Origin: a virus | Lineage: Duplodnaviria; Caudoviricetes | DNA length: 64,000 nt | IMG/VR virus record: IMGVR_UViG_3300033066_002255 | Direction: 5' to 3' (one strand) | In this document: positions 1 through 64,000 of the stretch, in pieces | Layout: every line of letters begins with the position of its first letter | How positions within the stretch are numbered: the stretch's first letter is position 1 | Translations under genes and position numbers: made by a program | The notes under the pieces: model-generated | What the model was told of the DNA's origin: nothing | The model's database searches: none | Seen by the model: only the letters and a program-made list of their open reading frames with translations

Positions 1-479
1 TCTAATAGTTCGACAGGTTTAAACATTGCGATAGGTTTTGGAATTTCTGTAAACATATCTTTGACTATTACTTTAATTCCTTTTCCCATATCGCCAAATA
101 GTCCATATACTTTCCAATTGCATACTTCTTTCCCTTTTTTATCAATCATTTTGCCTGAATTGCATTCTTGATAATCTGTTGAAATTCCACCACAGCAAGG
201 GCATTGATATTGTTTACTTGGGAACTTTGCTTTCACATCTTCAATCGTATCAAAAACATACACTTCTGATAAATCAGGAAAGTTGGCATTTTGAAAATAA
301 TTTGTGTAATTACAGTTTCTTGATTTTGCAAATAGTTCCAAAGTTTCAAGTTCAGTTTTGCCCATAACTTTGGCATACTGTGGCACTTTTTCACAAAGGA
401 AATTTACCTTTTCAACTACCCTTTGCAACCCAGTTTCACCAGGCCATCCATTGTATATTTCAACAATGATTTTATTCAT
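1..479 (-). CDS. Cassette gene, hypothetical protein with CPCC...C...C (possible Zn-binding); 3' end outside window
   Basis: My translation from ATG 479: MNKIIVEIYNGWPGETGLQ...YQCPCCGGISTDYQECNSG...VCNWKVYGLFG..., open to the edge. Absent from the ORF track because it has no stop. Confidence 0.75.
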   Translation of the reverse strand, partial: MNKIIVEIYNGWPGETGLQRVVEKVNFLCEKVPQYAKVMGKTELETLELFAKSRNCNYTNYFQNANFPDLSEVYVFDTIEDVKAKFPSKQYQCPCCGGISTDYQECNSGKMIDKKGKEVCNWKVYGLFGDMGKGIKVIVKDMFTEIPKPIAMFKPVELL

Positions 480-501
480 AATGTCCGACTGCAAAAGGGC
501 A

Positions 502-638
502 GCAGGTAACACTGTATTGCCAAAAGGCAGGGCTGACGTAAGTTCATCAGCATTTGTAATTCTATTGTTCATTTGTATTTATTTTGAAGTTTTGTAATTC
601 TAATCCCTGCCCTTCGGCAATACTTTTTCGTTATGTGC
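502..638 (+). repeat. attC-like site A
   Basis: gcaggtAAC-act-GTATTGCCAAAAGGCAGGG...CCCTGCCCTTCGGCAATAC-tttttc-GTTatgtgc; 17/19 stem. Confidence 0.85.
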
Positions 639-642
639 AAGG

Positions 643-855
643 CTACTTGACTGCTCCGAAATCAAAATGCGGAAGAATACGAAATTCACATTCATTTAGT
701 CTGTAAATGGTATTTAGTTCTGCATCTTTTCTTTGGTCTGCGAATTGTTCAATAACCGCCAATTGGTCTTGTGTAATAATTAAAGTCTGTTTTGGTTTCT
801 TTGAGTTTGTTGTTAAGTCAAAGATTTCGCCAATGTGAATTTCGTATTTGTTCAT
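643..855 (-). CDS. Cassette gene, hypothetical 70 aa
   Basis: Fills cassette 631-980; TAG stop abuts the R box. Confidence 0.75.
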   Translation of the reverse strand: MNKYEIHIGEIFDLTTNSKKPKQTLIITQDQLAVIEQFADQRKDAELNTIYRLNECEFRILPHFDFGAVK

Positions 856-891
856 CTTTTTAAATTAAATTTAGTGCTGATAAACCGCCCA

Positions 892-988
892 GCACATAAC
901 AGCGGTTTGGCAAAAGCTGCCATTGAAATTTGTGCGAAAATTGAGCATCCGTTAGGCAGCCTTCGCCAAGCCCGAAAACGTTATGTAC
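892..988 (+). repeat. attC-like site B
   Basis: gcacatAAC-agc-GGTTTGGCAAAAGCTGCC...GGCAGCCTTCGCCAAGCC-cgaaaac-GTTatgtac. Confidence 0.85.
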
Positions 989-1049
989 AAGTGCTATTTT
1001 AGTACTTATAATTGAGTTCAGCGGTTAAAACAAAAAGAATTTTCCCAAC

Positions 1050-1751
1050 TCACTTATTTTTTGATGATTTAATTATATCTAATATTTCACTCCACTCAGT
1101 GTTATTAATAGGTATGGTTGTCAAACTTTGATATGTGTCTATATTACAATATGTTTCTAATTCAGATAAATCAGAATCATACATAATATATTCATTACCA
1201 ATTTCATAATCTTCAATAACATCATTTTTACTATGAAATCCCATCACATCCCAATATAAATTATCATTTAATTTTATATAAACGTGTATAACTTCTTGGT
1301 CTTCCTCGGAAAAAATATAGGTAAATTTGTTATAACCTAATTTAGAAACCTCTTTCGCAAATTTAAAACAACTTCCTCTATTAATATCTTGAAAATTTAT
1401 GGTTTTTAGATTTCTAATATTCAACGCTATATAACTAAGGTCTTTATATTTTTCATTTTGTGTCTTCTTAGTAATAAATTTATTCTTTTTTTGATTATAC
1501 CATTGCTGTGCTGAATTTAGTGAATCAAATTTGTAATATTTACCATCAAGAACTTGAACACCATAACCACCTCTATTTTTACCGTTTTCATCATATAAAT
1601 ACTTATTCAGTTCTTCAGTATCATTGTTAGGTATGTTATATGCTATAATTTTCCCATCATTATCAAAAACATATAAAAAAATATCATTTTGAATATTTTC
1701 ATTCAAATATTCTCTTATGGTGGTTGCTATAAACTTTCTCAAATTTTTCAT
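1050..1751 (-). CDS. Cassette gene, 233 aa phage-type protein with N-terminal LRKFIATTIREYLNE motif
   Basis: Fills cassette 981-1983; TATTTATA motif upstream at 1766-1773 (-). Confidence 0.8.
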   Translation of the reverse strand: MKNLRKFIATTIREYLNENIQNDIFLYVFDNDGKIIAYNIPNNDTEELNKYLYDENGKNRGGYGVQVLDGKYYKFDSLNSAQQWYNQKKNKFITKKTQNEKYKDLSYIALNIRNLKTINFQDINRGSCFKFAKEVSKLGYNKFTYIFSEEDQEVIHVYIKLNDNLYWDVMGFHSKNDVIEDYEIGNEYIMYDSDLSELETYCNIDTYQSLTTIPINNTEWSEILDIIKSSKNK

Positions 1752-1857
1752 CGTTTTCTTTTATATATAAATATTTAAATTTAAAATTTCCACCCTAAAA
1801 TTATTTTTGTTTTTGTCTGTGGTTCTAATCAAGTTTTATCTGAACTTCACCGCACCT

Positions 1858-1991
1858 GTACATAACAAAGTGTATATGTAATGGTGGGTTTATCTCTAAT
1901 CCAAACATTAGTGGTTTCTATAAAGTTGTGTGGTTAATTGAAGTTTATCTCTATTTATCCACCACTACATATACACCCGACCGTTATATGC
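1858..1991 (+). repeat. attC-like site C
   Basis: gtacatAAC-aaa-GTGTATATGTAATGGTGG...CCACCACTACATATACAC-ccgacc-GTTatatgc; 17/18 stem. Confidence 0.85.
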
Positions 1992-2149
1992 TACTTTAAA
2001 ACCGCTTCGTTGATAGCTCGTTCGCATATTTGCCGTATTGTATCTTTTCCTAATTTTTCGATTTGAGAAGTTAAAACATAGATTGTTAATTGCTGTTTTT
2101 TATCGGTGCAAGGTTTCCTCCCTGCACCGTTTCTTTTACCGCCTTTCAT
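1991..2149 (-). CDS. Cassette gene, 52 aa basic protein, probably DNA-binding (GGKRNGAGRKP N-terminus)
   Basis: MKGGKRNGAGRKPCTDKKQQLTIYVLTSQIEKLGKDTIRQICERAINEAVLK*. ATG overlaps the upstream TAA (TAATG) and TAG abuts the R box. Below the ORF-track size cut-off. Confidence 0.75.
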   Translation of the reverse strand: MKGGKRNGAGRKPCTDKKQQLTIYVLTSQIEKLGKDTIRQICERAINEAVLK

Positions 2150-2361
2150 TACTTAATAATTATTGCGTGTCTTTTACCCGTTTCTTTGTCGCTAATCCAA
2201 ATGTGTGAGCCACTTACCCCAACGATTATATTATCGTCTGTGTTTACATCTAAGCATCTTACAAATGATTCAATGTCGCTTGTTTCTAATGCTTCGTTGT
2301 AAGCGTTTTCAATTTGTAATTTTAACGCTTCGTTTTTTGTTTCTACTGTTAATTTTAACAT
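2149..2361 (-). CDS. Cassette gene, hypothetical 70 aa
   Basis: In cassette 1984-2595; promoter-like TATCTTCG at 2395-2402 (-); coupled to 1991-2149. Confidence 0.75.
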   Translation of the reverse strand: MLKLTVETKNEALKLQIENAYNEALETSDIESFVRCLDVNTDDNIIVGVSGSHIWISDKETGKRHAIIIK

Positions 2362-2469
2362 GGCCTATCGTTTTTAATTGTTATTAATCTGATACGAAGA
2401 TAAACCTTTATTTTGAATAAACAATAGTTAAAATCAATTATTTTTCAAAAAAATGAAAATAAAAAAGCA

Positions 2470-2603
2470 GCATATAACACGCAATATAGCAAATGGCTGG
2501 TTCTGTGTTTATTCAAAGTTTTTGCTTCGCATTAACGGTGGTGTAACTTGATAGGTTCGTAGCCCGCAATCAGCCACTTGCCATATTGCCAAACGTTACC
2601 TGC
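2470..2603 (+). repeat. attC-like site D
   Basis: gcatatAAC-ac-GCAATATAGCAAATGGCTG...CAGCCACTTGCCATATTGC-caaac-GTTacctgc; 17/19 stem. Confidence 0.85.
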
Positions 2604-2608
2604 AAGTG

Positions 2609-3439
2609 CTACATTTCGTTTCCAAAGAGAGTTCCTGCTTGTAAATCTTTTTCTTTTCTTTTTTCTTCCCACGCTTTTTTAATACGTTCTTCAATAATAT
2701 TACAGTATTCAGAAGATATTTCGCTTCCAATCCAATTACGATTATTTAAAATACTCATTTTAGCTACCGTTCCGCTTCCCATAAAGCAGTCGTAAACCAA
2801 GTCATTTTCATTGCTCCACGTTGTTATGTGGTCATTTGCTAATGCTTCTGGAAATGGTGCAGGATGTCCTGTTTTTTCACGACCAAGCGTATAAGCAAAA
2901 ATATTCGGTGCAATCTTGTTTTCTTTGGTTGCCTTAAATTCGGTTTCATCATACAATCTCATAGCGTGTTTTGAACCGTGATTTTGTCTGCGTTCTAATC
3001 CGTATTTTTCAACCTTTCCAGCTTGTTTACAAGGTATCATTATTGGATTAAATGTTTTCGGCTTTCCTTTGCTCAAAATAAACATATACTCAAATGATTG
3101 CTCATATCGGTTATGTGTCAATGGCACATAGTTTATTTTTTGGTAAATCATTGTGTCGTGCAAATTAAACCCTATCTCTTTAAAAAATAATGCTTGTTTA
3201 AATGATGTTCCGCTTTCACTTCCATTCATTGTTGCATCGCCTACAATCCAAACAACTACACCGCCTTGTTTAGTAATTCTAAATAACTCTTCGGCAATTT
3301 CTTCAAATGCAAATGAATAACCATTATATTCTCGTAAGTTATCATAAGGTGGCGAAGTAACTGTTAAATCAATGAAATTATCAGGCATTTTAGCCATTGT
3401 ATCAAGGCAATTTTCGTTATATATTTTATTTATTTCCAT
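2609..3439 (-). CDS. Cassette gene, beta-class N4-C/N6-A DNA methyltransferase
   Basis: TSPPY (motif IV) precedes HPAPFP and DCFMGSGT (motif I). Confidence 0.92.
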   Translation of the reverse strand: MEINKIYNENCLDTMAKMPDNFIDLTVTSPPYDNLREYNGYSFAFEEIAEELFRITKQGGVVVWIVGDATMNGSESGTSFKQALFFKEIGFNLHDTMIYQKINYVPLTHNRYEQSFEYMFILSKGKPKTFNPIMIPCKQAGKVEKYGLERRQNHGSKHAMRLYDETEFKATKENKIAPNIFAYTLGREKTGHPAPFPEALANDHITTWSNENDLVYDCFMGSGTVAKMSILNNRNWIGSEISSEYCNIIEERIKKAWEEKRKEKDLQAGTLFGNEM

Positions 3440-3506
3440 CCCTTCTTTTTTTAAATTCTTTTCTTTAGTGCTTCGATTTGAGTTTAGTGGTTAATTAACC
3501 GAGCCA

Positions 3507-3580
3507 GCCAGTAACACGTGCTATAAGCAAGTTTGCCGCAGGCGCAACACAAACCTGCTCATAGCACGTGTAAGTTTAAA
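3507..3580 (+). repeat. attC-like site E (terminal; its R' box continues into guaC sequence)
   Basis: gccagtAAC-ACGTGCTATAAGCAAGTTTG...CAAACCTGCTCATAGCACGT-gtaa-GTTtaaa; 18/20 stem. Confidence 0.75.
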
Positions 3581-4411
3581 TCCTTTTTTGTGAAGCCAAG
3601 CAGCAAATTTTGATTTTGGATTTATCTTGATATATTTAAATAATCTTGTTTCTCCGCAAGATTCAAGGCTTTTATTAAGCATAGAACCTACCATAACATA
3701 ATCTGCACCAAGAGCAATTGCTTTTATTATATCTGAATAGTTTTTCATTCCTCCATCTGCAATAATAAGTGGCTTATTATCTTGAAGTATTAATGACTTA
3801 TGATAACAATCTCGTATTAAAGATGCCATAGGATATCCCACACCTGTTTGTTGTGTAGTAAGACAACCATTTCCATTGCCTATCCCAACTCTAACAGCAT
3901 CCACTCCAGCCTTCGCTAATTCAACATATGTATTTGGATGCGCTACATTTCCTGCCATTATAAAAAGCTTATCACCATATTTATTTTTTGCCTCTTTTAT
4001 AGCTGTAGTCATCTTATGCATATGACCATTAGCCATATCAATAAGAACATAATCTCTATTTTTCGGTGGAGCAATCCCTTCTCGTGTACTTATACCAGGA
4101 GAAAAGAAAACTGTTCCATCTATATAGGTCTTAATAAATTCATCAAGAGATAATGAAGAGAAGGTCTTAAATGCACCTGAACGAACATAATATGATGCTC
4201 TTGGAAAACAAATATTTATTTTGTTATTCCAAAAATCTTTCATATTGTAAGGGTCTACAACAGTATCCATTGGTGCTGTAAATATTGGTAACATACCATT
4301 TTCATCAAAAGGATTAACCTGTGTACGTGAACTAATTTGTGTTTGTACTGCTGGCTGTATTAATATATCATTAAAATCAAATTTTGTTATTTTCTCTTTA
4401 TCGAATCCCAT
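3521..4411 (-). pseudogene. guaC: GMP reductase/IMPDH-family protein, C-terminally truncated by the cassette array
   Basis: APMDTV, AGNV, RVGIGNGNGCLT, IIADGG and GADYVMVGS are present. The expected (F/Y)RGMS flap and final helix are missing, and the last ~17 aa are read from attC site E. Confidence 0.8.
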
Positions 4412-4617
4412 CTTTTTATGCTATCTAGTTTATGATTAATAATATCTGAGGCATCTTTAACGCCTTTCAAATAAATCTCTTTTTTTTCTAATTCTTTTAG
4501 TTTTTCATCTTCTGTATCTATATAATAAAAAAATACAGCTAATACTCCAGCTAAAATAAGAATAAATATTGTAATGCTTTTAAAGCAGCCCTCAATAGGG
4601 TCTGTTAAATCTCCCAT
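4387..4617 (-). CDS. Small membrane protein
   Basis: One hydrophobic helix; overlaps both neighbours. Confidence 0.65.
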   Translation of the reverse strand: MGDLTDPIEGCFKSITIFILILAGVLAVFFYYIDTEDEKLKELEKKEIYLKGVKDASDIINHKLDSIKRWDSIKRK

Positions 4618-4988
4618 AATTTAATTTGTTTTTTTGAAATTGGTCCTTTAGATTGTTCATATTGTTTCCAGTATTCGAGGAAGTGTTCAATTTGTTGTTT
4701 TAATTCAAGTGGTTTATCATTTATATATCTATGATATGAAGTTAAAATAAGAGAACTCATATCATCAGCATGCCATAATTGCATAGATGAAAGAAACTTA
4801 AAAATTGTACTATTACCTTCCCATAAACCCCAATTGCTTCTTATTTTTTTCCCTATTGTAAAATGTGTTGCAATAACAGCCTCCTCCTCTTGGGAGTTTT
4901 TAAAAAATTCATATTCTAAGGTTTTATGTTTAAAGTATTCATCTAATACATCAAAGCATTCACTTAAATTTGTTGGTGACATAATCAT
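4605..4988 (-). CDS. DUF6794-like hypothetical protein
   Basis: PTNLSEC...HFTIGKKIRSNWGLW...HADDMSSLIL pattern. Confidence 0.65.
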   Translation of the reverse strand: MIMSPTNLSECFDVLDEYFKHKTLEYEFFKNSQEEEAVIATHFTIGKKIRSNWGLWEGNSTIFKFLSSMQLWHADDMSSLILTSYHRYINDKPLELKQQIEHFLEYWKQYEQSKGPISKKQIKLWEI

Positions 4989-4993
4989 AATAG

Positions 4994-5001
4994 CAAATCT
5001 A
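4994..5001 (-). promoter_or_regulatory. Bacteroidota sigma-A-type -7 element TAGATTTG
   Basis: TAnnTTTG just upstream of a start codon; the same motif occurs at 7983(-), 15611(-), 18838(-), 20931(-) and 54014(+). Confidence 0.65.
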
Positions 5002-5060
5002 AATAATAATTTTTATTTTACAAAACAAATTACTATATTTAGTAAAATAAAGTTAATAAA

Positions 5061-5612
5061 ATGGCAGAAGAAAAAACTATAGAAGAACTTAAAGCTGAAA
5101 ATGAATTATTGAACAATCAAATTCAGGAGATAAATGAAAAGCTTAAAAATATTGGTGCTCTTATGATAAAAGCAAAAGAGTACAATGTTAAACTTGCTTA
5201 TTCTGTTAGATTATTAGCAGAATCTCATCTTACAAGAGATGAGAAATTAGCTATAGCACAAGAATTTGACAATGCTACTAGTGCAGAGCAGGTTGAAAGA
5301 ATATATCAAAAATATATGGACCAGATATGTCCTCCAGGGGTAGAAATAGAAAAAGATTTTATGTGGTCTCCAGGCTTCATCAGAGACTTAGAGAAGTATT
5401 ATTTTACCCATAAGGGATATAACCCTTTTGAGGTAATAGAAAGTGCCATGAAAGTCATTAGATTACAATTTAAATTAGAAGATGAATTAGGTATTGAAGG
5501 GAATCCAGAGAAAATAAAAAAATTAAAAGAGGCTTGGACTACAAATAAAACATCATCGTTAAAGGCTGTTGAGGATATTTTTTCAGTAACAAATGAAGTT
5601 TTAAAAAGATAA
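5061..5612 (+). CDS. Coiled-coil protein resembling a prohead scaffold domain
   Basis: Coiled coil followed by NVKLAYSVRLL...LTRDEKLAIAQEFDNA. Confidence 0.55.
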   Translation: MAEEKTIEELKAENELLNNQIQEINEKLKNIGALMIKAKEYNVKLAYSVRLLAESHLTRDEKLAIAQEFDNATSAEQVERIYQKYMDQICPPGVEIEKDFMWSPGFIRDLEKYYFTHKGYNPFEVIESAMKVIRLQFKLEDELGIEGNPEKIKKLKEAWTTNKTSSLKAVEDIFSVTNEVLKR

Positions 5613-5660
5613 ACTGGACGGTCTATAAAATTATATAATATTTATATATAAATTAAGGCC

Positions 5661-6128
5661 ATGGAATTCATAAAAAAAATAATAAGAGAAGAACTTGAAA
5701 AGGTTTTAAATGCTCTTCATGAGACTGATTTCTATAAAACAGCAGAACTCAATAAAAAGCCTGTAGATAATCCTAAAGAAAATATTATTTATGATTATGA
5801 AAAAGGTAGAATATTTGCTGGAAATAATTTAGAAGTTGATATTGATAATTTAAATATGTATTATCTATCAGAGTATTTACCAAAAAGTGCCACAGAAGAA
5901 AGGTGGAGTTTTGAATTTATGACTGTTTATGGAACAACTCTTATGGTAGATATTACAAGAAAGATTATAAATAAAAAGAGTTTTTGGTCTATGAAGTTTG
6001 GACAACTTTATAAAGGTGAAAACATTCCAACATTATCTGCTCAAATAACAAACATTGAAGGTTATGATAATTTTATAACTGCAGCTAATATTAAAATGGG
6101 ACCACAAATAGACCCATCAAAGCATTAA
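5661..6128 (+). CDS. Hypothetical protein, likely late/virion
   Basis: N-terminal IKKIIREELE; TATTTATA at 5639-5646. Confidence 0.7.
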   Translation: MEFIKKIIREELEKVLNALHETDFYKTAELNKKPVDNPKENIIYDYEKGRIFAGNNLEVDIDNLNMYYLSEYLPKSATEERWSFEFMTVYGTTLMVDITRKIINKKSFWSMKFGQLYKGENIPTLSAQITNIEGYDNFITAANIKMGPQIDPSKH

Positions 6129-6640
6129 TTTTTACTTAATGTTCTGAAAAACATTTTATAAATATGTTTTTCGTCTGGTTCTATCTCTATCTCATCTTTT
6201 ATATTCCAGTCAGGCAAATTAATAAAAGTATCGCCTTCAACATCTGCATCTATTAATGTGTGATGAATAGTGTTAACATAACCTTTATCAATTGATTCTT
6301 GCAATACAGAAGCTCCACCTATAATATAAACAGAACTATCAGTCTCAGTTTCTTCATCGCAAGATAATATGAAGTCAAGACATTTTTCTAATGTTTCAAA
6401 TTTTAAAACACTAGGATTTGGAATTGATTCTGGGTTGCTAGTTAAAACACAATTAATTCTATTAGGCAAAGGTCTTCCTATTGACTCATATGTTTTTCTT
6501 CCCATAATTATTATGGGATTATTTCCACTTGAGGTTATTTCTTTAAAGCGCTTTAAATCTTTTGGAAGAGACCATGGTAATGTATTATTTATTCCAATAC
6601 AATTATTTTTTGAGCTGGCTATAACTATTGAAGTTTTCAT
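6125..6640 (-). CDS. folA: Dihydrofolate reductase
   Basis: IGINNTLPW..P.DL..FK, IMGRKTYESIGRPLPNR, IIGG, GDT. Confidence 0.95.
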   Translation of the reverse strand: MKTSIVIASSKNNCIGINNTLPWSLPKDLKRFKEITSSGNNPIIIMGRKTYESIGRPLPNRINCVLTSNPESIPNPSVLKFETLEKCLDFILSCDEETETDSSVYIIGGASVLQESIDKGYVNTIHHTLIDADVEGDTFINLPDWNIKDEIEIEPDEKHIYKMFFRTLSKN

Positions 6641-7248
6641 TATTTTACTTCTTCTGTTTTTTCAGGTTCTTTTAAAAGATTTAAAATTTCTTCACTAATT
6701 ATTTCTTTTGTTTTTGAAGCATCTATTGTTTCTAAACCTCTATTACCTGCAAATAGATAACCAGTTTTAAAATAATTTATAACTGGAATAGTTTGAGCTT
6801 TATAAGTATTAATTCTTGTTTCTACAACTTCTTCTGCGTCATCAGCCCTATTTTCCACAAGAGCTCTTGCTTTAATTCTTTCTTTAATAATCTCATTAGT
6901 TGTATCTAATAAAATAATTTTATTTAATGGAGTTTTTCTGCTATTAAGAAATTCGTCAAGAATTTTAGCTTGGTCTACAGTTCTTGGAAATCCATCAAAT
7001 ATAAAACCATTTGCTTTAGGATTATCAATCACATTTTGTTTTACCATTTGAATAACAATTTCATCTGGCAAGTATTTGCCTTTATCAATTAATTGAGTAG
7101 CAAGCTTACCAATTTTGGTATCTTTTTTTTGCTCTTCTCTAATTAAATCTCCAGTAGATAAATGTATTAACCCTAATTGCTCTGCAATTTTTTTTGCTTG
7201 AGTACCTTTTCCCGAACCAGGAGGTCCCATAAGAACTATGTTTATCAT
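6640..7248 (-). CDS. adk: Adenylate kinase (short LID)
   Basis: GPPGSGKGTQ, STGDLIR, FDGFPRT, RADD. Confidence 0.95.
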   Translation of the reverse strand: MINIVLMGPPGSGKGTQAKKIAEQLGLIHLSTGDLIREEQKKDTKIGKLATQLIDKGKYLPDEIVIQMVKQNVIDNPKANGFIFDGFPRTVDQAKILDEFLNSRKTPLNKIILLDTTNEIIKERIKARALVENRADDAEEVVETRINTYKAQTIPVINYFKTGYLFAGNRGLETIDASKTKEIISEEILNLLKEPEKTEEVK

Positions 7249-7258
7249 ATAAATTAAT

Positions 7259-7405
7259 TTAAGCTTTTTTCAATCCTTTTTTTATTCTTCTTTCGTTTTT
7301 AACTAATTTCTCAAGTCTACTAATAACAGGCTTTAAATCAGAACCACCTTTAGTTTTCAAATCTTTGATTGATTGTACTAAAACTTTTTTCATCTCTTCA
7401 TTCAT
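7259..7405 (-). CDS. Small basic protein, 48 aa
   Basis: MNEEMKKVLVQSIKDLKTKGGSDLKPVISRLEKLVKNERRIKKGLKKA*; fills the def-adk gap on the same strand. Confidence 0.6.
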   Translation of the reverse strand: MNEEMKKVLVQSIKDLKTKGGSDLKPVISRLEKLVKNERRIKKGLKKA

Positions 7406-7416
7406 AAATTTATTGT

Positions 7417-7965
7417 TTATTTTTTATACTTATAAGTAGGTAAAAAATTTCTTTTTATTATATCATTCAATTTGCCTTGAATAAGTTTTCTTCTGAATGA
7501 AGATATTTTTTTCGTGAATAAAATTCCATTTGTATGGTCATGTTCGTGCTGAATACATCTTGCTGCTAAACCTTCAAACCATTCATCATGTTCAATAAAA
7601 TTCTCATCAAAATATTTTAAACGAATTTTTGGTTTTCTATTAACAGCTTCTTGTATTCCAGGTATACTTAAACAACCTTCGGTAATAGAAATTTCCTCGC
7701 CTTCTTCTTCTATAATTTCAGCATTTATAAAAACTTTTTTAAATTCTTTAAGTGTTTCATCCCCTTCTTTATATGGAATTAAATCAATAACAAAAAGTTT
7801 GATAGGTAAACCAACTTGATGTGCTGCAAGTCCAATTCCATGTGCTTCATACATAGTTTCAAACATATCTTCTATAAGAGAAGATAAATTTTCATATGTA
7901 TTATCTATTTCTTTACCAGGTAAAGATAGAATAGAATCATTATATATAACAATAGGTCTTATCAT
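7417..7965 (-). CDS. def: Peptide deformylase
   Basis: GIGLAAHQ, EGCLS, QHEHDH. Confidence 0.95.
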   Translation of the reverse strand: MIRPIVIYNDSILSLPGKEIDNTYENLSSLIEDMFETMYEAHGIGLAAHQVGLPIKLFVIDLIPYKEGDETLKEFKKVFINAEIIEEEGEEISITEGCLSIPGIQEAVNRKPKIRLKYFDENFIEHDEWFEGLAARCIQHEHDHTNGILFTKKISSFRRKLIQGKLNDIIKRNFLPTYKYKK

Positions 7966-8013
7966 TGTAACTTATTAGGATACAAAATTAAGAAAAAAAA
8001 TGGGATTTGCAAA

Positions 8014-8259
8014 TTAAATTAATTCTAAATTAATTGTAAAATAACTATCTTTTTCGTTATATTTTACACTGGCTTTTTTAATAAAAAATTTTTTAGGAGA
8101 TTCAAATAGAATAGATAGATTATTATTAGCTCCGAACATAAATTGTCCATCCCAATCTTCAAGAGTAATAAATTTACCTTTTTGGTATACAATAAACTTT
8201 TTAAGTTCTGGATATTGAGTATCAATTATAGAATTGAAATTTTGAAGACTTGTTGGCAT
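8014..8259 (-). CDS. Hypothetical protein
   Basis: ORF in a tightly packed minus-strand run. Confidence 0.6.
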   Translation of the reverse strand: MPTSLQNFNSIIDTQYPELKKFIVYQKGKFITLEDWDGQFMFGANNNLSILFESPKKFFIKKASVKYNEKDSYFTINLELI

Positions 8260-8262
8260 TTT

Positions 8263-8418
8263 CTATTTTTTTTTATTACAACTATAAGGACAGTGTTTAC
8301 ATTTATTTTTACAGCAATAACCTCTTTTAGATAAATAATGTTCTGTAAAAACTTTAAATTTTACACCTTCTTTCTCTTCAAAATAAAAATCTACTCCTTC
8401 AATTAAGGTCTTTTTCAT
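8263..8418 (-). CDS. DUF5522-like Cys-rich small protein
   Basis: FTEHYLSKRGYCCKNKCKHCPY; second ATG (8418) preferred. Confidence 0.7.
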   Translation of the reverse strand: MKKTLIEGVDFYFEEKEGVKFKVFTEHYLSKRGYCCKNKCKHCPYSCNKKK

Positions 8419-8779
8419 TGTCTTGTATAAATTTATATAAATATTCGAGAGGGTCTTCACTTAAAGTCATTTGAATTAAATGAAATTGCCAAATTGGCAA
8501 TTGTATATTTTTTCTATTTGACATTAGAAAAGCAGATGGATTATTATAATCTATAAGATTTATATCTTCAACATCTTTATCTTGGCCTTCTATAGAGATT
8601 AAATCATCTCCAAAAAAATGAATAGCAAAATCATGACAAAAAATAAGACTAAAATATAAATCTTGTCCTTCTTGAAGCCAGTTTTCAGCAGGTATTTCAG
8701 TAAAGAAATCATCACTAATATCAAAACCTTTACGTTTTGCTATAGCGATTGCTCTTGTTAAAATTTCTTCTCTATTCAT
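8399..8779 (-). CDS. Hypothetical protein
   Basis: 126 aa; TATTTATT upstream. Confidence 0.7.
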   Translation of the reverse strand: MNREEILTRAIAIAKRKGFDISDDFFTEIPAENWLQEGQDLYFSLIFCHDFAIHFFGDDLISIEGQDKDVEDINLIDYNNPSAFLMSNRKNIQLPIWQFHLIQMTLSEDPLEYLYKFIQDNEKDLN

Positions 8780-8853
8780 TTTATTAATGCTATATTAATA
8801 AATAGAGATAAATCTTAAATTTATGTTAAGTTTTTTAAATTTATATAATTTAA

Positions 8854-9228
8854 TTATTCTTCCCATTCTTTAGAGGGTGGAACATAATATCCAGGATTTT
8901 CTACTCCCTTTATAGATTTTAGTAACTGAAGCTTACCATCTTTAACTCCATAAATCTCTTTTAATAGACTTTTCTTAGATTCAAAATTTAATCCTACATG
9001 TGTAATAACTGTGCCGTAATTAGGAATAATTTCATAAATCATTTCAATTAAATTACCATCTTTTGTCTCTATTAGTTTTGAATCTAATAGTTTTTTTGTA
9101 TCTGTAATTATAAAAGTATTTGTTGTAGTGCTTGTTCCAAAGGTTTGTCCATCTTCAACGTAGATATAGTTATTTCCAGTTATAGAATTAATGGCTTGAC
9201 CTTTCTTTTTGTCTGTATTTTTTTTCAT
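8854..9228 (-). CDS. Hypothetical protein
   Basis: 124 aa ORF. Confidence 0.65.
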   Translation of the reverse strand: MKKNTDKKKGQAINSITGNNYIYVEDGQTFGTSTTTNTFIITDTKKLLDSKLIETKDGNLIEMIYEIIPNYGTVITHVGLNFESKKSLLKEIYGVKDGKLQLLKSIKGVENPGYYVPPSKEWEE

Positions 9229-9416
9229 GAGATTATTATTTATATAAACTTAATAGACTCCATGTAAAAAATCAATATTTATAATTGTTTTTAAACTAAC
9301 CACTTATAAAAAAAATACTACCAGATATATAAAATTTACAGTGTTTTCAAGGGTTTGTACTTGAAAAACTCAACTTTGCAAAAATATAAAACTAATTATA
9401 GTAAAGAATATTATAA

Positions 9417-9683
9417 ATGTCAGAAATTAAAAAAAAAGTTGATTTTATTATTGCTTGGTATAACAATGAAAAGTCCAAGTTTAGTTTTGCTAACCAAATT
9501 ATATTAGCCAAGACCTGGATAGATATTTGTACAAAAAAAGAAGAATATGAAATGGCATCAGCTCTTACAAAAGAAAGAGATAAGGTAGTTAGAGAATATC
9601 TTAAAAAGAAAAGAGAAAATCGTTCTTGGCAGGAACGATTAAAGTATTTTTTAATAAAATTAAAAAGAAGATTAATAAAATAA
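9417..9683 (+). CDS. Small protein with UVR-like motif
   Basis: EEYEMASAL..ERD; followed by a terminator. Confidence 0.55.
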   Translation: MSEIKKKVDFIIAWYNNEKSKFSFANQIILAKTWIDICTKKEEYEMASALTKERDKVVREYLKKKRENRSWQERLKYFLIKLKRRLIK

Positions 9684-9713
9684 AAAAGCCCCAAAAAAAA
9701 GGGGCTTTTTTTT
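9682..9713. terminator. Bidirectional intrinsic terminator
   Basis: AAAAAAGCCCC-AAAAAAAA-GGGGCTTTTTTT between convergent genes. Confidence 0.85.
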
Positions 9714-10581
9714 ATCTTAAATTTGATAAATCACAAACAGGTGGCATTTGCATTTTATGTTCATTAGCTCTATGACGACTCCAATAAATTTTTAAAATTT
9801 TCATTTGTCTATCAGATAATAAATCAGGAAATTTAAATGGACCGCTTCCTAAGGCCTCTTCGACGTCAAAAAAGCTAAATTTGTCAGTATAATCCATAGC
9901 CCATTCTAACTCAGGATATGTTGCTCCAATTTGGTCTTCATCAGTACGACCATCAGTCCATAAGCCATCTGTAGGCTTAGCATCTAAAATTTCTTGGATA
10001 ACTCCCATTTCTTTTGCTAGAGCATATACTTCTGTTTTTGTTAATTCTCCAATTGGAGATAAATCAACACCTCCATCTCCAAATTTAGTAAAAAATCCAA
10101 TACCATAATCTTCAACTTTATTTCCAGTTCCACAAACTAATAATTTATGTGCTCCAGCAACTGCATATAAAGTAACCATACGCATTCTTGAACGAGTGTT
10201 AGCAGAAGCTAAGAATATTTGGTCTTCTGATAAACCTTTAAAAGCTCCAGAATTAGTTAAAGCTTCAATTTCTTTATCATAAGATTCAGTTAAATCAATA
10301 TCTAAAGATTTAACATTTGGAAAATTAGCTTTCAACCATTCAATGTGCTTTGAGCCTCGGTCAGCTTGGTCTGCAGCTTGATGAATTGACATTTTAATAA
10401 CAGTAAGAGGCAACCCAGTTAATGCGCATAATGTAGAGCAAACTGCAGAATCAATTCCTCCAGACACTCCAATTACATATCCATTCATATTTGCTCCAGA
10501 AGCATATGCAGAAAGCCAATTTGAAATTTGGTCTTTTACTTCGCTAAAATTTAAAGTTTTATTTTTAGAAATTGTTTTCAT
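9712..10581 (-). CDS. nadE: NH3-dependent NAD+ synthetase
   Basis: GVSGGIDSAV, NTRSRMRM, GTGNKVED, GFFTKFGDG, PTDGLW...DEDQIG. Confidence 0.95.
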   Translation of the reverse strand: MKTISKNKTLNFSEVKDQISNWLSAYASGANMNGYVIGVSGGIDSAVCSTLCALTGLPLTVIKMSIHQAADQADRGSKHIEWLKANFPNVKSLDIDLTESYDKEIEALTNSGAFKGLSEDQIFLASANTRSRMRMVTLYAVAGAHKLLVCGTGNKVEDYGIGFFTKFGDGGVDLSPIGELTKTEVYALAKEMGVIQEILDAKPTDGLWTDGRTDEDQIGATYPELEWAMDYTDKFSFFDVEEALGSGPFKFPDLLSDRQMKILKIYWSRHRANEHKMQMPPVCDLSNLR

Positions 10582-10598
10582 AACTTTTTATTTATTTA

Positions 10599-10624
10599 TA
10601 CGCATTTTACTTATTTAAGTTTCA
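10599..10624 (-). promoter_or_regulatory. ECF-sigma-type promoter TGAAAC-N16-CGTA upstream of nadE
   Basis: TGAAAC TTAAATAAGTAAAATG CGTA; one of four copies with an exact 16-nt spacer. Confidence 0.75.
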
Positions 10625-10625
10625 T

Positions 10626-11225
10626 TTACTTATATAAATTATATTCATCTATATATTTTCTAACTTGAGTAGGCATGAAATGAGTTGTGCTTTTATTATT
10701 TTTAATTTGATTTCTTAAAAAAGTTGAAGAAATCTCAAGAGAAGGTACTCCGTGCAAAAACTCAACTTTACCAATCATTTCATCTGGGATATAATTAGTT
10801 GTTGTATTTCTTGGATAGACAAGGAAATTTGTCAATTCAATTACCTCTTTTCCTCCGTGCCAATTTGGTATATCAACAAATACATCCGTACCACAAATTA
10901 AATAAAATTCAAACTCTGGATGCTTTTCTTTTAATTTTTCAAGTGTAAGATAAGTATAAGAAGGTCCTTCCATTCCAAACTCAGTTGTATCAACTGCCAT
11001 TCTTGAATTATATGATATTGCATTTAAAACCATTTGAAGTCTATGTTCAGCTGGAGCAAGTATTCCTAAACTCATTTTATATGGACTATTGGGAGAAATA
11101 ACAAACCATACCACATCTACAGCTCCAGAGTCTAAAGCCATTTCACCCATAGCTAAATGGCCTGTGTGAATTGGATTAAATGAGCCAAATAATAATCCTA
11201 TTTTAGGTTTTGAGTTATTGTCCAT
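10626..11225 (-). CDS. nadD: Nicotinate-nucleotide adenylyltransferase
   Basis: FGSFNPIHTGH, SYTYLTL, GTD..W, ISSTFLR. Confidence 0.93.
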   Translation of the reverse strand: MDNNSKPKIGLLFGSFNPIHTGHLAMGEMALDSGAVDVVWFVISPNSPYKMSLGILAPAEHRLQMVLNAISYNSRMAVDTTEFGMEGPSYTYLTLEKLKEKHPEFEFYLICGTDVFVDIPNWHGGKEVIELTNFLVYPRNTTTNYIPDEMIGKVEFLHGVPSLEISSTFLRNQIKNNKSTTHFMPTQVRKYIDEYNLYK

Positions 11226-11799
11226 TTTTCTTGATTAATGCTGATGCTATAATAGTTTTAGAATCTTTAATAACATTTGTTTTTACCTCATTAAGAAATT
11301 CATCTACATCCTTTTCAATAATATCAATATTTTCATGTTCACCTTGAACACCACCTCCAGCATTAGGGTCTTTATCGGAATTTTTAACAACTGCTAAAAA
11401 GATAAAAATCTTTTCTGTAGAATAACCTGGAGAAGCATATATTTCAAATGGCTTTGTTAAATGCTCTTCAGTTATAACATAACCAACTTCTTCGTGTAAT
11501 TCTCTAATTGCAGCGTGTTGAGGAGTTTCTCCATCATCTATTTTTCCTGCAACAACTTCTAAAATATCAACTGGATATTCTAAAGCTACTGGATATCTAA
11601 ATTGCCTTACTAATGTAATTTTTTGAGTATCCTCATTAAATACAAGTACTGCAACAGCATTTGGCCTAGATAATTTAGAACGATAATAAATAGATTCTGC
11701 GCCATCTTCGGCAGTTTCTTTTACTGTAAGTTGGTCTACTTTAAAGTAGCCATCAAATATTCTTTCTTCTTTTAGAAATTCTGTTTTTTTGTTTGACAT
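11215..11799 (-). CDS. nudF: Nudix hydrolase, ADP-ribose pyrophosphatase-like
   Basis: Nudix box GKIDDGETPQHAAIRELHEEVG; RQFRYP; SPG; GEHE.I. Confidence 0.85.
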   Translation of the reverse strand: MSNKKTEFLKEERIFDGYFKVDQLTVKETAEDGAESIYYRSKLSRPNAVAVLVFNEDTQKITLVRQFRYPVALEYPVDILEVVAGKIDDGETPQHAAIRELHEEVGYVITEEHLTKPFEIYASPGYSTEKIFIFLAVVKNSDKDPNAGGGVQGEHENIDIIEKDVDEFLNEVKTNVIKDSKTIIASALIKKNGQ

Positions 11800-11812
11800 G
11801 TTGTTCTTGTTT

Positions 11813-12202
11813 TTATTTTTTTAAATATTTTTGTCTAATTTCTAAATCAATTGGTCGAGGTTCATTTTCCATGGAAATTCTAACGAAAACAACTCTTACA
11901 CTGCATACTTCTAATTCTTTTTCTTTATAAACATCATATCTTCTAGCTGATAGTTTTAGAGTTATAGAAGTCGTTCCAATTGTTTCTACTTCTCCGTATA
12001 TAATTACATCGTGATTTTCTTTGACTGGTGTATGGAATTCAATTCCATCCATTTTTACAGTAACCATTTTCTTAGTCTTGCAAATTCTCGTTGCCATTAT
12101 AGCTCCAGCTTCATCAAGCCAAGATAACATTTTGCCTCCAAAAAGATTTCCATGAACTCCAAGGTCAGATGCCTTACAAAGATGTCGTGTTATTACTTCC
12201 AT
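11813..12202 (-). CDS. HotDog-fold acyl-CoA thioesterase (YciA-like)
   Basis: HGNLFGGKMLSWLDEAG, VTV..D.I.F..PV, G.TS; TAATG overlap with pncB. Confidence 0.88.
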   Translation of the reverse strand: MEVITRHLCKASDLGVHGNLFGGKMLSWLDEAGAIMATRICKTKKMVTVKMDGIEFHTPVKENHDVIIYGEVETIGTTSITLKLSARRYDVYKEKELEVCSVRVVFVRISMENEPRPIDLEIRQKYLKK

Positions 12203-13440
12203 TATATTACAGTTTCTTTTACAATTTCTTTTATGCCCAATGTATCTTTACACAATTGAACCTCTTTAGATTTACCTGTATTTTTTCCTTTATCATCACT
12301 TAACTTAACTGTATCAACCCATTCATCGCTTCCTGGAATTGCTTGAGCAGACGTTAATTTAATGACTATATTTAATGGTTTAACTCCAACATCATTAGAA
12401 AAATTTGTACCAATACCAAAAGCTGCTTTGATTCCTTCTCCTTTTGTATTGCAATGTTCTTGTATTCTCCAGGCTTCTTCTATGTTTAAGTTATTAGAAA
12501 ATACACATGTTTTTGTTGAAGGATTAATACCCATTTTTTTGTAATGATTTACAAATTTATCAACCCATTCAGTTGGTTCTCCTGAATCATGACGAGGACC
12601 ATCAAATAATTTAGAATGTTTTCTATCAAATGATTTTAAGAAAACATCTGTTGTATATGTATCTGTCAATGCAGTACCAAGGTCTCCTTGATAAACATCA
12701 ACCCAATGTTCAAGAGCTTTTATATTAGCCATTTTATAACCATATCTTGCAGCCATAAACATAAACCATTCATGAGCATGTGTTCCAATAGGAGTAAGGT
12801 CAAGCAAATGTGCAATATGAACATTAGAAGTGCCTACAAAGAATTTATCACTTCCAAACATGTTTTTCATGTCAGTACAAACTTCTAATTGGTTATCGAA
12901 AGAGTAACGTCTACGAGTTCCGAAGTCAGTGACTTTCATATTATGCTGATGAAAGAATTGCGCTTTTTTGTTATTATTATTCAAACGAGTTTGTCTATCA
13001 TTTGGTTTTTGTTGAGTTTCTATAAAATACAACTCAGAAATAAGTGCCATTAAAGGAACCTCCCAAAGTATTGTTCTATACCAAGGGCCTTCAATATTAA
13101 CAATTAAATTACCCTCATCAGTTAAAATAACTCCAACTTCTGATGGGTCAAATTGGTATCCTGCTAAAAAATCTAAATAAACATCATCAACAAATCTACC
13201 ACACTTTAATTTTAAGAAGAATTTTTCAGAATCTGTTAATTTTAATTTAGACATTTTTTCAATTTCTTGTCTTAATTTTTTATCAAATCCCTTTGGAAAT
13301 ATTGTATCAGCTCTGTTAAAAAATTGAGACTTCACGTATGCTCTTGGAAATAGTTTGCAAACAGCATTTTGCATTGTAAATTTGTAAAGGTCATTATCTA
13401 AAATACTTTTGATAATTCCTGTTTGATTTTCTGTAGTCAT
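12202..13440 (-). CDS. pncB: Nicotinate phosphoribosyltransferase
   Basis: SILDNDLYKFTMQ, WEVPLMALISE, DFGTRRR, GTSN, GTHAHEW, RHDSG, FGIGT, KLSDDKGK. Confidence 0.93.
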   Translation of the reverse strand: MTTENQTGIIKSILDNDLYKFTMQNAVCKLFPRAYVKSQFFNRADTIFPKGFDKKLRQEIEKMSKLKLTDSEKFFLKLKCGRFVDDVYLDFLAGYQFDPSEVGVILTDEGNLIVNIEGPWYRTILWEVPLMALISELYFIETQQKPNDRQTRLNNNNKKAQFFHQHNMKVTDFGTRRRYSFDNQLEVCTDMKNMFGSDKFFVGTSNVHIAHLLDLTPIGTHAHEWFMFMAARYGYKMANIKALEHWVDVYQGDLGTALTDTYTTDVFLKSFDRKHSKLFDGPRHDSGEPTEWVDKFVNHYKKMGINPSTKTCVFSNNLNIEEAWRIQEHCNTKGEGIKAAFGIGTNFSNDVGVKPLNIVIKLTSAQAIPGSDEWVDTVKLSDDKGKNTGKSKEVQLCKDTLGIKEIVKETVI

Positions 13441-13464
13441 AATTTAAGTTTATTCACTCTTTTG

Positions 13465-13490
13465 TACGAATAAAAATTTAAAAGGTTTCT
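13465..13490 (-). promoter_or_regulatory. ECF-sigma-type promoter AGAAAC-N16-CGTA upstream of the pncB operon
   Basis: AGAAAC CTTTTAAATTTTTATT CGTA. Confidence 0.75.
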
Positions 13491-13525
13491 TTTTTAAGAA
13501 ATACAACACAAAGCTGCAAATAAAA

Positions 13526-13551
13526 TGTAACTTTACCAAATTTTTTTCGTA
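13526..13551 (+). promoter_or_regulatory. ECF-sigma-type promoter TGTAAC-N16-CGTA upstream of the cREC-cca pair
   Basis: TGTAAC TTTACCAAATTTTTTT CGTA, 9 nt before ATG 13561. Confidence 0.7.
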
Positions 13552-13560
13552 TAATTGAAT

Positions 13561-13890
13561 ATGAAATTTAAAATATTTTTAGATGATATAAGAATACCTA
13601 CTGATATTTATCCAAAAACGGATAATAATGAGTGGATAATTGTACGTAATCTAACGGAATTTAAATCAATCATTGAAGCTCATGGAGTACCTGAATATAT
13701 TTCCTTTGATAATGATTTAGGGGAAACTTTAGAAGAAGGAAAAGATGCAGCTAAATGGCTAGTTTTTGAAAAGTGGTTAGATATATCTGAGATGGATTTT
13801 ATAGTTCATTCTGCCAATTCAAGTGGCGTTAGAGAATATATAACAGATTTGTTAAACAATTGGAAAAAAGAATTAATTAAAAATGAATAA
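13561..13890 (+). CDS. Cyclic-phosphate-processing receiver-domain (cREC) protein
   Basis: IFLDDIR.P, W..VRN, ISFDNDLG, G.DAAKWL, VHSAN. Confidence 0.8.
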   Translation: MKFKIFLDDIRIPTDIYPKTDNNEWIIVRNLTEFKSIIEAHGVPEYISFDNDLGETLEEGKDAAKWLVFEKWLDISEMDFIVHSANSSGVREYITDLLNNWKKELIKNE

Positions 13891-15130
13891 AGCAAGAAAA
13901 ATATTAATGGGAAATGAAATGGAGAATGAAATAGGAATAAGAGTGAATTTTGATATGAAAATTCCTGCAGAAATTATTATGCTTAAAGACCTTTTTAAAG
14001 CCAAAGGCGCTCAATTATTTGTTGTAGGAGGAGCTGTTAGAGATTCTTTATTAGGAAAAGCTCCAAAAGATTTTGACTTAGCAACAAATGCTTTACCAGA
14101 TGAAATCGTTTCTATATTTACAGGAAACTTTGAAATCAAGGAAACATTTTTAAACAAAGATAAAGAAGTAGAAGGATATATACTAAAAAATGGCTTGAGA
14201 TTAAACTTTCAAGGTAAACAATTTGGTATTATTGCTGTGTACAATCTTAAGGATTTGCCTACTGGTGTCGAAATCGCTACATTCAGGAAAGACCTTTCTG
14301 GAGGTAGAAGACCAGATGCTGTTGAGTTTACAAGTATCTTTGAAGACGTGAAAAGACGTGACTTAACAATCAATGCTCTTTTTTATGATTTAGACACAAG
14401 AGAAGTTGTTGATTTAGTTGGAGGTATAGATGATTTGAGAAAAGGAATCATAAGAACTGTAGGTTCTGCTAAAGAAAGATTTACAGAAGATAGATTGAGA
14501 ATCTTGAGAGCTATTAGATTTGCAGGAAGGTTTGGAAGTGAACTTCACGAAGATATAGATGCTTTTTTATTGATTGATTCAAAACTGGATGGAGTTTCTG
14601 GAGAGCGAATCAGAGATGAATTCATGAGTGGTATTAAAAATGCCAAGAAAACTTCTGAGTATTTAAAAATGATTGAAAAATATGATTTGTTTAAATATAT
14701 TTTTCCAGGTCTTATTATTAATAAGAATTTCATAGATAGCAATGATACCTTATTGGTTATAACTACTCTTCTTAAAAATAATTGCTTGAAAGATGATAAC
14801 TGTCTTGAAATATTGGCTGTTAAATTAAATACAGCAAAATACTCAAAGAATTTTATTAAATCAATTTCTTTCTTAATTTCAATGCTTAAATTATCTGAAG
14901 ATAATGCTTATGTGCTTAAAAAAGCTCAAAGAAATTCATTTGTAGAAGATAAACAACTTTCTACATTTTTGAAGATGAATTCAATGGATTCAAAATTGAT
15001 TAAGTCATTTTTGAAGTTTCAGTTAACAATTAGCTCTAAGGAATTAATTGCCTCAGGATTCAAAGAAAGTGCGTTAGGGGAAGAAATAAAAAGGTTGGAA
15101 ACTTTGAGCTTTACTACCCTATTAAAATAA
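13883..15130 (+). CDS. cca: Class II CCA-adding tRNA nucleotidyltransferase / poly(A) polymerase family, no HD domain
   Basis: VGGAVRD..LG..PKDFDLAT, RRDLTINAL, EDRLRILRAIRF, SGERI. Confidence 0.9.
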   Translation: MNKARKILMGNEMENEIGIRVNFDMKIPAEIIMLKDLFKAKGAQLFVVGGAVRDSLLGKAPKDFDLATNALPDEIVSIFTGNFEIKETFLNKDKEVEGYILKNGLRLNFQGKQFGIIAVYNLKDLPTGVEIATFRKDLSGGRRPDAVEFTSIFEDVKRRDLTINALFYDLDTREVVDLVGGIDDLRKGIIRTVGSAKERFTEDRLRILRAIRFAGRFGSELHEDIDAFLLIDSKLDGVSGERIRDEFMSGIKNAKKTSEYLKMIEKYDLFKYIFPGLIINKNFIDSNDTLLVITTLLKNNCLKDDNCLEILAVKLNTAKYSKNFIKSISFLISMLKLSEDNAYVLKKAQRNSFVEDKQLSTFLKMNSMDSKLIKSFLKFQLTISSKELIASGFKESALGEEIKRLETLSFTTLLK

Positions 15131-15131
15131 G

Positions 15132-15158
15132 AAAGCCCCCAAATTGGGGGCTTCTTTT
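15132..15158. terminator. Bidirectional intrinsic terminator
   Basis: AAGCCCCCAA-A-TTGGGGGCTT-CTTTT between convergent genes. Confidence 0.85.
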
Positions 15159-15606
15159 ATTCTTCATTATCTGTAAAAATTGTTGCGAAGGCAGGAACTC
15201 CTTCCATATATGAATCAATTATGTTATACTCATAGTATTCAATTGCAGAAGTTTCACAATCATCTTCATCTTCAAATAAACCACTTGTATCATGCATATA
15301 CTCATTTTTAAGTTGATTTATTACTTTATTTCTATCATAAAGCAAAAAATATTCAGTCTCACTTTTTTTAAATATTCCTATTAAGCACTCATCAAACCCA
15401 TCGGCTTGTCTAAATTTTTGTTTTAAAGCATCCATTTTGTGTATAGCCTCATTTATATCAAGACATGGATGAAAATTAATGTTTTTATACAAAGGAACTG
15501 TATTATCACATTTACGTTCTGCATACCCCACAAGGAGAGAATCTTTTTTTGAAGGTAAGAATTTTATGCCTTCTACCTCTTCTTTTATTTGTTCTTTTAT
15601 AGTCAT
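15157..15606 (-). CDS. Phage hypothetical protein
   Basis: ADGFDECLIG...YD...AIEYYEYNI; TACCTTTG promoter at 15611-15618. Confidence 0.7.
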   Translation of the reverse strand: MTIKEQIKEEVEGIKFLPSKKDSLLVGYAERKCDNTVPLYKNINFHPCLDINEAIHKMDALKQKFRQADGFDECLIGIFKKSETEYFLLYDRNKVINQLKNEYMHDTSGLFEDEDDCETSAIEYYEYNIIDSYMEGVPAFATIFTDNEE

Positions 15607-15638
15607 ACCGCAAAGGTATATAAAAAAAACAACAAAAC

Positions 15639-15664
15639 AAAAAACCCTGAAAAATCAGGGTTTT
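15639..15664 (-). terminator. Intrinsic terminator
   Basis: AAAACCCTGA-TTTT-TCAGGGTTTTTT on the minus strand. Confidence 0.8.
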
Positions 15665-15715
15665 AAGTAGAAACAATAATATGAATGGAACTCAGAACAG
15701 CAATCTGGTTCTATC
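15639..15715 (-). ncRNA. Candidate ~75-nt small RNA
   Basis: Lies between the ECF-type promoter (15722-15747) and a terminator (15639-15664); no ORF on this strand. Confidence 0.55.
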
Positions 15716-15721
15716 TAATTA

Positions 15722-15747
15722 TACGTTTTTTTATAAAAAAGGTTTCA
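15722..15747 (-). promoter_or_regulatory. ECF-sigma-type promoter TGAAAC-N16-CGTA
   Basis: TGAAAC CTTTTTTATAAAAAAA CGTA. Confidence 0.7.
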
Positions 15748-15824
15748 AAAAATGTTTTTTCTTTTAAAACCTTTGAAAATTGGGAAATTTTATTATATTT
15801 ATTATAAATACTTTCTACTTTTAT

Positions 15825-16229
15825 ATGAACAAAGAAGAGTTTAAAAAATATGTTCTTGCTGAAGCAAGAAAGCATATATTCTCGATGGACTCAAAACCTA
15901 ATGAGTCAAATGACGCTCTTATTAATGAGAGTGAAAATACTGCTGTTTCTTCTAGTGAAGAAATAAATCCATCTGACATCAAAAGATTAGCAGAAGAAAT
16001 TAAAAAAATCAATAAAACGATTGATTTAAGAAATCCTCTTTTATTTGATAGTGGAGAAAGTTTAGTTGAAAGTATAATGAAAAACAACACAACGGTTCTT
16101 AGAGATAGAGAATTAGATGTAGATGCTATCAACAAAGAAAAAAATGTAAATTTTAAAAATGAATCTGAAAAAGACAAGTGGGGTAGAATGATAAAACATT
16201 CTAAATTTAACGAGGAAACAGAAGACTAA
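15825..16229 (+). CDS. Hypothetical protein, likely late/virion
   Basis: ATG 15825 (MNKEEFKKYVLAEARK); TATTTATT upstream. Confidence 0.7.
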   Translation: MNKEEFKKYVLAEARKHIFSMDSKPNESNDALINESENTAVSSSEEINPSDIKRLAEEIKKINKTIDLRNPLLFDSGESLVESIMKNNTTVLRDRELDVDAINKEKNVNFKNESEKDKWGRMIKHSKFNEETED

Positions 16230-16232
16230 TAG

Positions 16233-16263
16233 AAAAGCCAGATGAATGTCTGGCTTTTTTTTT
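16233..16263 (+). terminator. Intrinsic terminator
   Basis: AAAAGCCAGA-TGAATG-TCTGGCTTTTTTTTT. Confidence 0.8.
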
Positions 16264-16277
16264 GCATATTTATATTC

Positions 16278-17957
16278 ATGAGTTATACACCATATCATAT
16301 TAAAAAAAGACTTAAAGAAATTATTTCTCCTTCAGGGGTTGATGTATCTGATGTATCTAAATTAAAACCAGGTTTGAGTGGTAAAATCTGGCAAAAAGAT
16401 GGTAAGATAAAACCAGAAGTAAGAAATAAAATGATAATGATTGCCAAAAAATTCTATGAATATTTAGGTTTAGATTATCCTATTGTTGATATTTATTTTA
16501 CTGGTAGTTTAGCTAATTATAATTGGACAAATCATAGCGATGCTGATATTCATATTATTTTTGATATGAATGGAGAAGAAGAAGATGCTCTTTTATCTGA
16601 GTTTATTTTTGCTAAAAAAGATTTGTGGGCAGAAAAACATGATATTAAATTATATGGTTTTCCTGTGGAGCTATTTGCGAAAAATTTAGAGGAGGAACAT
16701 GAATCAAAAGCAATTTATAGTCTAATTAAAAACGATTGGTTAAAAAAACCTTCCAAAAAAAATATCTCTATAGATTCTGAATCTATAAAAATAAAGGCTG
16801 CAGATTTAATGAATAAAATAGATGATATTGAAAAAATATCAGATGAAACAGAAAAATTAAATAAAGCTGAAAAATTAAAAGATAAAATAAAAAACATGAG
16901 AGGCGCTGCGCTTGAGCAAGGTGGAGAGTATTCTACAGAAAATCTTGTGTTTAAAACATTAAGAAATAATGGTTATCTTGATAAATTAAATAACATTAAA
17001 AGGGATACATTTGATACGCAAATGAGCTTAAAAGAATCTAGTAGTAAAGACCATAAATATGAATATGGTTGCTTAATGCTTGGAGTAAATATTCCTAATT
17101 GGAAAAAGATAATAGGCCAAATCAAACCAGAAGATTTATATGATAAGCCTGGCTTTGGAAATGAAAATGAGCCGCATGTAACAGCCTTATTTGGGTTTCA
17201 CGACAATGAAGTTTCGTTAGATGAAATAAAAAAATTCACAAAGAAAATAGTAAATAGGCCTTTGCCTATTAAATTAACTGGAATTAGTTTATTTGAAAAT
17301 AAAGATATGCCATATGATGTAATAAAATTTGATGTGAAGTCAAATGAATTAACAAGATTAAACAAATGGCTAAGAAGATTACCTCATACAAGTTCATTTA
17401 AAGATTATCATCCTCACATGACAATTGCTTATGTAAAAAAAGGTGAAGGACAAAAATATGTAAAAGAATTTAATGAGCCACTTAATGTTATAGGCGATAA
17501 AATCATTTATTCTCATCCAGATAAAAGCAAAGATATATGGAGTGTAATAAAGAGAAATACACTAAAAATTCAAAAGGATATTCCTGGAATGACAGATGAA
17601 AAAATAAAAATCTTAAAAGACTTTGTAAATTTCACTTGTTGTAAATTAAATATAGAAGAACCAGTTACAGTTGTTATAAGAAATGGCAGAGATGAATATA
17701 TATCTACCACAGCTTCTTATTTGCCAAATGAAAATGAAAATCACATTAGAGCTGGCGGAAGAGCTATAGTAGATATATGTAGGTCAATAGGACATGAACT
17801 TACTCATAATAGACAAAGAGAACTTGGTATATTTAATCCAGGAGATAATGTGCAAAATATAGGAGGTAAAATCGAAGATGAGGCAAATTCAATCGCTGGA
17901 ATTTTAATAAAAGATTTTACTCATAATTATGGCTATGATGGTATTTATGAGATTTAA
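16278..17957 (+). CDS. Three-domain fusion: Pol-beta-type nucleotidyltransferase + 2H phosphoesterase (T4 57B/Acb1-like) + HExxH metallopeptidase-like domain
   Basis: GSLANYNW...SDADIH; EPHVTALFG and YHPHMTIAY; GHELTH...EDEAN. Start moved to ATG 16278, downstream of the terminator and TATTTATA. Confidence 0.82.
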   Translation: MSYTPYHIKKRLKEIISPSGVDVSDVSKLKPGLSGKIWQKDGKIKPEVRNKMIMIAKKFYEYLGLDYPIVDIYFTGSLANYNWTNHSDADIHIIFDMNGEEEDALLSEFIFAKKDLWAEKHDIKLYGFPVELFAKNLEEEHESKAIYSLIKNDWLKKPSKKNISIDSESIKIKAADLMNKIDDIEKISDETEKLNKAEKLKDKIKNMRGAALEQGGEYSTENLVFKTLRNNGYLDKLNNIKRDTFDTQMSLKESSSKDHKYEYGCLMLGVNIPNWKKIIGQIKPEDLYDKPGFGNENEPHVTALFGFHDNEVSLDEIKKFTKKIVNRPLPIKLTGISLFENKDMPYDVIKFDVKSNELTRLNKWLRRLPHTSSFKDYHPHMTIAYVKKGEGQKYVKEFNEPLNVIGDKIIYSHPDKSKDIWSVIKRNTLKIQKDIPGMTDEKIKILKDFVNFTCCKLNIEEPVTVVIRNGRDEYISTTASYLPNENENHIRAGGRAIVDICRSIGHELTHNRQRELGIFNPGDNVQNIGGKIEDEANSIAGILIKDFTHNYGYDGIYEI

Positions 17958-18820
17958 TTGTTTTCAACATTATTGCTGAAAATAGTTATTTGCTCATGTT
18001 TAAGTTTTTGAGGTTTTTCTACTCCAAATATTACAGCAGCCTTTTTTATTTGAGATGACATTGCTTTTTTTCTATGATTACCAGTTATTGGTATATTTGG
18101 ATTCACATAAAATGTATGGTCTACCAACCAATCTTCATGAGCAACTCTTAAAGTTTCCATAGTAAGAGTATCTAAATCTTTAACTCCCATTTGATTAACT
18201 TCAAATAATAATGTACCATAATTATTTACTGGAAAAGATTGAGCCTCTGTAATTCCAGCTTCAAGAAAAGAATTAAGTTGTCTTTTATTGAACTCATTCG
18301 AGTTTCTGAAAATATCTAATTCTGCTACACGTCTGACATCAGATAAAACAATTTTGTACACATCTTTTGCATCTTCAGCGAATGCTCTATTAATCCAGCA
18401 AAAACGACCATTAATATTTCTCATTTTTTCCCCATACCAAATTACATAAGGTCTTAAAAATGGTTTTATCTCTGGGTCTTCTGAAAAGAAATCAATTTTA
18501 TCAAGAGACCATTTTGATATCCATGTAACCATTCCTGATTCTTCTGTTTTCTTTCTATATTCTTCTCTCTCACGTGTTTTTAAATCTTCCAAAACAGCTT
18601 CCTTAAGATAGGCATTCATTTCTTTCTTTATGTTATCAGCAAATGCAACTCTTTTATAACCATAATATTCTATGAAAGTTTCAGCTATGAAATCTTTACC
18701 ACTTTTTGCATAACCCATCAATCCGACGATTACTTTATTTTCAATTAATTTAAAGTTTATTGAATCGTGCTTTTCAGCACTAATTAATTCTTGAGGAATT
18801 TGAATATCGAATTCTTGCAT
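17954..18820 (-). CDS. Deoxynucleoside monophosphate kinase (T4 gp1-like)
   Basis: GLMGYAKSGKD, AFADNIK, W, SDVR. Confidence 0.82.
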   Translation of the reverse strand: MQEFDIQIPQELISAEKHDSINFKLIENKVIVGLMGYAKSGKDFIAETFIEYYGYKRVAFADNIKKEMNAYLKEAVLEDLKTREREEYRKKTEESGMVTWISKWSLDKIDFFSEDPEIKPFLRPYVIWYGEKMRNINGRFCWINRAFAEDAKDVYKIVLSDVRRVAELDIFRNSNEFNKRQLNSFLEAGITEAQSFPVNNYGTLLFEVNQMGVKDLDTLTMETLRVAHEDWLVDHTFYVNPNIPITGNHRKKAMSSQIKKAAVIFGVEKPQKLKHEQITIFSNNVENN

Positions 18821-18880
18821 AGTATAATTTTATACGTCAAAAGTATAAAAAACAATTAAAATAAAAAAATTTATTTTTAA

Positions 18881-19948
18881 TTAAACTGCAATTGGAGCAC
18901 TAATATTTTTTAGTGGTTTATAATCAATTAATTCAATATCACTATATTGAAAGTCGAAAATATTTTTAATATTTGGATTCAACTTTATTTGAGGTAATTT
19001 TGGCCCAAAATTAGAACCTACTAAATTACTTGCCTCTTTTGGGTTATTCCAAAAATCAATAGATTCTCCTGAGTGCGTTCTATTTAAAAATTCATTTACC
19101 TGGTCTTTATGATTTAAATATAAATGTGCATCTCCAAAGGTATGAACAAATTTATCAGGAACCATATTTACGACTTGAGCTATCATGTGTAACAGCAAAG
19201 AATAAGAAGCAATATTAAAAGGTACTCCTAAAAATGTATCTGCTGAACGTTGATAAAGTTGTAACGATAATTTATATCTAGGTACACTTCTTCTGTCTAA
19301 TTTTTCATCTGTGTTTAAATCATCAGTATCAATACCCCCTCTTTCAGTAACCATTTTATCATATATTTCAAGACGCTCAAAATGAGTAAGTTCTTCTGTG
19401 TAAAATTGAAATATTGTATGACAAGGTCTAAGAGCCATTTTATTTAACTCTCCTACATTCCATGCAGAAACAATTATACCACGGTCTTCTGGGTTTGTTT
19501 TAAGACGGTCAATTGCATTTTGAAGTTGATTGATAACTTTTCTTTTCCTTTTATCTTCTATCGAAATTATATCAATTTCTGTGTCTCTTTCGACAAAGTG
19601 TTTTTCACTTACCCAATTAGTCCATTGTTCTCCATAAACTGGTCCAAGATTTCCTTCTTTATCGGCCCACTCGTTCCAAATGTTAACTTTATTATCAGTA
19701 AGATATTTGATGTTAGTGGCAGGAATATTTTTATACGTTTCAAGCTTAGTATGATTACCAAGAAACCAAATAAGCTCATGAGCTACACCTGGAAACCAAG
19801 TTTTTTTTAATGTAAGCAAAGGAAACCCTTCATTCATTTTATAAATAGATTGATGTCCGAAAATAGAGATAGTTCCAGTGCCAGTTCTATCTTTTTTTTC
19901 TTTTCCTTCTTCTATAATTTTAGTTACAAGTTTAACATATTGTTCCAT
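18881..19948 (-). CDS. thyA: Thymidylate synthase
   Basis: DRTGTGT, GFPLLT, LGPVYGEQW, MALRPCH, YQRSADTFLGVPFNIASY, GDAHLY. Confidence 0.96.
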   Translation of the reverse strand: MEQYVKLVTKIIEEGKEKKDRTGTGTISIFGHQSIYKMNEGFPLLTLKKTWFPGVAHELIWFLGNHTKLETYKNIPATNIKYLTDNKVNIWNEWADKEGNLGPVYGEQWTNWVSEKHFVERDTEIDIISIEDKRKRKVINQLQNAIDRLKTNPEDRGIIVSAWNVGELNKMALRPCHTIFQFYTEELTHFERLEIYDKMVTERGGIDTDDLNTDEKLDRRSVPRYKLSLQLYQRSADTFLGVPFNIASYSLLLHMIAQVVNMVPDKFVHTFGDAHLYLNHKDQVNEFLNRTHSGESIDFWNNPKEASNLVGSNFGPKLPQIKLNPNIKNIFDFQYSDIELIDYKPLKNISAPIAV

Positions 19949-20912
19949 ATGATATTTTTTTTAAGTTACAAAATTTTTTTATTTCTTCAATTTGTCTATT
20001 AGTTAATTGAGAGTCTTTAGAAGATTTTGAAAAAATAGCTTTATCATATTTTAGAATTCCATGTATACTATCAAAAGAAAGAGATATAGCAAATCGTTTA
20101 TGTTCATTGTTTAAAGTAGAACCATTTATGTCATAAATGCTTATTAGAATATTTTTATTATCTATACAATTTTGAATTTCTCCAGATAAATCTATACCAT
20201 TAGTTATTGCTTGACTGGATACATTCAACTTATTTCTGAGAAGAGTTACAATAAAAGAGCCATTGTAATCATGCATACTTTCTAAAAACAAAAAAGGCTC
20301 AGTAAATTCTTCCATATTTATTGGAGTTTTATGATGAAAAGTTTTTTTGTTTACTGTAATACCTTTTACATGTAAACTTTTCATTTCTTCTACTAAGTTT
20401 TTTTTATCAGAGTTTGATAATTCTATTTGGCTTAGACTTTTCCAATTGTTTACAGGAGGGGCAAGACCACCATTATCTAAAACCCTATTTTGTTGAGAGT
20501 TTTTTAATTTTTCAGCAAAAGCTTTATTAATTTGTTCATCAACAGATTTTGCTGAATCTAAATAATTTTTAGAAACTTCTTGATTTTCTTTTGTTATTCC
20601 TATTGTTGGATTAAAACCATTAAATCTTACTTCTGCGCTTAATACTAAATTATCTTTCTTTGGAACTATAGTATTTAAAGAAACATTATACTGATTAATA
20701 GATTTTAAAATTGAATCGCAATCCTTATTGATAATAGTAACTAAACGTTTTAAAGTATAAACATTAAATTCATTTTTAAGCTCATTTTCAAGCTCAGAAC
20801 TATCTCCGCACATTGAGATTATTTTATTGATAATCTCATTTTTAAGAGACTCCTGACGCTTTTCTTGTTCTTTTTCTGCTTCCGTTTTAAATGGAATAAA
20901 TTTTCTTAACAT
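19932..20912 (-). CDS. Hypothetical protein
   Basis: 326 aa; TATATTTG upstream; overlaps the thyA start. Confidence 0.7.
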   Translation of the reverse strand: MLRKFIPFKTEAEKEQEKRQESLKNEIINKIISMCGDSSELENELKNEFNVYTLKRLVTIINKDCDSILKSINQYNVSLNTIVPKKDNLVLSAEVRFNGFNPTIGITKENQEVSKNYLDSAKSVDEQINKAFAEKLKNSQQNRVLDNGGLAPPVNNWKSLSQIELSNSDKKNLVEEMKSLHVKGITVNKKTFHHKTPINMEEFTEPFLFLESMHDYNGSFIVTLLRNKLNVSSQAITNGIDLSGEIQNCIDNKNILISIYDINGSTLNNEHKRFAISLSFDSIHGILKYDKAIFSKSSKDSQLTNRQIEEIKKFCNLKKISYGTIC

Positions 20913-20944
20913 ATCTTATTTTATTATACACAAATATAATAAAA

Positions 20945-22048
20945 TTATGAATTTAAACAAAATGATTTAAAGTATTCTTGTCTTGTAATATTCTTTTCTT
21001 CTAAGGCATCTATAATTTTAATTTTATCTTCAATAAAATGAATATCCTTCTTTATTGTACTGGCTTTTTCAAATTCATCAGCATCAGCAAGCGTAAGCAT
21101 TTTTTCGCTAAACCTTTTTTTAAGCTTTAACATTTCTGGCACCAAAGGTTCTAATGGTATTACTTTTTTCTGTTCTAAGCTAAGTTCTTTTTTTATTTTT
21201 TTAGACATATAAATCATATCATCATAATGCCCGTTAAGATTAACTTCAATTACAATTTTATGTATAGGATTTATATTCTTTTTTATCTCCATGATATTAT
21301 AAGTAAATTCTTTTGTTTTCTTAATCATATCACCATTTTCATTGTAATCTGGTTTGGTAAACTTAAAATTTCCTTTATGTAAAAAATTAATTTCATTAAT
21401 AAATTCTCCATAATTTTTTACACTCTGTAAAACTATAACCCCAGGAATTTTAGACTCAATTCTAACAAATTCGGATTTTGTTATTTGTAAAAAATTTCTG
21501 TTATTATTATTATCTTTAGAATAGATATCACCTAATATTTCAAGCATACAATCATTTTCATTGAAAAAGTTGCATTGCAAAAATAAATAAAAATGGAGGG
21601 TAATTTTTTCTCCTATTTTAGGTACTTTATTTTTAGTTTTCATTTCAAGCTCCTCAGAGTTTATAAACTGAAATCTGACATTATTATTTGAATCTGATAT
21701 TAACCCATAAGGATTGCCAGGTACTCTTAATTCTTCTTGTAAATCTTTTATTTCCTTTAAAATAGAAATTTCAAGAATTTTACTATAGTTTGCACCTAAT
21801 CCTTCTAATTTTGCCCTAACTTCTTCTATAGGAACTTTAGTTTCTTCTGTAGATTCAAATGTGCAATAATCAATTTCTTTAAATCCATATTGATTTAATA
21901 TATATCTAAAAAAGTCATACTCTGGTTCCAGACATAAACTTTTTTCAATTACATCATATCCATTATGTGTAACAAAAATAATATTTTTGGTTGGCACATT
22001 ATATGGACTAATAATTACACAAAAATCTAATTTATTTTTAAAATTCAT
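20945..22048 (-). CDS. Hypothetical protein with C-terminal UVR (UvrB/C) motif
   Basis: LADADEFEKASTIKKDI; ATG 22048 preferred because TATTTATA is at 22064-22071. Confidence 0.65.
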   Translation of the reverse strand: MNFKNKLDFCVIISPYNVPTKNIIFVTHNGYDVIEKSLCLEPEYDFFRYILNQYGFKEIDYCTFESTEETKVPIEEVRAKLEGLGANYSKILEISILKEIKDLQEELRVPGNPYGLISDSNNNVRFQFINSEELEMKTKNKVPKIGEKITLHFYLFLQCNFFNENDCMLEILGDIYSKDNNNNRNFLQITKSEFVRIESKIPGVIVLQSVKNYGEFINEINFLHKGNFKFTKPDYNENGDMIKKTKEFTYNIMEIKKNINPIHKIVIEVNLNGHYDDMIYMSKKIKKELSLEQKKVIPLEPLVPEMLKLKKRFSEKMLTLADADEFEKASTIKKDIHFIEDKIKIIDALEEKNITRQEYFKSFCLNS

Positions 22049-22114
22049 TTTTATTGGTTTATTTATAAATAGATTCTTAAATATATTATTCATTTTTATT
22101 AAAATAAAGGCAAG

Positions 22115-22744
22115 ATGGAGATTTATGCTATAAAAAAAAACAAACACTACTCTAGTGGAGATAGATTTCAATTTGCAACTATTGCCTATAGTTTAGCCAT
22201 ATTAAGTATCTTGTTATCGTTTTTTGTAGTTTGGTGGGCTTTTTTGCCAGGTTTATTTATTTCTATTTTTTTATGGAGTATAGCAAAAGAAGATAGTAAA
22301 AGTGAATCTAAGAGAGTAATGTTTTCAAGAGACTGTATATATAAGTTAGATAGAAATTATGACCAAATAAATAAATTATTTGGTATATCAGAAGGATATC
22401 ATCATTGGAATTCAGCAAGATTTGGATGGAGATGTATAGATGCAGAAACAATAGAAATATTGGCATATTGTTATATAGATGGAGAAAGAATAGTTAAGCC
22501 TATAATGAAATGTAAACCAGATTCTTGGTTTTTTTGCAATTTGCAAAATAAAGAAGATAAATATATTTTTAAAACATTAGATATCAAAAATAATGGATAT
22601 ATTGTTTATGTTAATAAAGCAAATAAAAAAAGTTTTAAAAATATATTTAGTGTATTTATTTATAAGTTATTTCCATATTTTGGCGGAGAAATAGTAGCAC
22701 CTCAAAATATGAAAATTTTTATGGTTAATTTAAAAACAAAATAA
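22115..22744 (+). CDS. Membrane-anchored protein, possible polysaccharide-lyase (PL14)-like domain
   Basis: Two N-terminal TM helices; NKLFG...SARFGWR...AYCY...PYFGG. Confidence 0.5.
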   Translation: MEIYAIKKNKHYSSGDRFQFATIAYSLAILSILLSFFVVWWAFLPGLFISIFLWSIAKEDSKSESKRVMFSRDCIYKLDRNYDQINKLFGISEGYHHWNSARFGWRCIDAETIEILAYCYIDGERIVKPIMKCKPDSWFFCNLQNKEDKYIFKTLDIKNNGYIVYVNKANKKSFKNIFSVFIYKLFPYFGGEIVAPQNMKIFMVNLKTK

Positions 22745-22746
22745 TT

Positions 22747-22911
22747 ATGACAGAATATCCAGATTTTCATGGCGATATGCCTATAATGCATACAACTTTA
22801 AAAGTTGAATCATGTAAATGCAAAAAGAAATGTGATTGCAAAGACAAATGCGATTGCACAAATTGTAAATGCAAAGACTGTAATACTAAGAATTGCAATT
22901 GTTCTAAATAA
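22747..22911 (+). CDS. Metallothionein-like 54 aa Cys-rich protein
   Basis: MTEYPDFHGDMPIMHTTLKVESCKCKKKCDCKDKCDCTNCKCKDCNTKNCNCSK*; 11 Cys, five CxC. Confidence 0.75.
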   Translation: MTEYPDFHGDMPIMHTTLKVESCKCKKKCDCKDKCDCTNCKCKDCNTKNCNCSK

Positions 22912-23796
22912 CTACAATTTATAAACTAATAATTCTGGTCTGTAACATGAAATTACAGACCAATTATTTTCATTTAACTTGTAAAATCTACATTTATCTA
23001 CAAACTTATCTGGTCTCGATATTAAAAGCTTTTCCCAACCGAGAGGAGTTATATCATTTGTATCAACAGAATCAAGTAAATAACTTAAATCTGGACTATC
23101 GAAAAGAACTACTAATTGTATTAAATTATAAGGGTCTCCTTGAATAAATTTTTCATAATTACAATAATATAATAAATCTGGTTGATATGGTAAAATATTA
23201 AGCCAGTCTAAAGTAGTTAAAGAATCAATATCAAATAAATCAAGCATTTCCTCTCCAGTATTAATTAGTATTTCTGCTACTTGATAACTCTTTAAAGATT
23301 TATAATCTAAAATTTGTATTATACTTCTTTTAAAATTATATGCTCTTATTATGTGCAAGGTTTCAATAAAATTAAATCTATACTTATCAATATCAATTAA
23401 ATCCCAATATTTTTCATTGCCTATACATAAAAGAAAGAATGCATCATCATGACTCAAATTGTCAAATGAAAAATTAAAGTGAGTAAATAAAAGTTCTGGT
23501 TTTTTATGAATTAAAAAAAATATCTCCTTAATTCTGTAATTGTATTTTTTTAAATTGATTTTTTCAATCAAGTCTAAATTCCTAATAACGATTCTAACAG
23601 CCTGCATTTTATCAAGTTTCTCCCATCTAATAAAGGGATGTATTCTTGGATTATCTACAAAGTATCTATCAGGTACATTTTTATAATCCAATATTTCACA
23701 TATAAAACGAAGTTCATCATCATTAAACAAGTCGATATTTGATAGGGCGTTATCTAAGAGAGATTTAACTATTATGTGGAATTGATTATTTTTCAT
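22912..23796 (-). CDS. Hypothetical helical-repeat protein
   Basis: Recurrent ~22-24 aa W..(L/I)(L/I)...P.(L/F) units. Confidence 0.65.
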   Translation of the reverse strand: MKNNQFHIIVKSLLDNALSNIDLFNDDELRFICEILDYKNVPDRYFVDNPRIHPFIRWEKLDKMQAVRIVIRNLDLIEKINLKKYNYRIKEIFFLIHKKPELLFTHFNFSFDNLSHDDAFFLLCIGNEKYWDLIDIDKYRFNFIETLHIIRAYNFKRSIIQILDYKSLKSYQVAEILINTGEEMLDLFDIDSLTTLDWLNILPYQPDLLYYCNYEKFIQGDPYNLIQLVVLFDSPDLSYLLDSVDTNDITPLGWEKLLISRPDKFVDKCRFYKLNENNWSVISCYRPELLVYKL

Positions 23797-23870
23797 TATT
23801 TGGTTTTCACCTTATTTATCTTTATATTTTAATAAATAAAATAGTAAAAAAAAGCAAAAAAATAAATATT

Positions 23871-24194
23871 ATGAACACAGAAAAACAAAAAGTAGAACTT
23901 GAGATTGCAGAAATGGTTTTAAGTACTTATAATAAAATTGCAATATGGAACAATAGCGATTTTGACAATAAAGCGCAAAGAGGAGATGCGTTAAAAATAG
24001 TTTCTCAAGATATTGTTCAAACTATTTTAGAACAATTAGCATCCAATATGGGGGTAGAGGCTGGAGTAGAAGTTTTTAGAGGAGATGTTGTGGTTAGTGA
24101 CAAAAATGAAGTTAATGATAAAGAATCTTTTTTAAATTCAAATGAATCAGATGTTTTTAATAAACTATTTATAAATAAAGAAAATACACAATAA
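23871..24194 (+). CDS. Hypothetical protein
   Basis: 107 aa ORF. Confidence 0.65.
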   Translation: MNTEKQKVELEIAEMVLSTYNKIAIWNNSDFDNKAQRGDALKIVSQDIVQTILEQLASNMGVEAGVEVFRGDVVVSDKNEVNDKESFLNSNESDVFNKLFINKENTQ

Positions 24195-24195
24195 T

Positions 24196-25080
24196 ATGCT
24201 TAGTTTTTTTACAATAGTTTGGTCTTGGCTTAAAGACCCTAAAAATAGAGGAATTATTAAATTGGCGGCTATTGCCATATTAATTCTTATAATATTAATG
24301 CAATGCTCAAGAAATAGAGGTTTGCAAAATGAGTTACAAGCTCAAAAAGATGAAACTACAAGAATCATCAACAACAACGAAGCTAAAACAGCCCCATTAA
24401 TTCAAAAACACATTAATGATTCTACGCTATTAGCAGAGAAGCTCGCATTAAGTTTGACTGTAGAAGAACTAAAAAAAGAATATAAAGATTTACTTGTAGG
24501 ATTTGAGCAATTTAAAAAACAAAATCCAAAAGTAATTGAAAAAGTTACAGTAAATAACTATGAAACAATAAGAGAGGTCCCTGTTTATGCTAAAATGGAT
24601 TCTCTTGGGAATGGAGAATTTAATTTTAGTGATACAGCTAAATATGCTGATGGAAATTCACGAGTTTTAAAAGGAGACATACAATATAAAAATAGATTTT
24701 TTAAAAAAACAGATTCTACAGAGGTTGACTTAAATAAACTTGGGTACTATTCTAAAGTTACAAGAGGTTCAGGTAATTTTATATTAGACCAAAAAATAAA
24801 ATTAAAAGTTGGTTTATTTGAAGACCCTAAAACTAAAAAGGTTACAATTGCAGCTCAGACAAGTTATCCAGGAATAACTTTTACTCAATTAGAAGGTGCT
24901 GATATAATGAGTGATGAAGTTTCAAGAAAAGCAGCAAGAAATTTCAGAAAAACTTGGGGAATTGGTTTTAATATAAGTTATGGAGCCACTGTAGACCTTA
25001 AAACATCTAAATTAATATTTGGCCCTCAAATCGGAATTGGCATACATTATACACCAAAAATTTTACAATGGGGCAAATAA
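24196..25080 (+). CDS. Membrane-anchored coiled-coil protein with C-terminal Gly/aromatic beta-hairpin (possible lysis/spanin-like)
   Basis: TM helix ending MQC, coiled coil, WGIGFNISYG...GPQIGIGIHY; TATTTATA at 24166. Confidence 0.55.
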   Translation: MLSFFTIVWSWLKDPKNRGIIKLAAIAILILIILMQCSRNRGLQNELQAQKDETTRIINNNEAKTAPLIQKHINDSTLLAEKLALSLTVEELKKEYKDLLVGFEQFKKQNPKVIEKVTVNNYETIREVPVYAKMDSLGNGEFNFSDTAKYADGNSRVLKGDIQYKNRFFKKTDSTEVDLNKLGYYSKVTRGSGNFILDQKIKLKVGLFEDPKTKKVTIAAQTSYPGITFTQLEGADIMSDEVSRKAARNFRKTWGIGFNISYGATVDLKTSKLIFGPQIGIGIHYTPKILQWGK

Positions 25081-25523
25081 ATAAAGAAAACCTTAAAGGC
25101 GGAAAAGCGGATAATTTATCTATAAAAGATATTGCTAAGATTCATAATGTAAGTCCTGAAGCTATTGAAAAAGAAATTGAAATTGGTATGGAAGTTGAAA
25201 GAGAACATACTAATTCTAAATCAAAACAAAAAGAGATAGCCAAAGACCATGCCGTTGAAGATGACAAATATTATACAGACCCAAAAACTGGTTTAATTGC
25301 TATGGAAAAGAAAAAAGAAAAATTACATGAAGAGAGTAAAAGATTAATGGCTCTTGCAGGTATTCAAGAAGGAGAAAAAAAGTTTCTTACTAACGAAGAA
25401 TTTAAAGAAGAATCAAAAACATCTGAAAATAAAAATGACAATGATAATTTCATTGTCATTGAATTTGACCAAAAGGACATAGAACCAGGCACAGATGATG
25501 ACCAGTTATACAAATTAGGTTAA
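25068..25523 (+). CDS. DUF5661-like protein
   Basis: LKGGKAD...GMEVEREHT...EIAKDH..ED..YY; RLMALAGI. Confidence 0.7.
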   Translation: MGQINKENLKGGKADNLSIKDIAKIHNVSPEAIEKEIEIGMEVEREHTNSKSKQKEIAKDHAVEDDKYYTDPKTGLIAMEKKKEKLHEESKRLMALAGIQEGEKKFLTNEEFKEESKTSENKNDNDNFIVIEFDQKDIEPGTDDDQLYKLG

Positions 25524-25718
25524 TTAGCCATTTGTAGTATCTGTATCAGCTGGATTTACCTGAGCTTGATTAGCGGCCATTTGGTTTGCTACAGCTGTGT
25601 TTAAAAATTCAACAGCCACATAAGCATCATGAGATTCTTTTAAAGAATATGTACCTCTTGATTGTGCAATATTAATTGCTTTAATTAATTCATTTATTGC
25701 TTCAATTGCATTTTTCAT
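25524..25718 (-). CDS. Small hypothetical protein
   Basis: AINIAQSRGTYSLKES; TATTTATA upstream. Confidence 0.65.
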   Translation of the reverse strand: MKNAIEAINELIKAINIAQSRGTYSLKESHDAYVAVEFLNTAVANQMAANQAQVNPADTDTTNG

Positions 25719-25777
25719 ATTTATATTTTTTTGATTAATATTAAATATAAATATGAAAAATAATAAAATAAAGTTAA

Positions 25778-27490
25778 TTAACTTAATTCTACAGATTTTG
25801 TAACTCCATTAACTCTTAAGTTAAGGAAAACTCCAGTAATTCCAGATGTAGCCCATAAATCTCCATTAGACAAAGGACTTGGGTCAACAAAGAAAATAGG
25901 CACATTAATAGGAGCAAGTGTAGTTGTATTTAAATTAATTGTACTTGCTGTTACTCCACTTTGAATAATAGCATTTGGCATATAAACAGTATCATCAGCA
26001 GTTCCATTAATTGAACCGCCTCCAATAATAGCGGAATTTCTTCCTGATACTGTATGTCCTGTTCCTGCTAAAACTGAAGATGCTTTACCAGAAGCTGTAT
26101 TGTTTAAACCATTTAAAACAGAAGATTGTGCTCCTCTTGCAATATTACTATACCCTCCAAGAACAGATGAGTGTCCTCCTGACGCTAAATTATGAAAACC
26201 GCCAACTACAAGGTCAAAACCTGTAGTTGCAGAATTTCTATAACCACCTCCAATAAAAGTATTTGCACCAATTGCATAATTATTTCCACCACCTGCTATT
26301 GTTGAGTGATAACCATAAGCTATATTATAATGACCACCACCAATAGAAGAACCGTAATTGCTTGCTTTATTAGATAAACCACCCGAAATTGTAACAGTTG
26401 AACCAAGCCCAATAAAATTGTTATTACCACCACCTATTACAGAAGTATTGCCAGAATTTATATTTGCAACACCACCAACAACTATAGAATTTACATATTT
26501 AACTTTGTTATTATAACCACCACCAATAAATGAATTATTGCTGTATGTCTTGTTATAATGACCTCCAACAACTGTTGAAAAATTACCAGAAGCAATATTT
26601 CCTTTTCCACCTCCAATAAAAGATGCAGAATAATAGTCTCCACCTGCAAAATTGTTTTGCCCACCGACAACTACAGAAGATGAACCATAAGCTCCATCTA
26701 TTGCAATATTATTTGAACCACCACCAATAAAAGAAGCAGAACCATTTGAATAAGTATTTCCACTTACTATATTATACTTACCTCCAACAATAGTTGAAAA
26801 ATTTGTTGTTGCAGAATTAAATAAACCACTAATTATGGAAGTATAATTTCCATTAGCTAAATTTCTACTTCCATTACCAATAAAAGAATAATTCCCACTA
26901 GCCAAATTTTGTTTACCTCCAAGAATTGAAGAATATAAAGTTGTTGCAGAATTTTGTTTACCAACAACTAACGAGTAATTTCCACTTGCTAAGTTTCCGC
27001 TCCCATTATTTGCAATAATAGAACTTATTCCAGAACTACCAGTCCAGCCAGAAAATCCTCCACCGCTTCCAGTACCTCCAGAAAACATATTTAAAATAGT
27101 TTGAAGTGGAGTTGAACCTGAATAAAAAGTAGTAGCTGTAAAACTTTGAGTAACAAGAGTATCACCTGTAATTGTTCCACCAGAAAGAGATAAAAACCCT
27201 GAATTTCCACTTAAACTTGAAGTAGCAGCAGAAGAAATAAATAACTTCCAATCAGAATTGGTAAATGTCCAAGGACCTTGAAGAAGTTGCCAAATATTTT
27301 TATCATCTTGTGTATACACAAGCATTCCCTCTCTTCTTCTTTCTAAAGTAATAGTATTTCTTGCTGTTATAGCAGAGACACTTCTATAACCATCTATACC
27401 AAAAATAGCATCTGTTACTGCATAGGTATCATTACTATCAGTTGGGCCTATAAAGCCAGTTACGGGTATTGCGCCAGGTATTGTGCTCAT
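25778..27490 (-). CDS. Tail fibre/adhesin-like protein with ~15-aa GG..N.A.G..S repeats (beta-solenoid)
   Basis: About 20 repeats; N-terminal domain shared with the next two genes. Confidence 0.75.
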   Translation of the reverse strand: MSTIPGAIPVTGFIGPTDSNDTYAVTDAIFGIDGYRSVSAITARNTITLERRREGMLVYTQDDKNIWQLLQGPWTFTNSDWKLFISSAATSSLSGNSGFLSLSGGTITGDTLVTQSFTATTFYSGSTPLQTILNMFSGGTGSGGGFSGWTGSSGISSIIANNGSGNLASGNYSLVVGKQNSATTLYSSILGGKQNLASGNYSFIGNGSRNLANGNYTSIISGLFNSATTNFSTIVGGKYNIVSGNTYSNGSASFIGGGSNNIAIDGAYGSSSVVVGGQNNFAGGDYYSASFIGGGKGNIASGNFSTVVGGHYNKTYSNNSFIGGGYNNKVKYVNSIVVGGVANINSGNTSVIGGGNNNFIGLGSTVTISGGLSNKASNYGSSIGGGHYNIAYGYHSTIAGGGNNYAIGANTFIGGGYRNSATTGFDLVVGGFHNLASGGHSSVLGGYSNIARGAQSSVLNGLNNTASGKASSVLAGTGHTVSGRNSAIIGGGSINGTADDTVYMPNAIIQSGVTASTINLNTTTLAPINVPIFFVDPSPLSNGDLWATSGITGVFLNLRVNGVTKSVELS

Positions 27491-27509
27491 TTTTTATTAT
27501 ATAAATAGT

Positions 27510-28886
27510 TTAAGATACTGTAATTGTTATATTTCCATTTAATAAATTTCTGGTCCTATAAACTCTATAATTTAAAGTTATACCAAATTGATTAGTAACA
27601 GGAACTGTTCCATATGAATAACTACCAGATGTTCCACTAAAAAATGAATCATCTGAAGCAGTTGCCATAGATACTGCTAGTTGAGTATTTTGGTCTCTAA
27701 ATAAAGTTGGATGTGAAAAAGTAGATGGAATGAAAAAATATTTATATCCAGCTCCTACAAAAGAATAAGTGCCAGCCATTGTCGTTGTCAATGCTCCTGA
27801 ACCACTAAAGGCGTTAACTCCAGATGAAGTAGTAATTGTTGTTGCAGTACTTACACCAAACATTCGTCTCCAATACCAAACTACAGAAAAAGAACTATTA
27901 AATGTTGAGTTATTTGTTCTTGTTCCATAAATAGACCACTGATGTGAAGCTTGAGAAACTTTTTGTATATTTGATATAGAGATTGCTTCTACTCCATCAT
28001 TTGTCATACCTGAAGTAGGTGATGATATAATAGTATTACCGCCAGTTACATTATAAATTTTAATTGTATTTGGTTTTACATAAGAACTATTAGAAGTTGC
28101 CCACGTAAATACTCTTGTGCCACCACAAACAGAATTCCCAACTTCAAGAGTTTGAGTTTGAGTAGAAGCACTAGATGGAGTTGCTCTTAACAAAAAGGAA
28201 GTAAATGTTGGCAACAATGTCGGATAAAACATTGTATCAAATATTTGTGAATATGGAGTAGCGCTAAACGTAGTTCCAGCAACTACACCTCCAACAGTTG
28301 TAGTTGTAGGTAATAAATTAGTATATGTATTTGGAACAGTAGATGTAGGATTTGAATCATAGAATTGCATTTGAGTTCCATCATATGTTAAATAATATGT
28401 AACTCCAGATTGTATATCACCTGCATCAACATAGGTTAATCCACTATCTGTACCTTTTAAAATATCTAAAACTCCTAAACTATCAATATTAATAGTAGAA
28501 GCTGTCGTATTATCAGCATTAAAAGTGGTTAAATAAATTGTTCCAACTGTGTATGCAGTTATTGAAGGAGTTGCAGTTCCTGTATAATTATTAACACCAG
28601 TAGTAGTTACAGATATTGTTGTTGAAACTGGAGTAGATAAATTAAGATTAACCCAATCTGAATTTGTAAGACCACTCAATATTTGGTAATATTGTCCATC
28701 TTCTTTTACATAAACAAGCATTCCTTCTTCTCGTCTTTGAGAAGTTATTGCATCTCTGTCTACTAAAGTATCGACAGTACGAAGACCTCCCAAGCCATAT
28801 ATTGGTTTGAAAACTGGAAAAGCATCTGTGCTATCATTAGGCGATATAAATCCTGTTAAACGAACGCCACCTGGTATTATACTCAT
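27510..28886 (-). CDS. Virion fibre/appendage protein
   Basis: Shared N-terminal RREEGMLVYV domain; Thr/Ser-rich. Confidence 0.72.
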   Translation of the reverse strand: MSIIPGGVRLTGFISPNDSTDAFPVFKPIYGLGGLRTVDTLVDRDAITSQRREEGMLVYVKEDGQYYQILSGLTNSDWVNLNLSTPVSTTISVTTTGVNNYTGTATPSITAYTVGTIYLTTFNADNTTASTINIDSLGVLDILKGTDSGLTYVDAGDIQSGVTYYLTYDGTQMQFYDSNPTSTVPNTYTNLLPTTTTVGGVVAGTTFSATPYSQIFDTMFYPTLLPTFTSFLLRATPSSASTQTQTLEVGNSVCGGTRVFTWATSNSSYVKPNTIKIYNVTGGNTIISSPTSGMTNDGVEAISISNIQKVSQASHQWSIYGTRTNNSTFNSSFSVVWYWRRMFGVSTATTITTSSGVNAFSGSGALTTTMAGTYSFVGAGYKYFFIPSTFSHPTLFRDQNTQLAVSMATASDDSFFSGTSGSYSYGTVPVTNQFGITLNYRVYRTRNLLNGNITITVS

Positions 28887-28898
28887 ATAAATTATTTT

Positions 28899-30224
28899 TT
28901 AAGGGCACAACCACGCAGTAATTGCGCCAGCTGTTGGGTTAGTAAATCTGTAAACTGTATAATTAATTGTTACTCCGTATGCATTTACAACAGCAACTGT
29001 TCCTTGAACAGAATAAGGGTGATTTGTTCCAAAACAACCTCCTGTACTATCTCTAAAATCACTTGGTTGTGCAATAGTATTAGGTATAGCAAAATAAACA
29101 TAATCAGAGCCTGAACTTGCCCCTATTGTATAATAGGTATTTGTCACGCTTGAAACTAATGCTGTATTTGATAAGGTTATTAATTCTGAAGCGTTAATAG
29201 AGCTACCACTAAATTTACCATAATACCATCTTGGTCTCCAACTTCTTGAAATTGTAGAACTTATTTGAGAGCCATGAGTATTATACGCATTAATTGTATA
29301 AAGCGTTGTTGTTGTTGATGTACCTGCTGAATAAGTATCTACTAATGTTGTTGCAGTAGTTAATATATTTGAAGAAGGTCCATATAATGTTTTTGTTGGT
29401 GAAAAATTTTGAATAATACTTACAGTTCCTGCTGAAACATTTGGTGAATTATTAATAGCCCATGTAAAAGTTTGAGAACCTATTAAAATAGTTTGTCCCA
29501 ATTCATATGTAGAACTTAAATTTCCTCTTGAGAAAGAAGAAAAAGAAGGTGTTTGATAAGGGTATAAAAGAGCATCAAACATTTCTTGCATAGTCTGTGC
29601 GCTAAATGTAGAGCCAGCAGGTATCCCTCCAAGAGCTGCTGTAGTGGGAGCTGGATTAGTATATGTATTTGGAACTGCAGGTGCTGGATTAGAAGTAAAC
29701 ATTTGCATGTTAGTTCCATCATATGTTAAAAAATATGTTAGTCCAGTTTGAATATCTCCTGCATCTAAATCTGTTAAACCACTTAAAGTAGCTTTATATA
29801 TTGTTATTGTACTTAAACCATCAACATTAATGGTAGAAGATGCTGTATTTGGATTCGCAAAAGTAGTTAAATAAATAACTCCTGTTGAATATCCAGTTAT
29901 TGAAGGAGTAGAAGTTCCTGTATAATTATTAACTCCTACTGCATCAACAGCAAAAGTATTATGTACGGCAGCTGTAAGATTAAGATTAACCCAATCTGAA
30001 TTCGTAAGACCACTCAGCATTTGATAATATTGAGCATCCTCTTTTACGTAAACAAGCATTCCTTCTTCTCTACGGTCAGAAGTTATTGCATCTCTTACTG
30101 CAATAGAATCAACAGTTCTTAAGCTACCAAGTCCATAAAATGGATTTGTTACTGCATATGTATCTAAACTATCATTCGGTGATATAAATCCACCTACTCT
30201 AACACCACCAGGTATTGTACTCAT
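28899..30224 (-). CDS. Virion fibre/appendage protein (paralogue of 27510-28886)
   Basis: Shared N-terminal domain; C-terminal module shared with 30237-32033. Confidence 0.72.
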   Translation of the reverse strand: MSTIPGGVRVGGFISPNDSLDTYAVTNPFYGLGSLRTVDSIAVRDAITSDRREEGMLVYVKEDAQYYQMLSGLTNSDWVNLNLTAAVHNTFAVDAVGVNNYTGTSTPSITGYSTGVIYLTTFANPNTASSTINVDGLSTITIYKATLSGLTDLDAGDIQTGLTYFLTYDGTNMQMFTSNPAPAVPNTYTNPAPTTAALGGIPAGSTFSAQTMQEMFDALLYPYQTPSFSSFSRGNLSSTYELGQTILIGSQTFTWAINNSPNVSAGTVSIIQNFSPTKTLYGPSSNILTTATTLVDTYSAGTSTTTTLYTINAYNTHGSQISSTISRSWRPRWYYGKFSGSSINASELITLSNTALVSSVTNTYYTIGASSGSDYVYFAIPNTIAQPSDFRDSTGGCFGTNHPYSVQGTVAVVNAYGVTINYTVYRFTNPTAGAITAWLCP

Positions 30225-30236
30225 TTTTATTAATTT

Positions 30237-32033
30237 TTAAGGACATAACCACGCATTTAATGCGCCAGCTGTCGAATTTGTAAATCTATAAACTGTATAT
30301 GTAATTGGACCTACAATTACACTACCTTGAACTATAAATGGCCAGTTGAATCCTACACATCCTCCTGTACTATCTCTAAAGTCAGTAGGTTGAGAGAATG
30401 TATTTGGAATAGCGAAATAAACATATTGAGGTACGACAGATGATGGTACATTGTAAAATGTAGATACTACATCATTAGTAAATATACTCTGAGACAATGA
30501 AACAAGTTCTGAAGCATTAATAGAACTACCGCTAAATTTACCATAATAGAAAAATGCACTTCCATTATTATTAACTGTAATCATAGAATCTACTGGAGGT
30601 TTTGCTGTAGGTATAACTCCTATAGTTTTAAACTTAATAGATTCTGGCAATGTTCTAATAGTACCAAGCTCACTAATTCTCGTTTGTATTTCATAAGTTT
30701 GATTTTTTAAAAGCCAACTTGTATCTAAAACTAAATAATTAGATGGGCATTTATTTAAAACAGCCATATTAAATGAAGTCCAAGGAATAAGCTCATCTTG
30801 GTTGTTCATTATTAATCTATATTGTAAATCATAATTTGTTTTAGGTACATTAGTAGAGAAATTAACTCTTAAATCTCCAAAAACTCTAATTACATTATCT
30901 ACTCCAAGTGTAGAATTATTATCTAAACCATATGTGGTTAAAGAATAGTTGTTTACATGTGGAGTATTTGTAAAATAATAATTATCTTGTATTGTAAATG
31001 TTTGAATATAATTTTGCTGGTCATAACCAGGACTAAAGGTAACTCCACACCACACATCTTTATATTGTTGTCCTTTTGTAGCTCCACTCATCCATACATC
31101 TATGTAATATACTCCTTTTTCTAGTTGAGTAGGAGTAAGGCCTGTATAAACATTTAATCCTCCAACTGTTTGTATAGACACACTAGATGCTGAATAAAAA
31201 TTAACAGGATTATGACCGCTGAATGTATATAAAAATAAGCGACATGGCCTATTGTTAGTTACATCTAGTCTGTCATCTTTTATAGTTTGATTGTATGTAA
31301 CTTCAATATATGGCTTAAACGCTGTATTCGTATGATTTGTAAAAAAAGAAGAAATATATCTTGTGTTTGTACTTAATATTTCGAAATCTCTACTGTAAGC
31401 TACTCCCAATCCATTATTAATAGAGCCACCACTGAGCCAATCATTTACTAAGTTGGTAATATCCATATCTATATTTTCACTACCAAGGTCAAAATGTTGA
31501 GTAGAATACATAGTAACAGCAGTAGAAGCAGTAGGATTAACAAAAACCCCTGGTTCATCCCAAGTAGATATTGTAGTGGCAGAAATCCAATTAGAATATC
31601 CTGTAGTTTGAGCATTTCCTTGTTGTCTTACTAAATAAAATTCTTTTGATAAATCATATCCTCTACCTTCATCCCAATCTTTATTAATTGGAAAACAAAT
31701 TAAATCAAAAGATGCAGCAATCTGTTTATCTAAAACATCAAATTCATATTCTGGTTCTAAGATTTTTTCCTTAGGAATAGAATTTGTCATTTTAAGTCTA
31801 TAAGAAGATATAAGATTCTGATTAATTTCTTTAGACTGTATTTTTTGCTGTAAATCAGTTAAATCAAATTTTATTAAAAATCTACTTATAGAATTTCTTT
31901 TTTCTAATGCTGAATCGCCTCCTCCACCTCCATACCAAAGGTCAGTAACGGCATTTTGGCCAGAATTGAACACTTGGTAAACACCAGATGCAATTGTGTT
32001 ACTTTTTTCAGCATATATTCTCAATTTTCCCAT
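30237..32033 (-). CDS. Virion structural protein, DNRLRE/CBM96-like N-terminal domain plus duplicated C-terminal module
   Basis: SRFLIKFDL, WDEG, DITNLVNDW, N.G, FF...KPYIEV. Confidence 0.65.
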   Translation of the reverse strand: MGKLRIYAEKSNTIASGVYQVFNSGQNAVTDLWYGGGGGDSALEKRNSISRFLIKFDLTDLQQKIQSKEINQNLISSYRLKMTNSIPKEKILEPEYEFDVLDKQIAASFDLICFPINKDWDEGRGYDLSKEFYLVRQQGNAQTTGYSNWISATTISTWDEPGVFVNPTASTAVTMYSTQHFDLGSENIDMDITNLVNDWLSGGSINNGLGVAYSRDFEILSTNTRYISSFFTNHTNTAFKPYIEVTYNQTIKDDRLDVTNNRPCRLFLYTFSGHNPVNFYSASSVSIQTVGGLNVYTGLTPTQLEKGVYYIDVWMSGATKGQQYKDVWCGVTFSPGYDQQNYIQTFTIQDNYYFTNTPHVNNYSLTTYGLDNNSTLGVDNVIRVFGDLRVNFSTNVPKTNYDLQYRLIMNNQDELIPWTSFNMAVLNKCPSNYLVLDTSWLLKNQTYEIQTRISELGTIRTLPESIKFKTIGVIPTAKPPVDSMITVNNNGSAFFYYGKFSGSSINASELVSLSQSIFTNDVVSTFYNVPSSVVPQYVYFAIPNTFSQPTDFRDSTGGCVGFNWPFIVQGSVIVGPITYTVYRFTNSTAGALNAWLCP

Positions 32034-32046
32034 TACAAATTTTTAT

Positions 32047-32117
32047 TATAAATAGGTTGTGATATTATTTTTTTGCCATAAACAAGGCTCTTTATTTTTT
32101 TTGGTGCTCTATTTATA
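32047..32117. promoter_or_regulatory. Divergent pair of putative late-promoter motifs (TATTTATA)
   Basis: 32047-32054 (-) and 32110-32117 (+), 13 and 17 nt before structural-gene ATGs. Confidence 0.6.
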
Positions 32118-32134
32118 TTTTAAAGATATTAATT

Positions 32135-32521
32135 ATGGCTATAGGTATAAAATTTCCATTTCAAGAAAGTTTTGAGGGGGGTGTTTATAGATTTACAAAA
32201 ACTACTCCTGAAAAAGTCAGGACTAACCTCATTGCTTTGCTTACTCTAAAAAGAAAACAAAGACCAATGAGAAATAACTTATATTCTCCTCTGTGGGATT
32301 ATATTTTTGAACCATGGGATGAAATTAGTGCAGATAAACTTAAAGGTGCATTATTAGAGAAAATAGAAATGTTTATGCCAGAAATTACTGTTGAAGATAT
32401 TGTTTTTAACTTTGATGAAAGCACAAGCGTTCTTACTACTAAAGTTATATACTCAATAATAGAATTAGCTGGAGCAACTGATTTTATTGAAATAGATGTT
32501 CAAATTCAAAACGAAGATTAA
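32135..32521 (+). CDS. Baseplate wedge subunit, gp25/GPW-like
   Basis: GIKFPF, VRTNLIALLT...QRPM, YIFEP; precedes baseplate J. Confidence 0.8.
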   Translation: MAIGIKFPFQESFEGGVYRFTKTTPEKVRTNLIALLTLKRKQRPMRNNLYSPLWDYIFEPWDEISADKLKGALLEKIEMFMPEITVEDIVFNFDESTSVLTTKVIYSIIELAGATDFIEIDVQIQNED

Positions 32522-32528
32522 TTAGAAA

Positions 32529-34388
32529 ATGCCTACACAAAACATACAAGTAAACTATTTAAGCAGAGATTTCGCTTCAATTAGACAAGATTTAATCAAT
32601 TATCTTAGAGCTTTTTTTCCAGAGCAATGGCAAGATTTTAACGTTGCATCGCCAGGTATGGCTCTTTTAGAGTTAAATGCCTATGTGGGAGACCTTTTGT
32701 CTTTCGTTGCAGATAAAAAATTTAATGAATTATTTTTAGATGGTATTTCAGAAAGAAAATCTGCATATAGATTAGCTAAAACTTTTGGATATCAAGTGCC
32801 TGGTGTAAGACCTTCTCTTACAATTGCTGATATTACAATTGAAGTACCTGTAACTGCCGATGGTCCTGATGCTTCTTATTTACCTATTTTTAGACCTGGA
32901 CTTCAATTAAAAGGTGCTGGGCAAGTTTTTGAAACTACTCAAGAAATAGATTTTTCAAGAGACTTTAGTGAAGATGGTAAATCTAATAGAATTATACAGC
33001 CAATTTTAAATGGAAATCAAGACCTTATAAAATATCGTATTATTAAACGTGAAAAAATTAAGGCAGGTGCTACAAAAATTTTTAAGAGAGAAGTTACAGC
33101 CGATGAATCTGGGCCATTTTATCAATTAACATTGCCAGAAACAAATGTATTAGAAATTATGAGTATTATTATTATGCCTTCTTTAGGAATAAGTAGAACT
33201 CCTACATTTCAAGAATTTAATGATTTTAATATGAAATATTGGGAAGTAGATTTTTTACCTACTGATAAAATTTTCATGGCAGATACAACTACTCCAACAA
33301 CTGACGGATTAAGAGTAGGAGCTTATGTAGAAGTTGAAAAAAGATTTATTAAAGAATTTTTAACAGATGGCTCATGTAGAATAACATTTGGAGGAGGAAC
33401 TGGTGATTACAATGCCTACTCAGAGTTTTTTGATAATTTAACAGCAGATAAATGTCCTTCTAATTTAATTGATATATCTAAAATTTTAAACAATACTGCT
33501 TTAGGTGTAACTGTACCACCAAATTCTACTATTTTTGTAAAATACAGAATAGGCGGAGGAACATTAAGTAATGTAGGAGCAAATACGGTCCAAGAAGTAT
33601 CTAACATAGACGCTATTATAAATGGCTCAGATGCTACAATTAATCAAAGAGTTTTAGCATCTACAAGAGCTAACAATCCAGCTCCTGCAATTGGAGGTGT
33701 TGGTCTTCCATCTATAGAAGAAATAAGACATAATATAGCTGCTAATTTTGCATCTCAATTAAGATGTGTTACTTTAGAAGATTATATTTCAAGAGCATAT
33801 CAAATGCCTGGTAAATTTGGAGCTCCTTTTAAAATTCATGGAGAAGTTCAAGATAATAAAGTTAAGCTTTATATATTAACAAGAGCTGGAGACGGAACAT
33901 TAATTGCTAATTCAACAAGTGAAATAAAAAATAATTTAGCAAGTTTTTTAGTTCCATATAGAATGATTAATGATTATATTGAAATAAATGATGGTAAAGT
34001 AGTCAATCTTCAAATTGAGGCAGATTTATTTGTAAATAAAGATTATAATGTTAATGAGATAAAATCTAATGCAATAAGTGTAATTAATGATTTTTTAAGT
34101 ATAGATAGATGGGAAATGAATCAAAATATTTATGTTTCTCAAATTACAGATAAATTAAGAGATGTTCCTGGAGTAATAAATGTTGTTGAAATTAGATTTT
34201 ACAACATGGAAGCTGGAGGGTATTCTAATACTCTTATTTCTCAAGCAACTGGAGTAAGAAATATAATACCTGAAACAGGAGGTTTTAGAACTCAAATAGA
34301 TTATATAGATAATACAATTTTTGGAACTCCACTATCTATGTTTGAAGTAAAATACCCAGCTAAAGATGTGAAAATTAGAGTTGCATAA
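32529..34388 (+). CDS. Baseplate wedge protein (T4 gp6 / baseplate J-like)
   Basis: Y.SRDFASIRQDL, AYVGDLLSF, A.GG, FASQLRCVTLEDY. Confidence 0.88.
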   Translation: MPTQNIQVNYLSRDFASIRQDLINYLRAFFPEQWQDFNVASPGMALLELNAYVGDLLSFVADKKFNELFLDGISERKSAYRLAKTFGYQVPGVRPSLTIADITIEVPVTADGPDASYLPIFRPGLQLKGAGQVFETTQEIDFSRDFSEDGKSNRIIQPILNGNQDLIKYRIIKREKIKAGATKIFKREVTADESGPFYQLTLPETNVLEIMSIIIMPSLGISRTPTFQEFNDFNMKYWEVDFLPTDKIFMADTTTPTTDGLRVGAYVEVEKRFIKEFLTDGSCRITFGGGTGDYNAYSEFFDNLTADKCPSNLIDISKILNNTALGVTVPPNSTIFVKYRIGGGTLSNVGANTVQEVSNIDAIINGSDATINQRVLASTRANNPAPAIGGVGLPSIEEIRHNIAANFASQLRCVTLEDYISRAYQMPGKFGAPFKIHGEVQDNKVKLYILTRAGDGTLIANSTSEIKNNLASFLVPYRMINDYIEINDGKVVNLQIEADLFVNKDYNVNEIKSNAISVINDFLSIDRWEMNQNIYVSQITDKLRDVPGVINVVEIRFYNMEAGGYSNTLISQATGVRNIIPETGGFRTQIDYIDNTIFGTPLSMFEVKYPAKDVKIRVA

Positions 34389-34417
34389 AATGAAAAATTT
34401 TATTTTAAAAAATAAAA

Positions 34418-37279
34418 ATGATAAGAGAAGAAATATTATTAAAAAAATCAAGAACTGGTACAACTGCATTTTATTTTGTTCCTAATATAACATTAGAGCA
34501 AGTTCCTTTTTTGGAGGAGCCTGCTTATATAACATTTGATGTTATGAATGTTCCAAATGGATATTTTAAATATGCGAGTGGAACAACAGAACTTTGGTCT
34601 TTACAATCTTCTAATTCTTATCTTAGCAATATTATATTATCTTCAATTACAAATAATATTTTAACAGGCTTTAGTAAGACTGAAACTTTTAATAAAATTC
34701 TCTCTACAACTGAGAAACAAACTATACAATCAAGATTTAATAATAATGTAACGAGTACTATTACAGCACAAACTCAAGTTGCTGTAAATCATCCAACTTA
34801 TGTTTTTTTTAAAGAAGAAGAAGTAGATGATTTATTTGCAAACATTAAACTTACAAGAACTTTTGATACACTAAATACTCTTCAAATTTACAACAAGCCT
34901 ATAAATACTATTGCTCAACAAGAAGCAAAAACAGGTGTTTTATTTGGAAAATTACAAGCTATACAAACAATAAAAGATGAAGTCGGTAATAACATAAAAA
35001 TCCCTTTAAGAAATGTTCCTATAGGAATTTTTAATCCTACAGAAGAATTTAATGCTCCAATGTCTTTAGATGAAAACGGAGATAGATTTTTTATGAATAT
35101 AAAAGAAAATTCAGTAACAAATCAATACTTTGACAACGAAGCATATTTAGAAGATGGTAAATTTTTAAAATCTCAATCTCAATTTTTATCTTTACCAGAT
35201 AAATTTAAATATATTACAACAACAAATGAAAATGGAGAATTTGTAATATACGATGCTCCATTAGGAAGTCAAACACTTGTATTTGAAGTTGATTTATTCA
35301 AGCAGGGACTTTCAAAAGATGAAATTATTTTAAATAATTTCCCTTTTCCAACAAATGATGATTCAAACATTGGAGAGTTTCCTTGTTATGTTTACAAGCA
35401 AATACCTGTTGATGTTATTCCTGCTTGGGGAAATGGACAGAGTGGTTATACTGAAGTTAATATTAATGCAAATATTGATTTAAGGAAATGGACTACATAT
35501 ATTTTTGCGCCAGCAGCATATGCAGACGAAAAACTAGAAACCACAGTTGCAAAGAATGTTGCAAATACATTCAAAATACAAATTAGAGATATGACCAATA
35601 AAAAATTTGGCGTAAAATCTTTAGAAGTTACACAAATTCCAAATGATTTAGATAGGTCTAGTGGAGCACAGTTTTTTTGGTTTAATGAATTACTTTTACA
35701 AAGACAACAATTAGAATTTGCAAAATTTGGTTGTCATGTTTTAAAACTTCCTGCTAATTTATATGACCCAAATGGTTATAAGACAGACAGAAATGGAAGT
35801 CCAACATCAAGTAAAGGAGTTTGGTTATCTGCTTATCAATTTAGAACTTTTGTAAACATAGAAAGATGCTATAGAGATACAGGGGCTTTTTTAGATGACT
35901 CTAATAATTTCTTCAGTCATTTTGGTATTAATCATGTATCAAATGCTGGAGCATCAGATACTGCAGAACTTGTAGGCTTAGGTAGATTTCCTTATGAGAA
36001 ACCTTGGACAATAAACTATCCTGAACCTTATAAAATAACTAAAAAACCCTTACAAAAAAGGTTTGATTATGGTAATGATAGATTTTATAAAAATCCTTAT
36101 ATAGTTGAAGAGCCAGCTTATCTTGATGGAGATTTAGTAGGTAATGTAGTAGACCCAACTCCAGACGCAATAGGAAATGAGGGAGGCTTTGGAGGACAAG
36201 CTTTTGGTGGCTTCTTTCCTAATCAAATTGCATATGTTGCAACAAGAGATTATATGTATAAATATGAAAAAGGAGTTAATTATAAAGAAACATATGCAAA
36301 TGGTTATGAACCTTATTGGAGTCAAAATAATTTAGGACCATATACTTCTAAGCCAGTATTGGCAGGTTTATCTTCAGTTAACAATGGAGAAAAATACCAA
36401 AGGCTTGAATGTGGGTATGGTTATTTTATGAAATATCAAGATTGGCCAAGAGTTTTTAGAGTAGATTGGTCTGCAGATATTTATTTTTATCCAGATGCAG
36501 GAAGTGGACAGGGAGTATCTTCTCCAGGAAATTATTTTGGTAATTTTGATTCATTAAGATATTGGACACATAATACCTATAATTTAGATGACCAAAATTA
36601 TGCATTTGGTTTTAATCAATTTAAAGATAACAATACTAACAAAGGTAATATAGACATATACAGAATTGTAAATTCTGGATTAGATGGAATTAAGATACCT
36701 AAAAACTTTTTAATTCCTACTTTCATAAGAGTTAATTATGGTGGTTATGCTGATAGATTATATAGATTAGACTTATATAATAGAGGCGTAATAGATGCTA
36801 AATTAAGAAATGATTTTAATTCTGGAACAGTTGTAATGGTTACAAATCCAAGTGGAGGAACACTTTACTTTAACGTAGGACAAACTTTTACCTTGAATCC
36901 TAATGGTAGTTTTCACGTTTTAAATACAATAGGAACTGAAACAGGAACTGACCAAATTTTAGCAAGAGAAGTACAATTTACAGGAATGATTTTTCCAGGA
37001 AATGATGGTTTTAATTCTTCAACTAATAAATACGAATCAGCTGTCTATGAATTTAATGTAAATCTTGGAGGTCCTCTCTCAAGTGCTGGAGGAAATATTG
37101 ATAATGCTGGAAATTGGAATTATACTTTTTCTGTTAATGCTACAGTAGATACTCCTGAATGGTTTATAAATTCAAGTTCAGAAGGAGGAAGTAGCGGATA
37201 TGATTATCAAGGATTTAGTACATTTGGTCATTCAGATAAACCAATGTATGCTGTTTATTTCGAAGACCATGCAAGATAA
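34418..37279 (+). CDS. Large baseplate/tail-associated protein
   Basis: 953 aa in the baseplate operon; KFKYITTTNENGEFVI...PLG.Q. Confidence 0.7.
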   Translation: MIREEILLKKSRTGTTAFYFVPNITLEQVPFLEEPAYITFDVMNVPNGYFKYASGTTELWSLQSSNSYLSNIILSSITNNILTGFSKTETFNKILSTTEKQTIQSRFNNNVTSTITAQTQVAVNHPTYVFFKEEEVDDLFANIKLTRTFDTLNTLQIYNKPINTIAQQEAKTGVLFGKLQAIQTIKDEVGNNIKIPLRNVPIGIFNPTEEFNAPMSLDENGDRFFMNIKENSVTNQYFDNEAYLEDGKFLKSQSQFLSLPDKFKYITTTNENGEFVIYDAPLGSQTLVFEVDLFKQGLSKDEIILNNFPFPTNDDSNIGEFPCYVYKQIPVDVIPAWGNGQSGYTEVNINANIDLRKWTTYIFAPAAYADEKLETTVAKNVANTFKIQIRDMTNKKFGVKSLEVTQIPNDLDRSSGAQFFWFNELLLQRQQLEFAKFGCHVLKLPANLYDPNGYKTDRNGSPTSSKGVWLSAYQFRTFVNIERCYRDTGAFLDDSNNFFSHFGINHVSNAGASDTAELVGLGRFPYEKPWTINYPEPYKITKKPLQKRFDYGNDRFYKNPYIVEEPAYLDGDLVGNVVDPTPDAIGNEGGFGGQAFGGFFPNQIAYVATRDYMYKYEKGVNYKETYANGYEPYWSQNNLGPYTSKPVLAGLSSVNNGEKYQRLECGYGYFMKYQDWPRVFRVDWSADIYFYPDAGSGQGVSSPGNYFGNFDSLRYWTHNTYNLDDQNYAFGFNQFKDNNTNKGNIDIYRIVNSGLDGIKIPKNFLIPTFIRVNYGGYADRLYRLDLYNRGVIDAKLRNDFNSGTVVMVTNPSGGTLYFNVGQTFTLNPNGSFHVLNTIGTETGTDQILAREVQFTGMIFPGNDGFNSSTNKYESAVYEFNVNLGGPLSSAGGNIDNAGNWNYTFSVNATVDTPEWFINSSSEGGSSGYDYQGFSTFGHSDKPMYAVYFEDHAR

Positions 37280-37284
37280 AAAAT

Positions 37285-40074
37285 ATGGATATTAAAAAGA
37301 AAATATTATTAGGAGACAAAGATATTATTTCAAAAGATAATGAAGACTTATTTATTAATTTAAATTTAAGTTCCTCATTTAATGATGTTATAAATGATAA
37401 ATTTGAAAATATATTTGATGTAGATAAACAATTTAAAAAGGAAAGAAATAGTTCTAAAAATTTCAAAATTTATGGTACTATTGATTCTACTGTAACAGAT
37501 TGTGATAACTTATTATTAGAGGTTTTTTCAACATCTGGAATTGCTGGATTGACTAATTTAATAACAACTATTAGTTCTACAACTCTTGTATATGAAGAGA
37601 AAAATGTATATGGTAAAAAAAGAGGTAAATTTATTATAGACTTACAAAATTATAACAATGATTTTGTATTCATAAAAATCCCTTCTAATGATTTAAATTA
37701 TAAAGACCAGATATATACACAACAATTAATTTTCAAAGATTCAGAAGGTAATTTTGTAGAATATGGAACACAGACCATAGATATAGATAATAATGGAAAT
37801 ACAATTGAAATAAGTAATGATTTTTATTTTATGTTTAATAAACATTGGATTAAAAAATCTCTACTTATAATAGAAGAAAAACCTGCTAAGGTATTTATAA
37901 ATTCACTTGATGATTTTACAAATACAAATGAATTTAATGTTCTTGCAGATAGAGTTGGCATAGAAATATCTCTTGATAAACCAAGCCCATTTGGACTTGA
38001 AAAAGTTGACTTAACAGTTGTGACTTCAACACTAGATGGAAGTGAAATAACAATTGTAGATGCTGGCAATACAGTTTTACCCTTACCTTATACATTATCT
38101 TTTTCAATTGGAGAACAAAATAAACAATTATTCTTTTACTCTCCAACTGATAATGTACAAGAATTTATTGAGAACGTAGTTTTAGGATTAGATAATTTTA
38201 TCAATGTAAGTACAGGGTCTCCTCTGCAACACACTGTTTTTGTAGCAGATACTACTGCTAGAAATAAAGTAAAATTAAATTTTCAAGATGTTTATCAAAA
38301 TAGAAATTACTTTACTGGAAGAGTATATGAGCAAAGTTCAACTTTAAGATATTCTTTTGGTATGCCAGCAGTACTTAGAAATGGTTTATTTTTTGAAGGA
38401 ACTCCGATGGAGTTTTATCCTTCTGATAATTATGTTTTAAAAATAAAAAATGTTGGTATTAATACAATTTTACCAATTAATATAAACTTAGGAATTACCG
38501 AGGAAAAGTTATTCTTAGCTAATGATGAATTTACTTTTAATATTACACAAGAATATACAAACACTCAAAAACACTCTATAAAATTAACTTTTAAAGATTT
38601 AAATTTACCAGCGACTAATGTTGTTAATTATTATTCTTATCAAGATGGTTTTAAAATAAATGGAATTCCCTTAGTAAAATATGGCTATAATTTTCCTATA
38701 AATTATAGTTTTTTTTTAGCTTTATTAACAAAAACTAATCCTCCATCTATAGTTAGTCCAATAGATGGTTGGTCTTACGTAAATTTCGAAACTCCTTTTA
38801 CTGTCACAGCAGATGCGGCAAATTTAGCAATTACTATTACTGCTAAAAATCCAGGAACAAGATTAGATTTAAGTTCATATGGTTCAATGCCTGATTTATT
38901 TAATGTAGATAGCGTTTTATTTGATAGTATTGGCGTAAAAGCAGAAGTTGTAGATAGTTTTGTATACGGCACTCAAAAACCTCTTGAAATTGAGTTAGGT
39001 GCTAATTTCAATAATAATTTAGAAGCTAAATATCAATTTAGAATAGAAAAATTAGGTTATGATACAATGGCATTCATAAATTCGCCAATACCTGCAAGTT
39101 TAAATCCTAATCCTTATTATTTAGTTTCAGGATTAAATACAGTATTGAGAAATTGGAATGATTCTAATTCTGCAGTAACATATACTCATAATAATGTTAC
39201 AAGTAATTGGGGAACAAATGCGTCTGCTACTAATCCTAATTTTGGAAGTTATAAGACAGGAGATGTTTATATAAATGGAATGGTGTTATTATCAAACCAA
39301 TATTTATCTAATACTCTTATCTATTCAAGTAATCCACAAGGTTCTAATGCTTTAAATCAAAGTCATGCAATTAATTCATCTGGTAATTTTTCACACGATT
39401 TTTTACCAGCACCAATTATAGTTATACCAGAAACTACATTAGAGCTTTCTCCTTATGATGTAGCACAATATGGCTATCTCACTATTTTAAAGCCAAATTT
39501 TGGTACTGCATCTTCACCTCCAACTGGAGTTGGAGCAGAAAGAAGTTTTGATTTTAGAACTGGAAATACAAACTCTTATAATACATATTATACAAATGAT
39601 TATTATAATTATGGAGGATTTATGTGGCTTTCTTCTTCTTCTTTCTATTCTTTTGGAGGTACAATTTCATCTACCAATTCAATTACAGCGCCAAAAGCAC
39701 TAAAAACTCTTTTAGAAACTGGTCAATCATCTCCTTTTATTTCAGCTCAAGGATTAACTGGCGTAGGAGCTTCTCTTCCTGCTGCTTATTATAATGAATT
39801 TAGTTTATTATATTCTTCAACAGGACAAATTAATCAACAGCATGTAGAAGGAGCAAATACTTTGAGTGTTATCAGATTAGAGTCACAAACTCCAGGTATT
39901 CCTTTTGAAATTAACAATATCAAAGAAATGAAATATATATCTGGACCAAATATTGGACAAGATTATACAAAAGGTTCAATTTTTTATATAGAAGCTCGTC
40001 CAAATCAAACTGCTGGATTAACTATTAATTTAGCCAATAATAAAATGGGTGGTTTTTCAGTAACTCATCCATAA
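37285..40074 (+). CDS. Large structural protein with Calx-beta-like domain
   Basis: ISLDKPS...LSFSIGEQNK...DNVQEFIE. Confidence 0.65.
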   Translation: MDIKKKILLGDKDIISKDNEDLFINLNLSSSFNDVINDKFENIFDVDKQFKKERNSSKNFKIYGTIDSTVTDCDNLLLEVFSTSGIAGLTNLITTISSTTLVYEEKNVYGKKRGKFIIDLQNYNNDFVFIKIPSNDLNYKDQIYTQQLIFKDSEGNFVEYGTQTIDIDNNGNTIEISNDFYFMFNKHWIKKSLLIIEEKPAKVFINSLDDFTNTNEFNVLADRVGIEISLDKPSPFGLEKVDLTVVTSTLDGSEITIVDAGNTVLPLPYTLSFSIGEQNKQLFFYSPTDNVQEFIENVVLGLDNFINVSTGSPLQHTVFVADTTARNKVKLNFQDVYQNRNYFTGRVYEQSSTLRYSFGMPAVLRNGLFFEGTPMEFYPSDNYVLKIKNVGINTILPININLGITEEKLFLANDEFTFNITQEYTNTQKHSIKLTFKDLNLPATNVVNYYSYQDGFKINGIPLVKYGYNFPINYSFFLALLTKTNPPSIVSPIDGWSYVNFETPFTVTADAANLAITITAKNPGTRLDLSSYGSMPDLFNVDSVLFDSIGVKAEVVDSFVYGTQKPLEIELGANFNNNLEAKYQFRIEKLGYDTMAFINSPIPASLNPNPYYLVSGLNTVLRNWNDSNSAVTYTHNNVTSNWGTNASATNPNFGSYKTGDVYINGMVLLSNQYLSNTLIYSSNPQGSNALNQSHAINSSGNFSHDFLPAPIIVIPETTLELSPYDVAQYGYLTILKPNFGTASSPPTGVGAERSFDFRTGNTNSYNTYYTNDYYNYGGFMWLSSSSFYSFGGTISSTNSITAPKALKTLLETGQSSPFISAQGLTGVGASLPAAYYNEFSLLYSSTGQINQQHVEGANTLSVIRLESQTPGIPFEINNIKEMKYISGPNIGQDYTKGSIFYIEARPNQTAGLTINLANNKMGGFSVTHP

Positions 40075-40098
40075 AATTAATTATTAATATTTATTAAA

Positions 40099-40620
40099 AT
40101 GGAAGAAAATAGTAAAAATAAAATCACATTATTTGTAAAAACAGGATTTGATTCTGGTTCTACTCTTGGTTATGGATTTATTCATGAAGGTCCAATTAGA
40201 ACTTTGGAAGCTCTTCCGCAAAATGATTTTTTTATTCCTTTATTTTTAACGTCTACGAACTCTTATTATGACTATGTAAATATCACTCATGATGATACTA
40301 TATTCAAAATGGAGAGACAAGAGTTCAATCCATTTTTTATAGAATTTGGTTTCTTTGATGGAATAAAAAGAAATAAAGTAAATAATGGAGAAGACCTTAC
40401 TGCTATAATGATAAATTACATTAGATTAGTAAGGCCTGATATATCTAATTTTACAAATATAGAAGTAAAAAAATGGTTTGATGAAATTGGAAAATATGAA
40501 TTACCTTGGAACAAAGGAGAATCAAACGAAACTAATCTTGATGACCTCGATAAGATTTCTTTACTAATGCAAAATATAATATCAAAAGCAAACTTTTTAG
40601 ATATTAATATAAATAAATAA
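40099..40620 (+). CDS. Hypothetical protein in structural module
   Basis: 173 aa; TATTTATT upstream. Confidence 0.65.
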   Translation: MEENSKNKITLFVKTGFDSGSTLGYGFIHEGPIRTLEALPQNDFFIPLFLTSTNSYYDYVNITHDDTIFKMERQEFNPFFIEFGFFDGIKRNKVNNGEDLTAIMINYIRLVRPDISNFTNIEVKKWFDEIGKYELPWNKGESNETNLDDLDKISLLMQNIISKANFLDININK

Positions 40621-40621
40621 A

Positions 40622-43066
40622 ATGAATAACTTACAATTATTATTAAATAAAAGATTTACAGCAAGCACTCAAAATATTACTTCTAATTTAGAAGTAATTA
40701 ATAATTACTATGCCTATATAAATAGTAATGGAGGCGGCATAGTGAATCCTTATAATGTAAGAGGATATTTAAATGACCCAAACAATCAAACAATAACAAT
40801 AGATTTTTTTGCTTATTTAACTGGAAGTACAACTCAAGAACAAGCTTTAAATATTTTATCTTCCGATAAAAAACTTTCAGAAGTATTTAATAGTTATTAC
40901 CAAAATTTTATAGTATCTGCAAATACTATTTCAAGCACATCAATAATACAACAAAATTTAACTGGTACTAATCAAATTATATCTCATGCTTATAATCATC
41001 CATGGTTTGGATATGCAAATCAAAAACAATTAACTGGAATAACACAGGAAATATATGGTAGTATAAATCAAGATATTCAAACTCCATTTATAGAAGATTT
41101 TACTACAGAAGAAAGCTATTATGTTTCAGTTCAAATTGATAGAGGTACAAATCAAATACCAAGAAGTATAATAGAACCTTGTGATGTTTTAATTAATAGT
41201 TCAACTGCAAATTTATACCCTCAATATAGTGCAATTACAAGTCAATATTTTTCAGGTTCAACATCAGGAGATTCTAAAATAAATACACTTTTACAATGCT
41301 TTGTAGATTTAAACTTAGAAACAAATTCTGAAGCAGCTACTCCTGAACCATTGCTAATGCCTTCATTTGAATTATCTTCTTATTTTCCTTTAGAAGGGGA
41401 CACTATTCAAGTTAAGATTTCTTTAAATCAACCAAGTATTTTAGGCATAGAAGAAGTTGATATAAACTTAATTCAATTACCTGGAGGAGCTGTTTTAGGA
41501 GCCGACTTCACTTCTCCGTCTTCTTTCCCTTTAACTTTAAACTGGGCAGTTGGAGAACAAGATAAATTTATAACTTTTAATTTAAGCAATGATTATGAAG
41601 AAGAATTATTAGAGTGGTTTAGATTAGAAATTGCAAATTTAATAAATCTTGACCCTTCTAATAACTTAAGCACAACTATATACATAAGAGATAATACACG
41701 TTTAAATTATATATCACTTACAAGACCTCCGTATACTCCTGATAATTCAGGTGTTACGCATCTTACAACAGACGAAAATAATGATATTGATTTTATCGTA
41801 TCTTTAGACCATCCAGCATTTGGAGTAGAATCTGTAACATTAGAAACTGTTCCTTTCCTTAATACAATAAATGGACAAGTTGGACCTACACCTAATCCTC
41901 TTCTTCAAAGTAATTATGTCTTAACAGAAACAATTTCAGGACAGCCACCTACAATAATTAATTTACCATATACAATTAATTTTGGAGTTGGCGAAACTAG
42001 TAGAGCCTTTTTATTATTTGTAAAAGACAATTCTATTATTGAACCTGATAAAACTGCTTATTTTCAATTAAGTTCAGCAGTAAATAGCAAAATAGACCAA
42101 TCTCAAAAAATGATTGAAATAAAAGCTTTAGATGATGATGGTAAATATAAATTTGTGCATTTAAATCTTGGAACAATTTATAATGAATTTGGAAATAGTA
42201 TTACAAATACTTTAATGAGACAAATAAATCCTCAATCTTCTTTTGGAGGAGGATATCAAAATATGTATGTATCACAATATGCAAATTATTTAATTGAATA
42301 TGGTAGTACTATAAATTTTTTAGATTACAGTTCAAGTAATTCTCAACAAATAAAATTTATAACACCTCATGTAAAAGTCAGAATAACCAACAACGGTTCT
42401 TCTCAATCTCAGGTAAATTATTCATTATTAAATCCTGGAGCATCTATGACTTTTGTGATACCTTCTAATGATTATATAATAACAGCGTCTACTAATAGTA
42501 ACAGAAATAATATTACTCAATTTTTAGAAGATGCTAATTATACAATAGAAATAATTGATAGTTATACTGCTACTTTACAAAGTTTATTGGCGATACCAAA
42601 TTTTAATCCTTTTTCTTTAAGGGCCCTTGATAATACAACTCAAGAAACGACAAATACACTATTGCTTGGTAATTTTTCTTTGCCTGGTTTTTTAGTTAAT
42701 AGTAATGATACTTCAAAAGCTTATAGACTTAAAAGTCATTATAAAGATATTAATACTGGTAGATTAAATAGTACAGATATTTTTGGAGCACCTACTGTTA
42801 GTTGTCCTATAGTAGGCACTTCTTCTAACAATGTTTCCTATAGCGATTTTTATGCAAATAAATTAGAAAATATTTCAATATTTGGTATAATTTTATTAAA
42901 CTACAATCAAAATGTAACCTATAGTAATACTAATAATTTTCAATCGAAATATAATGGCTTTGAGTTTATAGATTATAGTGGTAGCACAATCAATACTTGT
43001 AACAAAACAGCTTCTATATATAATGGCTTAAATTATTACAATTTACCATTTACAGTAGAGCCTTAA
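40622..43066 (+). CDS. Structural protein with two Calx-beta-like repeats
   Basis: ISLNQPS...GADF...LNWAVGEQDK...NDYEEE..E.F and VSLDHP...INFGVGETSR...DNSIIEPD. Confidence 0.68.
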   Translation: MNNLQLLLNKRFTASTQNITSNLEVINNYYAYINSNGGGIVNPYNVRGYLNDPNNQTITIDFFAYLTGSTTQEQALNILSSDKKLSEVFNSYYQNFIVSANTISSTSIIQQNLTGTNQIISHAYNHPWFGYANQKQLTGITQEIYGSINQDIQTPFIEDFTTEESYYVSVQIDRGTNQIPRSIIEPCDVLINSSTANLYPQYSAITSQYFSGSTSGDSKINTLLQCFVDLNLETNSEAATPEPLLMPSFELSSYFPLEGDTIQVKISLNQPSILGIEEVDINLIQLPGGAVLGADFTSPSSFPLTLNWAVGEQDKFITFNLSNDYEEELLEWFRLEIANLINLDPSNNLSTTIYIRDNTRLNYISLTRPPYTPDNSGVTHLTTDENNDIDFIVSLDHPAFGVESVTLETVPFLNTINGQVGPTPNPLLQSNYVLTETISGQPPTIINLPYTINFGVGETSRAFLLFVKDNSIIEPDKTAYFQLSSAVNSKIDQSQKMIEIKALDDDGKYKFVHLNLGTIYNEFGNSITNTLMRQINPQSSFGGGYQNMYVSQYANYLIEYGSTINFLDYSSSNSQQIKFITPHVKVRITNNGSSQSQVNYSLLNPGASMTFVIPSNDYIITASTNSNRNNITQFLEDANYTIEIIDSYTATLQSLLAIPNFNPFSLRALDNTTQETTNTLLLGNFSLPGFLVNSNDTSKAYRLKSHYKDINTGRLNSTDIFGAPTVSCPIVGTSSNNVSYSDFYANKLENISIFGIILLNYNQNVTYSNTNNFQSKYNGFEFIDYSGSTINTCNKTASIYNGLNYYNLPFTVEP

Positions 43067-43103
43067 TTTATTATTTTTAATTATTTATTTAAAAACACAA
43101 AAA

Positions 43104-43979
43104 ATGGCAGTAGGAATTTACGGAAACAAAAAACTTGCAGACATAGACTTTAATGATGTAGATATATTCTACGCATACTCTCCTAATAGAGAAAGTCTTG
43201 GAGATACTCAATTTGTTCCTCTTTTTAATTCAATCACAAACAATGAATTTAGGAAGATGCTTGGAGCAGATGGTGGATATAAATTAAGATTACCTGCTTC
43301 TACTTTTAATAAACTTGGATTTTATCTTGTTTTAATAAAACCAAAAACCTTCGAAACTACGATAGCAGATTGTTCTTATGTTGTCACAAACACAGACCAA
43401 GAGCTTCAAATATCAAAAAAAGGTATTGTAATACCAAAATTACAATTTCAAAGCACAGGTTCTCTTATAGGTTATCAAATGGAATATTTTGATGATAATG
43501 GTGTGAAAATAAAAAACTTTCATAGAATAATTACAAGTTCAGACGCTGTAAGCTTAAGTTCTAATAGCAACTCATCAAATCCTAGTGCGACATCTTATTT
43601 TCTTGATAATAATGGAACTCAATTGTTCTTAACACTTACTCCAGATGAAGTTAGTTTAATAACAAGCGAACAAAAACCAGACCTTGGAAAAGGAGGACAA
43701 AAAGTGTTAGTTTCTAATACTTTTTTTGACCCAATTATGATGGAAGTAGAAATGGTTGACCAAAACATAAAAACATTAAGTTATGGTATTTTTGGAAATG
43801 CTGTTAGAGATTTTTCAAATGGTGTTTTCTCTATTTTTGATGAGAATAATAATCTATATAAACAATACAACCTTCTTACAAGAAAATCTCAATTTAATCA
43901 AGCAAATCTTGATGTTAAAGAGGAAAGGTCAAGTATAAATCTTAATCAAAACTTCTTTAATGTATCTCAAGGACTATAA
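43104..43979 (+). CDS. Phage structural-module protein
   Basis: 291 aa in the tail region; TATTTATT upstream. Confidence 0.68.
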   Translation: MAVGIYGNKKLADIDFNDVDIFYAYSPNRESLGDTQFVPLFNSITNNEFRKMLGADGGYKLRLPASTFNKLGFYLVLIKPKTFETTIADCSYVVTNTDQELQISKKGIVIPKLQFQSTGSLIGYQMEYFDDNGVKIKNFHRIITSSDAVSLSSNSNSSNPSATSYFLDNNGTQLFLTLTPDEVSLITSEQKPDLGKGGQKVLVSNTFFDPIMMEVEMVDQNIKTLSYGIFGNAVRDFSNGVFSIFDENNNLYKQYNLLTRKSQFNQANLDVKEERSSINLNQNFFNVSQGL

Positions 43980-44840
43980 TTAAATTATACACCAACTTGA
44001 TGAAGTTCCGCCTGTATTTTGCATTAATCTATTTAATGGTGTTCCACTAAAAAATATTCTTCCTATTACAGGAGATGGTAAAGTAGTTTGAGGATTTAAA
44101 TCTTGAAACTTGTCAATATAAGTAGTAGACATATGTGTTTTATATCCTGTTGTTGCAGTATAAGCTGACATTCCAATTACTACAGCGCCAACAGCTGCCG
44201 AAGAAGTCATTGTATTATGTCCTCCTAAAATAATTGACATATCGCCATTTGCTATATTATTATTTCCATTAATTACAGCAGAATAAATTCCAGTAGAAGT
44301 ATTTGTTTTTCCTCCTAAAACACTAGAATACTTCCCAGAAGTTTTATTGTTGCTACCCCCTAAAACTGTTGAGTAATTTGTTGTAGCAGTGTTACTAATT
44401 CCACCTCCAACAAAAGAAAAAGTTCCATATGCTAAATTATATTTGCCTCCTCCAACAATTGAATAGCTCCCATAAGATGTATTTTGATTGCCTCCAACTA
44501 TAGAAGAAAAACTGCCTTTTGATTGATTTTGAGAACCTCCCCCAACAAACGAAGCATAGTTAGAAGTGCTATTACTAAGACCTCCTACAACTAATGAATA
44601 AACTCCTCCTGCAGAATTATTTCTTCCTCCAACAAATGAAAAATTTCCACTAGCGACATTACTACTATCATTATTTACCTTAATGGAATTTGAACCAGTT
44701 GAACTTGAGAAAAGTGAACTAGGATTATAAAAAGTATTTGCTGATAATATATTAAATATAGCAGTTCCACTAAAGGCATCATTTAATGCAATTCTTCCTT
44801 GGTCAAAAGTATATGATGTTAATATTAATTCTCCGTTCAT
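43980..44840 (-). CDS. Second GG..N-repeat fibre-like protein
   Basis: Same repeat type as 25778-27490; TATTTATA at 44854-44861. Confidence 0.72.
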   Translation of the reverse strand: MNGELILTSYTFDQGRIALNDAFSGTAIFNILSANTFYNPSSLFSSSTGSNSIKVNNDSSNVASGNFSFVGGRNNSAGGVYSLVVGGLSNSTSNYASFVGGGSQNQSKGSFSSIVGGNQNTSYGSYSIVGGGKYNLAYGTFSFVGGGISNTATTNYSTVLGGSNNKTSGKYSSVLGGKTNTSTGIYSAVINGNNNIANGDMSIILGGHNTMTSSAAVGAVVIGMSAYTATTGYKTHMSTTYIDKFQDLNPQTTLPSPVIGRIFFSGTPLNRLMQNTGGTSSSWCII

Positions 44841-44872
44841 GTTTTTGTTTATATATAAATATTAAGTAAAAT

Positions 44873-46507
44873 TTATACGTAATAATTTTCTCCTGCTAAT
44901 TTTGCCCAAGTATCAAAATTATTACTCCATAACAATTTAATTTTGAAATTTTGACTAGTATTTCCTGTGATACTTATTACTCTTATATCTTGTTCGTAAC
45001 CTCTATAATTTGTAGTCATAGTATACGAACCACTTGAAAGACCAGAAAAAGAATAAAATCCAGTAGTATCTGTAGTTGCCACAACAAAACTATTATTAGG
45101 ATATGTTAATTGTATTGTAGCTCCTGTCACTATACTTCCACTAACTACACCACTTAAAGTAAAAGTATCTATAGGAGACTCATAGTCTAAAGAAGGAGGT
45201 GTTTCAAAGCCAGAAATACCTGGCTCAAAAGGACTATCTGTCTCAGTTCTAACATAAACTCTAATTGGTTCAGGTTGAGTAGTAGCAGAATAATAATCAG
45301 TAAATGTTATAACATTTCTTCTAACATTAAAAATATCTACAATTTCTTTTGAATTACCTATTCTATAAATAAAAGGGCTATTAGATTTAACAGGAACTTG
45401 AAATGTGTAAATGGCTTTATCGCTTTCAAATTCTGAATTAGGAGTTTTAATTCTACTTCTTGAAATTTTTGTGTTTTTATCTGTTTTTTCAATAGGATAG
45501 TTAAAAGTAGATATTCCTGTAAATCCACTATCATTTACATTATAATTTATTTGCAACAAGAAAGTATCTGCATTGTCACCATTCGACCATCTAAATTCAG
45601 GTGTAAATGTAGTTAAAGAACCAGTCATTATTGGATATTCTAAAACTGGCTTATCTGGAACAATAAAATAACTAAAAAAATTACCAGAAACTGTTATTCC
45701 AGAAAATAAACCTTTTTCAATTGTATAAGGAATACTATTGGTAGATATTAATTGTATATTAGAATTAAAATTACTAGCTTGACTATTAACACTTGAAACA
45801 AAGTCTATAAAATTATTTTCAACATCAACATTTGTAACTATTTTAGTACTTATAAAATATTGAGCTTTATCTATAAATAATTCTGTTTTAAATCTACTTT
45901 CTTGCTTTATATATTGGTCTAAATATAAATCATATATATTTCCAGTAATAGCACTTGTACTCGCTGTAATTATCAGTAAAGGTTTATTTAAAAACCCTTG
46001 AATAGTTTCTTTATCTTTATCTGTAAGTGCCTCTCCAAAAAATTTTTCAGGTTGAATAATTGTATTATTTCCTTTTATTGTTCTGGCTCCATTTTTATAA
46101 TCTTTAGTAATATCACTTCCTCCAGGCAAAGTAGAAGTGGAAGGTCTATCGTTTTTAGAATTAAAAATTTGTTGACTACTTTCTATTTGATTATCTCCAT
46201 AAAGTTTAAAAGTTTCATAATCTATTCTATAAATTTCATGTATAAAATAAGAATCTCCTGATAAACTTTCTGTGTTTGCAGTAATAATAAAACGAATAGG
46301 AGGTCTTACAAGATTTGTAAAAATTGCATATGGGTCTTGAGAAAAATAATTTAATGTTCCACCATAAGTAGTAAACTTAGGTTTCATAATGCTAAAAAAA
46401 GGAACAGTTACAGAAGTATTATTAACAAAAATATTGTTATAGAAGACTTGAGAAACATTATTTTTTGTTCCTGAAGTTATAAATCTTCTTTCTCTATTGA
46501 TTCCCAT
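44873..46507 (-). CDS. Structural protein with C-terminal carboxypeptidase-regulatory/Ig-like domain
   Basis: LSGVV...GATIQL...TTDTTGFYSFSGLSSGSY...GY. Confidence 0.68.
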   Translation of the reverse strand: MGINRERRFITSGTKNNVSQVFYNNIFVNNTSVTVPFFSIMKPKFTTYGGTLNYFSQDPYAIFTNLVRPPIRFIITANTESLSGDSYFIHEIYRIDYETFKLYGDNQIESSQQIFNSKNDRPSTSTLPGGSDITKDYKNGARTIKGNNTIIQPEKFFGEALTDKDKETIQGFLNKPLLIITASTSAITGNIYDLYLDQYIKQESRFKTELFIDKAQYFISTKIVTNVDVENNFIDFVSSVNSQASNFNSNIQLISTNSIPYTIEKGLFSGITVSGNFFSYFIVPDKPVLEYPIMTGSLTTFTPEFRWSNGDNADTFLLQINYNVNDSGFTGISTFNYPIEKTDKNTKISRSRIKTPNSEFESDKAIYTFQVPVKSNSPFIYRIGNSKEIVDIFNVRRNVITFTDYYSATTQPEPIRVYVRTETDSPFEPGISGFETPPSLDYESPIDTFTLSGVVSGSIVTGATIQLTYPNNSFVVATTDTTGFYSFSGLSSGSYTMTTNYRGYEQDIRVISITGNTSQNFKIKLLWSNNFDTWAKLAGENYYV

Positions 46508-46521
46508 TTTTTATTTTTTTA

Positions 46522-48909
46522 TTAAGGTTGAATAATTGTAATTTGTGTAGTTGCATTTATTGTAGTACTAACTTGGAATCCATTTAAAGTAGTGTGATAA
46601 CCATTTCCAACAGTCATTGTTATACCAAAGCCTCCTAAACTAACATTGTTATTATTATTTAAAGTAGCTACAATTACGGCTGGATTAAGATTCCCAGACA
46701 TATATTCATTTGCATTTGCACTAATTACAAATGAAGAAAGTTCACTTGAATAATTAGGCAAATTAACTTTAAATTCGGAGCCATCATTAATACCTTCTTT
46801 ATATACAAATTTTTGTCTATTGAATGTTGTGTTTCTAAGAGTTCTTGCTTGCGAAGAAATAACTGTAGTAGCTGGCAATAATTGATATGCATAATCCGTA
46901 AAGCTTCTACCTATTACATCTAAAAAGCCTTGAAGTTTTAGGAAAGTCAATCTACTTGAGACAGGCTGTGTTGAATAATAATAATTTAAATATGCTTTTT
47001 TTAACTCAGGATAAGTAGAAACAGTATTTGATTTACCAACAGTTTTTCTATTTCTTGGATTAATAGAATGATTATAAACATAGTCTAACCATTGTGATAA
47101 AGTCATACCTGTTATATTTGCTGGATTAACATTATCGCAATCTATAGTATATTCTAAAGGAATTGTATTGCCACTATCAGGTATACCACAAGTTCCAGTT
47201 AATTGATAAAAACTAAAAACGTCACATTCAATAGCCGCTGCTGGATTAATAGAAATATTTAATTCTTTAGAATTAACAACATTTTGAGAACCAAATACGG
47301 TAGCATCTGCAATAACAGATTTAGTATTATCAATCGCTCTTATAGGTTGAAATTCTGGAATCCATTGGTTTATAAAATTCTGCCCATTACCTCTATCTAA
47401 ACCTCCCTCTTGAAAGGCGTAATTACTTGCTCTAAAATCAATATATCCATTTTCATTAACTTTAATTGAACTTGTTAAAGCGGAGTTTGAAGTACTTGTG
47501 CCAACTTGTGAAATTTTATAAACAAATTCATCAAACTCAATTAAACAATCTGGAGCTCCTAATAATTTAAATAAAAAAACTAAAGCATCTCTTGTACCTT
47601 TCTTTTTATATAGCCAATTAATATTAATTAAAATCCTTCTCCATATTTCCATATTAAATTGAGAGAAAGATGTACCATTTCCATCTGCATCACCTGCAAG
47701 ATATTCAAATAAATCTACTTCATTAAAAGAGTCTGATAGCTTCCAACCAAGTAATTTACTTAGTTTATTCATAAACTTTTTAGGTACACTATTTTCGCCA
47801 TTATATTCAAGACTATGAGCAAACGCAATGCCATCTATAAAATTTTTTATTTGGTCAAATTCATGTCCATAAGCCTGTACAGTTTTTCTATATACTGCTC
47901 CTTCAGAGTCCATTTCAAGAAAGTTTTCTGGAATCATAGTTTTAAGCATTATATTAGTCTTGGAGTCATCTATATCACTCGCAGCCTTTAGTAGACTTTC
48001 TTTGTAAGTATCAAAAGATGAACCATAACTATCAGGTGCAAATCCATCTATTGTTCTTGGCCAAGTAAATGTTTGTTCTGATTCTGAATCATCTGTTTCT
48101 ATATTAGGCACTATAAACTTACCTCCATATAATATATTATATTCTAATCTACTAATATTTAATTTATATTCAGCCATTCTTTCTTTTGTAGGTCTGATAT
48201 ATATTGGTAAATTAGTAGTAGAACCTGAAACATCTCCTAAAATATTATCAACAGTAAATTCTAAATAAGAATCCACTCCAGCACTAAATGAATAAGAAAT
48301 AATATTTACATTTTGTCCTGTAACACCAGATGCTGGATTGTTTACTTGAATAGAAAAACCAGTAAAATTATCTACGAGATTTAAAACTCCAGATATTGTA
48401 GAACCTGAATTAAATATGATATTTCCTTGATTAATCAGAGTAGCATATGGTATTCTAAACGTTGCAGTCTTTTGTCCTGTGATATTGTTTACTGAATCAG
48501 TATAATTGTATAAAGTATAAGCTGAATTACCTGTAACTGAAAGTATTGCATAAGGAAAATTACCTATTATATTGTTTATAGAATTTGCTACCTCTGTATA
48601 AAAAGACCCAAAATAAGAATAAGAATGAGGGTCGCTTAAAGGAGAGGTTAATTCATTATAATTAACTGAATAAGATTGAGGAGGTGTAAATTTACTACTA
48701 CCCAAACTTTCCAATGTAGAAAAAGAGTCAAAATTAAGATTTTGAGGAGTTCCAGTTAAGGAATCTGGTGTTGTATCACGGTAAATTTTAAAATCACCAA
48801 ATGTAAATATAGAATCAGAGTTTGTATTAAACAATCTCTTATCTTCCCCTGGTCTAACAAAAAGAGAGAGGGTATTTGCTGAATTTACTGAAGGTATATT
48901 ATTTGACAC
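46522..48909 (-). CDS. Baseplate/tail protein (P2 gpI-like motif)
   Basis: WRRILININWLYKKKGTRDAL..LFKLLG; GTG start with TATTTATA upstream. Confidence 0.72.
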   Translation of the reverse strand: MSNNIPSVNSANTLSLFVRPGEDKRLFNTNSDSIFTFGDFKIYRDTTPDSLTGTPQNLNFDSFSTLESLGSSKFTPPQSYSVNYNELTSPLSDPHSYSYFGSFYTEVANSINNIIGNFPYAILSVTGNSAYTLYNYTDSVNNITGQKTATFRIPYATLINQGNIIFNSGSTISGVLNLVDNFTGFSIQVNNPASGVTGQNVNIISYSFSAGVDSYLEFTVDNILGDVSGSTTNLPIYIRPTKERMAEYKLNISRLEYNILYGGKFIVPNIETDDSESEQTFTWPRTIDGFAPDSYGSSFDTYKESLLKAASDIDDSKTNIMLKTMIPENFLEMDSEGAVYRKTVQAYGHEFDQIKNFIDGIAFAHSLEYNGENSVPKKFMNKLSKLLGWKLSDSFNEVDLFEYLAGDADGNGTSFSQFNMEIWRRILININWLYKKKGTRDALVFLFKLLGAPDCLIEFDEFVYKISQVGTSTSNSALTSSIKVNENGYIDFRASNYAFQEGGLDRGNGQNFINQWIPEFQPIRAIDNTKSVIADATVFGSQNVVNSKELNISINPAAAIECDVFSFYQLTGTCGIPDSGNTIPLEYTIDCDNVNPANITGMTLSQWLDYVYNHSINPRNRKTVGKSNTVSTYPELKKAYLNYYYSTQPVSSRLTFLKLQGFLDVIGRSFTDYAYQLLPATTVISSQARTLRNTTFNRQKFVYKEGINDGSEFKVNLPNYSSELSSFVISANANEYMSGNLNPAVIVATLNNNNNVSLGGFGITMTVGNGYHTTLNGFQVSTTINATTQITIIQP

Positions 48910-49044
48910 TTTAAATATTTTTTATAAATATTATCAAAAAAGAATTCAAGTATAAACATTTTTCTATAATTTAACTTTAAAACTATTTACTATCTTGTGT
49001 TTTTTAATTAATTTTTATCTCATATTTATTAGAAAAATAAAATT

Positions 49045-51090
49045 ATGAGTTACCTACCACAGGAGCCGCAAACATTTATTAACATAAAACTTACTGACGA
49101 AGGAAGAAGATTACTGTCTTTAGGGCAATTAACTTTTTCTAAGGCTGTTTTGTCTGATAGAGAGATAAATTATGGAATAGATAGAATACACGGTTATAAT
49201 ATTTCTTGTTCAAATAGAGTCTTATCACCAAAGGATTCTCAACCTATTTTACCATCTGTAAATTTTGATGGTACGCCAGCTGAGCCTTTTCAAAGTATTG
49301 GTTCTGCAAGACAATTTGTAACAGCTTCAACTGAATCAACAGGATTCTTTACTGGCTCTTCAACTACAGGTTGGACAATAGACATAACTCAATCTCTTGG
49401 CTATTCTAAAATTTCATATTCAGCATCAACTCCAAGTGGTGGTACAACTATCAAAATGACAGGAGGAACTTATTTCCCAGCAGCAGGAGATTTAATGTTT
49501 GTATCGTGGAATCCTATTCAAAATAGTGGTTATACATATTCTACAGGTCATACAGTTCCTCAATACAATCCAACATTAGTTGCATGGTATCGTGTTATTA
49601 GTAGTGACTCAGCTACTACTTCTGTTTCATTGGATAGAAATCTTCCAAATTTTGGAGCTACAATATCTACTTCTTCACAAGCTGTAAATGCATATTTTTA
49701 CCCTTTTGATGGTATACAAAATTATTATGGGTCTGCTTCTACAGTGGAAACGAAAGTTTGGAATATGAATATAGTAAGAACCAGTTCAGTTGTGGGAACT
49801 GATAGTTCATTAAGTGGTTATACAAGTTATGGGTCTTTAGAATTTAATGGAACAAAACAATATCTTGGGTTTTCAGCAGAAACAAGAGAGTTTGGAATTA
49901 TTCATTATACAAATTTATATTCTGGAAATACTTATGCAGAACAATTAGTAGAAAGTACTGTTGTTTTAGATTTACCTTATATTATGTGGCATGGAACTGC
50001 TTCAAATGCTGGACAGGCTATGAATTGGGGCTTACAGCTTACAGATTATGCTGGGCCAACAATTTATGATGCTGCAGCTGGAACAACCTATAGACAACTT
50101 AGAGATGGAAATGCATTAACTAATAATGTTGTTGGTCGTGTTTATCATAAATTAAAAATTATTATAATTACAGATTCTGAATTATTAAATGCTTTAACGT
50201 ATAAAGCTAATAGAAATTTCACAGTTCCTCCTTTACAATTAACAAGTAGTATTTCTCCTAAATATCCACTTACAAGTTCGGATGCTACAGGTATGTTACA
50301 AACTGGTTATTCATATTTTGTAACATATATAGCCTCAAGCGACTTAGCCTATACATCTGGTCATACTTTTGGATATCCAACAATTTTAAATTGTAGTTAT
50401 ATTTCTAAAATTGATGGAGTAAATGATATTAATAATAATCCTCAATATTTACAAGCTAATTTTGCAATGAATGGATTTCCTTTCATGAGAAATAGCGTAA
50501 ATATGAGTTCTTCAACATATTCTGGTACAGGTTGGAATGCTAATAGTATTCAATTACTTGTAAATAAAGTTGATAGTACTCTTTATCCAAATATGAAAAT
50601 AGACCAACTTCCTCCAGATGGATGGAGATTGATTTCTAATTCTTCACTTGGAGGCAATGGAGTGTTTAGCGGAGGTTCTACAACAATAGACCCAGTAAAT
50701 TTATTAACAAACACATTTATTGTATCTCAAGAAGATTATAATTCAGGAACTACATTTGATTTAACAGGTAAATATTCAGCTTTTACAATTAATACAAATA
50801 TCACTTCAAATGGTTTAACATTTGGAGATGAATCTTTCTTCTTTGGAAATATAAAAGCTAATATTTTATCTACAGTATTTAAAACAGTTTTAACGGTATT
50901 GGTGCCTGATACAAAATTAAATTCTTCGCTTAATAATTCTTTTAATGGATTGTTAGATTCGAATACGTATATTACAGAGGTTGGTATTTTAGATAATAAT
51001 AATACTTTAGTAGGTGTAGGAAAGCCTACATATCCAATACCAAAAAATTCAAGTAGATACATAGCTTTTCAATTAGAAATTGATTTTTAA
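49045..51090 (+). CDS. Tail/baseplate structural protein
   Basis: N-terminal KLTDEGRRLL; C-terminal YITEVGILD...VGK..PIPK. Confidence 0.72.
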   Translation: MSYLPQEPQTFINIKLTDEGRRLLSLGQLTFSKAVLSDREINYGIDRIHGYNISCSNRVLSPKDSQPILPSVNFDGTPAEPFQSIGSARQFVTASTESTGFFTGSSTTGWTIDITQSLGYSKISYSASTPSGGTTIKMTGGTYFPAAGDLMFVSWNPIQNSGYTYSTGHTVPQYNPTLVAWYRVISSDSATTSVSLDRNLPNFGATISTSSQAVNAYFYPFDGIQNYYGSASTVETKVWNMNIVRTSSVVGTDSSLSGYTSYGSLEFNGTKQYLGFSAETREFGIIHYTNLYSGNTYAEQLVESTVVLDLPYIMWHGTASNAGQAMNWGLQLTDYAGPTIYDAAAGTTYRQLRDGNALTNNVVGRVYHKLKIIIITDSELLNALTYKANRNFTVPPLQLTSSISPKYPLTSSDATGMLQTGYSYFVTYIASSDLAYTSGHTFGYPTILNCSYISKIDGVNDINNNPQYLQANFAMNGFPFMRNSVNMSSSTYSGTGWNANSIQLLVNKVDSTLYPNMKIDQLPPDGWRLISNSSLGGNGVFSGGSTTIDPVNLLTNTFIVSQEDYNSGTTFDLTGKYSAFTINTNITSNGLTFGDESFFFGNIKANILSTVFKTVLTVLVPDTKLNSSLNNSFNGLLDSNTYITEVGILDNNNTLVGVGKPTYPIPKNSSRYIAFQLEIDF

Positions 51091-51127
51091 AAAAAATAAA
51101 TTATAATATTTATAAAGAAATAAAAAA

Positions 51128-51577
51128 ATGGGTAAAATAGCATCAGCGTCAACAGTATATGCAGTAGCATATTTAACAGAAAAAGGAAGGACGTATCTTT
51201 TTAATAAAAATAATGTTCGCTTTGATAGCAACGGAAATGACTTGTTTGAAATTAAAACTTTCACACTAAGTGACCCTGATTCAAACTATCAGACATCTCA
51301 AAGATTAGAATCTGGAGATGTTCCTGATATTACAGGTAAATCAGACAATTCTCTTAAAACTACTGCAGATTATGTTCAAACATCTTTATTATACTACACA
51401 GTAGATTCTAATGCTTTAGCAAACCCTCTTTATAGTACAAGTTTAACAAACAATATAGACACTGTTAATACTGATACTAGTTTTCCAACAAATCAAGCAA
51501 GTGACGTACCTCCTACATCAGCCCCTGGTGGAACACTTGGTCCTTCTTCAGGATTATCTGCTACACCAATTGTTTAA
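51128..51577 (+). CDS. Tail/baseplate structural protein
   Basis: AYLTEKGR.YL...F.L.D.D..Y; related to the N-terminus of 49045-51090. Confidence 0.65.
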   Translation: MGKIASASTVYAVAYLTEKGRTYLFNKNNVRFDSNGNDLFEIKTFTLSDPDSNYQTSQRLESGDVPDITGKSDNSLKTTADYVQTSLLYYTVDSNALANPLYSTSLTNNIDTVNTDTSFPTNQASDVPPTSAPGGTLGPSSGLSATPIV

Positions 51578-51596
51578 TCATAAATAAAATAAAAAA

Positions 51597-52157
51597 ATGC
51601 CAAGCTTTTTAAATCCAAATACATCACCAGCACAAATAACTTTCAAGAGAACAGTTACGTTGTCTACTGTTGACCAAAATAACAATAATGCTGCAGTGAG
51701 TGAAAATTTTACAATATCTGGACCTGTTTCTCAAGGTGTTACTCCTATTTTAATTGCAGGAGGAACAAAGGCTGTAATTCCTTTGTCTACAACAACAGGA
51801 AATGGAGCTCCTTATCTTAAAATACATTTTCCAACTGCTTCTAATGGTAATAAATTATATATAACTTATGCTGTAGCTAATCAATATATGGCCGATGGTT
51901 ATTATGATTATAAGACAGGAGTTCCTTCAACATACATGACAGCCCTTAGAAATTGGATTAATACTAATCCATCTACTGGCAATGTTTATGGTAATTCTTT
52001 ACCAGTAATAAGAACAAGAAGTTTAAAATTTACTGCAGTAGGAAACTCTACAAACAAACCAGCAAATGCTGTTACTTTTTACGTGAAATTCCAAGGACAA
52101 TTTGGAGGAACAGTTGTATTAAATGCAGGACCAGCAACAGCAATTACTTTAGGATAA
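51597..52157 (+). CDS. Structural protein (beta-rich)
   Basis: 186 aa, Thr/Asn/Gly-rich, in the tail operon. Confidence 0.62.
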   Translation: MPSFLNPNTSPAQITFKRTVTLSTVDQNNNNAAVSENFTISGPVSQGVTPILIAGGTKAVIPLSTTTGNGAPYLKIHFPTASNGNKLYITYAVANQYMADGYYDYKTGVPSTYMTALRNWINTNPSTGNVYGNSLPVIRTRSLKFTAVGNSTNKPANAVTFYVKFQGQFGGTVVLNAGPATAITLG

Positions 52158-52180
52158 TATTTAAATAAAAAAAACAAATA

Positions 52181-53281
52181 ATGGCAAGTTCATTTTATAA
52201 ACCAGTAACAAGTACCATATCAACAAGACAAGAAAGTTCTACTTTTGAGAATGTAAATGGTAGCGGCTTGTCTTATACATTATGCGACAGAACAGTCGGA
52301 ACTGATAAGACAACTAATTATTTCATGTCTTTTAATCTTCCTATTAACTATGCGGCACTTTCAAGTGGTTCTACATTAGCTTTAGAAAATCCAGAAATTC
52401 TTCAAATCAATGTAGATAAAGTTGTTATTGTTCCTATTCCAAGAGAGAGTTATAGTGAATTAATAGATGGACGTAGTATTACATTTACTGTACCTCAAAT
52501 ATCAGGCACATCAGTTAGTGCTAAAACTATAGTTTCAAGTACTTATTCTACATTACAAAAAAAGGATAGTGATATTTTTCTTGGAAATAATATAGCATTT
52601 TTATTTTCTGATGATATTAATAAACCATATTCTGGAAAAACAAATGGAGGCTCTACATCTCACAGTGCTAATACAACTTGGAACACTACTTCCTTTACTG
52701 ATAGACCAGCAGCTGTACCATATTCTGATTTAATTGCAGGTAATGATATAAATACAGACCAAAGACCTTTCTCTTCTGTAAGTTTTGCAACTCCTGTTAG
52801 TTCGACTTATCCTACAAATACAAATCAAGGTTATAATTATGATATTCCAGTTGGATATATATCTTTAGATAAAGGATTTATGATTATTACACACCCTCAA
52901 ATTGTAAATAATATTCCTTGGAGTAAAGGTCATAACTTATTTAGTAACACTGCAAATTCAAGCTCTGCTACAACAAATATTTATTTTACTTCTACAACTA
53001 CTTCAGATTTAACATTTTTAGATTTAGCAATTAATTATAAAACTTCAGTAGTTTGTCTTGGTTTACCAGGAGAATTTTACTTTACAAATAATCCAAGTTG
53101 GGATTTAAATAAAAATGCTCAAGAATTTAATAATGGTACAAATAATTTTGATTCTGTTTGGGTAACAGAAGTAGGCCTATACAATAGAATAGGAGAAATT
53201 GTTGCTGTAGCAAAACTTAGTGAACCTGTTGAAAAAAACTTTACGAACTTACTCACATTCAATCTTGATATTGATGTTTAA
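52181..53281 (+). CDS. Tail/baseplate structural protein
   Basis: C-terminal VTEVGLYN..GEIVAVAKLSEPVEK. Confidence 0.72.
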   Translation: MASSFYKPVTSTISTRQESSTFENVNGSGLSYTLCDRTVGTDKTTNYFMSFNLPINYAALSSGSTLALENPEILQINVDKVVIVPIPRESYSELIDGRSITFTVPQISGTSVSAKTIVSSTYSTLQKKDSDIFLGNNIAFLFSDDINKPYSGKTNGGSTSHSANTTWNTTSFTDRPAAVPYSDLIAGNDINTDQRPFSSVSFATPVSSTYPTNTNQGYNYDIPVGYISLDKGFMIITHPQIVNNIPWSKGHNLFSNTANSSSATTNIYFTSTTTSDLTFLDLAINYKTSVVCLGLPGEFYFTNNPSWDLNKNAQEFNNGTNNFDSVWVTEVGLYNRIGEIVAVAKLSEPVEKNFTNLLTFNLDIDV

Positions 53282-53286
53282 AAAAG

Positions 53287-53313
53287 AAAGCCTTGAATAT
53301 TCAAGGCTTTTTT
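53287..53313 (+). terminator. Intrinsic terminator ending the structural operon
   Basis: AAAGCCTTGAA-TA-TTCAAGGCTTTTTT. Confidence 0.8.
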
Positions 53314-53367
53314 AGTTAGTATTTATAATACTTCTTTGAATCATTATATTTATAAAAAAATATAATT

Positions 53368-53988
53368 ATGATTTTAGGATTAGACATTTCAACATCTTGT
53401 ATTGGTTATTCATTGTTTGATGAAAATGGGAAATTAATTGAACTGAATTGTGTAAAATTCAGAGATAAATTGACTACTTTTGAAAAATTAGAAGAATTTA
53501 AAAAGGCGACTGCTTATTTAAAAAAATTTCCAATTACATTTATCGCAATAGAAGAACCATTGAAAAAATTTATGGGTAAATTTTCTTCTGCAACTACAAT
53601 AGCTTTGTTAAATTTTTTCAATGGTATGATTAGCGCTTATTTATACCTTGAATTTGGTATTGAACCGATGTATTTTAATGTGAATACAGCAAGAAAATTA
53701 GTTTTTCCAACCCCTGTAAAATCAAAAACAATAACTACAGAAAACAAAGATTTAGATTCTTCAATATCTAGCGAAGAAACTGAAGAAATTGAGGATAAGG
53801 ACGAAAAAAAGTCAATTAAACACGTTATTTGGAATAAAGTAATGCAGTTAGAGCCTCAAATAAATTGGAGATATGGTCCTAAATCAAGAAAATTATTGGA
53901 TGAAAATTTTGATATGGCTGATAGTTATGTCATTGGCTTAGCAATGCTTATTACCTTAGATAAGCAAAAAGCTTCATTTTCAATATAA
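53368..53988 (+). CDS. RuvC-like Holliday junction resolvase
   Basis: ILGLDISTSCIG, IAIEE, DMADS. Confidence 0.85.
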   Translation: MILGLDISTSCIGYSLFDENGKLIELNCVKFRDKLTTFEKLEEFKKATAYLKKFPITFIAIEEPLKKFMGKFSSATTIALLNFFNGMISAYLYLEFGIEPMYFNVNTARKLVFPTPVKSKTITTENKDLDSSISSEETEEIEDKDEKKSIKHVIWNKVMQLEPQINWRYGPKSRKLLDENFDMADSYVIGLAMLITLDKQKASFSI

Positions 53989-54013
53989 ATTATTTTTTTT
54001 GATTTTTTTTACG

Positions 54014-54021
54014 TATATTTG
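54014..54021 (+). promoter_or_regulatory. Bacteroidota sigma-A-type -7 element TATATTTG
   Basis: 5 nt before the primase ATG. Confidence 0.65.
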
Positions 54022-54026
54022 CCTTT

Positions 54027-55043
54027 ATGGTAAATCATCAAGAGGATTATTTAGTTGTAAATATAGTTGAGAAATTTTTAGGTACGCCGAAAAGCGATAG
54101 AGACCCAGAAAAAAGAACTCAATGGGAATTTAATTGCCCATCTCCTACATGCAAAAAAGACCATGGTAAGTTTAATCTTGCTTATAATTCTAAAGATAAA
54201 ATTTTTAAATGTTGGAAATGTAAATATAGCGGGGTTATTTATAGACTTGTAAAAGAGTATGGCTCTAGTGATGATTTTAAAAGATTAAAATTAATTTTAC
54301 CAGAATATAAAATTAATTCCTTTAATGTTTTTAAAAAATCTGAAGTAAATTATGATTCAATTTTATGTGAAATGCCCAATGGGTTTTTGCCTTTAAATGC
54401 AAATAGACCAAGTGCATTATTTAAAAAAGCATATGATTATGCAATTAATATAAGAAAAATAAGTAAAGCTCAAATTGATAAATACAATATAGGTTATACA
54501 GAAACAGGCCCAAGAAAATTTAGGATTATATTTCCATCTTATAATTCTAACAATAGAATGAATTATTTTGAGGCTAGGTCTTATTTGGATTCTCCTAAAA
54601 TACCATACTATAAACCTGACTATCCTGATAAGCAAGATATAATATTTAATGAAAAATTTATTAATTGGGATTTACCTATCTATTTAGTAGAAGGGGTTTT
54701 TGATGCTTTAAGGATACCAAATTCAATACCTATGCTTGGTAAAACACCTTCTCCGTTACTGCTAAAAAGAATAATAGAGAATAATGCTACTGTAATAATC
54801 TGCTTAGATGTAGATGCTTTTAAAGATGGAATAGAAATTTATAAACAACTACATTCATTAGGTATTAATGTTTTTTTTATAGAATTAAAAAAAGAAAGAA
54901 ATACAAAAGATAATAAGAAAATAAAAGTAAAAGATATATCAAAAATTTTTGAAGAAGAGGGCCAAGAAGGAATAAATAAAATTTTAAAAACAGTTAGAAA
55001 GATAGATTTTGCTTTTGAAATTAATAAACTATTAAACGAATAA
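54027..55043 (+). CDS. DNA primase (Zn finger + Toprim)
   Basis: CPSPTC...CWKC; LVEGVFDA; CLDVDA; KDI. Confidence 0.88.
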   Translation: MVNHQEDYLVVNIVEKFLGTPKSDRDPEKRTQWEFNCPSPTCKKDHGKFNLAYNSKDKIFKCWKCKYSGVIYRLVKEYGSSDDFKRLKLILPEYKINSFNVFKKSEVNYDSILCEMPNGFLPLNANRPSALFKKAYDYAINIRKISKAQIDKYNIGYTETGPRKFRIIFPSYNSNNRMNYFEARSYLDSPKIPYYKPDYPDKQDIIFNEKFINWDLPIYLVEGVFDALRIPNSIPMLGKTPSPLLLKRIIENNATVIICLDVDAFKDGIEIYKQLHSLGINVFFIELKKERNTKDNKKIKVKDISKIFEEEGQEGINKILKTVRKIDFAFEINKLLNE

Positions 55044-55049
55044 TTAAAT

Positions 55050-58000
55050 ATGAAAATTGCGCATATTGCAGATATACAAATTAGATTTGGGTCAAGACAT
55101 GAAGAATATAGAGAAGTATTTAAAAGACTTATAAATGATTTAATAAAAATTAAGCCAGACAGAATTGTTGTAGCTGGAGACATTAATCATCATAAAATTA
55201 ATATTTCTCCAGGTTCTTTTGATTTATGTTCTGAACTTCTAATTGGATTAGCAAGGATTGCTCCAACTGATGTTATTCTAGGAAATCATGATATGAATTT
55301 GCAACAATTAGAGCAAGGAGACTCAATAAGTCCTATTTTTAATATATCAAAATTAATTCAAGAAGATGATAAAAAAATTGCTTATATTGTAAGTAATGAA
55401 AATAAACATGAAATAGATTTTTCTCAAAACGCAGTTTATTATTACCCAGATAGTGGGTTTTATAGATTAAATCCTAAATTAGAATATGGAGTTTTTTCTA
55501 TGAAGGATGATAAAATAATTAAACTGGAAAAAAAGGAAGCTGGCGTAAATTATGTTGCTTTATTTCATGGTCAAATCTTCGGTTCAAGAGGAGATAATGG
55601 TCATATACTTCAAGGAGATGATTTAGTTAGACTTTCAACGTTTAATAATTTTGACATTGTTATGCTAGGAGATATACATGAATACCAAACTTTCAGAGAA
55701 GATGAAAGTATGGCATACTGTGGGTCTTTAATACAACAAGATTATGGGGAATCAATTGATAAAGGTTATTTATTGTGGGATATAGAAAGTAGAAAACACA
55801 TTAGAAAATTTGTGCCAAATGATTATGGATTTGCAAAATTAACTTTAGCTAAAGGTGAGAAATTCGAAGAGCGTATAGAGCATTTAAAATTTAGCAACAA
55901 TAAAAAGAAAACCAAAATTAGCATTGTCTGGGAAGACTTGGAAGAAAATTTCTCTCAAGAAAAAGAGAATCAAATGGTAAAATTAGTTAAAGATAAATTT
56001 GGTTCTGAAATAGTAAAAGTACAATTTGAAGCTGTAGGAAAAAATGTCTATGTATCTGAAGAAGAAAAAATAGAAAAAGAGGAAACTAAAGAAAGTGAAG
56101 CTTATTTAAAAGAATTTTTAACAGAAGGTGATTTTGAATGTACTGAAGAAGAATTATTAGAATTACTTAAATTTCACAGAGAAACAAATAAAATTTTAGA
56201 AATTGATGAAAAGGAAGTTGAGCGTTCTGAATGGTATCTTAATAAAATTGAGATTAGCAATGTTTTCTCTTTCCCTATAAAACCAACTATAATAGAATTT
56301 GATGAGCTATCTGGACTTACTGGTGTATTTGGAAAAAATGGACATGGAAAATCTAATTTTTTAAAAGCTTTAGTTTGGGCTCTTTATGAAGAGATTTTAG
56401 GAGGAAGTCATCAAAAGTTCTTGGTAAATCTATACACTGATTCTAATCGTGGATATGCTAAATTATGGATTACAATTGATGGGCAAAAATATTTCATAGA
56501 AAGAACAGTTAAAACAACCATAAAAAGGGATGGTTCAACTTCTAATTCTTATTCCGTGAAATATAAAAAACTTGAATTTGAGTACGATGAAAATGGAGAT
56601 TTAGACAATGAAAAATGGAAAGATGAAGAATCTGATGAAAAGACAAGAGAAAAAGATGAAGTAAGAAAACTTATCGAAAATGCAATTGGAACATTTAATG
56701 ACTTTACAAAAACTTCTTTGCAAACGCAAGGAGGTAAAGATGATTATTTACAAATGTCTCAACAACCAAAAAATAGTTTAATTGCAAGATATCTTAATTT
56801 GGAGCCTTATACGTTAAGGTATGATTTTAGGAATGAAACATTCAAAGACATTAAAAAGAAACAAAAAGAACTTGGTGATAAAATAGCAGTTGAAGATATA
56901 ATAAGAAACTTAGAGAAAGAAAAAGATATTAAATTAAAAGACTATAACGAAACTGTAAAAGAGAAAGAAACAAATTCTTTAAACAAAGAAAAGATAGACC
57001 AAGAAATTTTAGAACTTACTAAAAGACTTGAAAAAATTGAACCAGTTGCAATAAATGATAGTACAACAGTTTTAAAATTTATTCATACTTATACCGAAGA
57101 ATCTAAAAATATTAATTCTGAAATTATAGAATTAGAAAAATGGATTTCTAAAAACTTTAAAAAAGAACTTCCTTTTGATGGTTCTATTTCTCTTGAATCT
57201 CTTGTTGATTCTTTGAAAAGCGAAGAAACAAATAAAACGAAAGAAGAAGCTGATTTAAGCACAGGAGAATTATGGTTAAAAAATAATGTAGAAAAAAATA
57301 TAATTGACACTACTGAAATAGAAAAAGATATTGATAATATAAAAGAAAGTATTGTTCATCTTGAAGCTCAGTCTAAAACTTATGCTGGAAAAAAATGTCC
57401 TACTTGTGGAACAATTCACCAAAAAGCAGACCCAATAAAAGAAGAAGAATGTTTAGATGACATTACTAGACAAAAAGAATTATTACAATACAAACAAAAT
57501 ATCATAAAAGAAAATAACGATAATAAAAATCACAATTCTAAAGTTACATTAGCTATTGGTAAAATTAATTTATTAAAACAAAGTTTAAAAAACAGAGAAG
57601 ACAAAATCATTAGCATTAAAGAAAAAATAGAGTTATTAAATAGTTCTCAAGATATAATTAAACACAATAAAGAAGTAGAAGAAAAGTCTTTATTATTAAC
57701 TCAAAAGAAAAATAAATTTAATTTAAATAATAAAGAAGTAGAAAAATTAGAAGATAATCTTAAAAAATTAGAAAGTAATGCTATTAAATTAGAAAATAAT
57801 AATTTAATAGAAATAGAGATTAAAAATAAGAGTGAAATGTCTAAAGAATATAAGATAGTTCTTTTTAATTTAGAAAAACAATGCTCTAATTTATTTGCAG
57901 ACATCAAAGTAATAGAAAGCAATATCACAGTTCAAACAAAAAAACTTATTGATATTACTGAATATGAAAAGATGTATAGAAAATATTCTATATATCTTCA

Positions 58001-58508
58001 AGCTATGCACAGAGATGGTATTCCAGCTTTAATTATAAGAAAAAAAGTGCCTCTTATTAATCACAGAATAAACACTATTTTAGAACAAGTAGTTAAATTT
58101 AAAATAAATTTAGAAGTATTGGCAAACGGAGATGTTGTAGAAACCTTTTATTATAGCGAAGATAAATCTGATATGTTACCTCTTTCATCTGCTTCTGGAG
58201 CACAAAGATTTATTTCTACTATTGCGATAAAAGATTCTTTTCATTTTATTAGCAAATTACCTAAGCCTTCTTTAAGTATAATTGATGAAGGTTTTGGTAC
58301 TCTTGATGATGACCTTACTTTTGAAATAATGAATATTCTTAATTATTTAAAAAATAAGCATAAAAATGTTATTGTAATTTCTCATAGGAATGAAATAAAA
58401 GATTTTGCTAATAACATTATTGAAGCTACAAAGGTTAAGAGTGGTATTCCTCAAGAAATATTAGATAAAAACCCTGACGCTGGAATAACGAAATTAACTA
58501 AATTATAA
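55050..58508 (+). CDS. Mre11/SbcD nuclease - Rad50/SbcC ATPase single-chain fusion
   Basis: HIADIQ, AGD, GNHD, LGDIH, YCGS; Walker A GKNGHGKS, hook CPTC, signature SSASGAQ, Walker B IIDEGFGTLD, ISH. Confidence 0.92.
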   Translation: MKIAHIADIQIRFGSRHEEYREVFKRLINDLIKIKPDRIVVAGDINHHKINISPGSFDLCSELLIGLARIAPTDVILGNHDMNLQQLEQGDSISPIFNISKLIQEDDKKIAYIVSNENKHEIDFSQNAVYYYPDSGFYRLNPKLEYGVFSMKDDKIIKLEKKEAGVNYVALFHGQIFGSRGDNGHILQGDDLVRLSTFNNFDIVMLGDIHEYQTFREDESMAYCGSLIQQDYGESIDKGYLLWDIESRKHIRKFVPNDYGFAKLTLAKGEKFEERIEHLKFSNNKKKTKISIVWEDLEENFSQEKENQMVKLVKDKFGSEIVKVQFEAVGKNVYVSEEEKIEKEETKESEAYLKEFLTEGDFECTEEELLELLKFHRETNKILEIDEKEVERSEWYLNKIEISNVFSFPIKPTIIEFDELSGLTGVFGKNGHGKSNFLKALVWALYEEILGGSHQKFLVNLYTDSNRGYAKLWITIDGQKYFIERTVKTTIKRDGSTSNSYSVKYKKLEFEYDENGDLDNEKWKDEESDEKTREKDEVRKLIENAIGTFNDFTKTSLQTQGGKDDYLQMSQQPKNSLIARYLNLEPYTLRYDFRNETFKDIKKKQKELGDKIAVEDIIRNLEKEKDIKLKDYNETVKEKETNSLNKEKIDQEILELTKRLEKIEPVAINDSTTVLKFIHTYTEESKNINSEIIELEKWISKNFKKELPFDGSISLESLVDSLKSEETNKTKEEADLSTGELWLKNNVEKNIIDTTEIEKDIDNIKESIVHLEAQSKTYAGKKCPTCGTIHQKADPIKEEECLDDITRQKELLQYKQNIIKENNDNKNHNSKVTLAIGKINLLKQSLKNREDKIISIKEKIELLNSSQDIIKHNKEVEEKSLLLTQKKNKFNLNNKEVEKLEDNLKKLESNAIKLENNNLIEIEIKNKSEMSKEYKIVLFNLEKQCSNLFADIKVIESNITVQTKKLIDITEYEKMYRKYSIYLQAMHRDGIPALIIRKKVPLINHRINTILEQVVKFKINLEVLANGDVVETFYYSEDKSDMLPLSSASGAQRFISTIAIKDSFHFISKLPKPSLSIIDEGFGTLDDDLTFEIMNILNYLKNKHKNVIVISHRNEIKDFANNIIEATKVKSGIPQEILDKNPDAGITKLTKL

Positions 58509-59053
58509 TGGCTAAGAAAAAAAATAAAGATAATCTTCCTTCTAAAGAAGACGCTTCTTCTGCAATGAATTTTATAAAAGAAAAACAAGCAGAAAACAAT
58601 TCTATTGACCCTAATGAAAAATTAAAAAAAGAATTAGAGTTAAAAGAAAAAGAACGTCAAATTGCAGAACAAAAATTACTTTTTGAAATTCAATCAAAAA
58701 TTAAAAGAAAATTAAGAGAAAACCTTAAGAAGAAAAAGCAAAAAGAAAAAAAAGAATTTATAATTAAAGAATTAGAATCAGGCAATAGAATAAGTTGGAT
58801 ATCAAAAAATAATGGACATATCTTAAAAGGATTTTTAGATAATAACGAAATTTTTGAAATCAAGAGAGGGCTAAATTTATTTAGTTTATATTTAAAAAAA
58901 GAAATTACTATTAAAGAAATAGTAATATTAGAAAATAATAAAAAATTGACCGAAAAAAAAATAGGGCCTTCTTATTTGGCTTGTTCTACTAATTTAAGCA
59001 AATTAAAAATAAAATCAGAAAAGCTTATTCAGCTTATCAATCTTACTTTGTAA
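58508..59053 (+). CDS. Basic hypothetical protein
   Basis: TAATG-coupled to the Mre11-Rad50 gene. Confidence 0.65.
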   Translation: MAKKKNKDNLPSKEDASSAMNFIKEKQAENNSIDPNEKLKKELELKEKERQIAEQKLLFEIQSKIKRKLRENLKKKKQKEKKEFIIKELESGNRISWISKNNGHILKGFLDNNEIFEIKRGLNLFSLYLKKEITIKEIVILENNKKLTEKKIGPSYLACSTNLSKLKIKSEKLIQLINLTL

Positions 59054-59749
59054 CTTTTTAGTATCATCAGCTATCTTCTTTTGCTTTGCATCATTTTGTT
59101 TAACATTTGGCTTAGCTACTACTGGCTCTGTCTTTTTAATAAAAGGTTGTGGCTTATTTACATTTGGAGTCTCAATAGGCTCTTTTTCATTTGCAGGTTT
59201 ACCATTTTTAATAGCACCAAGCTTATCTTGTACTTTTTTTGCAGTTTCTGGGCTAAAGGAAATTAAAACATTAGTCATTGCCGAATCATTAGGGTTATAG
59301 CCAGGAAGATTTATTTCAGAGAACATTCTTCCTGTAAAAAACATTGACTTTATATTATTTGCTTTAAATAATCTCCATTCATTAAATGCTTGAGCACTTC
59401 CTTTTCTTTTACCTTTCTCGTTAGTTGTCTCTATAGCTTTTTTTTCTGATTGTCCCTCTACATGTATACCTCTTATTAATAATTGGCCATTTTTTCCATA
59501 ACCCATAGCTACGGGTTGTACAATTCTAGTTTTCCAAATTGGCATTTTATATTTATCATTATTACTTTGGAAAATAAAACCCACTTCAAACCCACCTTCA
59601 ATAGCTTGTTTCATGATATTCATATCAAATTTTACTCTTTTAGAGCTATTTGCATATAAATCTTCTGCCTCAGCTAAAATCTCTACTTCTTTAATAAAGA
59701 TACCAGCTAATTCTTGTAATCTATTTTTATATGACTCTGATAACAACAT
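59015..59749 (-). CDS. WYL-like domain protein
   Basis: RIVQPVAMG...LIRG...WRLFK...I.SM; ATG 59749 (MLLSESYKNRLQELAGI) with TATTTATT upstream. Confidence 0.65.
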   Translation of the reverse strand: MLLSESYKNRLQELAGIFIKEVEILAEAEDLYANSSKRVKFDMNIMKQAIEGGFEVGFIFQSNNDKYKMPIWKTRIVQPVAMGYGKNGQLLIRGIHVEGQSEKKAIETTNEKGKRKGSAQAFNEWRLFKANNIKSMFFTGRMFSEINLPGYNPNDSAMTNVLISFSPETAKKVQDKLGAIKNGKPANEKEPIETPNVNKPQPFIKKTEPVVAKPNVKQNDAKQKKIADDTKKLQSKIDKLNKLF

Positions 59750-59804
59750 TCCTTTAATAAATATTTTGTAAAAAGAATAAAAATTAGTATTTTTACCATA
59801 CTTT

Positions 59805-60725
59805 ATGGAAATACAAAAAAATAAAACAGAAGAATACGAAGCACTAAAGGCTGAAAATGTAAATAAAATACACATTAGCTTTAGTGAGTTTTCTCTTTTT
59901 AATCAATGTGGTCATAGACATTTGTTAGAAAAACACTTAGCTATTATACAGCAACCTCCGTCTATACACTTATATTTTGGAAATGCAATGCATGCCTCTA
60001 TAGAAAATGCGCTAAAAACAGCTCTAAATGTAGAGCAAACTGTCACTTTCTTTAGGACTACTTTTTCTAAAGATATGATGGATAATATGAAAGATACGAA
60101 TGATTTTAAAAATGATTTTGATAATTTTTTAAATCAAGGAGAAAATATTTTAAGAATATTGGATTTTAATAAAATATTTGAAGATTATGAAGTAGTATCA
60201 ATTGAAGAGGCTTTGTATGAAAATTTACATGAAAACTTTTATTTTAAAGGGTTTATTGATTTAGTTATAAAAAATAAAAAAACTGGTAAATATAAAATTA
60301 TAGACTGGAAAACTTCTGGAGTTCTTTGGGATTTACCTAAAAAAATGAAAGATAAAATATTCTTAGGTCAAATGAGATTTTACAAGTTTTTTTGGGCAAG
60401 AAAAAATCAAATTCCATTAGAGAATATTGATTGTGGTTATATTGTCCTTAATAGATTAAAAGTTAAAACAAATCCAAAATCTACTCCAGGAGAAATTCAA
60501 ATGGTCGATGTTAATTCTACAGAAGTAGAAATAAAAACTTCATTAGAAAGTTTAGCAAATACGATTAAAATGATACACATTGATAAAAAGTTTCCAAAAA
60601 TAAAACATATATCTGGTGTAGGAGGTTGTATTTTTTGTCCCCTAAAAGGCGGTAAGCATCCTCTGTGCAACGATAGTGAGGTACAATATAAAACCATAAT
60701 AAAAGAGCATAAAGCTTTAAAGTAA
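59805..60725 (+). CDS. PD-(D/E)XK (RecB/Cas4-like) nuclease
   Basis: ISFS...C...FG.AMH; E...KGFIDL..IIDWKTS; Q..FY; CIFC...C. Confidence 0.85.
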   Translation: MEIQKNKTEEYEALKAENVNKIHISFSEFSLFNQCGHRHLLEKHLAIIQQPPSIHLYFGNAMHASIENALKTALNVEQTVTFFRTTFSKDMMDNMKDTNDFKNDFDNFLNQGENILRILDFNKIFEDYEVVSIEEALYENLHENFYFKGFIDLVIKNKKTGKYKIIDWKTSGVLWDLPKKMKDKIFLGQMRFYKFFWARKNQIPLENIDCGYIVLNRLKVKTNPKSTPGEIQMVDVNSTEVEIKTSLESLANTIKMIHIDKKFPKIKHISGVGGCIFCPLKGGKHPLCNDSEVQYKTIIKEHKALK

Positions 60726-60749
60726 ACCAAGGTAATTCTTGGTTTTTTT
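60724..60749 (+). terminator. Intrinsic terminator
   Basis: AAACCAAG-GTAATT-CTTGGTTTTTTT. Confidence 0.7.
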
Positions 60750-60783
60750 GTTTATAATACTTATATTTTATAAAATTGAATAT

Positions 60784-61179
60784 ATGGCATATTATAGCAA
60801 AGAAGAGATAACAGGATTTATAAATTCATCTTGTGAAAAAATAACAAAAGAAAGACATACGCCTTTAACAGACCCTCAAGAGGCAATGAAGAATCTTACT
60901 GACGAACAAGATATTGTTGGTTTTTTTTGGCTTGAAGTAAAGTCAAATGGAGGTACAGGAATTGGTATTGATATGGAAGGAAAGGTTTTTGTTAGACTTA
61001 ACTCAGAAATATATACTGATGATAGATTTGCACTTGATTCATATCATGCTGCAAAAGAAGGGTGTTCTGTAACAGATATCATAAAAAGAAGAAGCGAAGA
61101 ACAAAAAAATGCATCTGCTGAATTGGGAGGTGATGTTTTAGAAAAATTAAAACAAGCTTTTATAACTAAAAAAGATTAA
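60784..61179 (+). CDS. Hypothetical protein
   Basis: ATG 60784, downstream of the terminator. Confidence 0.65.
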   Translation: MAYYSKEEITGFINSSCEKITKERHTPLTDPQEAMKNLTDEQDIVGFFWLEVKSNGGTGIGIDMEGKVFVRLNSEIYTDDRFALDSYHAAKEGCSVTDIIKRRSEEQKNASAELGGDVLEKLKQAFITKKD

Positions 61180-61180
61180 T

Positions 61181-61540
61181 ATGACACTACAAGAGCTAGA
61201 AGAACTTAAAGAGTGCAATGAGCTTGACATGTTATATAAAATAGAAGATAAAGTTAATAGCATAAAAGGCCTAACAGAAAGAGTTTTAAAAGGAGTAAAA
61301 TCTAACGGTGTAGAAGTCAGAAAGACTCTTCAAGATATTCGCTTATTATCAGAAATAATGAGAGATGAAATTCAAAATAGAAGATTTAAGAATAAAGACA
61401 AAGAAGATACTAAACTTTATCAAGAAATTGATAAAGAGAAAAAAAGATTAATAAAAGAAGAAGAAAGACTAAAAAAGTTAGAAGAGAAGAGAGAGTATTT
61501 AAGAATTCAGAAGTTAGAAGAGCAAAATAAAATACAATAA
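61181..61540 (+). CDS. Helical protein, possibly related to Bacteroidota histone-H1-like proteins
   Basis: KGVKSNGVEVRKTLQDIR...R.EIQ. Confidence 0.5.
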   Translation: MTLQELEELKECNELDMLYKIEDKVNSIKGLTERVLKGVKSNGVEVRKTLQDIRLLSEIMRDEIQNRRFKNKDKEDTKLYQEIDKEKKRLIKEEERLKKLEEKREYLRIQKLEEQNKIQ

Positions 61541-63480
61541 TGGCTAAAAGAGTAAAAAAAGAAATATCTCCTAAAAAAGAAGTTTTAGTTAATATCAAAA
61601 AACTTAAAACTAACTACGAATTGAGATATGACTATTGTAAGGTTTTGACAGAATATATAAAAACTCTTCCCAAAGAACATAGAGGAGTAAGGGTTGATAA
61701 CGTCATTACTATAGATGGCAAAGAGAAAGAAGAATGGGTAAGACTCGTTAGAGAAGTTGCTATGGGCCAAATAATCTCTTTCATGCTTGATAATAATATA
61801 CAATTTTATTTTGATAATGTTTCTGAAGAAGATATTGCAAAATTAAGACTTGAATATTTAGATAGACAAAAAAGACTTGCGCAATTATTAAAATTAAAAG
61901 CAGAACAATTAGTTGTTTCAGATGAGCCTTTAGTTTTTATGAAAAAGCAACCTTATCACTATCAAAAACAAGCAGTTCAATTTTTTGAAATATCAAACGG
62001 TAAGGCAATTCTTGGAGACCAACCTGGTGTAGGTAAAACTTGTTCTGCATTTACATATGCCGCAAAACATAAATTAAAAACTTTAGTTGTTTGTCCATCT
62101 TCTCTTAAAATAAGTTGGAGAAATGAAATTTTAGATTTTACTAATGAAAAAGCTTTTATCTTTAAATTTAAACCAAAGAAAAAAAGTAAATTAATTGCAC
62201 ATAAAAAGAATGATTCTTTATTTCATATTGTAAATTATGAATCATTAGAAACATATATAAAACTCGAATATAAACATGTTTGTAAAGGACAAAAACTTAT
62301 ACCAGGAAAAGGTATGCAAACTTGTAATACCGAGATAATTGACCTTGTAAAAAAGCATAAAGAATGTCCTATTTGTAAAAATCAAAACTCTTTTAAGTCA
62401 AGAAAAATAGGACACAAAGTATTTACAGATGACTATGATGAATACATAAATCCTGAAGACTATGACCTTATAATTATTGATGAGTTTCATAGAATAAAAG
62501 AAAAAAAAACAGGTTGGACTCAAATTATCATTGAAGCATTTAGAGATGTTATACCAAGAAAATTATTATTATCTGGGACTGCGATAAAAAGTAGACCTTC
62601 TGAACTTTTTATCGGATTAAATTTTTTAGAACCTCAAATTTGGAATAATCAACATGAATTTGGAGTAAGATACTGTGCTGGATTTGAAGATACTTTTGGA
62701 TGGAAATATGATGGAGCATCTAACTTAGAAGAATTGTACGAAAGAATGTCTCCAGTTTTTTTAAGACGTTTAAAAAAAGATGTCTTAAAAGATTTACCTC
62801 CTAAAACTTATACTCATATTCCTGTTGAGTTGACTAATGAAGAATATAAACAATATAATTCAATCCTTGATGAGTGTGTTAAAATTGTTGATGGGAAAGA
62901 AGTTAAGGAAAGTTATTTAGTAATCATAAATAAACTTAAATTATTTTTAGCAAAATGCAGATTAAAAAGAGTGACAGAATTTATTCAAGAAGTTGTTGAT
63001 TCTGGAGAAAAAGTTGTAATCATGTCAGACTCTCAGGAAATAGCAGAAGAAATTAATAAAATCTTTGAAGGGGTTTGTGTTTTACATACTGGCGCCATGA
63101 GTGATGAAGATAAGCAAGAGTCTGTAGATAGATTTCAGAAAGATAAAAAGATAAAAGTATTTTCTGGGATGATTATAGCTTCTGGTGTAGGTATTACACT
63201 TACTGCAGCGAGCAAATTAATTTTCATGGGTTTTGCGTGGACACCTTCCGATATGGAACAAGCTGAAGATAGAATTCATAGAGCATCAACAACTCATGAT
63301 AATATTCAAATAATTACGCCTTACTGTATAGATACTATTGAAGAAGATATTTTAGAATTATTAGATGAAAAATCTAAAATTGTTGGAAAAGTTTTAGATA
63401 ATGTTCCAACAAAAAAAGAAGTTAAAAAGGCTGATGAAAATATCATGAAGAGTTTATTTGGTAGAATACAGCTTAAATAA
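61540..63480 (+). CDS. SNF2-family helicase (SMARCAL1/HARP-like) with Cys-rich insertion
   Basis: GDQPGVGKT, DEFH, LSGT, RRLKKDV, GVGITLT, QAEDRIHR. Confidence 0.92.
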   Translation: MAKRVKKEISPKKEVLVNIKKLKTNYELRYDYCKVLTEYIKTLPKEHRGVRVDNVITIDGKEKEEWVRLVREVAMGQIISFMLDNNIQFYFDNVSEEDIAKLRLEYLDRQKRLAQLLKLKAEQLVVSDEPLVFMKKQPYHYQKQAVQFFEISNGKAILGDQPGVGKTCSAFTYAAKHKLKTLVVCPSSLKISWRNEILDFTNEKAFIFKFKPKKKSKLIAHKKNDSLFHIVNYESLETYIKLEYKHVCKGQKLIPGKGMQTCNTEIIDLVKKHKECPICKNQNSFKSRKIGHKVFTDDYDEYINPEDYDLIIIDEFHRIKEKKTGWTQIIIEAFRDVIPRKLLLSGTAIKSRPSELFIGLNFLEPQIWNNQHEFGVRYCAGFEDTFGWKYDGASNLEELYERMSPVFLRRLKKDVLKDLPPKTYTHIPVELTNEEYKQYNSILDECVKIVDGKEVKESYLVIINKLKLFLAKCRLKRVTEFIQEVVDSGEKVVIMSDSQEIAEEINKIFEGVCVLHTGAMSDEDKQESVDRFQKDKKIKVFSGMIIASGVGITLTAASKLIFMGFAWTPSDMEQAEDRIHRASTTHDNIQIITPYCIDTIEEDILELLDEKSKIVGKVLDNVPTKKEVKKADENIMKSLFGRIQLK

Positions 63481-63530
63481 GTTATTAAATTTCATTTTTT
63501 GCATCTATTTATTAGAAAATAATCCCTAAG

Positions 63531-64000
63531 ATGAAAATTACAGAACAAGAACTACAAAGCCTTATAAAGGAAGAAGCAATGCGTTTGAAAATGAGAATGA
63601 TGCTTGAATCTGAGAAAAAAAGTATTCTAAAAAAACTACAAGAAATAGAAGAATGTGATATGATGGAATCTGAAGAAACTGGAAGTATTGCATCTGCAGA
63701 AATAAATCCAGAGACTATACAAAAAGTAGAAAGAAGAACAGAAGCTATAATGTCTCATTTAAATCCAGAATTAGCTAATAAAGCACTAGAAGAACTTCAA
63801 AACGCTGGATTATTAGGTGCATCTGAAGAAGAAATTAAAAATAAAATTGCAGAAATGCTTCCTATGAATGAATCTCTTATAAGTGAAGAATTTAATAAAT
63901 CGAAGCTTTATAATTGGTTAATAGGCGCAGGATTAGGTGCAACAGTAGCTGGACTTGTTTCTACAGTAATAGGTTCATTAAGCACTGCTGAACTCTCTAA
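63531..64000 (+). CDS. Hypothetical late/virion-type protein, partial
   Basis: MKITEQELQSLIKEEAMRLK..., open to the window end; TATTTATT upstream. Confidence 0.7.
   Translation, partial: MKITEQELQSLIKEEAMRLKMRMMLESEKKSILKKLQEIEECDMMESEETGSIASAEINPETIQKVERRTEAIMSHLNPELANKALEELQNAGLLGASEEEIKNKIAEMLPMNESLISEEFNKSKLYNWLIGAGLGATVAGLVSTVIGSLSTAELS

Follow-up and report, generated by a model that had tools for sequence, protein, structure and literature searches.

Integrons are defined by the integrase IntI together with its extra domain, which contacts flipped-out attC bases, and lytic phages are not expected to carry integrases. The class 1 integron (IntI1, attI1 and attC) and the chromosomal integrons of Vibrio share with the phage family of sites described here an array of 0.3-1 kb cassettes, each with an imperfect AAC...GTT hairpin site of which one strand folds better, and a tyrosine recombinase gene placed at the end of the array beside a hairpin-less junction of the attI type. 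In both, crossover at a conserved triplet makes each junction a hybrid of two cassettes, and the phage sites are of uniform length within an array, as in sedentary integrons. Use of a folded site by a Xer-type enzyme lacking the IntI insertion, a further likeness to the phage family, is known from the integration of CTX phage by XerCD at a folded single-stranded attP; unlike a cassette array, that attP is one integration site for the whole phage genome.

Integrase-less clusters of attC-type sites (CALINs) that carry DNA methyltransferases have been described in virulent phages (Qi, Rajabal, Ghaly, Tetu and Gillings 2023, PMC9892861), and in the accessible portion of that report the sites are regarded as ordinary attC on which bacterial IntI acts. 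T4-type phages carry stem-loop modules, PeSLs, between the accessory genes of hyperplastic regions, where gene movement via small circles has been proposed (Arbiol et al. 2010, PMC2839356; Comeau et al. 2014, PMC4122927). The phage sites studied here are likewise stem-loops between accessory genes, but PeSLs differ in being promoter/terminator repeats that undergo homologous exchange, without an AAC/GTT core, complementarity across genes or a dedicated recombinase. We find that positions 1-3576 of the window, by which we mean the whole 64-kb stretch of jumbo-phage DNA analysed, are probably the recombinase-distal part of an integron-like cassette array of a type common in Bacteroidota phages.

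The first 3.6 kb of the window form a row of five gene units with hairpin sites at the joins. The five AAC...GTT hairpins that the first-pass annotation had reported at gene boundaries are all present as placed (508-632, 898-982, 1864-1985, 2476-2597 and 3513-3576) and lie exactly between minus-strand genes. Read in the gene sense, a unit runs from TAA^C through a spacer of 4-7 nt, a hairpin of 17-21 bp that contains an invariant G.T pair, and a second spacer of 0-3 nt; GTTA with its tail of about 12 nt comes next, then a leader, the ORF or ORFs, a stop codon and finally a TAAC-terminated box. Cassette A (1-630, minus strand) is incomplete at the window start and is headed in the gene sense by site S1 (508-632, minus strand; long class, 125 nt; covariance model 94 bits, E = 2e-16), with an inferred crossover at G^TT, 630/631 on the plus strand; its ORF, 3-479, or 3-572 with a start ATG inside the S1 loop, encodes a Cys-rich product of at least 159 aa without a family match in Pfam or PHROGs. 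Cassette B (631-980, minus strand) comprises a 70-aa ORF without assigned function (643-855) and site S2 (898-982, minus strand; short class, 85 nt; 65.6 bits, E = 8e-11), whose crossover is inferred at G^TT, 980/981. Cassette C (981-1983, minus strand) holds a 233-aa ORF of no assigned function (1050-1751) with a TATTTAT motif 5' of it, and site S3 (1864-1985, minus strand; long class, 122 nt; 103 bits; inferred crossover 1983/1984); the same cassette order occurs on three short (1-2 kb) metagenome contigs. In cassette D (1984-2595, minus strand), overlapping small ORFs at 2149-2361 (70 aa) and 1991-2149 (52 aa), again unassigned, are joined to site S4 (2476-2597, minus strand; long class, 122 nt; 94.9 bits; inferred crossover 2595/2596). 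Cassette E (2596-3574, minus strand) encodes an N6/N4 DNA methyltransferase at 2609-3439 (PF01555, E = 5.5e-42; phrog_67) and ends the array with site S5 (3513-3576, minus strand; minimal class, 64 nt), copies of whose hairpin, 98.6% identical, stand in unrelated contexts in contigs L001 and L002. Neither Pfam nor PHROGs gives a function for four of the five cassettes.

These hairpins stand apart from the rest of the window. A scanner that scores paired stem bases between AAC and GTT gives 20, 17, 21, 21 and 21 for S1 to S5 and at most 16 elsewhere in the 64 kb, while the maxima in 20 shuffles of the window were 13-17 and scores of 16 or more turned up 0.55 times per shuffle. A covariance model trained on related sites, S2 not among them, recovers S1-S4, and over the whole window its only other hits are two that are not credible (E = 1.6 and 3.5); the short S5 is recovered by the scanner only. 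The scanner in turn overlooks most chromosomal sites, which the covariance model alone recovers. Stem sequences differ among the five sites, and the geometry proposed for them holds in all five: on the plus strand the GTT-side spacer exceeds the AAC-side spacer by 3-4 nt (6/3, 7/3, 4/1, 5/2 and 4/0 for S1 to S5). Where integron sites have extrahelical bases in the L box, the phage family thus has 3-4 extra unpaired bases in the crossover-side spacer, together with an R box about 15 bp long, whose position 11 is a fixed wobble, and a stem with an invariant G.T pair.

The junctions between units are chimeric. It had been claimed that the bases following each GTT fit the next AAC box, at 12/14, 14/15 and 14/15, better than their own, and a 15-nt comparison returns 12, 14, 14 and 9 for the GTT box of each site against the AAC box of the following one, against 9, 9, 8, 8 and 5 for the site's own box. 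The match of the methyltransferase cassette, already noted as weak, remains so in this recount (9/15). The hairpin, leader and first 100 nt of cassette E share 94% identity with an L002 cassette, the far box of which does match (13/15), and the remainder resembles a different cassette, in L046; judged from these alignments, cassette E is a mosaic of two methyltransferase cassettes, which accounts for the weak fourth junction. Among 76 neighbouring site pairs in other phages, the tail of one site matches the box of the next at a mean of 8.8 of 14 positions (mode 11), compared with 5.3 for a tail against its own box and 4.9 for random pairs, and 62 of the 76 have a conserved T.G wobble at position 11. 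The hybrid junctions expected of an integron, in which the bases after G^TT pair with the R'' box belonging to the next cassette, are therefore present. The chimeric signature is symmetric and cannot by itself decide between the two possible polarities of the sites.

We observe about 170 related sites across 50 IMG/VR phage contigs. An alignment of 52 long-class sites reveals compensatory change at 17 of the 22 stem pairs and a single G.T pair that never varies (52/52). Of 118 sites, 109 fold more stably as the gene-sense strand, with 278 G.T pairs against 29 A.C. Among the features that characterize attC, the sites have the AAC/GTT triplets, a layout of two boxes, an internal loop and a loop of 20-90 nt; the spacer asymmetry is unlike that of attC_aadA1, and the family covariance model has no hit to attC_aadA1 in R100.

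Alignments between contigs place the homology breakpoints exactly at the TAAC/GTTA core. Homology running downstream begins at TAAC in 51 HSPs and homology arriving from upstream stops 0 to +6 nt from AAC, whereas the gene-sense GTT accounts for at most one or two HSP starts and for no HSP ends. A whole unit (L018:2030-2615 and L026:4615-5198) is 93.9% identical between two contigs with both ends at AAC(G), and in 41 distinct pairs an identical hairpin follows unrelated upstream DNA. In these alignments the hairpin is seen to move together with its downstream gene; since the breakpoint loci were gathered with an 18-mer from a single hairpin type, the linkage is best shown for that type. The canonical polarity, with the minus or gene-sense strand as attC top and each ORF followed by its site, is rejected by this mapping, in which each hairpin belongs with the gene downstream of it, and the earlier assignment of the plus strand as attC top strand is supported. 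Cargo ORFs are consequently antisense to the G^TT polarity, so that they point towards the recombinase gene and a hairpin precedes each of them. In integrons, ORFs are co-oriented with attC and each is followed by its own attC; the R100 control shows that canonical arrangement and the phage arrays do not. Units have a median length of 612 nt and usually one ORF, and DNA methyltransferases make up 18 of 82 cargo ORFs (about 22%).

A regulatory origin must be weighed against these observations. If the sites were PeSL-like modules, hairpin and leader would form a terminator/promoter or RNA-processing element, and genes would be shuffled by homologous recombination between repeats, as in T4-type phages. 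The window does come from a T4-like jumbo phage, PeSLs and mini-circles are documented (PMC2839356, PMC4122927), a post-hairpin leader of about 75 nt is common to cassettes with different genes, the mRNA strand carries G.U-compatible pairs, and many site-bearing phages lack a recombinase. Homologous exchange, however, does not predict complementarity between a tail and the next box across an unrelated gene, with compensatory variation, nor breakpoints confined to a 4-nt core, nor a G.T pair that is never G-C or A-T in 52 sites, nor a dedicated recombinase beside a half-site junction that has no hairpin. No T-run lies 3' of the window hairpins, and repeated promoter and terminator copies recombining by homology are not what is found: the stems differ and the breakpoints fall at the TAAC core. 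We regard this explanation as unlikely. The abundant mRNA-sense G.T pairs and the conserved leader would be compatible with a role in regulation or at the RNA level as well, and a secondary role of that kind is not excluded.

The enzyme associated with the sites is seen in relatives. A tyrosine recombinase of 263-289 aa is encoded on 5 of 33 site-bearing contigs, in four of the five 1-2 kb past the last site and on the same strand. As an independent test, loci were selected by the recombinase only (three metagenome contigs and three contigs of Bacteroidota MAGs); all have an upstream same-strand TAAC box and a hairpin-less junction, and all except the 2.3-kb contig L085 have 1-8 sites upstream on the same strand. 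A Xer/IntI-like recombinase stands at one array end in 11 related loci, and in all 11 its ATG is preceded, at a distance of 50-75 nt, by a TAAC-ended box that has no hairpin and is followed in most by (T)ATATGTA. The hairpin-less attI site beside the integrase gene that characterizes integrons therefore has its counterpart in the relatives; the window array is cut at base 1. A recombinase homologue on contig C9 of a Saprospiraceae MAG, encoded by a 567-aa ORF, has a single site close by and was set aside as too unclear.

The first-pass annotation had also proposed crossover of the IntI type. The circular-cassette footprint at G^TT stands, and the IntI identity does not: the linked recombinases retain the catalytic RKHRHY in alignment with IntI1, to which they are 28-30% identical, and lack about 42 residues within IntI1 201-250, including the IntI-specific insertion. 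Against TIGR02249 they match in two stretches, skipping model positions 180-238, and score 150-168 bits with a cut-off of 265. The IntI-specific domain near patch III is thus absent from the relatives' enzymes, which on sequence evidence are not bona fide IntI and are best described as short Xer/IntI-like recombinases.

This bears directly on whether the array is a classical CALIN, whose genuine attC sites would have come from a bacterial integron and would be acted on by a true host IntI. The window itself has five sites and no tyrosine recombinase that we noticed, the array continuing past base 1, and the logic of attC is present in the AAC/GTT core, chimeric R' box, variable loop and cassettes of about 0.35-1.0 kb. 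Methyltransferase-cargo CALINs are, moreover, on record from virulent phages, and in what is accessible of that study IntI1 recombined five of six phage sites tested (PMC9892861). The exception was P12002L_attC1, a site flanked by two methyltransferase genes in a Polaribacter phage. It has the geometry and orientation of the present family and is its sole member tested in the literature as far as the available text shows; the failure argues against IntI, with the limitation that no Xer-like enzyme was tested. P12002L_attC2, recombined by IntI1, was considered as a family member and rejected, being a different repeat that occurs twice in that phage. Besides the missing insertion in the linked enzyme, no protein in three site-carrying Bacteroidota MAGs reaches the TIGR02249 cut-off, and the absence of an attC_aadA1 hit, the ORF orientation and the spacer asymmetry all weigh against genuine attC, so that a classical CALIN seems quite improbable.

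Nor do double-stranded Xer sites offer a satisfactory account. Modules like the pdif of Acinetobacter plasmids, in which inverted Xer sites flank genes exchanged by host XerC/D, would explain the inverted Xer-arm-like boxes of the GCNNNTAAC / GTTANNNGC type on either side of the genes and the Xer-like score of the linked enzyme. The boxes are separated by a covarying hairpin of 50-120 nt and not by a 6-8 bp spacer, though, the asymmetry between strands and the mismatch that never varies indicate a site folded from one strand, and the recombinase is encoded by the element with its own attI-like junction, making this reading very hard to sustain.

The chimeric sites, the breakpoints at the core and the array-end recombinase with its attI-like junction together identify the system as an integron-like platform with reversed cargo genes, and the original proposal of a phage-borne integron-like array is supported by the 76-pair rule, the core breakpoints and the relatives' loci. 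In the mechanism we propose, a Xer/IntI-like tyrosine recombinase would bind the folded site, where the two flanking boxes make up the R box and the base of the stem serves as the second arm, and would exchange strands at the AAC/GTT triplet. Recombination between two sites would excise a unit as a circle with its own two boxes paired, and recombination between a site and attI would insert it beside the recombinase gene. The cargo consists of phage accessory genes, notably DNA methyltransferases, which would counter host restriction. Folding of the single gene-sense strand, the exact bond cleaved and the circular intermediates are inferences, without data from circles, junction reads or enzyme assays. 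No tyrosine recombinase ORF was noticed in the 64-kb window, which ends the array at base 1, and the genome beyond is unseen, so activity in this phage is unproven. The side beyond base 1 is where relatives have the recombinase, and we infer that the phage has access either to its own copy there or to one from a host or co-infecting phage; five of eight CheckV-complete site-bearing contigs have no tyrosine recombinase.

The far end of the array lies in a guaC/IMPDH-family phage gene (3521-4411, minus strand; PF00478), which the array has shortened. In alignment with 10 relatives of 357-377 aa, similarity extends as far as ...KKGFK and stops at the AAAC junction (3574-3577); the final 17 codons are read from the S5 hairpin and about 80 codons are lost. 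The truncation point coincides exactly with the last array junction. An accessory-gene array has disrupted a nucleotide-metabolism gene of this phage, in the proposed mechanism through off-target insertion at a bare GTT.

CALINs in phages have already been published (Qi et al. 2023), but the variant with its recombinase, attI-like junction and reversed orientation was not found in the literature searched; the part of PMC9892861 available describes neither a Xer-like recombinase nor an attI-like junction, reversed cargo or the family's size. Searches based on IntI would not be expected to register the system as a complete integron. We raise as a tentative possibility, somewhat short of an even chance, that Bacteroidota and their phages share a folded-site system operated by Xer-like recombinases that lack the IntI domain, with canonical arrays of anti-phage defence genes on the host chromosomes and mirror-image arrays of counter-defence methyltransferases in the phages. 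If so, cassettes could cross between the sides of the arms race, and folded single-strand recombination of the integron type either does not need the IntI insertion or has arisen twice. The combination of attC-like folded sites with a recombinase lacking the IntI domain, in phages and apparently in Bacteroidota hosts, would widen the definition of the integron, and the phage cassettes would be a tractable model for the evolution of folded-site recognition. For the phages themselves, the system would account for the ability of lytic phages to exchange anti-restriction methyltransferases and orphan genes in the form of precise units.

The window derives from a large T4-like phage that encodes a baseplate wedge protein and tail proteins, and all genes within its bases 1–4988 are carried by the minus strand. 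Five imperfect hairpins bounded by AAC...GTT had been reported between these genes in the first-pass annotation, and all are present where it placed them, each exactly intergenic: S1 at 508–632, S2 at 898–982, S3 at 1864–1985, S4 at 2476–2597 and S5 at 3513–3576. With a purpose-built scanner, S1–S5 have 17–21 paired positions, compared with at most 16 in the remainder of the window and maxima of 13–17 in shuffled windows. The longer spacer described for the GTT side is found in all five sites, exceeding the AAC-side spacer by 3–4 nt on the plus strand, and the match of the bases after GTT to the box of the following site was reproduced as well: when the 15 nt from each GTT are compared with reverse-complemented AAC boxes, 12, 14 and 14 positions agree for the box of the following site and 5–9 for the site's own. 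The fourth pair, for which a poorer match had been noted, reaches just 9/15, because the N6/N4 DNA methyltransferase cassette is a mosaic: the part comprising hairpin, leader and the first 100 nt shows 94% identity to a cassette on contig L002, and the remaining part of the gene resembles another methyltransferase cassette, in L046. The far box of the L002 cassette does match, at 13/15. The frame of the ORF downstream of S1 stays open as far as an ATG in the hairpin loop (570–572), from which the product would have 190 aa rather than 159; in the remaining four cassettes the ORF starts outside the hairpin. A TATTTAT motif within 1752–1790 (minus strand) precedes the 233-aa cassette gene.

These sites belong to a wider family. 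Two unrelated phage contigs carry copies of the S5 hairpin (98.6% identity), which lie behind different genes, and an 18-mer from the S5 stem matches 52 stretches of IMG/VR DNA. On the collected loci the scanner found 174 sites, in arrays of up to nine, with the 3–4 nt spacer asymmetry in 126 of them and lengths clustering near 63, 87 and 124 nt. Read in gene sense (the minus strand in the window), the consensus consists of the box A-T-T-G-C-N-N-[A/C]-T-A-A-C, a spacer G-T-W-T-G, the stem base GTGYAT...ATRCAC and, after the stem, G-T followed by G-T-T-A-[T/G]-N-N-G-C-N-G-[T/G]. An alignment of 52 long-class sites (A3) shows compensatory changes in 17 of 22 predicted pairs. A covariance model was trained on this alignment, rather than on the five window sites alone as proposed in the first-pass annotation, and picks up S1–S4 in the window, including S2 (E = 8e-11), which was absent from the training set; it detected no further credible site across the 64-kb window and had no match on plasmid R100, a carrier of canonical attC (integron cassette site). 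A leader of ~75 nt after hairpin and tail, with 73–89% identity, is common to cassettes with different genes (window 3422–3537, ~30 loci) and may travel with the site as a promoter or a leader for translation.

Within the 52-site alignment one G.T pair (A3 columns 33:130) is invariant in 52/52 sites while neighbouring pairs covary freely, and in the window it lies in the S1, S3 and S4 stems; a second fixed wobble, T.G at position 11 of the extended R box, is conserved in 62 of 76 neighbouring pairs. The gene-sense strand folds more stably in 109 of 118 non-redundant sites, whose stems contain 278 G.T pairs versus 29 A.C pairs. Since the scanner tolerates G.T, part of this strand bias is built in; its detections nevertheless number 126 on the gene-sense strand versus only 12 on the other. 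That the G.T pair is never G-C or A-T argues, by inference, for a role in DNA recognition or strand choice over mere RNA pairing.

In 76 pairs of adjacent sites, the tail following GTT agrees with the box of the next site at 8.8 of 14 positions on average (mode 11), as against 5.3/14 for its own box and 4.9/14 for random pairs. This signature is symmetric and therefore silent on whether exchange takes place on one side of the hairpin or the other, a question that homology breakpoints between contigs can answer. Homology running downstream starts at the gene-sense box TAAC in 51 HSPs and homology arriving from upstream stops 0 to +6 nt from the gene-sense AAC; at the gene-sense GTT there are at most one or two HSP starts and zero HSP ends. 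One complete unit is common to two contigs at 93.9% identity with both ends at AAC(G), and unrelated upstream DNA precedes identical hairpins in 41 distinct pairs. With breakpoints at TAAC and the hairpin joined to the downstream gene, the mobile unit therefore has the hairpin first and the box after the stop codon last, although the loci were gathered with one hairpin type, for which the evidence that hairpin and downstream gene stay together is strongest. As far as can be judged from such sequence comparisons, crossover is at G^TT on the strand opposite to gene sense, the strand assumed at the outset, and the cargo genes have the reverse orientation to those of classical cassettes; the R100 aadA1 control has the canonical order of ORF, then R'', L'', L' and G^TT. 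The initial reading of an integron-like cassette array in a phage is supported.

An integrase with the IntI-specific insertion had been suggested as the enzyme to search for. A tyrosine recombinase does lie at the array end in relatives, but without that insertion. It is encoded in 5 of 33 site-bearing contigs, measures 263–289 aa and in four of the five lies on the same strand as the last site, 1–2 kb past it. Among NCBIfam models, XerA/integron-integrase scores best, at 169–206 bits, under the cut-off of 220, and the integron integrase model TIGR02249 matches in two pieces with positions 180–238 skipped. By Pfam, a SAM_4 N-terminal domain is present in 4/5 and the catalytic domain in 5/5. 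Identity to IntI1 is 28–30%, with the catalytic RKHRHY residues kept and ~42 residues absent where IntI has its specific insertion. Smyshlyaev et al. describe incomplete conservation of this insertion within their integron-like tyrosine recombinase subgroup. Metagenomes contain many close homologues of the phage recombinase (78–91% identity), located on contigs of phage size. Loci picked independently, by recombinase alone (three metagenome contigs and three Bacteroidota MAG contigs), have, in 6/6 cases, a TAAC box and a junction without hairpin upstream of the recombinase, on its strand, and 1–8 sites there in all but the 2.3-kb contig L085; no protein in three Bacteroidota MAGs reached the IntI cut-off. 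At all 11 recombinase loci a TAAC-ending box closes the last cassette 50–75 nt before the recombinase ATG, the junction has no hairpin and, in most, a (T)ATATGTA motif follows the box. This junction is attI-like (resembling the integron insertion site), and in attC polarity the layout reads recombinase (divergent), attI, cassettes. One recombinase-bearing contig, L077, encodes a crAss_MUZ_C domain protein at 11233–11958, so the system is not confined to T4-like phages but extends to crAss-like ones.

In the window, the opposite array end and any recombinase are beyond base 1. S5 is the site most distant from the recombinase position in relatives, and its G^TT is followed by guaC. Alignment of the guaC product to relatives of 357–377 aa extends only as far as ...KKGFK, at the AAAC junction, after which the reading frame takes 17 codons from the hairpin; ~80 residues are missing, the conserved RGMSTK region among them. 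This truncation fits insertion of the array at a secondary GTT site, and off-target insertion of this kind is reported for IntI in the preprint 10.1101/2022.09.11.507474. A DUF6794 protein (4605–4988) beside guaC and a distant SbcC-like nuclease subunit (phrog_77, 55050–58508) were not linked to the array.

Across 78 units, length has a median of 612 nt, and a unit usually contains a single ORF. DNA methyltransferases of five families make up 18 of 82 cargo ORFs, the others being mostly orphans, plus ThyX, RNA ligase and others; among the window cassettes the methyltransferase alone has a recognisable function. Family sites are also present in two Flavobacterium MAG contigs bearing type IX secretion genes (G034:C15 and C5; L095:5550–6402, L096:6186–9021), lying between genes on the opposite strand, the canonical integron orientation. 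Their cargo, which includes an nSTAND3/Mrr protein (nSTAND3 plus Mrr_cat) and a DUF4365 protein, looks like anti-phage defence genes.

The nearest phage-specific concept is the PeSL, the stem-loop module between genes of T4-type phages, which acts by homology. The layout of recombinase, attI and cassettes is that of an integron; the phage cargo differs in pointing towards the recombinase. The element works like an integron yet fails two integron criteria, the IntI insertion and cargo orientation, and in the literature searched we found no description of the Xer-like recombinase, the attI-like junction or the reversed cargo. CALINs (attC clusters without an integrase nearby) with methyltransferase cargo are described in virulent phages by Qi et al. 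2023 (PMC9892861), where P12002L_attC1 is the only tested site not recombined by IntI1. We find that P12002L_attC1, between two methyltransferase genes, has the geometry and orientation of the window's site family. Its phage, the cultured Polaribacter phage P12002L (L067), has no annotated integrase, and its family sites at 30005–30058, 38036–38089 and 39123–39244 adjoin methyltransferase and Mom-like genes. Polaribacter phage P12002L could be a laboratory model for the site family.

Follow-up and report, generated by a model that had tools for sequence, protein, structure and literature searches.

A probable integrase-less array of Bacteroidota integron-like cassettes, with genes on the folding strand, in a Caudoviricetes genome fragment

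The stretch of DNA analysed here (64,000 nucleotides from a virus of the Caudoviricetes, IMG/VR record IMGVR_UViG_3300033066_002255; hereafter the window) carries at positions 502-3580 six minus-strand genes with five attC-like hairpins (E1-E5) between them, that is, five attC-like sites in 3.1 kb. Site coordinates were obtained by direct reading of the sequence and with a purpose-written scanner. The features are the following, with the boxes given as read on the plus strand:

3-572, minus strand: gene in the unit with E1 at its head, continuing beyond the window start; no family match
502-645, minus strand: attC-like site E1, with extended arms; TAAC 507-510, GTTA 630-633
643-855, minus strand: cassette gene encoding 70 aa, terminated by the TAG in GCTA (643-645), which lies 9 nt from the box
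857-904, minus strand: conserved leader of 48 nt plus GTTA-side arm, with sequence matches in other phage arrays
890-999, minus strand: attC-like site E2; TAAC 897-900, GTTA 980-983
1050-1751, minus strand: cassette gene of 233 aa, no function assigned; stop TGA, 66 nt from the box
1856-1993, minus strand: attC-like site E3; TAAC 1863-1866, GTTA 1983-1986
1991-2361, minus strand: two small cassette genes that overlap (70 aa and 52 aa), the distal one having TAG 1991-1993 as its stop
2468-2611, minus strand: attC-like site E4; TAAC 2475-2478, GTTA 2595-2598
2609-3439, minus strand: N6/N4 DNA methyltransferase cassette gene (family match); its stop is TAG 2609-2611
3512-3577, minus strand: E5, the last site in the top-strand direction; TAAC 3512-3515, degenerate GTT 3574-3576
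3521-4411, minus strand: GMP-reductase/IMPDH-like backbone gene, truncated, whose C-terminal tail is encoded by E5

The array consists of four complete units and a fifth one that continues past the window start, its left end being outside the window. TAAC and GTTA boxes are both present in E1 to E4, which meets the attC-type criterion (RYYYAAC...GTTRRRY), and the window meets the CALIN criterion (at least two neighbouring attC sites, no integron integrase nearby), a call that rests on the sites from the purpose-written scanner. No recombinase homologue was detected by tblastn in the 64-kb window, and searches of Pfam and PHROGs gave no match for five of the six cassette genes. The loop of E1 contains the ATG (570-572) of ORF 3-572, and its 3' arm is read, according to the alignment, in the same frame as the methyltransferase cassettes of other phage arrays. 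E5 is organised as TAAC-AC-stem-loop-stem-GTGTAA-GTT, with the outer box abutting backbone sequence, and its stem is similar to site A1 of locus L001.

Regarding the structure of the sites, the first-pass annotation of this DNA had proposed that the minus strand, which is also the coding strand of the cassette genes, folds better than the plus strand, on which nearly all stem mismatches would be A-C. When both strands were folded as DNA, the minus strand had the lower energy in the five hairpins (minus/plus, in kcal/mol, from E1 to E5: -19.1/-16.5, -18.3/-14.3, -15.6/-14.1, -20.5/-17.8 and -22.1/-17.6), all the ORFs of the array are on the minus strand, and the plus-strand mismatches are nine A-C and two G-T, in agreement with the proposal. 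The gene (AAC-G) strand of 131 distinct phage sites carries 233 G-T and 75 A-C pairs under symmetric scoring, and the AAC-G strand of Bacteroidota host sites carries 130 and 56, respectively; the host count, also scored symmetrically, was limited to sites outside the search pattern because the pattern itself contains two G-T pairs. The stems are ungapped over 16-22 bp and lack extrahelical bases, which in the L box of classical integron sites determine the choice of strand. Unlike integron sites, they owe their strand asymmetry to the unpaired spacer (5-6 nt versus 1-3 nt) and to fixed G-T and C-A pairs.

Hairpins that fold on the sense strand, with G-T pairs that become G-U in RNA, could also belong to regulatory cassettes similar to the PeSLs of T4-type phages, which are promoter-terminator modules swapped by homologous recombination and for which mini-circles are known (PMC2839356, PMC4122927). 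The hairpins would then be terminators or RNA-stabilising stem-loops, the leaders would be promoters, and exchange would take place by homologous recombination between repeats. The likeness extends to the short repeated stem-loop modules, which in large phages flank small non-essential genes within hyperplastic regions, and to the conservation of the 48-nt leader beside unrelated genes. Nevertheless, the wobble bias is also found in host sites, where the AAC-G strand is antisense to the genes, and it is therefore a feature of the DNA and not of the mRNA. No T-run was seen after the stems in the window array, the gene strand shows no excess of the host-type -7 box (TAnnTTTG) ahead of the genes (7 cases versus 9.3 in shuffles, the phage's own promoters being undetermined), and the motif test gave neither a sigma-70 nor a Bacteroidota promoter signal. 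Besides, unlike PeSLs, the window sites have AAC/GTT crossover boxes common to host arrays headed by a tyrosine recombinase, unit boundaries lie exactly at AAC, and the complementarity of the arms bears the signature of circular cassettes, as described below. This explanation is considered quite improbable, although an additional regulatory role of the hairpins cannot be ruled out.

The same site family is arrayed in around 38 other viral contigs. Viral contigs were scanned with a 14-base pattern, whose matches are mostly due to chance, and the loci were then filtered by structure. Of the 98 ORFs counted in phage arrays, 93 are located on the folding (AAC-G, bottom-type) strand. The arms that flank one ORF are complementary at 5.2 out of 8 positions, the corresponding values being 2.6 when both arms belong to one site and 2.8 when pairs are drawn at random; arms matching across an ORF are what is expected of circular intermediates, and the arms across each window ORF still match. 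Blocks shared between phages with at least 88% identity end on the AAC box in ten cases and on the GTT box in none, which indicates that the mobile unit is a site together with its downstream gene. Related to this, a methyltransferase cassette is found in four arrays, and its copies in L120 and L071 show 100% identity along 802 nt with unrelated flanks, in a block that spans from the TAAC of the site ahead of the gene to the TAAC past its stop. The window methyltransferase has homologous cassettes in L102 and L050, the homology with L102 breaking at the GTTA box. The E2 core and its leader are common to L031, L076 and L089, and at least eight other phage arrays contain the 48-nt leader module with 92-100% identity, beside unrelated site cores and unrelated ORFs. 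Some homology breaks of this module are also located at the GTTA box, which suggests that the other box, or ordinary recombination, contributes as well.

These data also bear on whether the sites could be mere relics of a single past capture, immobile in this phage. The window is devoid of a recombinase, the outer box of E5 is degenerate and the adjoining backbone gene is truncated, all of which would be expected of a fossil array. On the other hand, boxes, arms and stems are complete in E1 to E4, arms have kept their match across every ORF of the window, and blocks that are 100% identical in different arrays imply recent exchange within the family, so that a fossil is considered unlikely, though it retains some plausibility.

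Searching with the site pattern yielded more than 120 loci from bacteria, nearly all of them Bacteroidota. Host and phage sites have a common box, spacer and stem consensus, and alignments between phage and host sites are full length with 72-90% identity; among the window sites, E1 alone matched host sites, and only partially (76% over 70 of 127 nt). Host genes beside the sites lie mostly on the strand opposite to the AAC-G strand (92 versus 19 on one side and 115 versus 13 on the other). A TAG motif located 5' of AAC had hinted that host arrays share the phage orientation, an idea that was abandoned because the count of ORFs showed the opposite. The first-pass annotation had inferred that the phage genes are inverted relative to canonical cassettes and placed on the better-folding strand, and this is supported both by the opposite orientation in hosts and by the blocks ending at AAC. 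It would have failed if host arrays had shown the same orientation, which they do not, or if the plus strand were the one exchanged, which is not the case as far as can be judged from the sequences, since the blocks end at the gene-strand AAC box. Only five shared blocks were obtained for hosts, two ending at the AAC box and one beginning at the GTT box, and these are too few to be weighed.

Recombinase homologues with 34-48% identity are present in 12 of the 120 host loci fetched by the site pattern alone. In 10 of the 11 loci where both recombinase and site could be placed (ten from hosts, and the viral contig L058), the recombinase is located at the top-strand head of the array; in L166 and L146 a co-oriented recombinase heads the array and is followed by units in which the ORF comes first and the site second. 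The window departs from this layout, as there is no recombinase and its genes are directed at the top-strand head instead of away from it. The homologue is absent from four of the five viral contigs examined. The recombinase from L058 has 266 aa and scores 150 bits against TIGR02249, and in five site-carrying host genomes all matches to this model stay below its cut-off of 265 bits, the best ones being split into two segments with model positions 178-239 left uncovered. On the basis of these profile comparisons, the array-linked recombinase is Xer-like and lacks the integron-integrase insertion.

In canonical integrons the recombinogenic bottom strand is antisense to the ORFs, which are read from Pc. 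In gene direction, the order found in the window (gene, stop, RYYYAAC box, hairpin, GTT box) resembles that of ordinary cassettes, and it could be argued that the minus strand is simply the top strand, with a site behind each gene, and that the polarity was misread in the first-pass annotation. Moreover, the gene strand has the longer 5' arm, by 3-4 nt, which is a top-strand trait by analogy with attC-aadA7 and VCR. The canonical orientation suggested by this arm was dropped in view of the ORF orientation in hosts, the shared units and the block ends: the recombinase-headed host arrays set the polarity the other way, the site precedes the gene in shared units, and blocks end on the gene-strand AAC box by 10 to 0. 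The wobble bias also favours the gene strand as the folding one, and this strand reads TAAC-G...T-GTTA, like one strand of attC-aadA7, which we take to be its bottom strand. A canonical arrangement can hardly be maintained. The primer sequence of attC-aadA7 is available in the supplement of PMC9892861.

The inverted arrangement has consequences for the ends of the genes. It had been noted at first that the internal GTT boxes are followed by GCTA and that the TAG contained in it serves as actual stop codon for three genes, whereas most other genes end in TAA. GCTA is indeed present in E1 to E4, and its TAG terminates ORFs 643-855, 1991-2149 and 2609-3439, the remaining two complete cassette ORFs having TGA (1050) and TAA (2149). 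TAA is the stop of 51 of the 53 backbone ORFs of at least 100 aa, with one TAG and one TGA. In phage arrays the distance from stop to box has one peak at 9 nt (16 of 45) and another at -3, which corresponds to the TAA of TAAC (10 of 45). Taken with the wobble counts and the arm complementarity, these peaks show that the pattern exceeds chance. TA[GA] is found at position -12 in 34% of phage sites and, without any gene ending at it, in 39% of host sites. The suggestion that the precise joint between stop and box is a clue to how cassettes are created is weak, because the TAG is part of the site consensus in hosts too and, being equally built into their sites, it is not specific evidence on the making of cassettes.

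The reading that we consider probable is that this stretch is an integrase-less array of Bacteroidota integron-like cassettes with the genes on the folding strand, on which a Xer-like enzyme would act in trans. It builds on the observed structure of the sites, the strand bias, the orientation statistics, the unit boundaries and the linkage of the recombinase to host arrays; the choice of strand is inferred from sequence, no recombination having been observed. The window plus strand would correspond to the top strand of the sites, and the minus strand would fold and most probably be cut at AA|C. Each unit would comprise, in gene direction, the C-G-spacer, hairpin, GTTA arm and leader, then the gene, and then a stop within the terminal arm, followed by ...TAA. 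The site would thus lie ahead of its gene, E1 providing the start codon and around 20 codons, and the terminal arm would provide a ready-made TAG or TAA stop. A Xer-like tyrosine recombinase without the IntI insertion, supplied presumably by the host or by some phages, is inferred to catalyse movement in trans; the enzyme would act on the folded minus strand, and replication would resolve the product as in integrons. More tentatively, and with more doubt than conviction, it may be proposed that Bacteroidota phages keep a mirror-image cassette pool of their own, apart from that of their hosts, in which the hairpin would serve both to control the gene from its 5' side and to encode its N-terminal segment, with the terminal arm as a universal stop. 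Any phage gene between two sites would then be a mobile, ready-to-translate unit. The sites would be exchanged, by Xer-like recombinases that lack the IntI domain, on the non-template strand that becomes accessible while the phage is transcribed or replicated.

By definition, the gene of an integron cassette has no promoter of its own, is followed by attC and is read from the platform. The phage arrays share with integrons the imperfect palindromes between ...AAC and GTT... boxes, the outer arms matching one another on either side of the gene, as for a circular intermediate, the strand-biased folding with exchange at the folding-strand AAC (supported indirectly, by the fold bias and the block ends), the small accessory genes in arrays and the tyrosine recombinase heading the host arrays. 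However, the linked recombinase is Xer-like and without the IntI-specific segment, with all its TIGR02249 matches below the cut-off, and all the genes of the phage array are on the bottom-type strand with the site ahead of the gene, whereas in integrons a top-strand ORF is followed by attC. Genes of toxin-antitoxin cassettes in Vibrio are likewise antisense to the attC polarity. The comparison with them concerns cassettes independent of the platform promoter (that the phage cassettes are self-expressed, as inferred in the first-pass annotation, has not been shown); they are a minority in canonical arrays, whereas the phage pool is reversed as a rule (93 of 98), and in contrast to them the phage gene can start within the site. 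As stated in PMC13108822, toxin-antitoxin cassettes of Vibrio chromosomal integrons contain their own promoter.

If correct, a reversed phage population would imply that the recombination chemistry is separable from the expression logic of integrons, and the array would connect large phages of virulent type with a Bacteroidota integron-like system that standard integron finders miss, since the recombinase lacks the IntI insertion. It would also constitute a concrete route by which phages could rapidly exchange methyltransferases and other small accessory genes. Having neither extrahelical bases nor an IntI insertion, the system is naturally suited to testing what determines the choice of strand in single-strand recombination.

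Bacteroidota arrays with an insert-less Xer-like recombinase did not come up in the papers searched. No paper describing such a reversed phage layout was found, although clusters of attC sites in phage genomes (CALINs) have already been published, including that of the Polaribacter phage P12002L (Qi, Rajabal, Ghaly, Tetu and Gillings 2023; PMC9892861). That work mentions "divergent directions" but no systematic reversed gene orientation. The P12002L CALIN is, like the present array, an integrase-less attC-type cluster with DNA methyltransferase cassettes in a phage of virulent type, and P12002L_attC1 belongs to the site family of the window. It is the only site of the family with a laboratory test, in which IntI1 failed to recombine it (PMC9892861); the outcome fits a different enzyme but proves nothing positive. 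Two sites were reported in P12002L (PMC9892861), and around nine are recognised by the present scan.

Five imperfect palindromes are found between the minus-strand genes of window 502-3580 by direct reading of the sequence and ORF calls:

E1, 507-633, attC-like site, TAAC to GTTA on the plus strand
E2, 897-983, attC-like site, TAAC to GTTA on the plus strand
E3, 1863-1986, attC-like site, TAAC to GTTA on the plus strand
E4, 2475-2598, attC-like site, TAAC to GTTA on the plus strand
E5, 3512-3577, same plan, outer box just GTT, fused to backbone sequence

Read on the plus strand, each of E1-E4 has TAAC and then a spacer of 2-3 nt, which leads into a stem of 16-22 bp and a loop of 33-72 nt; the returning stem is followed by a 5-6 nt spacer with final C, and by GTTA. 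The first-pass annotation had stated that the minus strand folds better and that mismatches are mostly A-C on the plus strand, and this was borne out by DNA folding of both strands (minus better in 5/5 sites) and by direct reading of the stems (nine A-C, two G-T on plus). It was also correct that the GCTA following the GTT box in E1-E4 provides the TAG stop codon of three genes (ORFs 643-855, 1991-2149 and 2609-3439), TAA being used elsewhere (51/53 long backbone ORFs). ORF 3-572 has its ATG inside the E1 loop and continues through the 3' arm, in the same frame as a methyltransferase cassette shared among phages.

A TAAC...GTTA palindrome looks the same whichever strand is read, so polarity is not evident from the boxes. 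The gene strand of the window (TAAC-G...T-GTTA, the AAC-G strand) resembles one strand of attC-aadA7, assumed here to be the bottom one; the attC-aadA7 sequence was obtained from primers in the supplement of PMC9892861. A first reading, in which the window genes were canonical, was overturned by three independent results: host arrays, unit boundaries and wobble bias. These support the earlier claim that the genes are inverted relative to attC polarity; the interpretation given with it is supported, minus its side claims on the stop joint and on self-expressed cassettes.

Host loci were retrieved by a core pattern taken from the stems, which matched over 120 loci in bacteria, nearly all of them Bacteroidota; box, spacer and stem consensus are common to host and phage sites. 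Host flanking genes lie opposite the AAC-G strand (92 vs 19 on one side, 115 vs 13 on the other), whereas 93 of 98 ORFs in the phage arrays are oriented as in the window. On these counts the host arrays differ in orientation from the phage ones; a match would have refuted the inversion. In two host loci (L166 and L146) the array opens with a recombinase gene; the ORFs behind it run in the same direction, each with a site after it. Recombinase homologues were also sought in 120 host loci fetched by site pattern alone: those of a single Xer-like recombinase (34-48% identity) are present in 12, and the gene stands at the top-strand array head in 10 of the 11 loci in which recombinase and site could be placed (10 host loci and viral contig L058). 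Host gene orientation and recombinase position thus identify the strand reading TAAC-A...C-GTTA as the one that carries the genes in hosts (top strand). In the window this strand is plus and the genes are minus.

On the AAC-G strand, G-T exceeds A-C by 233 to 75 in phage sites and by 130 to 56 in host sites, the latter count being restricted to sites not selected by the search pattern. Since this strand is antisense to the genes in hosts, an explanation by mRNA structure fails; what the bias tracks is the site, whichever strand carries the genes.

The viral contigs were examined by a pattern scan followed by a structural filter, and about 38 arrays of this site family were found; a further one is in LR745206 (L001), an uncultured phage record of 635 kb. 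Four different phage arrays share one methyltransferase cassette, whose L120 and L071 copies are 100% identical over 802 nt. The shared block starts at the TAAC of the site preceding the gene; past the gene stop it breaks off precisely at ...CACATAAC, and the flanks are unrelated. Its gene begins at the loop ATG and reads on through the 3' arm. Among blocks of at least 88% identity shared by phage loci, ten block ends fall, in each of the two loci compared, on the AAC box; the GTT box has no such end. This indicates a mobile unit formed by a site plus its downstream gene. Exceptions exist, not all breakpoints being at AAC: the window methyltransferase diverges from its L102 homologue at the GTTA box and once more within the 3' end, and the conserved leader at 857-904 (below) is a further case. 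Arm complementarity across a gene (after GTTA vs before the next TAAC) reaches 5.2/8 positions, against 2.6/8 for the two arms of one site and 2.8/8 for random pairs, the signature expected of units circularising at the boxes.

Window 2594-2635 (final ~10 methyltransferase codons, TAG and box arm) is 93% identical to L102 1216-1257, where a different ORF (230 aa) ends, and the L102 and L050 methyltransferase homologues differ from the window copy at the C-terminus; gene ends seem, on these alignments, to be swapped along with the arm. The leader of the window methyltransferase cassette (3440-3480) matches L050 ~2030-2100. In L050 this stretch appears to be the 3' end, stop codon included, of a second methyltransferase gene located directly upstream, with no site there, which hints that the window cassette may have been excised from a two-gene operon. 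The 48-nt stretch 857-904, made up of a leader and the GTTA arm, recurs with 92-100% identity in at least eight arrays (L030, L104, L065, L097, L071, L113, L058, L032 and L001 carry it), beside unrelated site cores and ORFs. It holds a small hairpin, GTGCTG...CAGCAC, of which the box arm forms part, and could serve as a portable module for expression or binding.

The L001 array (4870-6690) has four sites, two of them of a short type measuring 48 nt with a loop of 11 nt, and its genes are likewise reversed. In Polaribacter phage P12002L, our own scan placed about nine members of the family at 31-41 kb, on the gene strand; several of these have CAAC/GTTG boxes. Two sites are given in the published analysis (PMC9892861), one of them unlike the window's family.

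The stop/R-box joint had been proposed as a clue to cassette creation, which cannot be maintained. TA[GA] at -12 has a frequency of 34% among phage sites and 39% among those of hosts, and no host gene ends there. By sequence comparison it belongs to the site consensus, and phage genes run into a stop already supplied by the arm; the joint thus results from the layout. In the phage arrays, stops pile up at two places: at a distance of 9 nt from the box, and on the TAA contained in TAAC. As for expression, the window array lies within a co-directional gene block, and no enrichment of a host-type -7 box was detected, the phage's own promoters being unidentified.

No recombinase homologue was found in the 64-kb window or in four of the five viral contigs tested. 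The fifth carries one ~490 nt from its array, on the side expected of an integrase given attC polarity:

L058 recombinase, 6886-7686 (= L122 1465-2265), 266 aa, Xer-like

This contig is rated complete, and its five-site array has the phage-type gene orientation. The enzyme's score is under the cut-off for integron integrases, and it has no IntI-specific segment; both points also hold for the top matches of five host genomes. The recombinase heading the Arundinibacter array (L166 2223-3899; 558 aa) has a long N-terminal extension before its Xer-like part. Extrahelical bases are the feature read by the IntI-specific segment in IntI, and window-family sites have none. P12002L_attC1, the sole family member tested at the bench, did not recombine with IntI1 (PMC9892861). 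It is inferred that an Xer-like enzyme would recombine the sites in trans; recombination activity has not been shown.

Phage CALINs (attC clusters lacking an integrase) have already been published, one in a Polaribacter phage of this site family (PMC9892861), and almost no integrons were reported for Bacteroidetes by IntegronFinder 2.0 (PMC9024848). The closest phage-side analogue is the PeSL cassettes of T4-type phages, which differ in working by homologous recombination (PMC2839356). Among the papers found, none describes the reversed layout.

At the array end lies a backbone gene:

3521-4411, minus strand, GMP-reductase/IMPDH-like gene, truncated

Relatives are ~360 aa long, with ...SFNRFNK at the end. 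The window copy stops matching them at about residue 255; beyond that point come unrelated codons and then a tail of 17 aa read from hairpin E5 (3512-3577). No part of the window encodes the lost C-terminal portion. The gene seems to have been destroyed by the array end.

Follow-up and report, generated by a model that had tools for sequence, protein, structure and literature searches.

A cassette array in a large phage ends at a truncated hairpin fused to the interior of a guaC-like gene

The window, a 64,000-nt stretch of DNA from a Caudoviricetes virus (record IMGVR_UViG_3300033066_002255), carries what looks like a recombination scar of recent date where a cassette array borne by the phage ends; arrays of this kind have already been described. 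In the reading that we favor, with a probability of roughly 0.6, a pre-formed cassette array was joined to the interior of a guaC-like gene of the IMPDH/GMP-reductase family by illegitimate, that is, non-site-specific, recombination. A first-pass annotation had proposed that a cassette-type array ends inside this gene. This held, as the orthologues run on past the joint and the terminal hairpin of the array, hairpin E, adjoins it. The relevant features of the window are as follows.

508-632, plus strand: hairpin A, attC-like (inverted-repeat, fold and site scans)
898-982, plus strand: hairpin B, attC-like (inverted-repeat, fold and site scans); left flank 88.6% identical to LR745206.1
1864-1985, plus strand: hairpin C, attC-like (inverted-repeat, fold and site scans)
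2476-2597, plus strand: hairpin D, attC-like (inverted-repeat, fold and site scans)
2609-3439, minus strand: N6/N4 DNA methyltransferase gene, the cassette beside guaC (Pfam PF01555, 5.5e-42)
3513-3567, plus strand: hairpin E, the terminal attC-like site, truncated at the base of its right stem and lacking its native spacer and native GTTA box
3521-3568, minus strand: 15 out-of-context codons and a stop (RAMSRFVLRLRQTCL*), read from hairpin E
3568, no strand: single G at the joint that fits neither side (C in native copies of hairpin E, T predicted by the orthologues)
3569-4411, minus strand: 5' part of the guaC-like gene, codons 1-281, ending ...WLHKKGFKLT (PF00478 and orthologue identity)
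3574-3583, plus strand: supposed R' box GTTTAAATCC, the antisense of the guaC codons GGA TTT AAA C

The joint lies at the base of the stem of hairpin E

The joint was placed with two independent rulers, the DNA of the closest relative of the gene and other copies of hairpin E. The closest relative at the DNA level is an ENA contig (L022, 88% protein identity), which also keeps the upstream DUF6794 and small membrane-protein genes. Its blastn alignment with the minus strand of the window runs to ...GGA TTT AAA CTT ACA and ends at base 3569, beyond which L022 reads AAA AGA TTT AGA GGT ATG TCA... and the window reads CGT GCT ATG AGC AGG. The Leu-Thr-Lys codons at this point are common to other orthologues. 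On the other side, hairpin-derived DNA ends at 3567, where four independent copies of hairpin E all stop aligning in blastn. These copies came from an exact-pattern scan of IMG/VR, which found the identical 53-nt core in four contigs (L278-L281). In 4/4 of them the native right stem, ...CATAGCAC, is followed by a spacer of 4-5 nt (CAAC, CATTC or CATAC) and then by GTTA. Since all four alignments stop at 3567 and guaC homology begins at 3569, the hairpin E of the window has lost its own spacer and R' box.

The sequence across the joint is CATAGCAC-G-TGTAAGTTTAAATCC (also given as CATAGCAC-G-TGTAAGTTT), and the overlap between guaC and hairpin E is 0-1 nt. The orthologues predict T at 3568 because their next codon, for Lys (AAA/AAG), begins with A on the opposite strand. 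The break is therefore 3567/G3568/3569, and not G3574^T3575. The latter position stems from the first-pass annotation, which had placed the R' box of site E at G^TTTAAATCC (3574) and had taken it for a GTT secondary site at which the array integrated. The uninterrupted orthologue L022 reads GGA TTT AAA CTG ACA AAA AGA TTT AGA GGT ATG at this place, and the supposed box is ordinary guaC sequence, 6 nt inside the gene. In integrons, the exchange falls between the G and the TT of the R' box (PMC9892861; bioRxiv 10.1101/2022.09.11.507474), so that the right joint of an inserted array keeps the spacer and the G of the last site. The window has neither, with guaC sequence standing where all four native copies have spacer and R' box, which argues against a crossover at the GTT. 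The opposite polarity of the sites would make the guaC side the non-crossover side, and the joint is thus non-canonical either way.

Gene order places the break at the same point. Two contigs whose guaC is 68-71% identical (L021 and L024) are collinear with the window from 13431 to 3566, and synteny stops at 3566-3570. The downstream genes of both contigs are absent from the window, and neither contig has a hairpin array at that place.

The guaC-like gene lacks its last ~80 codons

The ORF at 3521-4411(-) encodes 296 aa and matches the Pfam IMPDH family (PF00478, E = 2.7e-38), over profile positions 116-252 of 345 only. Its catalytic Cys loop (GIGxGxxC(T/L)T, GIGNGNGCLTTQQ in the window) and its phosphate-binding segments ADGGMKNY and GADYVMVGS are invariant with the orthologues; the flap and the RGMS/SEG/SAMSY segments, which a complete barrel has, are absent. 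The IMPDH/GMPR pattern reported by the first-pass annotation is therefore real, and only its end point at ...KKGFK needs to be moved, since the orthologues read GFKLT, homology extends to 3569 and is gone after LT, residue 281. The ORF then runs, as had been described, into hairpin E, adding 15 codons and a stop to end ...WLHKKGFKLTRAMSRFVLRLRQTCL*. At the same place, aligned orthologues read ...WLHK(K/R)GFKLTK(R/K/H)FRGMSTKEVQK.... The resemblance of 'RAMS' in the window tail to the orthologue 'RGMS' is due to chance, as these letters come from a hairpin arm that is identical in unrelated contexts.

None of the orthologues ends naturally at this point. The closest protein in a large collection (P0002) has 362 aa and is 85% identical over 95% of the query. 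Intact orthologues at 85-88% identity have 357-365 aa and match the window ORF through codon 281 only, and among the matches listed, those at 71-75% identity all have 357-371 aa. Intact relatives of 343-365 aa go on ...KRFRGMSTKEVQK...TSEG...SAMSY...RFNK. Relatives of 343-358 aa are found in huge uncultured phages (LR756500-4, LR745206), in Lak phages and in one crAss-like phage, and after GADYVMLGS...ESxG all of these phage relatives continue ...(F/Y)RGMSTKE(V/I)Q...TSEG...SAMSY...RFNK. About 80 codons are thus missing from the window gene (KRFRGMSTKEV...SEG...SAMSY...). P0002 aligns with solved IMPDH structures (4mz1) through residue 346, so that the missing ~80 residues correspond to the flap and the last barrel elements and not to an optional tail. 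That the family goes on after the break, with a flap first, had been anticipated correctly; the rest of the missing part is a C-terminal barrel segment. The truncated 281-codon product is presumably inactive.

The proteins are GMPR-like in that they have ~360 aa and no CBS insert, and the best sequence matches in the PDB are CBS-deleted IMPDHs first and GMPR2 next. As far as sequence can tell GMP reductase from IMP dehydrogenase, 'guaC' is only a label. Eight orthologues agree at 137 sites, and at these the retained 281 codons have a single private change, which is no more than intact genes have. The absence of decay in the remaining gene suggests that the truncation is recent.

With C-terminal parts from five relatives as queries, tblastn found no copy of the missing part within the 64 kb of the window. 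A 76-aa fragment on a 71-kb JGI contig (P0121) was considered as the missing 3' piece and is probably not it, since it shares 96% identity with the P0032 lineage but no more than 88% with the lineage nearest to the window. We consider it clearly likelier that the 3' piece was lost than that it waits at the other end of the array. A recombination-controlled switch, as had been suggested, needs the 3' half and two competent joints, and the right joint is competent in no known sense. With this non-canonical right joint, a precise excision that restores the reading frame is unlikely.

A guaC homologue is interrupted differently on two other contigs (L018 9983-12587, IMGVR_UViG_3300044712_000732, 501 kb; and L019), where it is broken at the catalytic Cys (GGGC/FVENTK...VHN/CLTSKN). 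The intein-like insert in the L018 homologue is itself split by a separate 341-aa ORF (10868-11893), and PF00478 occurs together with PF14890 (intein) on several database fragments. Hairpin sites scored beside this 'truncated' guaC in L018 and L019 were rejected as false positives in AT-rich DNA, the gene carrying an intein-like insert.

Hairpin E terminates an array of attC-like sites

Five sites of a single polarity lie within 3.6 kb (site E was scanned as 3513-3576) and none in the other 60 kb, against a background of about 4 hits per shuffled window for the looser site scan. A stricter scan, which needs the C and one extra R-box pair, detected sites A-D and missed E. As in attC sites, paired boxes R''(..AAC)/R'(GTT..) and L''/L' surround a variable loop, and the structure is kept while the sequence is diverse. 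Sites A-D are complete; site E retains only the left box and both stems. The GTTAxxxxx tail of each site is complementary to the xxxxxTAAC head of the next, which is the signature of circular cassettes. Complementarity is 9/9 from A to B (GTTATGTGC/GCACATAAC) and from B to C (GTTATGTAC/GTACATAAC), 9/9 as an exact complement from C to D (GTTATATGC/GCATATAAC), and 7/9 from D to E. This pattern fits either polarity, and the polarity was therefore taken from the array edges of LR745206.1 and P12002L and from a published assay.

The L box has no extrahelical bases in these hairpins, and their stems contain mismatches (A.C on the plus strand, G.T on the minus strand) and no bulges. Their asymmetry lies in the spacer lengths only, 3 nt versus 4-7 nt. 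The minus strand folds better in all five. For hairpin E (3514-3571), in which the arms of the inverted repeat (3514-3535/3550-3571) are 91% complementary, the DNA fold has -17.6 kcal/mol on the plus strand and -22.1 kcal/mol on the minus strand (z of -4 and -5). Rfam gave no match in window positions 1-5200. On the left, ORF 3-572(-) passes beyond the start of the window, and the array probably continues left of hairpin A, off the contig. One of the contigs with a native hairpin E (L279) matches the window over 228 nt at 93.9% identity, a stretch that takes in the left flank of the hairpin and the initial 100 nt of the methyltransferase gene. In L279, hairpin E is internal in a six-site array and has a normal end.

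Two further elements were seen among the cassettes. A perfect 17-nt inverted repeat (AATACGAAATTCACATT / AATGTGAATTTCGTATT, at 676-692 and 832-848), separate from the attC-like hairpins, lies near the ends of a 70-aa cassette ORF (643-855(-)). In addition, the leader between cassette gene start and hairpin at 838-904 is 88.6% identical to L020 12001-12070 (AAATTAAATTTAGTGCTGATAAACCGCCnAGCACATAAC). The two cassettes are unrelated and sit in two phages, with different genes and stems, and the leader may be a shared promoter or leader module.

The hairpin family has canonical array edges in other phages

More than 120 contigs carry the same hairpin family; most belong to Bacteroidota genomes, and some pack 12-13 sites into less than 6 kb. 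A metagenomic phage contig (L086) has it as well. Its layout is xTAAC, a 3-nt spacer, the stem, often with the loop CATTAAAACGA, a 4-7 nt spacer and GTTA. The longest ORF is antisense to site polarity in 37/44 inter-site intervals of phage and bacterial arrays. A set of 127 family sites (L150-L269, L020, L086, L149) was collected by loop motif, independently of their ends. In this set GTT is preceded by C in 66% of the sites and followed by A or G in 89% and by T in 5%; the window has A before and T after. In 81% of the 127 sites an A stands at a distance of 11 nt from the G of GTT, and the consensus is accordingly GTTRnnnGCAA(T/G). In the window this motif extends into the stop codon, TAG, of the upstream-reading cassette gene (GCAAGTGCTA). 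Dense family arrays or single sites also occur in two short contigs binned as Methanolobus sp. (L190, L232) and in contigs from Nanoarchaeota or CPR bins (L165, L178, L199, L201), all of which are probably mis-binned phage or Bacteroidota contigs.

A published 635-kb phage, LR745206.1, carries an array of four sites whose cassettes encode C5 and D12 DNA methyltransferases (L020 9886-12690). The left edge of this array, ...cataaG/TTACAGGTA, is complementary to TACCTGTAAC of the first site and forms a canonical G^TTA joint. This edge (G/TTACAGG) is 2 nt from the start codon of a helicase-like ORF. No close relative that would show the empty site was found in the phage collection. A search for tyrosine recombinases (PF00589) found none in the whole 635 kb of LR745206.1 and none among 20 window ORFs of 286-571 aa.

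The hairpin arrays of Polaribacter phage P12002L have been described as a CALIN, a cluster of attC sites with no integrase, whose cassettes carry methyltransferases (Qi et al. 2023, PMC9892861). Here, G/TTAGGCAC comes after an 80-nt boundary element and is complementary to GTGCCTAAC of the hairpin that follows, again a canonical G^TTA joint. The same ~80-nt element, ending ...TTTTATCCGTTG, stands before both P12002L arrays (L149 29170-29245 and 37195-37270), and it behaves like an attI-type boundary and not like a cassette site. With IntI1, P12002L_attC1 gave no verified recombinants in vitro and attC2 recombined (PMC9892861). The primers in the supplement of that study identify attC1 as an ordinary family member and attC2 as the 80-nt boundary element. 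Given the canonical G^TTA joints elsewhere in the family, in LR745206.1 and P12002L, the joint of the window is an exception.

A recombinase does lie beside a family array in a Flavobacteriaceae MAG (L272 1-2172 and L211; CAWBZU010000001.1, ~2,343,000-2,345,300), where a XerA/integron-integrase-like protein (L272 1162-2172) is encoded ~1 kb from the array. It scores 217.6 bits with NF040815 and 204 bits with TIGR02249, the latter in two pieces that skip model positions 184-239, and it lacks the IntI-specific insert. Between this recombinase and the array, a 339-aa ORF is enclosed by the arms GGATATAAC-AAG-TTGGCGAAA and TTTCGCCAA, which gives the impression of a gene inside a hairpin loop.

A probable illegitimate join and its alternatives

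Under the favored reading of an illegitimate join, the incoming array would have been of the Bacteroidota/phage CALIN type and have carried the DNA methyltransferase. The break would have fallen at the base of the stem of the last hairpin on one side and after guaC codon 281 on the other, removing the spacer and GTTA box of hairpin E. The last ~80 guaC codons, with the flap, the substrate-binding RGMS/SEG segments and the last barrel elements, would have been removed or displaced. Two routes could lead there. Either the array, or a larger piece with the array, was inserted or replaced the region through two joints, each of them illegitimate or homologous, or a deletion reached from an array just downstream into guaC. 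Breaks of this kind are known to cluster at hairpin stems. The guaC promoter may now drive transcription into the methyltransferase cassette. Two observations count against an illegitimate join. The GTT lies 6 nt from the break, near the 4-7 nt spacers of the family, for which the chance, estimated from base composition, is about 5%. Moreover, the break falls between stem and spacer, which is where cleavage by a tyrosine recombinase sitting on the inner arm would be expected; breakage stimulated by the hairpin is predicted at this position as well.

A Xer-like recombinase could have produced the joint by exchanging a strand at the border of inner arm and spacer, with guaC TGTAAG-GTTTAAA as a pseudo-core and the central region of the target inherited after replication. 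The 6 nt between the break (3567/3568) and the GTT (3574) equal the usual overlap length of tyrosine recombinases. The Flavobacteriaceae recombinase without the IntI-specific insert would be a suitable type of enzyme, and the hairpins lack the extrahelical bases on which the strand choice of IntI depends. However, the native spacer of hairpin E is 4-5 nt and not 6 nt, the other array edges of the family have G^TTA joints, a GTT within 5-7 nt is expected by chance in about 5% of cases, and such a reaction is undocumented. We therefore regard a Xer-like exchange as improbable. Its further-reaching form is less probable still: the joint would be the footprint of non-IntI Xer-like chemistry acting on bulge-free hairpins and on pseudo-sites in phage genes, and the array would be a reversible insertion under recombinase control that splits guaC, the 3' half of which would lie at the other end of the array.

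An assembly chimera at repeats common to co-occurring genomes would mean that the phage gene is really intact. The array is indeed rich in repeats: at least five contigs have the core of hairpin E and its flanks at 82-99% identity. The contig, recorded at 159,239 bp, also seems to stop within the array, and the cassette order left of E could be mis-joined. A false join, though, needs a shared k-mer, and as guaC and native hairpin E share 0-1 nt, there must be reads with the guaC/E sequence. The 296-aa chimeric ORF is, moreover, on record in identical form from two contigs. We thus hold out little prospect for a chimera and consider a pure assembly chimera at the joint unlikely, although the cassette order further left is not guaranteed.

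The weakest of these three alternatives is the one originally put forward, that an integron-type integrase inserted the array at an attG-like GTT in guaC, leaving the 3' half at the far end and a gene that precise excision restores. Cassette insertion by IntI1 at GWT sites outside att, and excision from them, are established (bioRxiv 10.1101/2022.09.11.507474), a GTT is near the joint, and tail/head complementarity is perfect across sites A-D; yet we find this account very improbable, because a crossover would have kept the spacer and the G of hairpin E, guaC homology with conserved Leu-Thr codons runs 6 nt past the GTT (a hairpin spacer would encode Leu-Thr by chance in ~0.6-0.9% of cases), GTTT with its preceding A is off-consensus, and an ordinary member of the family, P12002L_attC1, was not recombined by IntI1 (PMC9892861).

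Comparison with known systems and implications

Illegitimate-recombination joints build the mosaics of phage genomes, and palindromes and hairpins stimulate deletions. Like such mosaic joints, the joint of the window is novel, shows little homology or none, sits at the foot of a long hairpin stem and breaks a collinear gene order. It differs in that the incoming DNA is an integron-like cassette array and not a phage module. With the P12002L CALIN (PMC9892861) the array shares the hairpin family, orphan DNA methyltransferase cassettes including the N6_N4 type, genes antisense to site polarity, and the lack of an integrase, in the window as judged from 20 ORFs of 286-571 aa. The P12002L arrays, however, start at the conserved 80-nt boundary element with a clean G^TTA joint between genes, whereas the visible array end of the window is a truncated hairpin fused inside a metabolic gene. 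In attG insertion and imprecise excision (Loot et al., bioRxiv 10.1101/2022.09.11.507474), cassettes are likewise found outside att sites and inside genes, and excision at nearby sites can delete genomic DNA. At attG joints, in contrast, attC is preserved in full as far as the G of G^WT, and the joint of the window lacks the attC spacer and R' box. Classical attC sites (aadA7, Vibrio VCRs) resemble the family in their AAC...GTT boxes, in being imperfect palindromes of differing sequence and common geometry, and in the complementarity of each site tail to the next head that is expected from circular cassettes. Unlike them, the family has no extrahelical bases, has its asymmetry in spacer lengths and carries its genes on the opposite strand; one of its members failed with IntI1, and the neighboring bacterial recombinase is without the IntI-specific insert.

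The window thus offers a base-resolved example of the seat and the cost of an integron-like array in a large virulent phage. The cost is a conserved nucleotide-metabolism gene, presumably inactivated, and a methyltransferase cassette now stands behind the guaC promoter. A nearby GTT is no evidence of a secondary-site crossover, and comparing several copies of one hairpin settles the question. If the joint has been read correctly, arrays would spread in phages by ordinary illegitimate recombination too, besides integrase action. The wider context may merit more attention: a bulge-free hairpin family with genes on the 'wrong' strand, present in huge phages, in P12002L and in more than 120 Bacteroidota contigs.

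Follow-up and report, generated by a model that had tools for sequence, protein, structure and literature searches.

A five-gene pncB-nadD-nadE operon in a probable T4-like phage, predicted to supply NAD+ by the Preiss-Handler route

In 64,000 nucleotides of viral DNA (hereafter, the window), five co-oriented ORFs lie tightly packed on the minus strand as one operon within 3.7 kb, running from 13440 to 9712 with pncB first, genes for a thioesterase and a Nudix hydrolase next, then nadD, and nadE last. We consider it probable that the five genes form a functional operon, inherited vertically, that would raise NAD+ in the infected cell via the deamidated (Preiss-Handler) route. The relevant features are the following.

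13465-13489, minus strand: promoter-like motif of the ECF type (SigW class, GAAAC-N16-CGTA), 25 nt before the start of pncB
12202-13440, minus strand: pncB, nicotinate phosphoribosyltransferase, 412 aa (PF04095 and PF17767, NF003704, TIGR01514)
11813-12202, minus strand: 4HBT hotdog-fold thioesterase, YciA/ACOT7-type, 129 aa (PF03061, phrog_18230)
11215-11799, minus strand: Nudix hydrolase, YffH/AdpP family, 194 aa (TIGR00052, Nudix box)
10626-11225, minus strand: nadD, nicotinate-nucleotide adenylyltransferase, 199 aa (TIGR00482, HTGH and ISSTFLR)
10599-10623, minus strand: another promoter-like motif of the ECF type, within the 44-nt gap between nadD and nadE
9712-10581, minus strand: nadE, single-domain ammonia-dependent NAD+ synthetase, 289 aa (PF02540, TIGR00552, phrog_11189)
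9682-9711, both strands: bidirectional intrinsic terminator closing the operon, 11-bp stem, T run on each strand
6640-7248, minus strand: adk, adenylate kinase (PF00406, NF001381)

Two relatives, here called L087 and L004, carry all five genes in identical order and between identical flanks. The shared gene order extends from thyA through NTase-2H, CCA and cREC to the five-gene cluster, and on to def, adk and DHFR. Amino acid identity over the five genes is 78–87% for L087 and 44–69% for L004. Values of dN/dS against L087 are 0.085 for pncB, 0.10 for the thioesterase, 0.14 for the Nudix gene, 0.10 for nadD and 0.12 for nadE; all five genes are under purifying selection.

The initial annotation had described contiguous, co-oriented and overlapping genes closed by a terminator, and this layout was recovered in full. 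pncB and the thioesterase gene overlap by 1 nt, the Nudix gene and nadD by 11 nt, and the remaining gaps measure 13 and 44 nt. The terminator, 3' of nadE, is a strong one and has 5 G-C pairs in its stem. The further claim that the operon has promoters of its own held for one class of signal and failed for another. Sigma-70-type hits in the window were no better than chance (22 found versus 26 expected), whereas the ECF-type motif, located before both pncB and nadE, has three exact matches in the window where 0.12 would be expected, a count reached in none of 100 shuffles. The motif block upstream of pncB is exact in L004 and carries one mismatch in L087. The homologous nadD-nadE gap of L087 also contains an exact motif (8815-8839); L004, whose nadD and nadE lie directly against each other, lacks it. 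No sigma factor gene was found in the window. The motif is enriched and positionally conserved, and by sequence match it is a candidate promoter. Transcription would start from the copy before pncB and again from the one before nadE, and would end at the terminator.

Assignment of the three NAD genes is as first proposed, with curated family cut-offs exceeded and signature motifs intact in each case. By these cut-offs the phage transferase classifies as a PncB-family NAPRTase of type II (NF003704, 443.4 bits, cut-off 379; TIGR01514, 412.7 bits, cut-off 269.55). It retains the GTHAHEW motif, and its best solved relative is 2im5 (E 1e-105), with solved NAPRTases spanning E 1e-105 to 7e-40. The adenylyltransferase scores as NadD (TIGR00482, 153.4 bits, cut-off 112.45), with NadM and NadR models far under their cut-offs; HTGH (residue 20) and ISSTFLR (residue 165) are both present, and the closest solved structure, chain 1kam_A (E 5e-30), was deposited under the name nicotinate-nucleotide adenylyltransferase. 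NadE (TIGR00552, 165 bits, cut-off 63.65; phrog_11189, E 4e-74) has its P-loop, SGGIDS, at residue 40 and would be of the ammonia type, because it is a single domain without a glutaminase. The pathway logic follows from these family assignments, which predict activities and substrate preferences alike: PncB would convert nicotinate and PRPP to NaMN in an ATP-driven step, NadD would adenylylate NaMN to NaAD, and NadE would amidate NaAD to NAD+.

Alternatively, NadE could be an NMN synthetase that converts NaMN to NMN, as in Francisella, with the adenylyltransferase acting on NMN and no NaAD being formed. The best solved relative of NadE is indeed 3FIU (130 bits versus 90 for the next best), which is the Francisella NMN synthetase (PMC12143786). 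However, the phage enzyme has Ala30 and Gly143, matching canonical NAD synthetases (3dpi, 2pz8 and 1ee1 have Ala or Thr, and Gly), where Francisella has Tyr27 and Gln133. According to work by Sorci et al. from 2009, the Tyr27/Gln133 positions reportedly decide between NMN and NAD synthetase specificity. The NadE proteins of L087 and L004 likewise carry a small residue and Gly at these positions, and the partner adenylyltransferase is NadD-type rather than NadM-type. This chemistry is very improbable in our view, and we retain the route through NaAD.

Identities proposed for the two interior genes were also upheld, the Nudix protein exceeding the cut-off of TIGR00052 (YffH/AdpP; 84.8 bits, cut-off 79.55) and the thioesterase that of PF03061 (60.7 bits, cut-off 20.6; E 1.7e-16). 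The Nudix box, GX5EX7REUXEEXGU, spans residues 85-107 and, together with the SPGYS and GGGV motifs, is invariant in four phage copies. Among solved structures the enzyme comes closest to NudK and ADP-ribose pyrophosphatases, with similar E-values (1e-22 to 3e-20). Scores fell below the equivalog cut-offs for both NudK (87 bits, cut-off 234) and NudF (53 bits, cut-off 248). Most likely, the enzyme would split ADP-ribose into AMP and ribose-5-phosphate, clearing a product of NAD+ consumption and returning its parts to the nucleotide and PRPP pools. Recycling of ribose-5-phosphate to PRPP is plausible and would need host Prs. On the other hand, the top solved match is the GDP-mannose hydrolase NudK and the YffH/AdpP family includes enzymes of this kind; a nucleotide sugar may be the substrate instead.

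The thioesterase matches phrog_18230 (E 5e-23) and can be aligned to solved structures of ACOT7 and YciA (E 2e-16 to 1e-10), with a score below the YciA equivalog cut-off (47 bits, cut-off 162). Its relatives all keep the FGG motif as well as Asp30, the residue with which the central helix starts; we take this conserved hotdog-helix Asp to be the catalytic residue. In Flavobacterium phage immuto, the homologue stands away from any NAD gene. The protein is probably an acyl-CoA thioesterase, active-looking, and a lineage-specific passenger in the operon.

The source of the DNA is probably a large uncultured T4-like phage with a host in the Bacteroidota. The initial annotation presupposed a viral contig, and the T4-like baseplate and tail genes and the IMG/VR contigs that are the window's closest relatives bear this out. 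The window has a gp6-like baseplate wedge gene (phrog_219), a full-length match to the baseplate wedge of Flavobacterium phage immuto (E 2e-54), a gene for a gp25-like protein, and tail, SbcC-like, helicase and homing-type genes. That the contig is bacterial, or that the phage took over a complete host operon, might be suspected from two observations: L087, the closest relative, is filed in a bacterial MAG, and the nearest cellular relatives of PncB, at 55–59% identity, are Bacteroidota. Yet L087 is itself syntenic with the phage, and L004 is an IMG/VR viral contig (153 kb, with a CheckV completeness of 52%, suggesting a genome of roughly 290 kb). Moreover, of 80 genome loci with pncB, 76 have none of the four partner genes within 6 kb, and no clearly bacterial locus has the five-gene set. 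A bacterial origin thus appears highly improbable. As pncB stands alone in the sampled Bacteroidota genomes, it follows that the phage lineage assembled the cluster.

Which precursors the phage could draw on depends on the partner enzymes at hand. As the initial annotation had stated, the window lacks a recognizable nicotinamidase or PRPP synthetase: a scan of ~60 window ORFs turned up no isochorismatase/PncA, PRPP synthetase or NAMPT family. Neither a nicotinamidase nor a PRPP synthetase was seen in the 153-kb contig of L004, and no nicotinamidase was found in the MAG holding L087. Given the lack of a nicotinamidase in the window and in the L004 contig, making NAD+ from nicotinamide would need host PncA. 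The host would supply nicotinate (through PncA or uptake), PRPP and ATP, and this dependence leads us to view the operon as a booster of NAD+ supply. NAD+-depleting immunity could be softened only where the host can deamidate nicotinamide.

What the phage would gain from more NAD+ can be read in two ways, which are not mutually exclusive. One is general auxiliary metabolism, in which a larger NAD(P) pool would serve phage nucleotide synthesis and NAD-consuming phage enzymes with no link to immunity; we give this somewhat less than an even chance. The surroundings fit it, as the cluster sits in a block with thyA, DHFR, adk, def and an IMPDH/GMP-reductase-like gene, and the NAD(P)-dependent users would be DHFR, the GMP reductase/IMPDH-like enzyme and the thymidylate cycle. 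Here adk was confirmed at the position near 6640 first reported for it (NF001381, 202 bits, cut-off 187). It belongs to another unit, def-adk-DHFR, which lies downstream; adk is syntenic in both L087 and L004, and its functional link to the NAD operon is putative. Lone NadE of the same family (phrog_11189) is common in marine T4-like phages, standing without pncB or nadD nearby in 69 of 70 loci. In addition, phage PA5oct upregulates the host pncA-pncB1-nadE operon of P. aeruginosa during ordinary infection (PMC7318152), and Li et al. (2024) tie clusters of this kind to NAD-consuming phage enzymes (PMC11662467). Nevertheless, a Pfam scan of the window for NAD-consuming enzymes (LigA, Sir2, ART, macro) found none, and a Nudix hydrolase of the ADP-ribose type is explained less well by general metabolism than by counter-defence.

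The other reading is dedicated counter-defence, in which the operon, aided by host PncA and Prs, would add a fourth pathway of NAD+ reconstitution, one that is deamidated and rebuilds NAD+ from both products of SIR2/TIR cleavage. Nicotinamide would be converted to nicotinate and pass through PncB, NadD and NadE, while ADP-ribose would be processed by the Nudix enzyme to ribose-5-phosphate and then PRPP, rescuing phage replication. If this were true, the operon would save the phage from NAD+-depleting immunity by recycling both NADase products. NAD+ salvage genes of other kinds (NARP1-3) do defeat NAD+-depleting defences (10.1101/2024.02.11.579819; PMC13464706). The Nudix gene is conserved inside the operon, and in two more phage lineages with other gene arrangements (L019; L006-L008) a Nudix gene adjoins pncB or nadE. 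A PncA-like gene lies beside the cluster in other phage lineages (the L009 contig; LR756501), and the operon here adjoins genes for cREC, a CCA-adding enzyme and NTase-2H, an RNA-end repair-like module of a sort that is typical cargo for counter-defence. Against this, PncA is missing from the window and from the relatives' contigs, leaving entry of nicotinamide to the host; three ATP-consuming steps plus PRPP synthesis would be costly in an energy-starved cell; the neighbours include ordinary nucleotide-metabolism genes; and the literature searched contained no experiment on any phage Preiss-Handler cluster. We regard dedicated counter-defence as the less likely benefit, and it is similarly doubtful that such a pathway would come with a separate ECF-type promoter class and a conserved thioesterase acting in cofactor-pool management. 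A booster of NAD+ supply, whatever its eventual use, remains our preferred reading.

The initial annotation had put the operon forward as a candidate third route of NAD+ reconstitution, a claim that we do not sustain. Li et al. (2024, Microbiome, PMC11662467) had already reported clusters of pncB, nadD and nadE in NAD-jumbo phages, from sequence only, and named the pathway 'Preiss handler'; a 2026 phage paper already suggests that genes such as these may counter NAD+ depletion (PMC13384950); the name NARP3 went in 2026 to PnuC plus a bifunctional NadR (PMC13464706); and no nicotinamidase was found in the window. Because it starts from nicotinate, which is not a NADase product, and comes without a nicotinamidase, the route alone cannot rebuild NAD+ from nicotinamide.

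Among the reconstitution pathways, NARP2 is similar in that a phosphoribosyltransferase and an adenylyltransferase make NAD+ (Osterman et al., 10.1101/2024.02.11.579819). However, NARP2 keeps to amidated intermediates (nicotinamide to NMN to NAD+) and uses no NadE, whereas the transferase here is a PncB equivalog, the adenylyltransferase is NadD-type, and amidation by the NadE present would be required; the operon is accordingly not a NARP2. NARP2 also counters defences experimentally, while the present cluster is known from sequence. Vibrio phage KVP40 NadV/NatV is, we assume, an example of NARP2, and its NatV presumably carries a Nudix domain as well. NARP1 (Adps and Namat) and NARP3 share with this operon the presumed outcome, more NAD+ in the infected cell, but differ in precursor: ADPR-PP and nicotinamide for NARP1, imported nicotinamide riboside for NARP3, and nicotinate here. 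Membership of NARP1 was rejected, with no PRPS-like Adps, Namat or NAMPT-like family among the ~60 window ORFs, and so was that of NARP3, with no PnuC in the window and NadR models at 21–25 bits against cut-offs of 201–341.

Bacterial Preiss-Handler salvage (pncA-pncB-nadD-nadE) employs the same three enzymes in the same reaction order, although pncA is missing here and the clustered arrangement is the phage's own. The NadE proteins of marine T4-like phages P-TIM68 and S-SSM7 and of Pelagibacter phage HTVC008M belong to the same family (E 4e-74, ~45–53% identity); in those phages NadE has no pncB or nadD nearby, whereas all three are clustered here. Closest in kind are the NAD-jumbo phages Kuafu_71 and Kuafu_19, which also combine three clustered genes with a large phage genome and a Bacteroidota-type host range; their class is defined by genomes >200 kb, while the phage studied here is known from a 64-kb window. 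Two features set the present operon apart from theirs, namely the Nudix and hotdog thioesterase genes that separate pncB from nadD (the main text of PMC11662467 mentions neither Nudix nor thioesterase) and the ECF-type motif preceding pncB and nadE. What is new, then, is a further phage Preiss-Handler cluster with a Nudix hydrolase and a thioesterase inside it, of a kind that has itself been known since 2024.

An open reading frame check recovered five co-oriented ORFs on the minus strand, from 13440 to 9712, exactly where the initial annotation had placed them, and profile searches confirmed their proposed identities as pncB, thioesterase, Nudix, nadD and nadE.

Genes of the operon, in order from 13440 to 9712
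pncB, minus strand: PncB-type nicotinate phosphoribosyltransferase (PF04095 and PF17767; NF003704, 443 bits, cut-off 379; TIGR01514, 413, cut-off 270)
Thioesterase, minus strand: hotdog (4HBT) thioesterase of 129 aa (PF03061, E = 1.7e-16)
Nudix, minus strand: Nudix hydrolase of the YffH/AdpP family, 194 aa (TIGR00052, 84.8, cut-off 79.55)
nadD, minus strand: NadD (TIGR00482, 153, cut-off 112)
nadE, minus strand: single-domain, ammonia-type NadE (TIGR00552, 165, cut-off 64)

The tight packing described earlier is borne out, with two junctions overlapping by 1 and 11 nt and remaining gaps of 13 and 44 nt, as is the terminator, a strong, bidirectional element (9682–9711) located 3' of nadE. The adk gene is indeed nearby, at 6640–7248, in a separate downstream unit that it shares with def and DHFR. 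Among solved structures, chain 2im5_A (deposited as nicotinate phosphoribosyltransferase) is a match for PncB (E = 1e-105), which retains the motif GTHAHEW; for NadD, which contains the motifs HTGH and ISSTFLR, the match is chain 1kam_A (deposited as nicotinate-nucleotide adenylyltransferase; E = 5e-30). NadE carries the motif SGGIDS.

The window is viral. This origin, on which the initial reading depended, is upheld by baseplate genes, tail genes and relatives on viral contigs. A baseplate wedge protein resembling gp6 (phrog_219, E = 8e-19) aligns over its full length with its annotated counterpart in Flavobacterium phage immuto (E = 2e-54) and also matches proteins of huge uncultured phages; a weak gp25-like protein is encoded just upstream. 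The window further encodes tail proteins, a nuclease subunit resembling SbcC and a helicase of phage type. In IMG/VR, PncB's closest relatives lie on viral contigs; the nearest cellular ones, from Bacteroidota, are 55–59% identical. A megablast of 24 kb of the window against the phage collection gave no match, nor did an exact 35-nt pattern from the window in IMG/VR. PADLOC detected no defence system, giving only a weak and generic match to Nudix.

Two comparison contigs carry all five genes in identical order: L087 (CAYWRU010000016.1), which is 54 kb long and was assigned to an 'uncultured bacterium' MAG, and L004, a 153-kb IMG/VR contig. Amino acid identities over the five are 78–87% for L087 and 44–69% for L004, and all five genes are intact in the window and in both relatives. 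A further 1.8-kb contig (L088) carries pncB and the thioesterase. Estimates of dN/dS against L087 (0.085–0.14 for the five genes, rough, as dS is near 1) fall in the same range as those for adk and def. Conservation of gene order extends beyond the cluster in the window, L087 and L004: thyA, NTase-2H, CCA-adding enzyme, cREC, the five genes, small ORFs, def, adk and DHFR. L087 and the window are collinear for at least 13 kb (protein identities of roughly 56–89%), and L087 is evidently a phage contig. Divergent from pncB, and conserved in L087 and L004, is an RNA-end repair-like module (13555–15130, plus strand, and 16242–17957, plus strand). Its members are a protein with a cREC_REC cyclic-phosphate-processing domain (E = 3e-19), an enzyme of the CCA-adding/poly(A) polymerase family, and a 571-aa protein in which a nucleotidyltransferase is fused to a 2H (LigT-like) phosphoesterase; this fusion also shows a weak Acb1 match.

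One explanation for such a cluster would be capture of a host operon. This is ruled out by the distribution of pncB, which stands alone, with none of the other four genes within 6 kb, in 76 of the 80 genome loci containing a related copy. NadE falls into phrog_11189 (E = 4e-74), a phage family whose members are likewise usually solitary: 69 of 70 related IMG/VR loci (L017–L086), mostly marine, have neither pncB nor nadD nearby. The cluster therefore looks to have been assembled inside the phage lineage from genes of differing origin. Other orders exist, namely nadD-pncB-nadE followed by a PncA-like gene (contig L009), pncB...nadE-nadD (L010), pncB...nadE-Nudix (L006–L008) and pncB-Nudix...nadE-adk (L019). 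Because Nudix is present in the differently ordered L006–L008 and L019, it recurs with NAD genes in independent arrangements. Adjacent pncB-nadE pairs, with 55% and 56% identity to their phage counterparts, were also seen at L096:6001-8157 and L100:358-2514; these contigs are binned as Burkholderiales and Neisseriales MAGs but may likewise be of phage origin.

Among solved structures, NadE is closest to 3FIU (130 bits, versus 90 for the next best), the Francisella NMN synthetase (PMC12143786), which raises the possibility of an alternative order, NaMN to NMN to NAD+. In an alignment, Tyr27 and Gln133 of the Francisella enzyme correspond to Ala30 and Gly143 of the window's NadE. The equivalent residues are Ala or Thr, and Gly, in the canonical NAD synthetases 3dpi, 2pz8 and 1ee1, and Ser and Gly in L087 and L004. 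These two positions, as Sorci et al. reportedly found in 2009, govern NadE substrate specificity, and the residues there make an NMN synthetase unlikely. Together with the NadD-type partner, they favour the canonical order, NaMN to NaAD to NAD+, as the more likely one. Among the related NadE copies compared (IMG/VR loci and a few others), five have Gln at the Gln133 equivalent, and hence some lone phage NadEs might make NMN.

The Nudix protein has its Nudix box at residues 85–107, followed by SPGYS. Its matches among solved structures are NudK and several ADP-ribose pyrophosphatases (E = 1e-22 to 3e-20). The top match is the GDP-mannose hydrolase NudK, making a nucleotide-sugar substrate a real alternative to ADP-ribose. 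The thioesterase resembles ACOT7 and YciA-type acyl-CoA thioesterases; it retains the Asp and FGG motifs found in active enzymes of the YciA/ACOT type, and purifying selection acts on it. Unlike Nudix, it is grouped with NAD genes only in this lineage. A homologue in phage immuto (50% identical) adjoins thyA, and the 16-kb stretch examined there holds no NAD gene; moreover, L019 has pncB-Nudix without a thioesterase; an obligatory role in the NAD module is thus unlikely. A pattern scan of IMG/VR, which detects just near-identical peptides and misses the L004 copy, gave no confirmed relatives. We regard the thioesterase as a conserved passenger, as nothing ties acyl-CoA hydrolysis to NAD+. In Xanthomonas phage XacN1 (L013, 296618–299979), a homologue is encoded some 1.7 kb downstream of a gene annotated as poly(ADP-ribose) polymerase, and a link of the thioesterase family to NAD/ADP-ribose genes is possible from this neighbourhood.

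The initial annotation credited the operon with its own promoters. For sigma-70 promoters, matches are at chance level (22 in the window versus 26 in shuffled sequence), and inspection by eye upstream of pncB revealed no exact Bacteroidota site (TTTG-N19-21-TAnnTTTG). The claim is supported for another class. Alignment of the window with two relatives shows a conserved block upstream of pncB, GAAAC(C/T)TTT...CGTA(T/C)AA, which we take to be the SigW-class ECF consensus TGAAAC-N16-CGTA. Exact GAAAC-N16-CGTA sites number three in the window, compared to 0.12 expected, and none of 100 shuffles reached three. One is 25 nt upstream of pncB, another is within the nadD-nadE gap, and the third (15722–15746, minus strand) is upstream of a small-gene/sRNA region near orf149, at ∼15.7 kb. 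Exact matches recur in L087, one in the homologous nadD-nadE gap and one at the counterpart of the 15.7-kb site (2491–2515, plus strand); L004 has one exact site before pncB. The window yielded no sigma factor. The promoter region of the operon also shows a presence/absence polymorphism: a GIY-YIG-type homing-endonuclease-like ORF (228–240 aa) lies between cREC and pncB in L087 (5205–5927, minus strand) and, in opposite orientation, in L004 (9261–9947, plus strand), and is missing from the window, where the cREC-pncB gap (13441–13554) spans just 114 nt.

Family searches of about 60 window ORFs yielded no isochorismatase/PncA, PRPP synthetase, NAMPT, NadR or PnuC, in agreement with the earlier remark that nicotinamidase and PRPP synthetase are absent from the window. 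Isochorismatase searches also gave nothing in the whole 153-kb contig of L004 (52% complete by CheckV) or across the 3.7-Mb MAG containing L087; matches were seen in 7 of 21 relatives of that MAG, but these were listed without taxonomy and so say nothing about host PncA. Elsewhere, a PncA-like gene directly follows nadD-pncB-nadE in the L009 contig (G002:C1:94246-94785), and another (LR756501.1:423202-423666) lies about 5 kb beyond nadE and 6–7 kb from pncB, so these two contigs would hold a full nicotinamide-to-NAD+ set. Since no PncA was found, the route encoded here would begin at nicotinate, and nicotinamide, the product of SIR2/TIR NADases, would enter only via host nicotinamidase.

Judging from their families, PncB, NadD and NadE would convert nicotinate, PRPP, ATP and ammonia to NAD+. 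Nudix would most likely cleave ADP-ribose to AMP and ribose-5-phosphate, the latter of which host Prs could turn into PRPP. Genes for NAD(P)-dependent nucleotide enzymes lie near the operon (DHFR, thyA and a GMP reductase/IMPDH-like gene). The last of these (3521–4411, minus strand), next to a DNA methylase gene, encodes a short protein (296 aa) that scores far below every equivalog cut-off and hence may be a trimmed or divergent enzyme. The operon may serve general NAD(P) supply in a phage rich in such enzymes, relief from NAD+-depleting immunity, or both. Lack of a nicotinamidase gives a clean prediction: any rescue should need host PncA or added nicotinate. Compact and well conserved, the operon offers a clonable example for testing the nicotinate route.

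NAD+ is central to the contest between phages and bacterial immunity, and experiments have demonstrated three phage routes for rebuilding it. NARP1 (Adps and Namat) and NARP2 (Nampt and Nmnat) lack PncB, NadD and NadE, names absent from the preprint, whereas the window's operon has all three. The operon was first proposed as a candidate third route, a label no longer free because NARP3 consists of PnuC and NadR (PMC13464706). Phage coverage by Iyer et al. (2022) was limited to the nicotinamide route. In the literature searched, we found no experimental test of any phage Preiss-Handler cluster. The nicotinate route is nonetheless frequent among large phages. In 174 of 668 gut jumbo phages, Li et al. 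(2024; PMC11662467) found complete NAD+ pathways, among them a 'Preiss handler' cluster combining pncB, nadD and nadE (Kuafu_71 and Kuafu_19), and a 2026 paper on Xanthomonas phage X1 (PMC13384950) suggested that phage pncB/nadM/nadD/nadE may counter NAD+ depletion. The main text of Li et al. names neither Nudix nor thioesterase, both of which sit inside the operon described here. The observation is thus confirmed and its interpretation partly supported. Worth recording are the ADP-ribose-type Nudix and thioesterase inside the operon, the ECF-type promoter motifs and the nicotinamidase-free gene set; relative to the known clusters, they make this a further example with some added detail on Nudix, thioesterase and promoter class, rather than a new principle.
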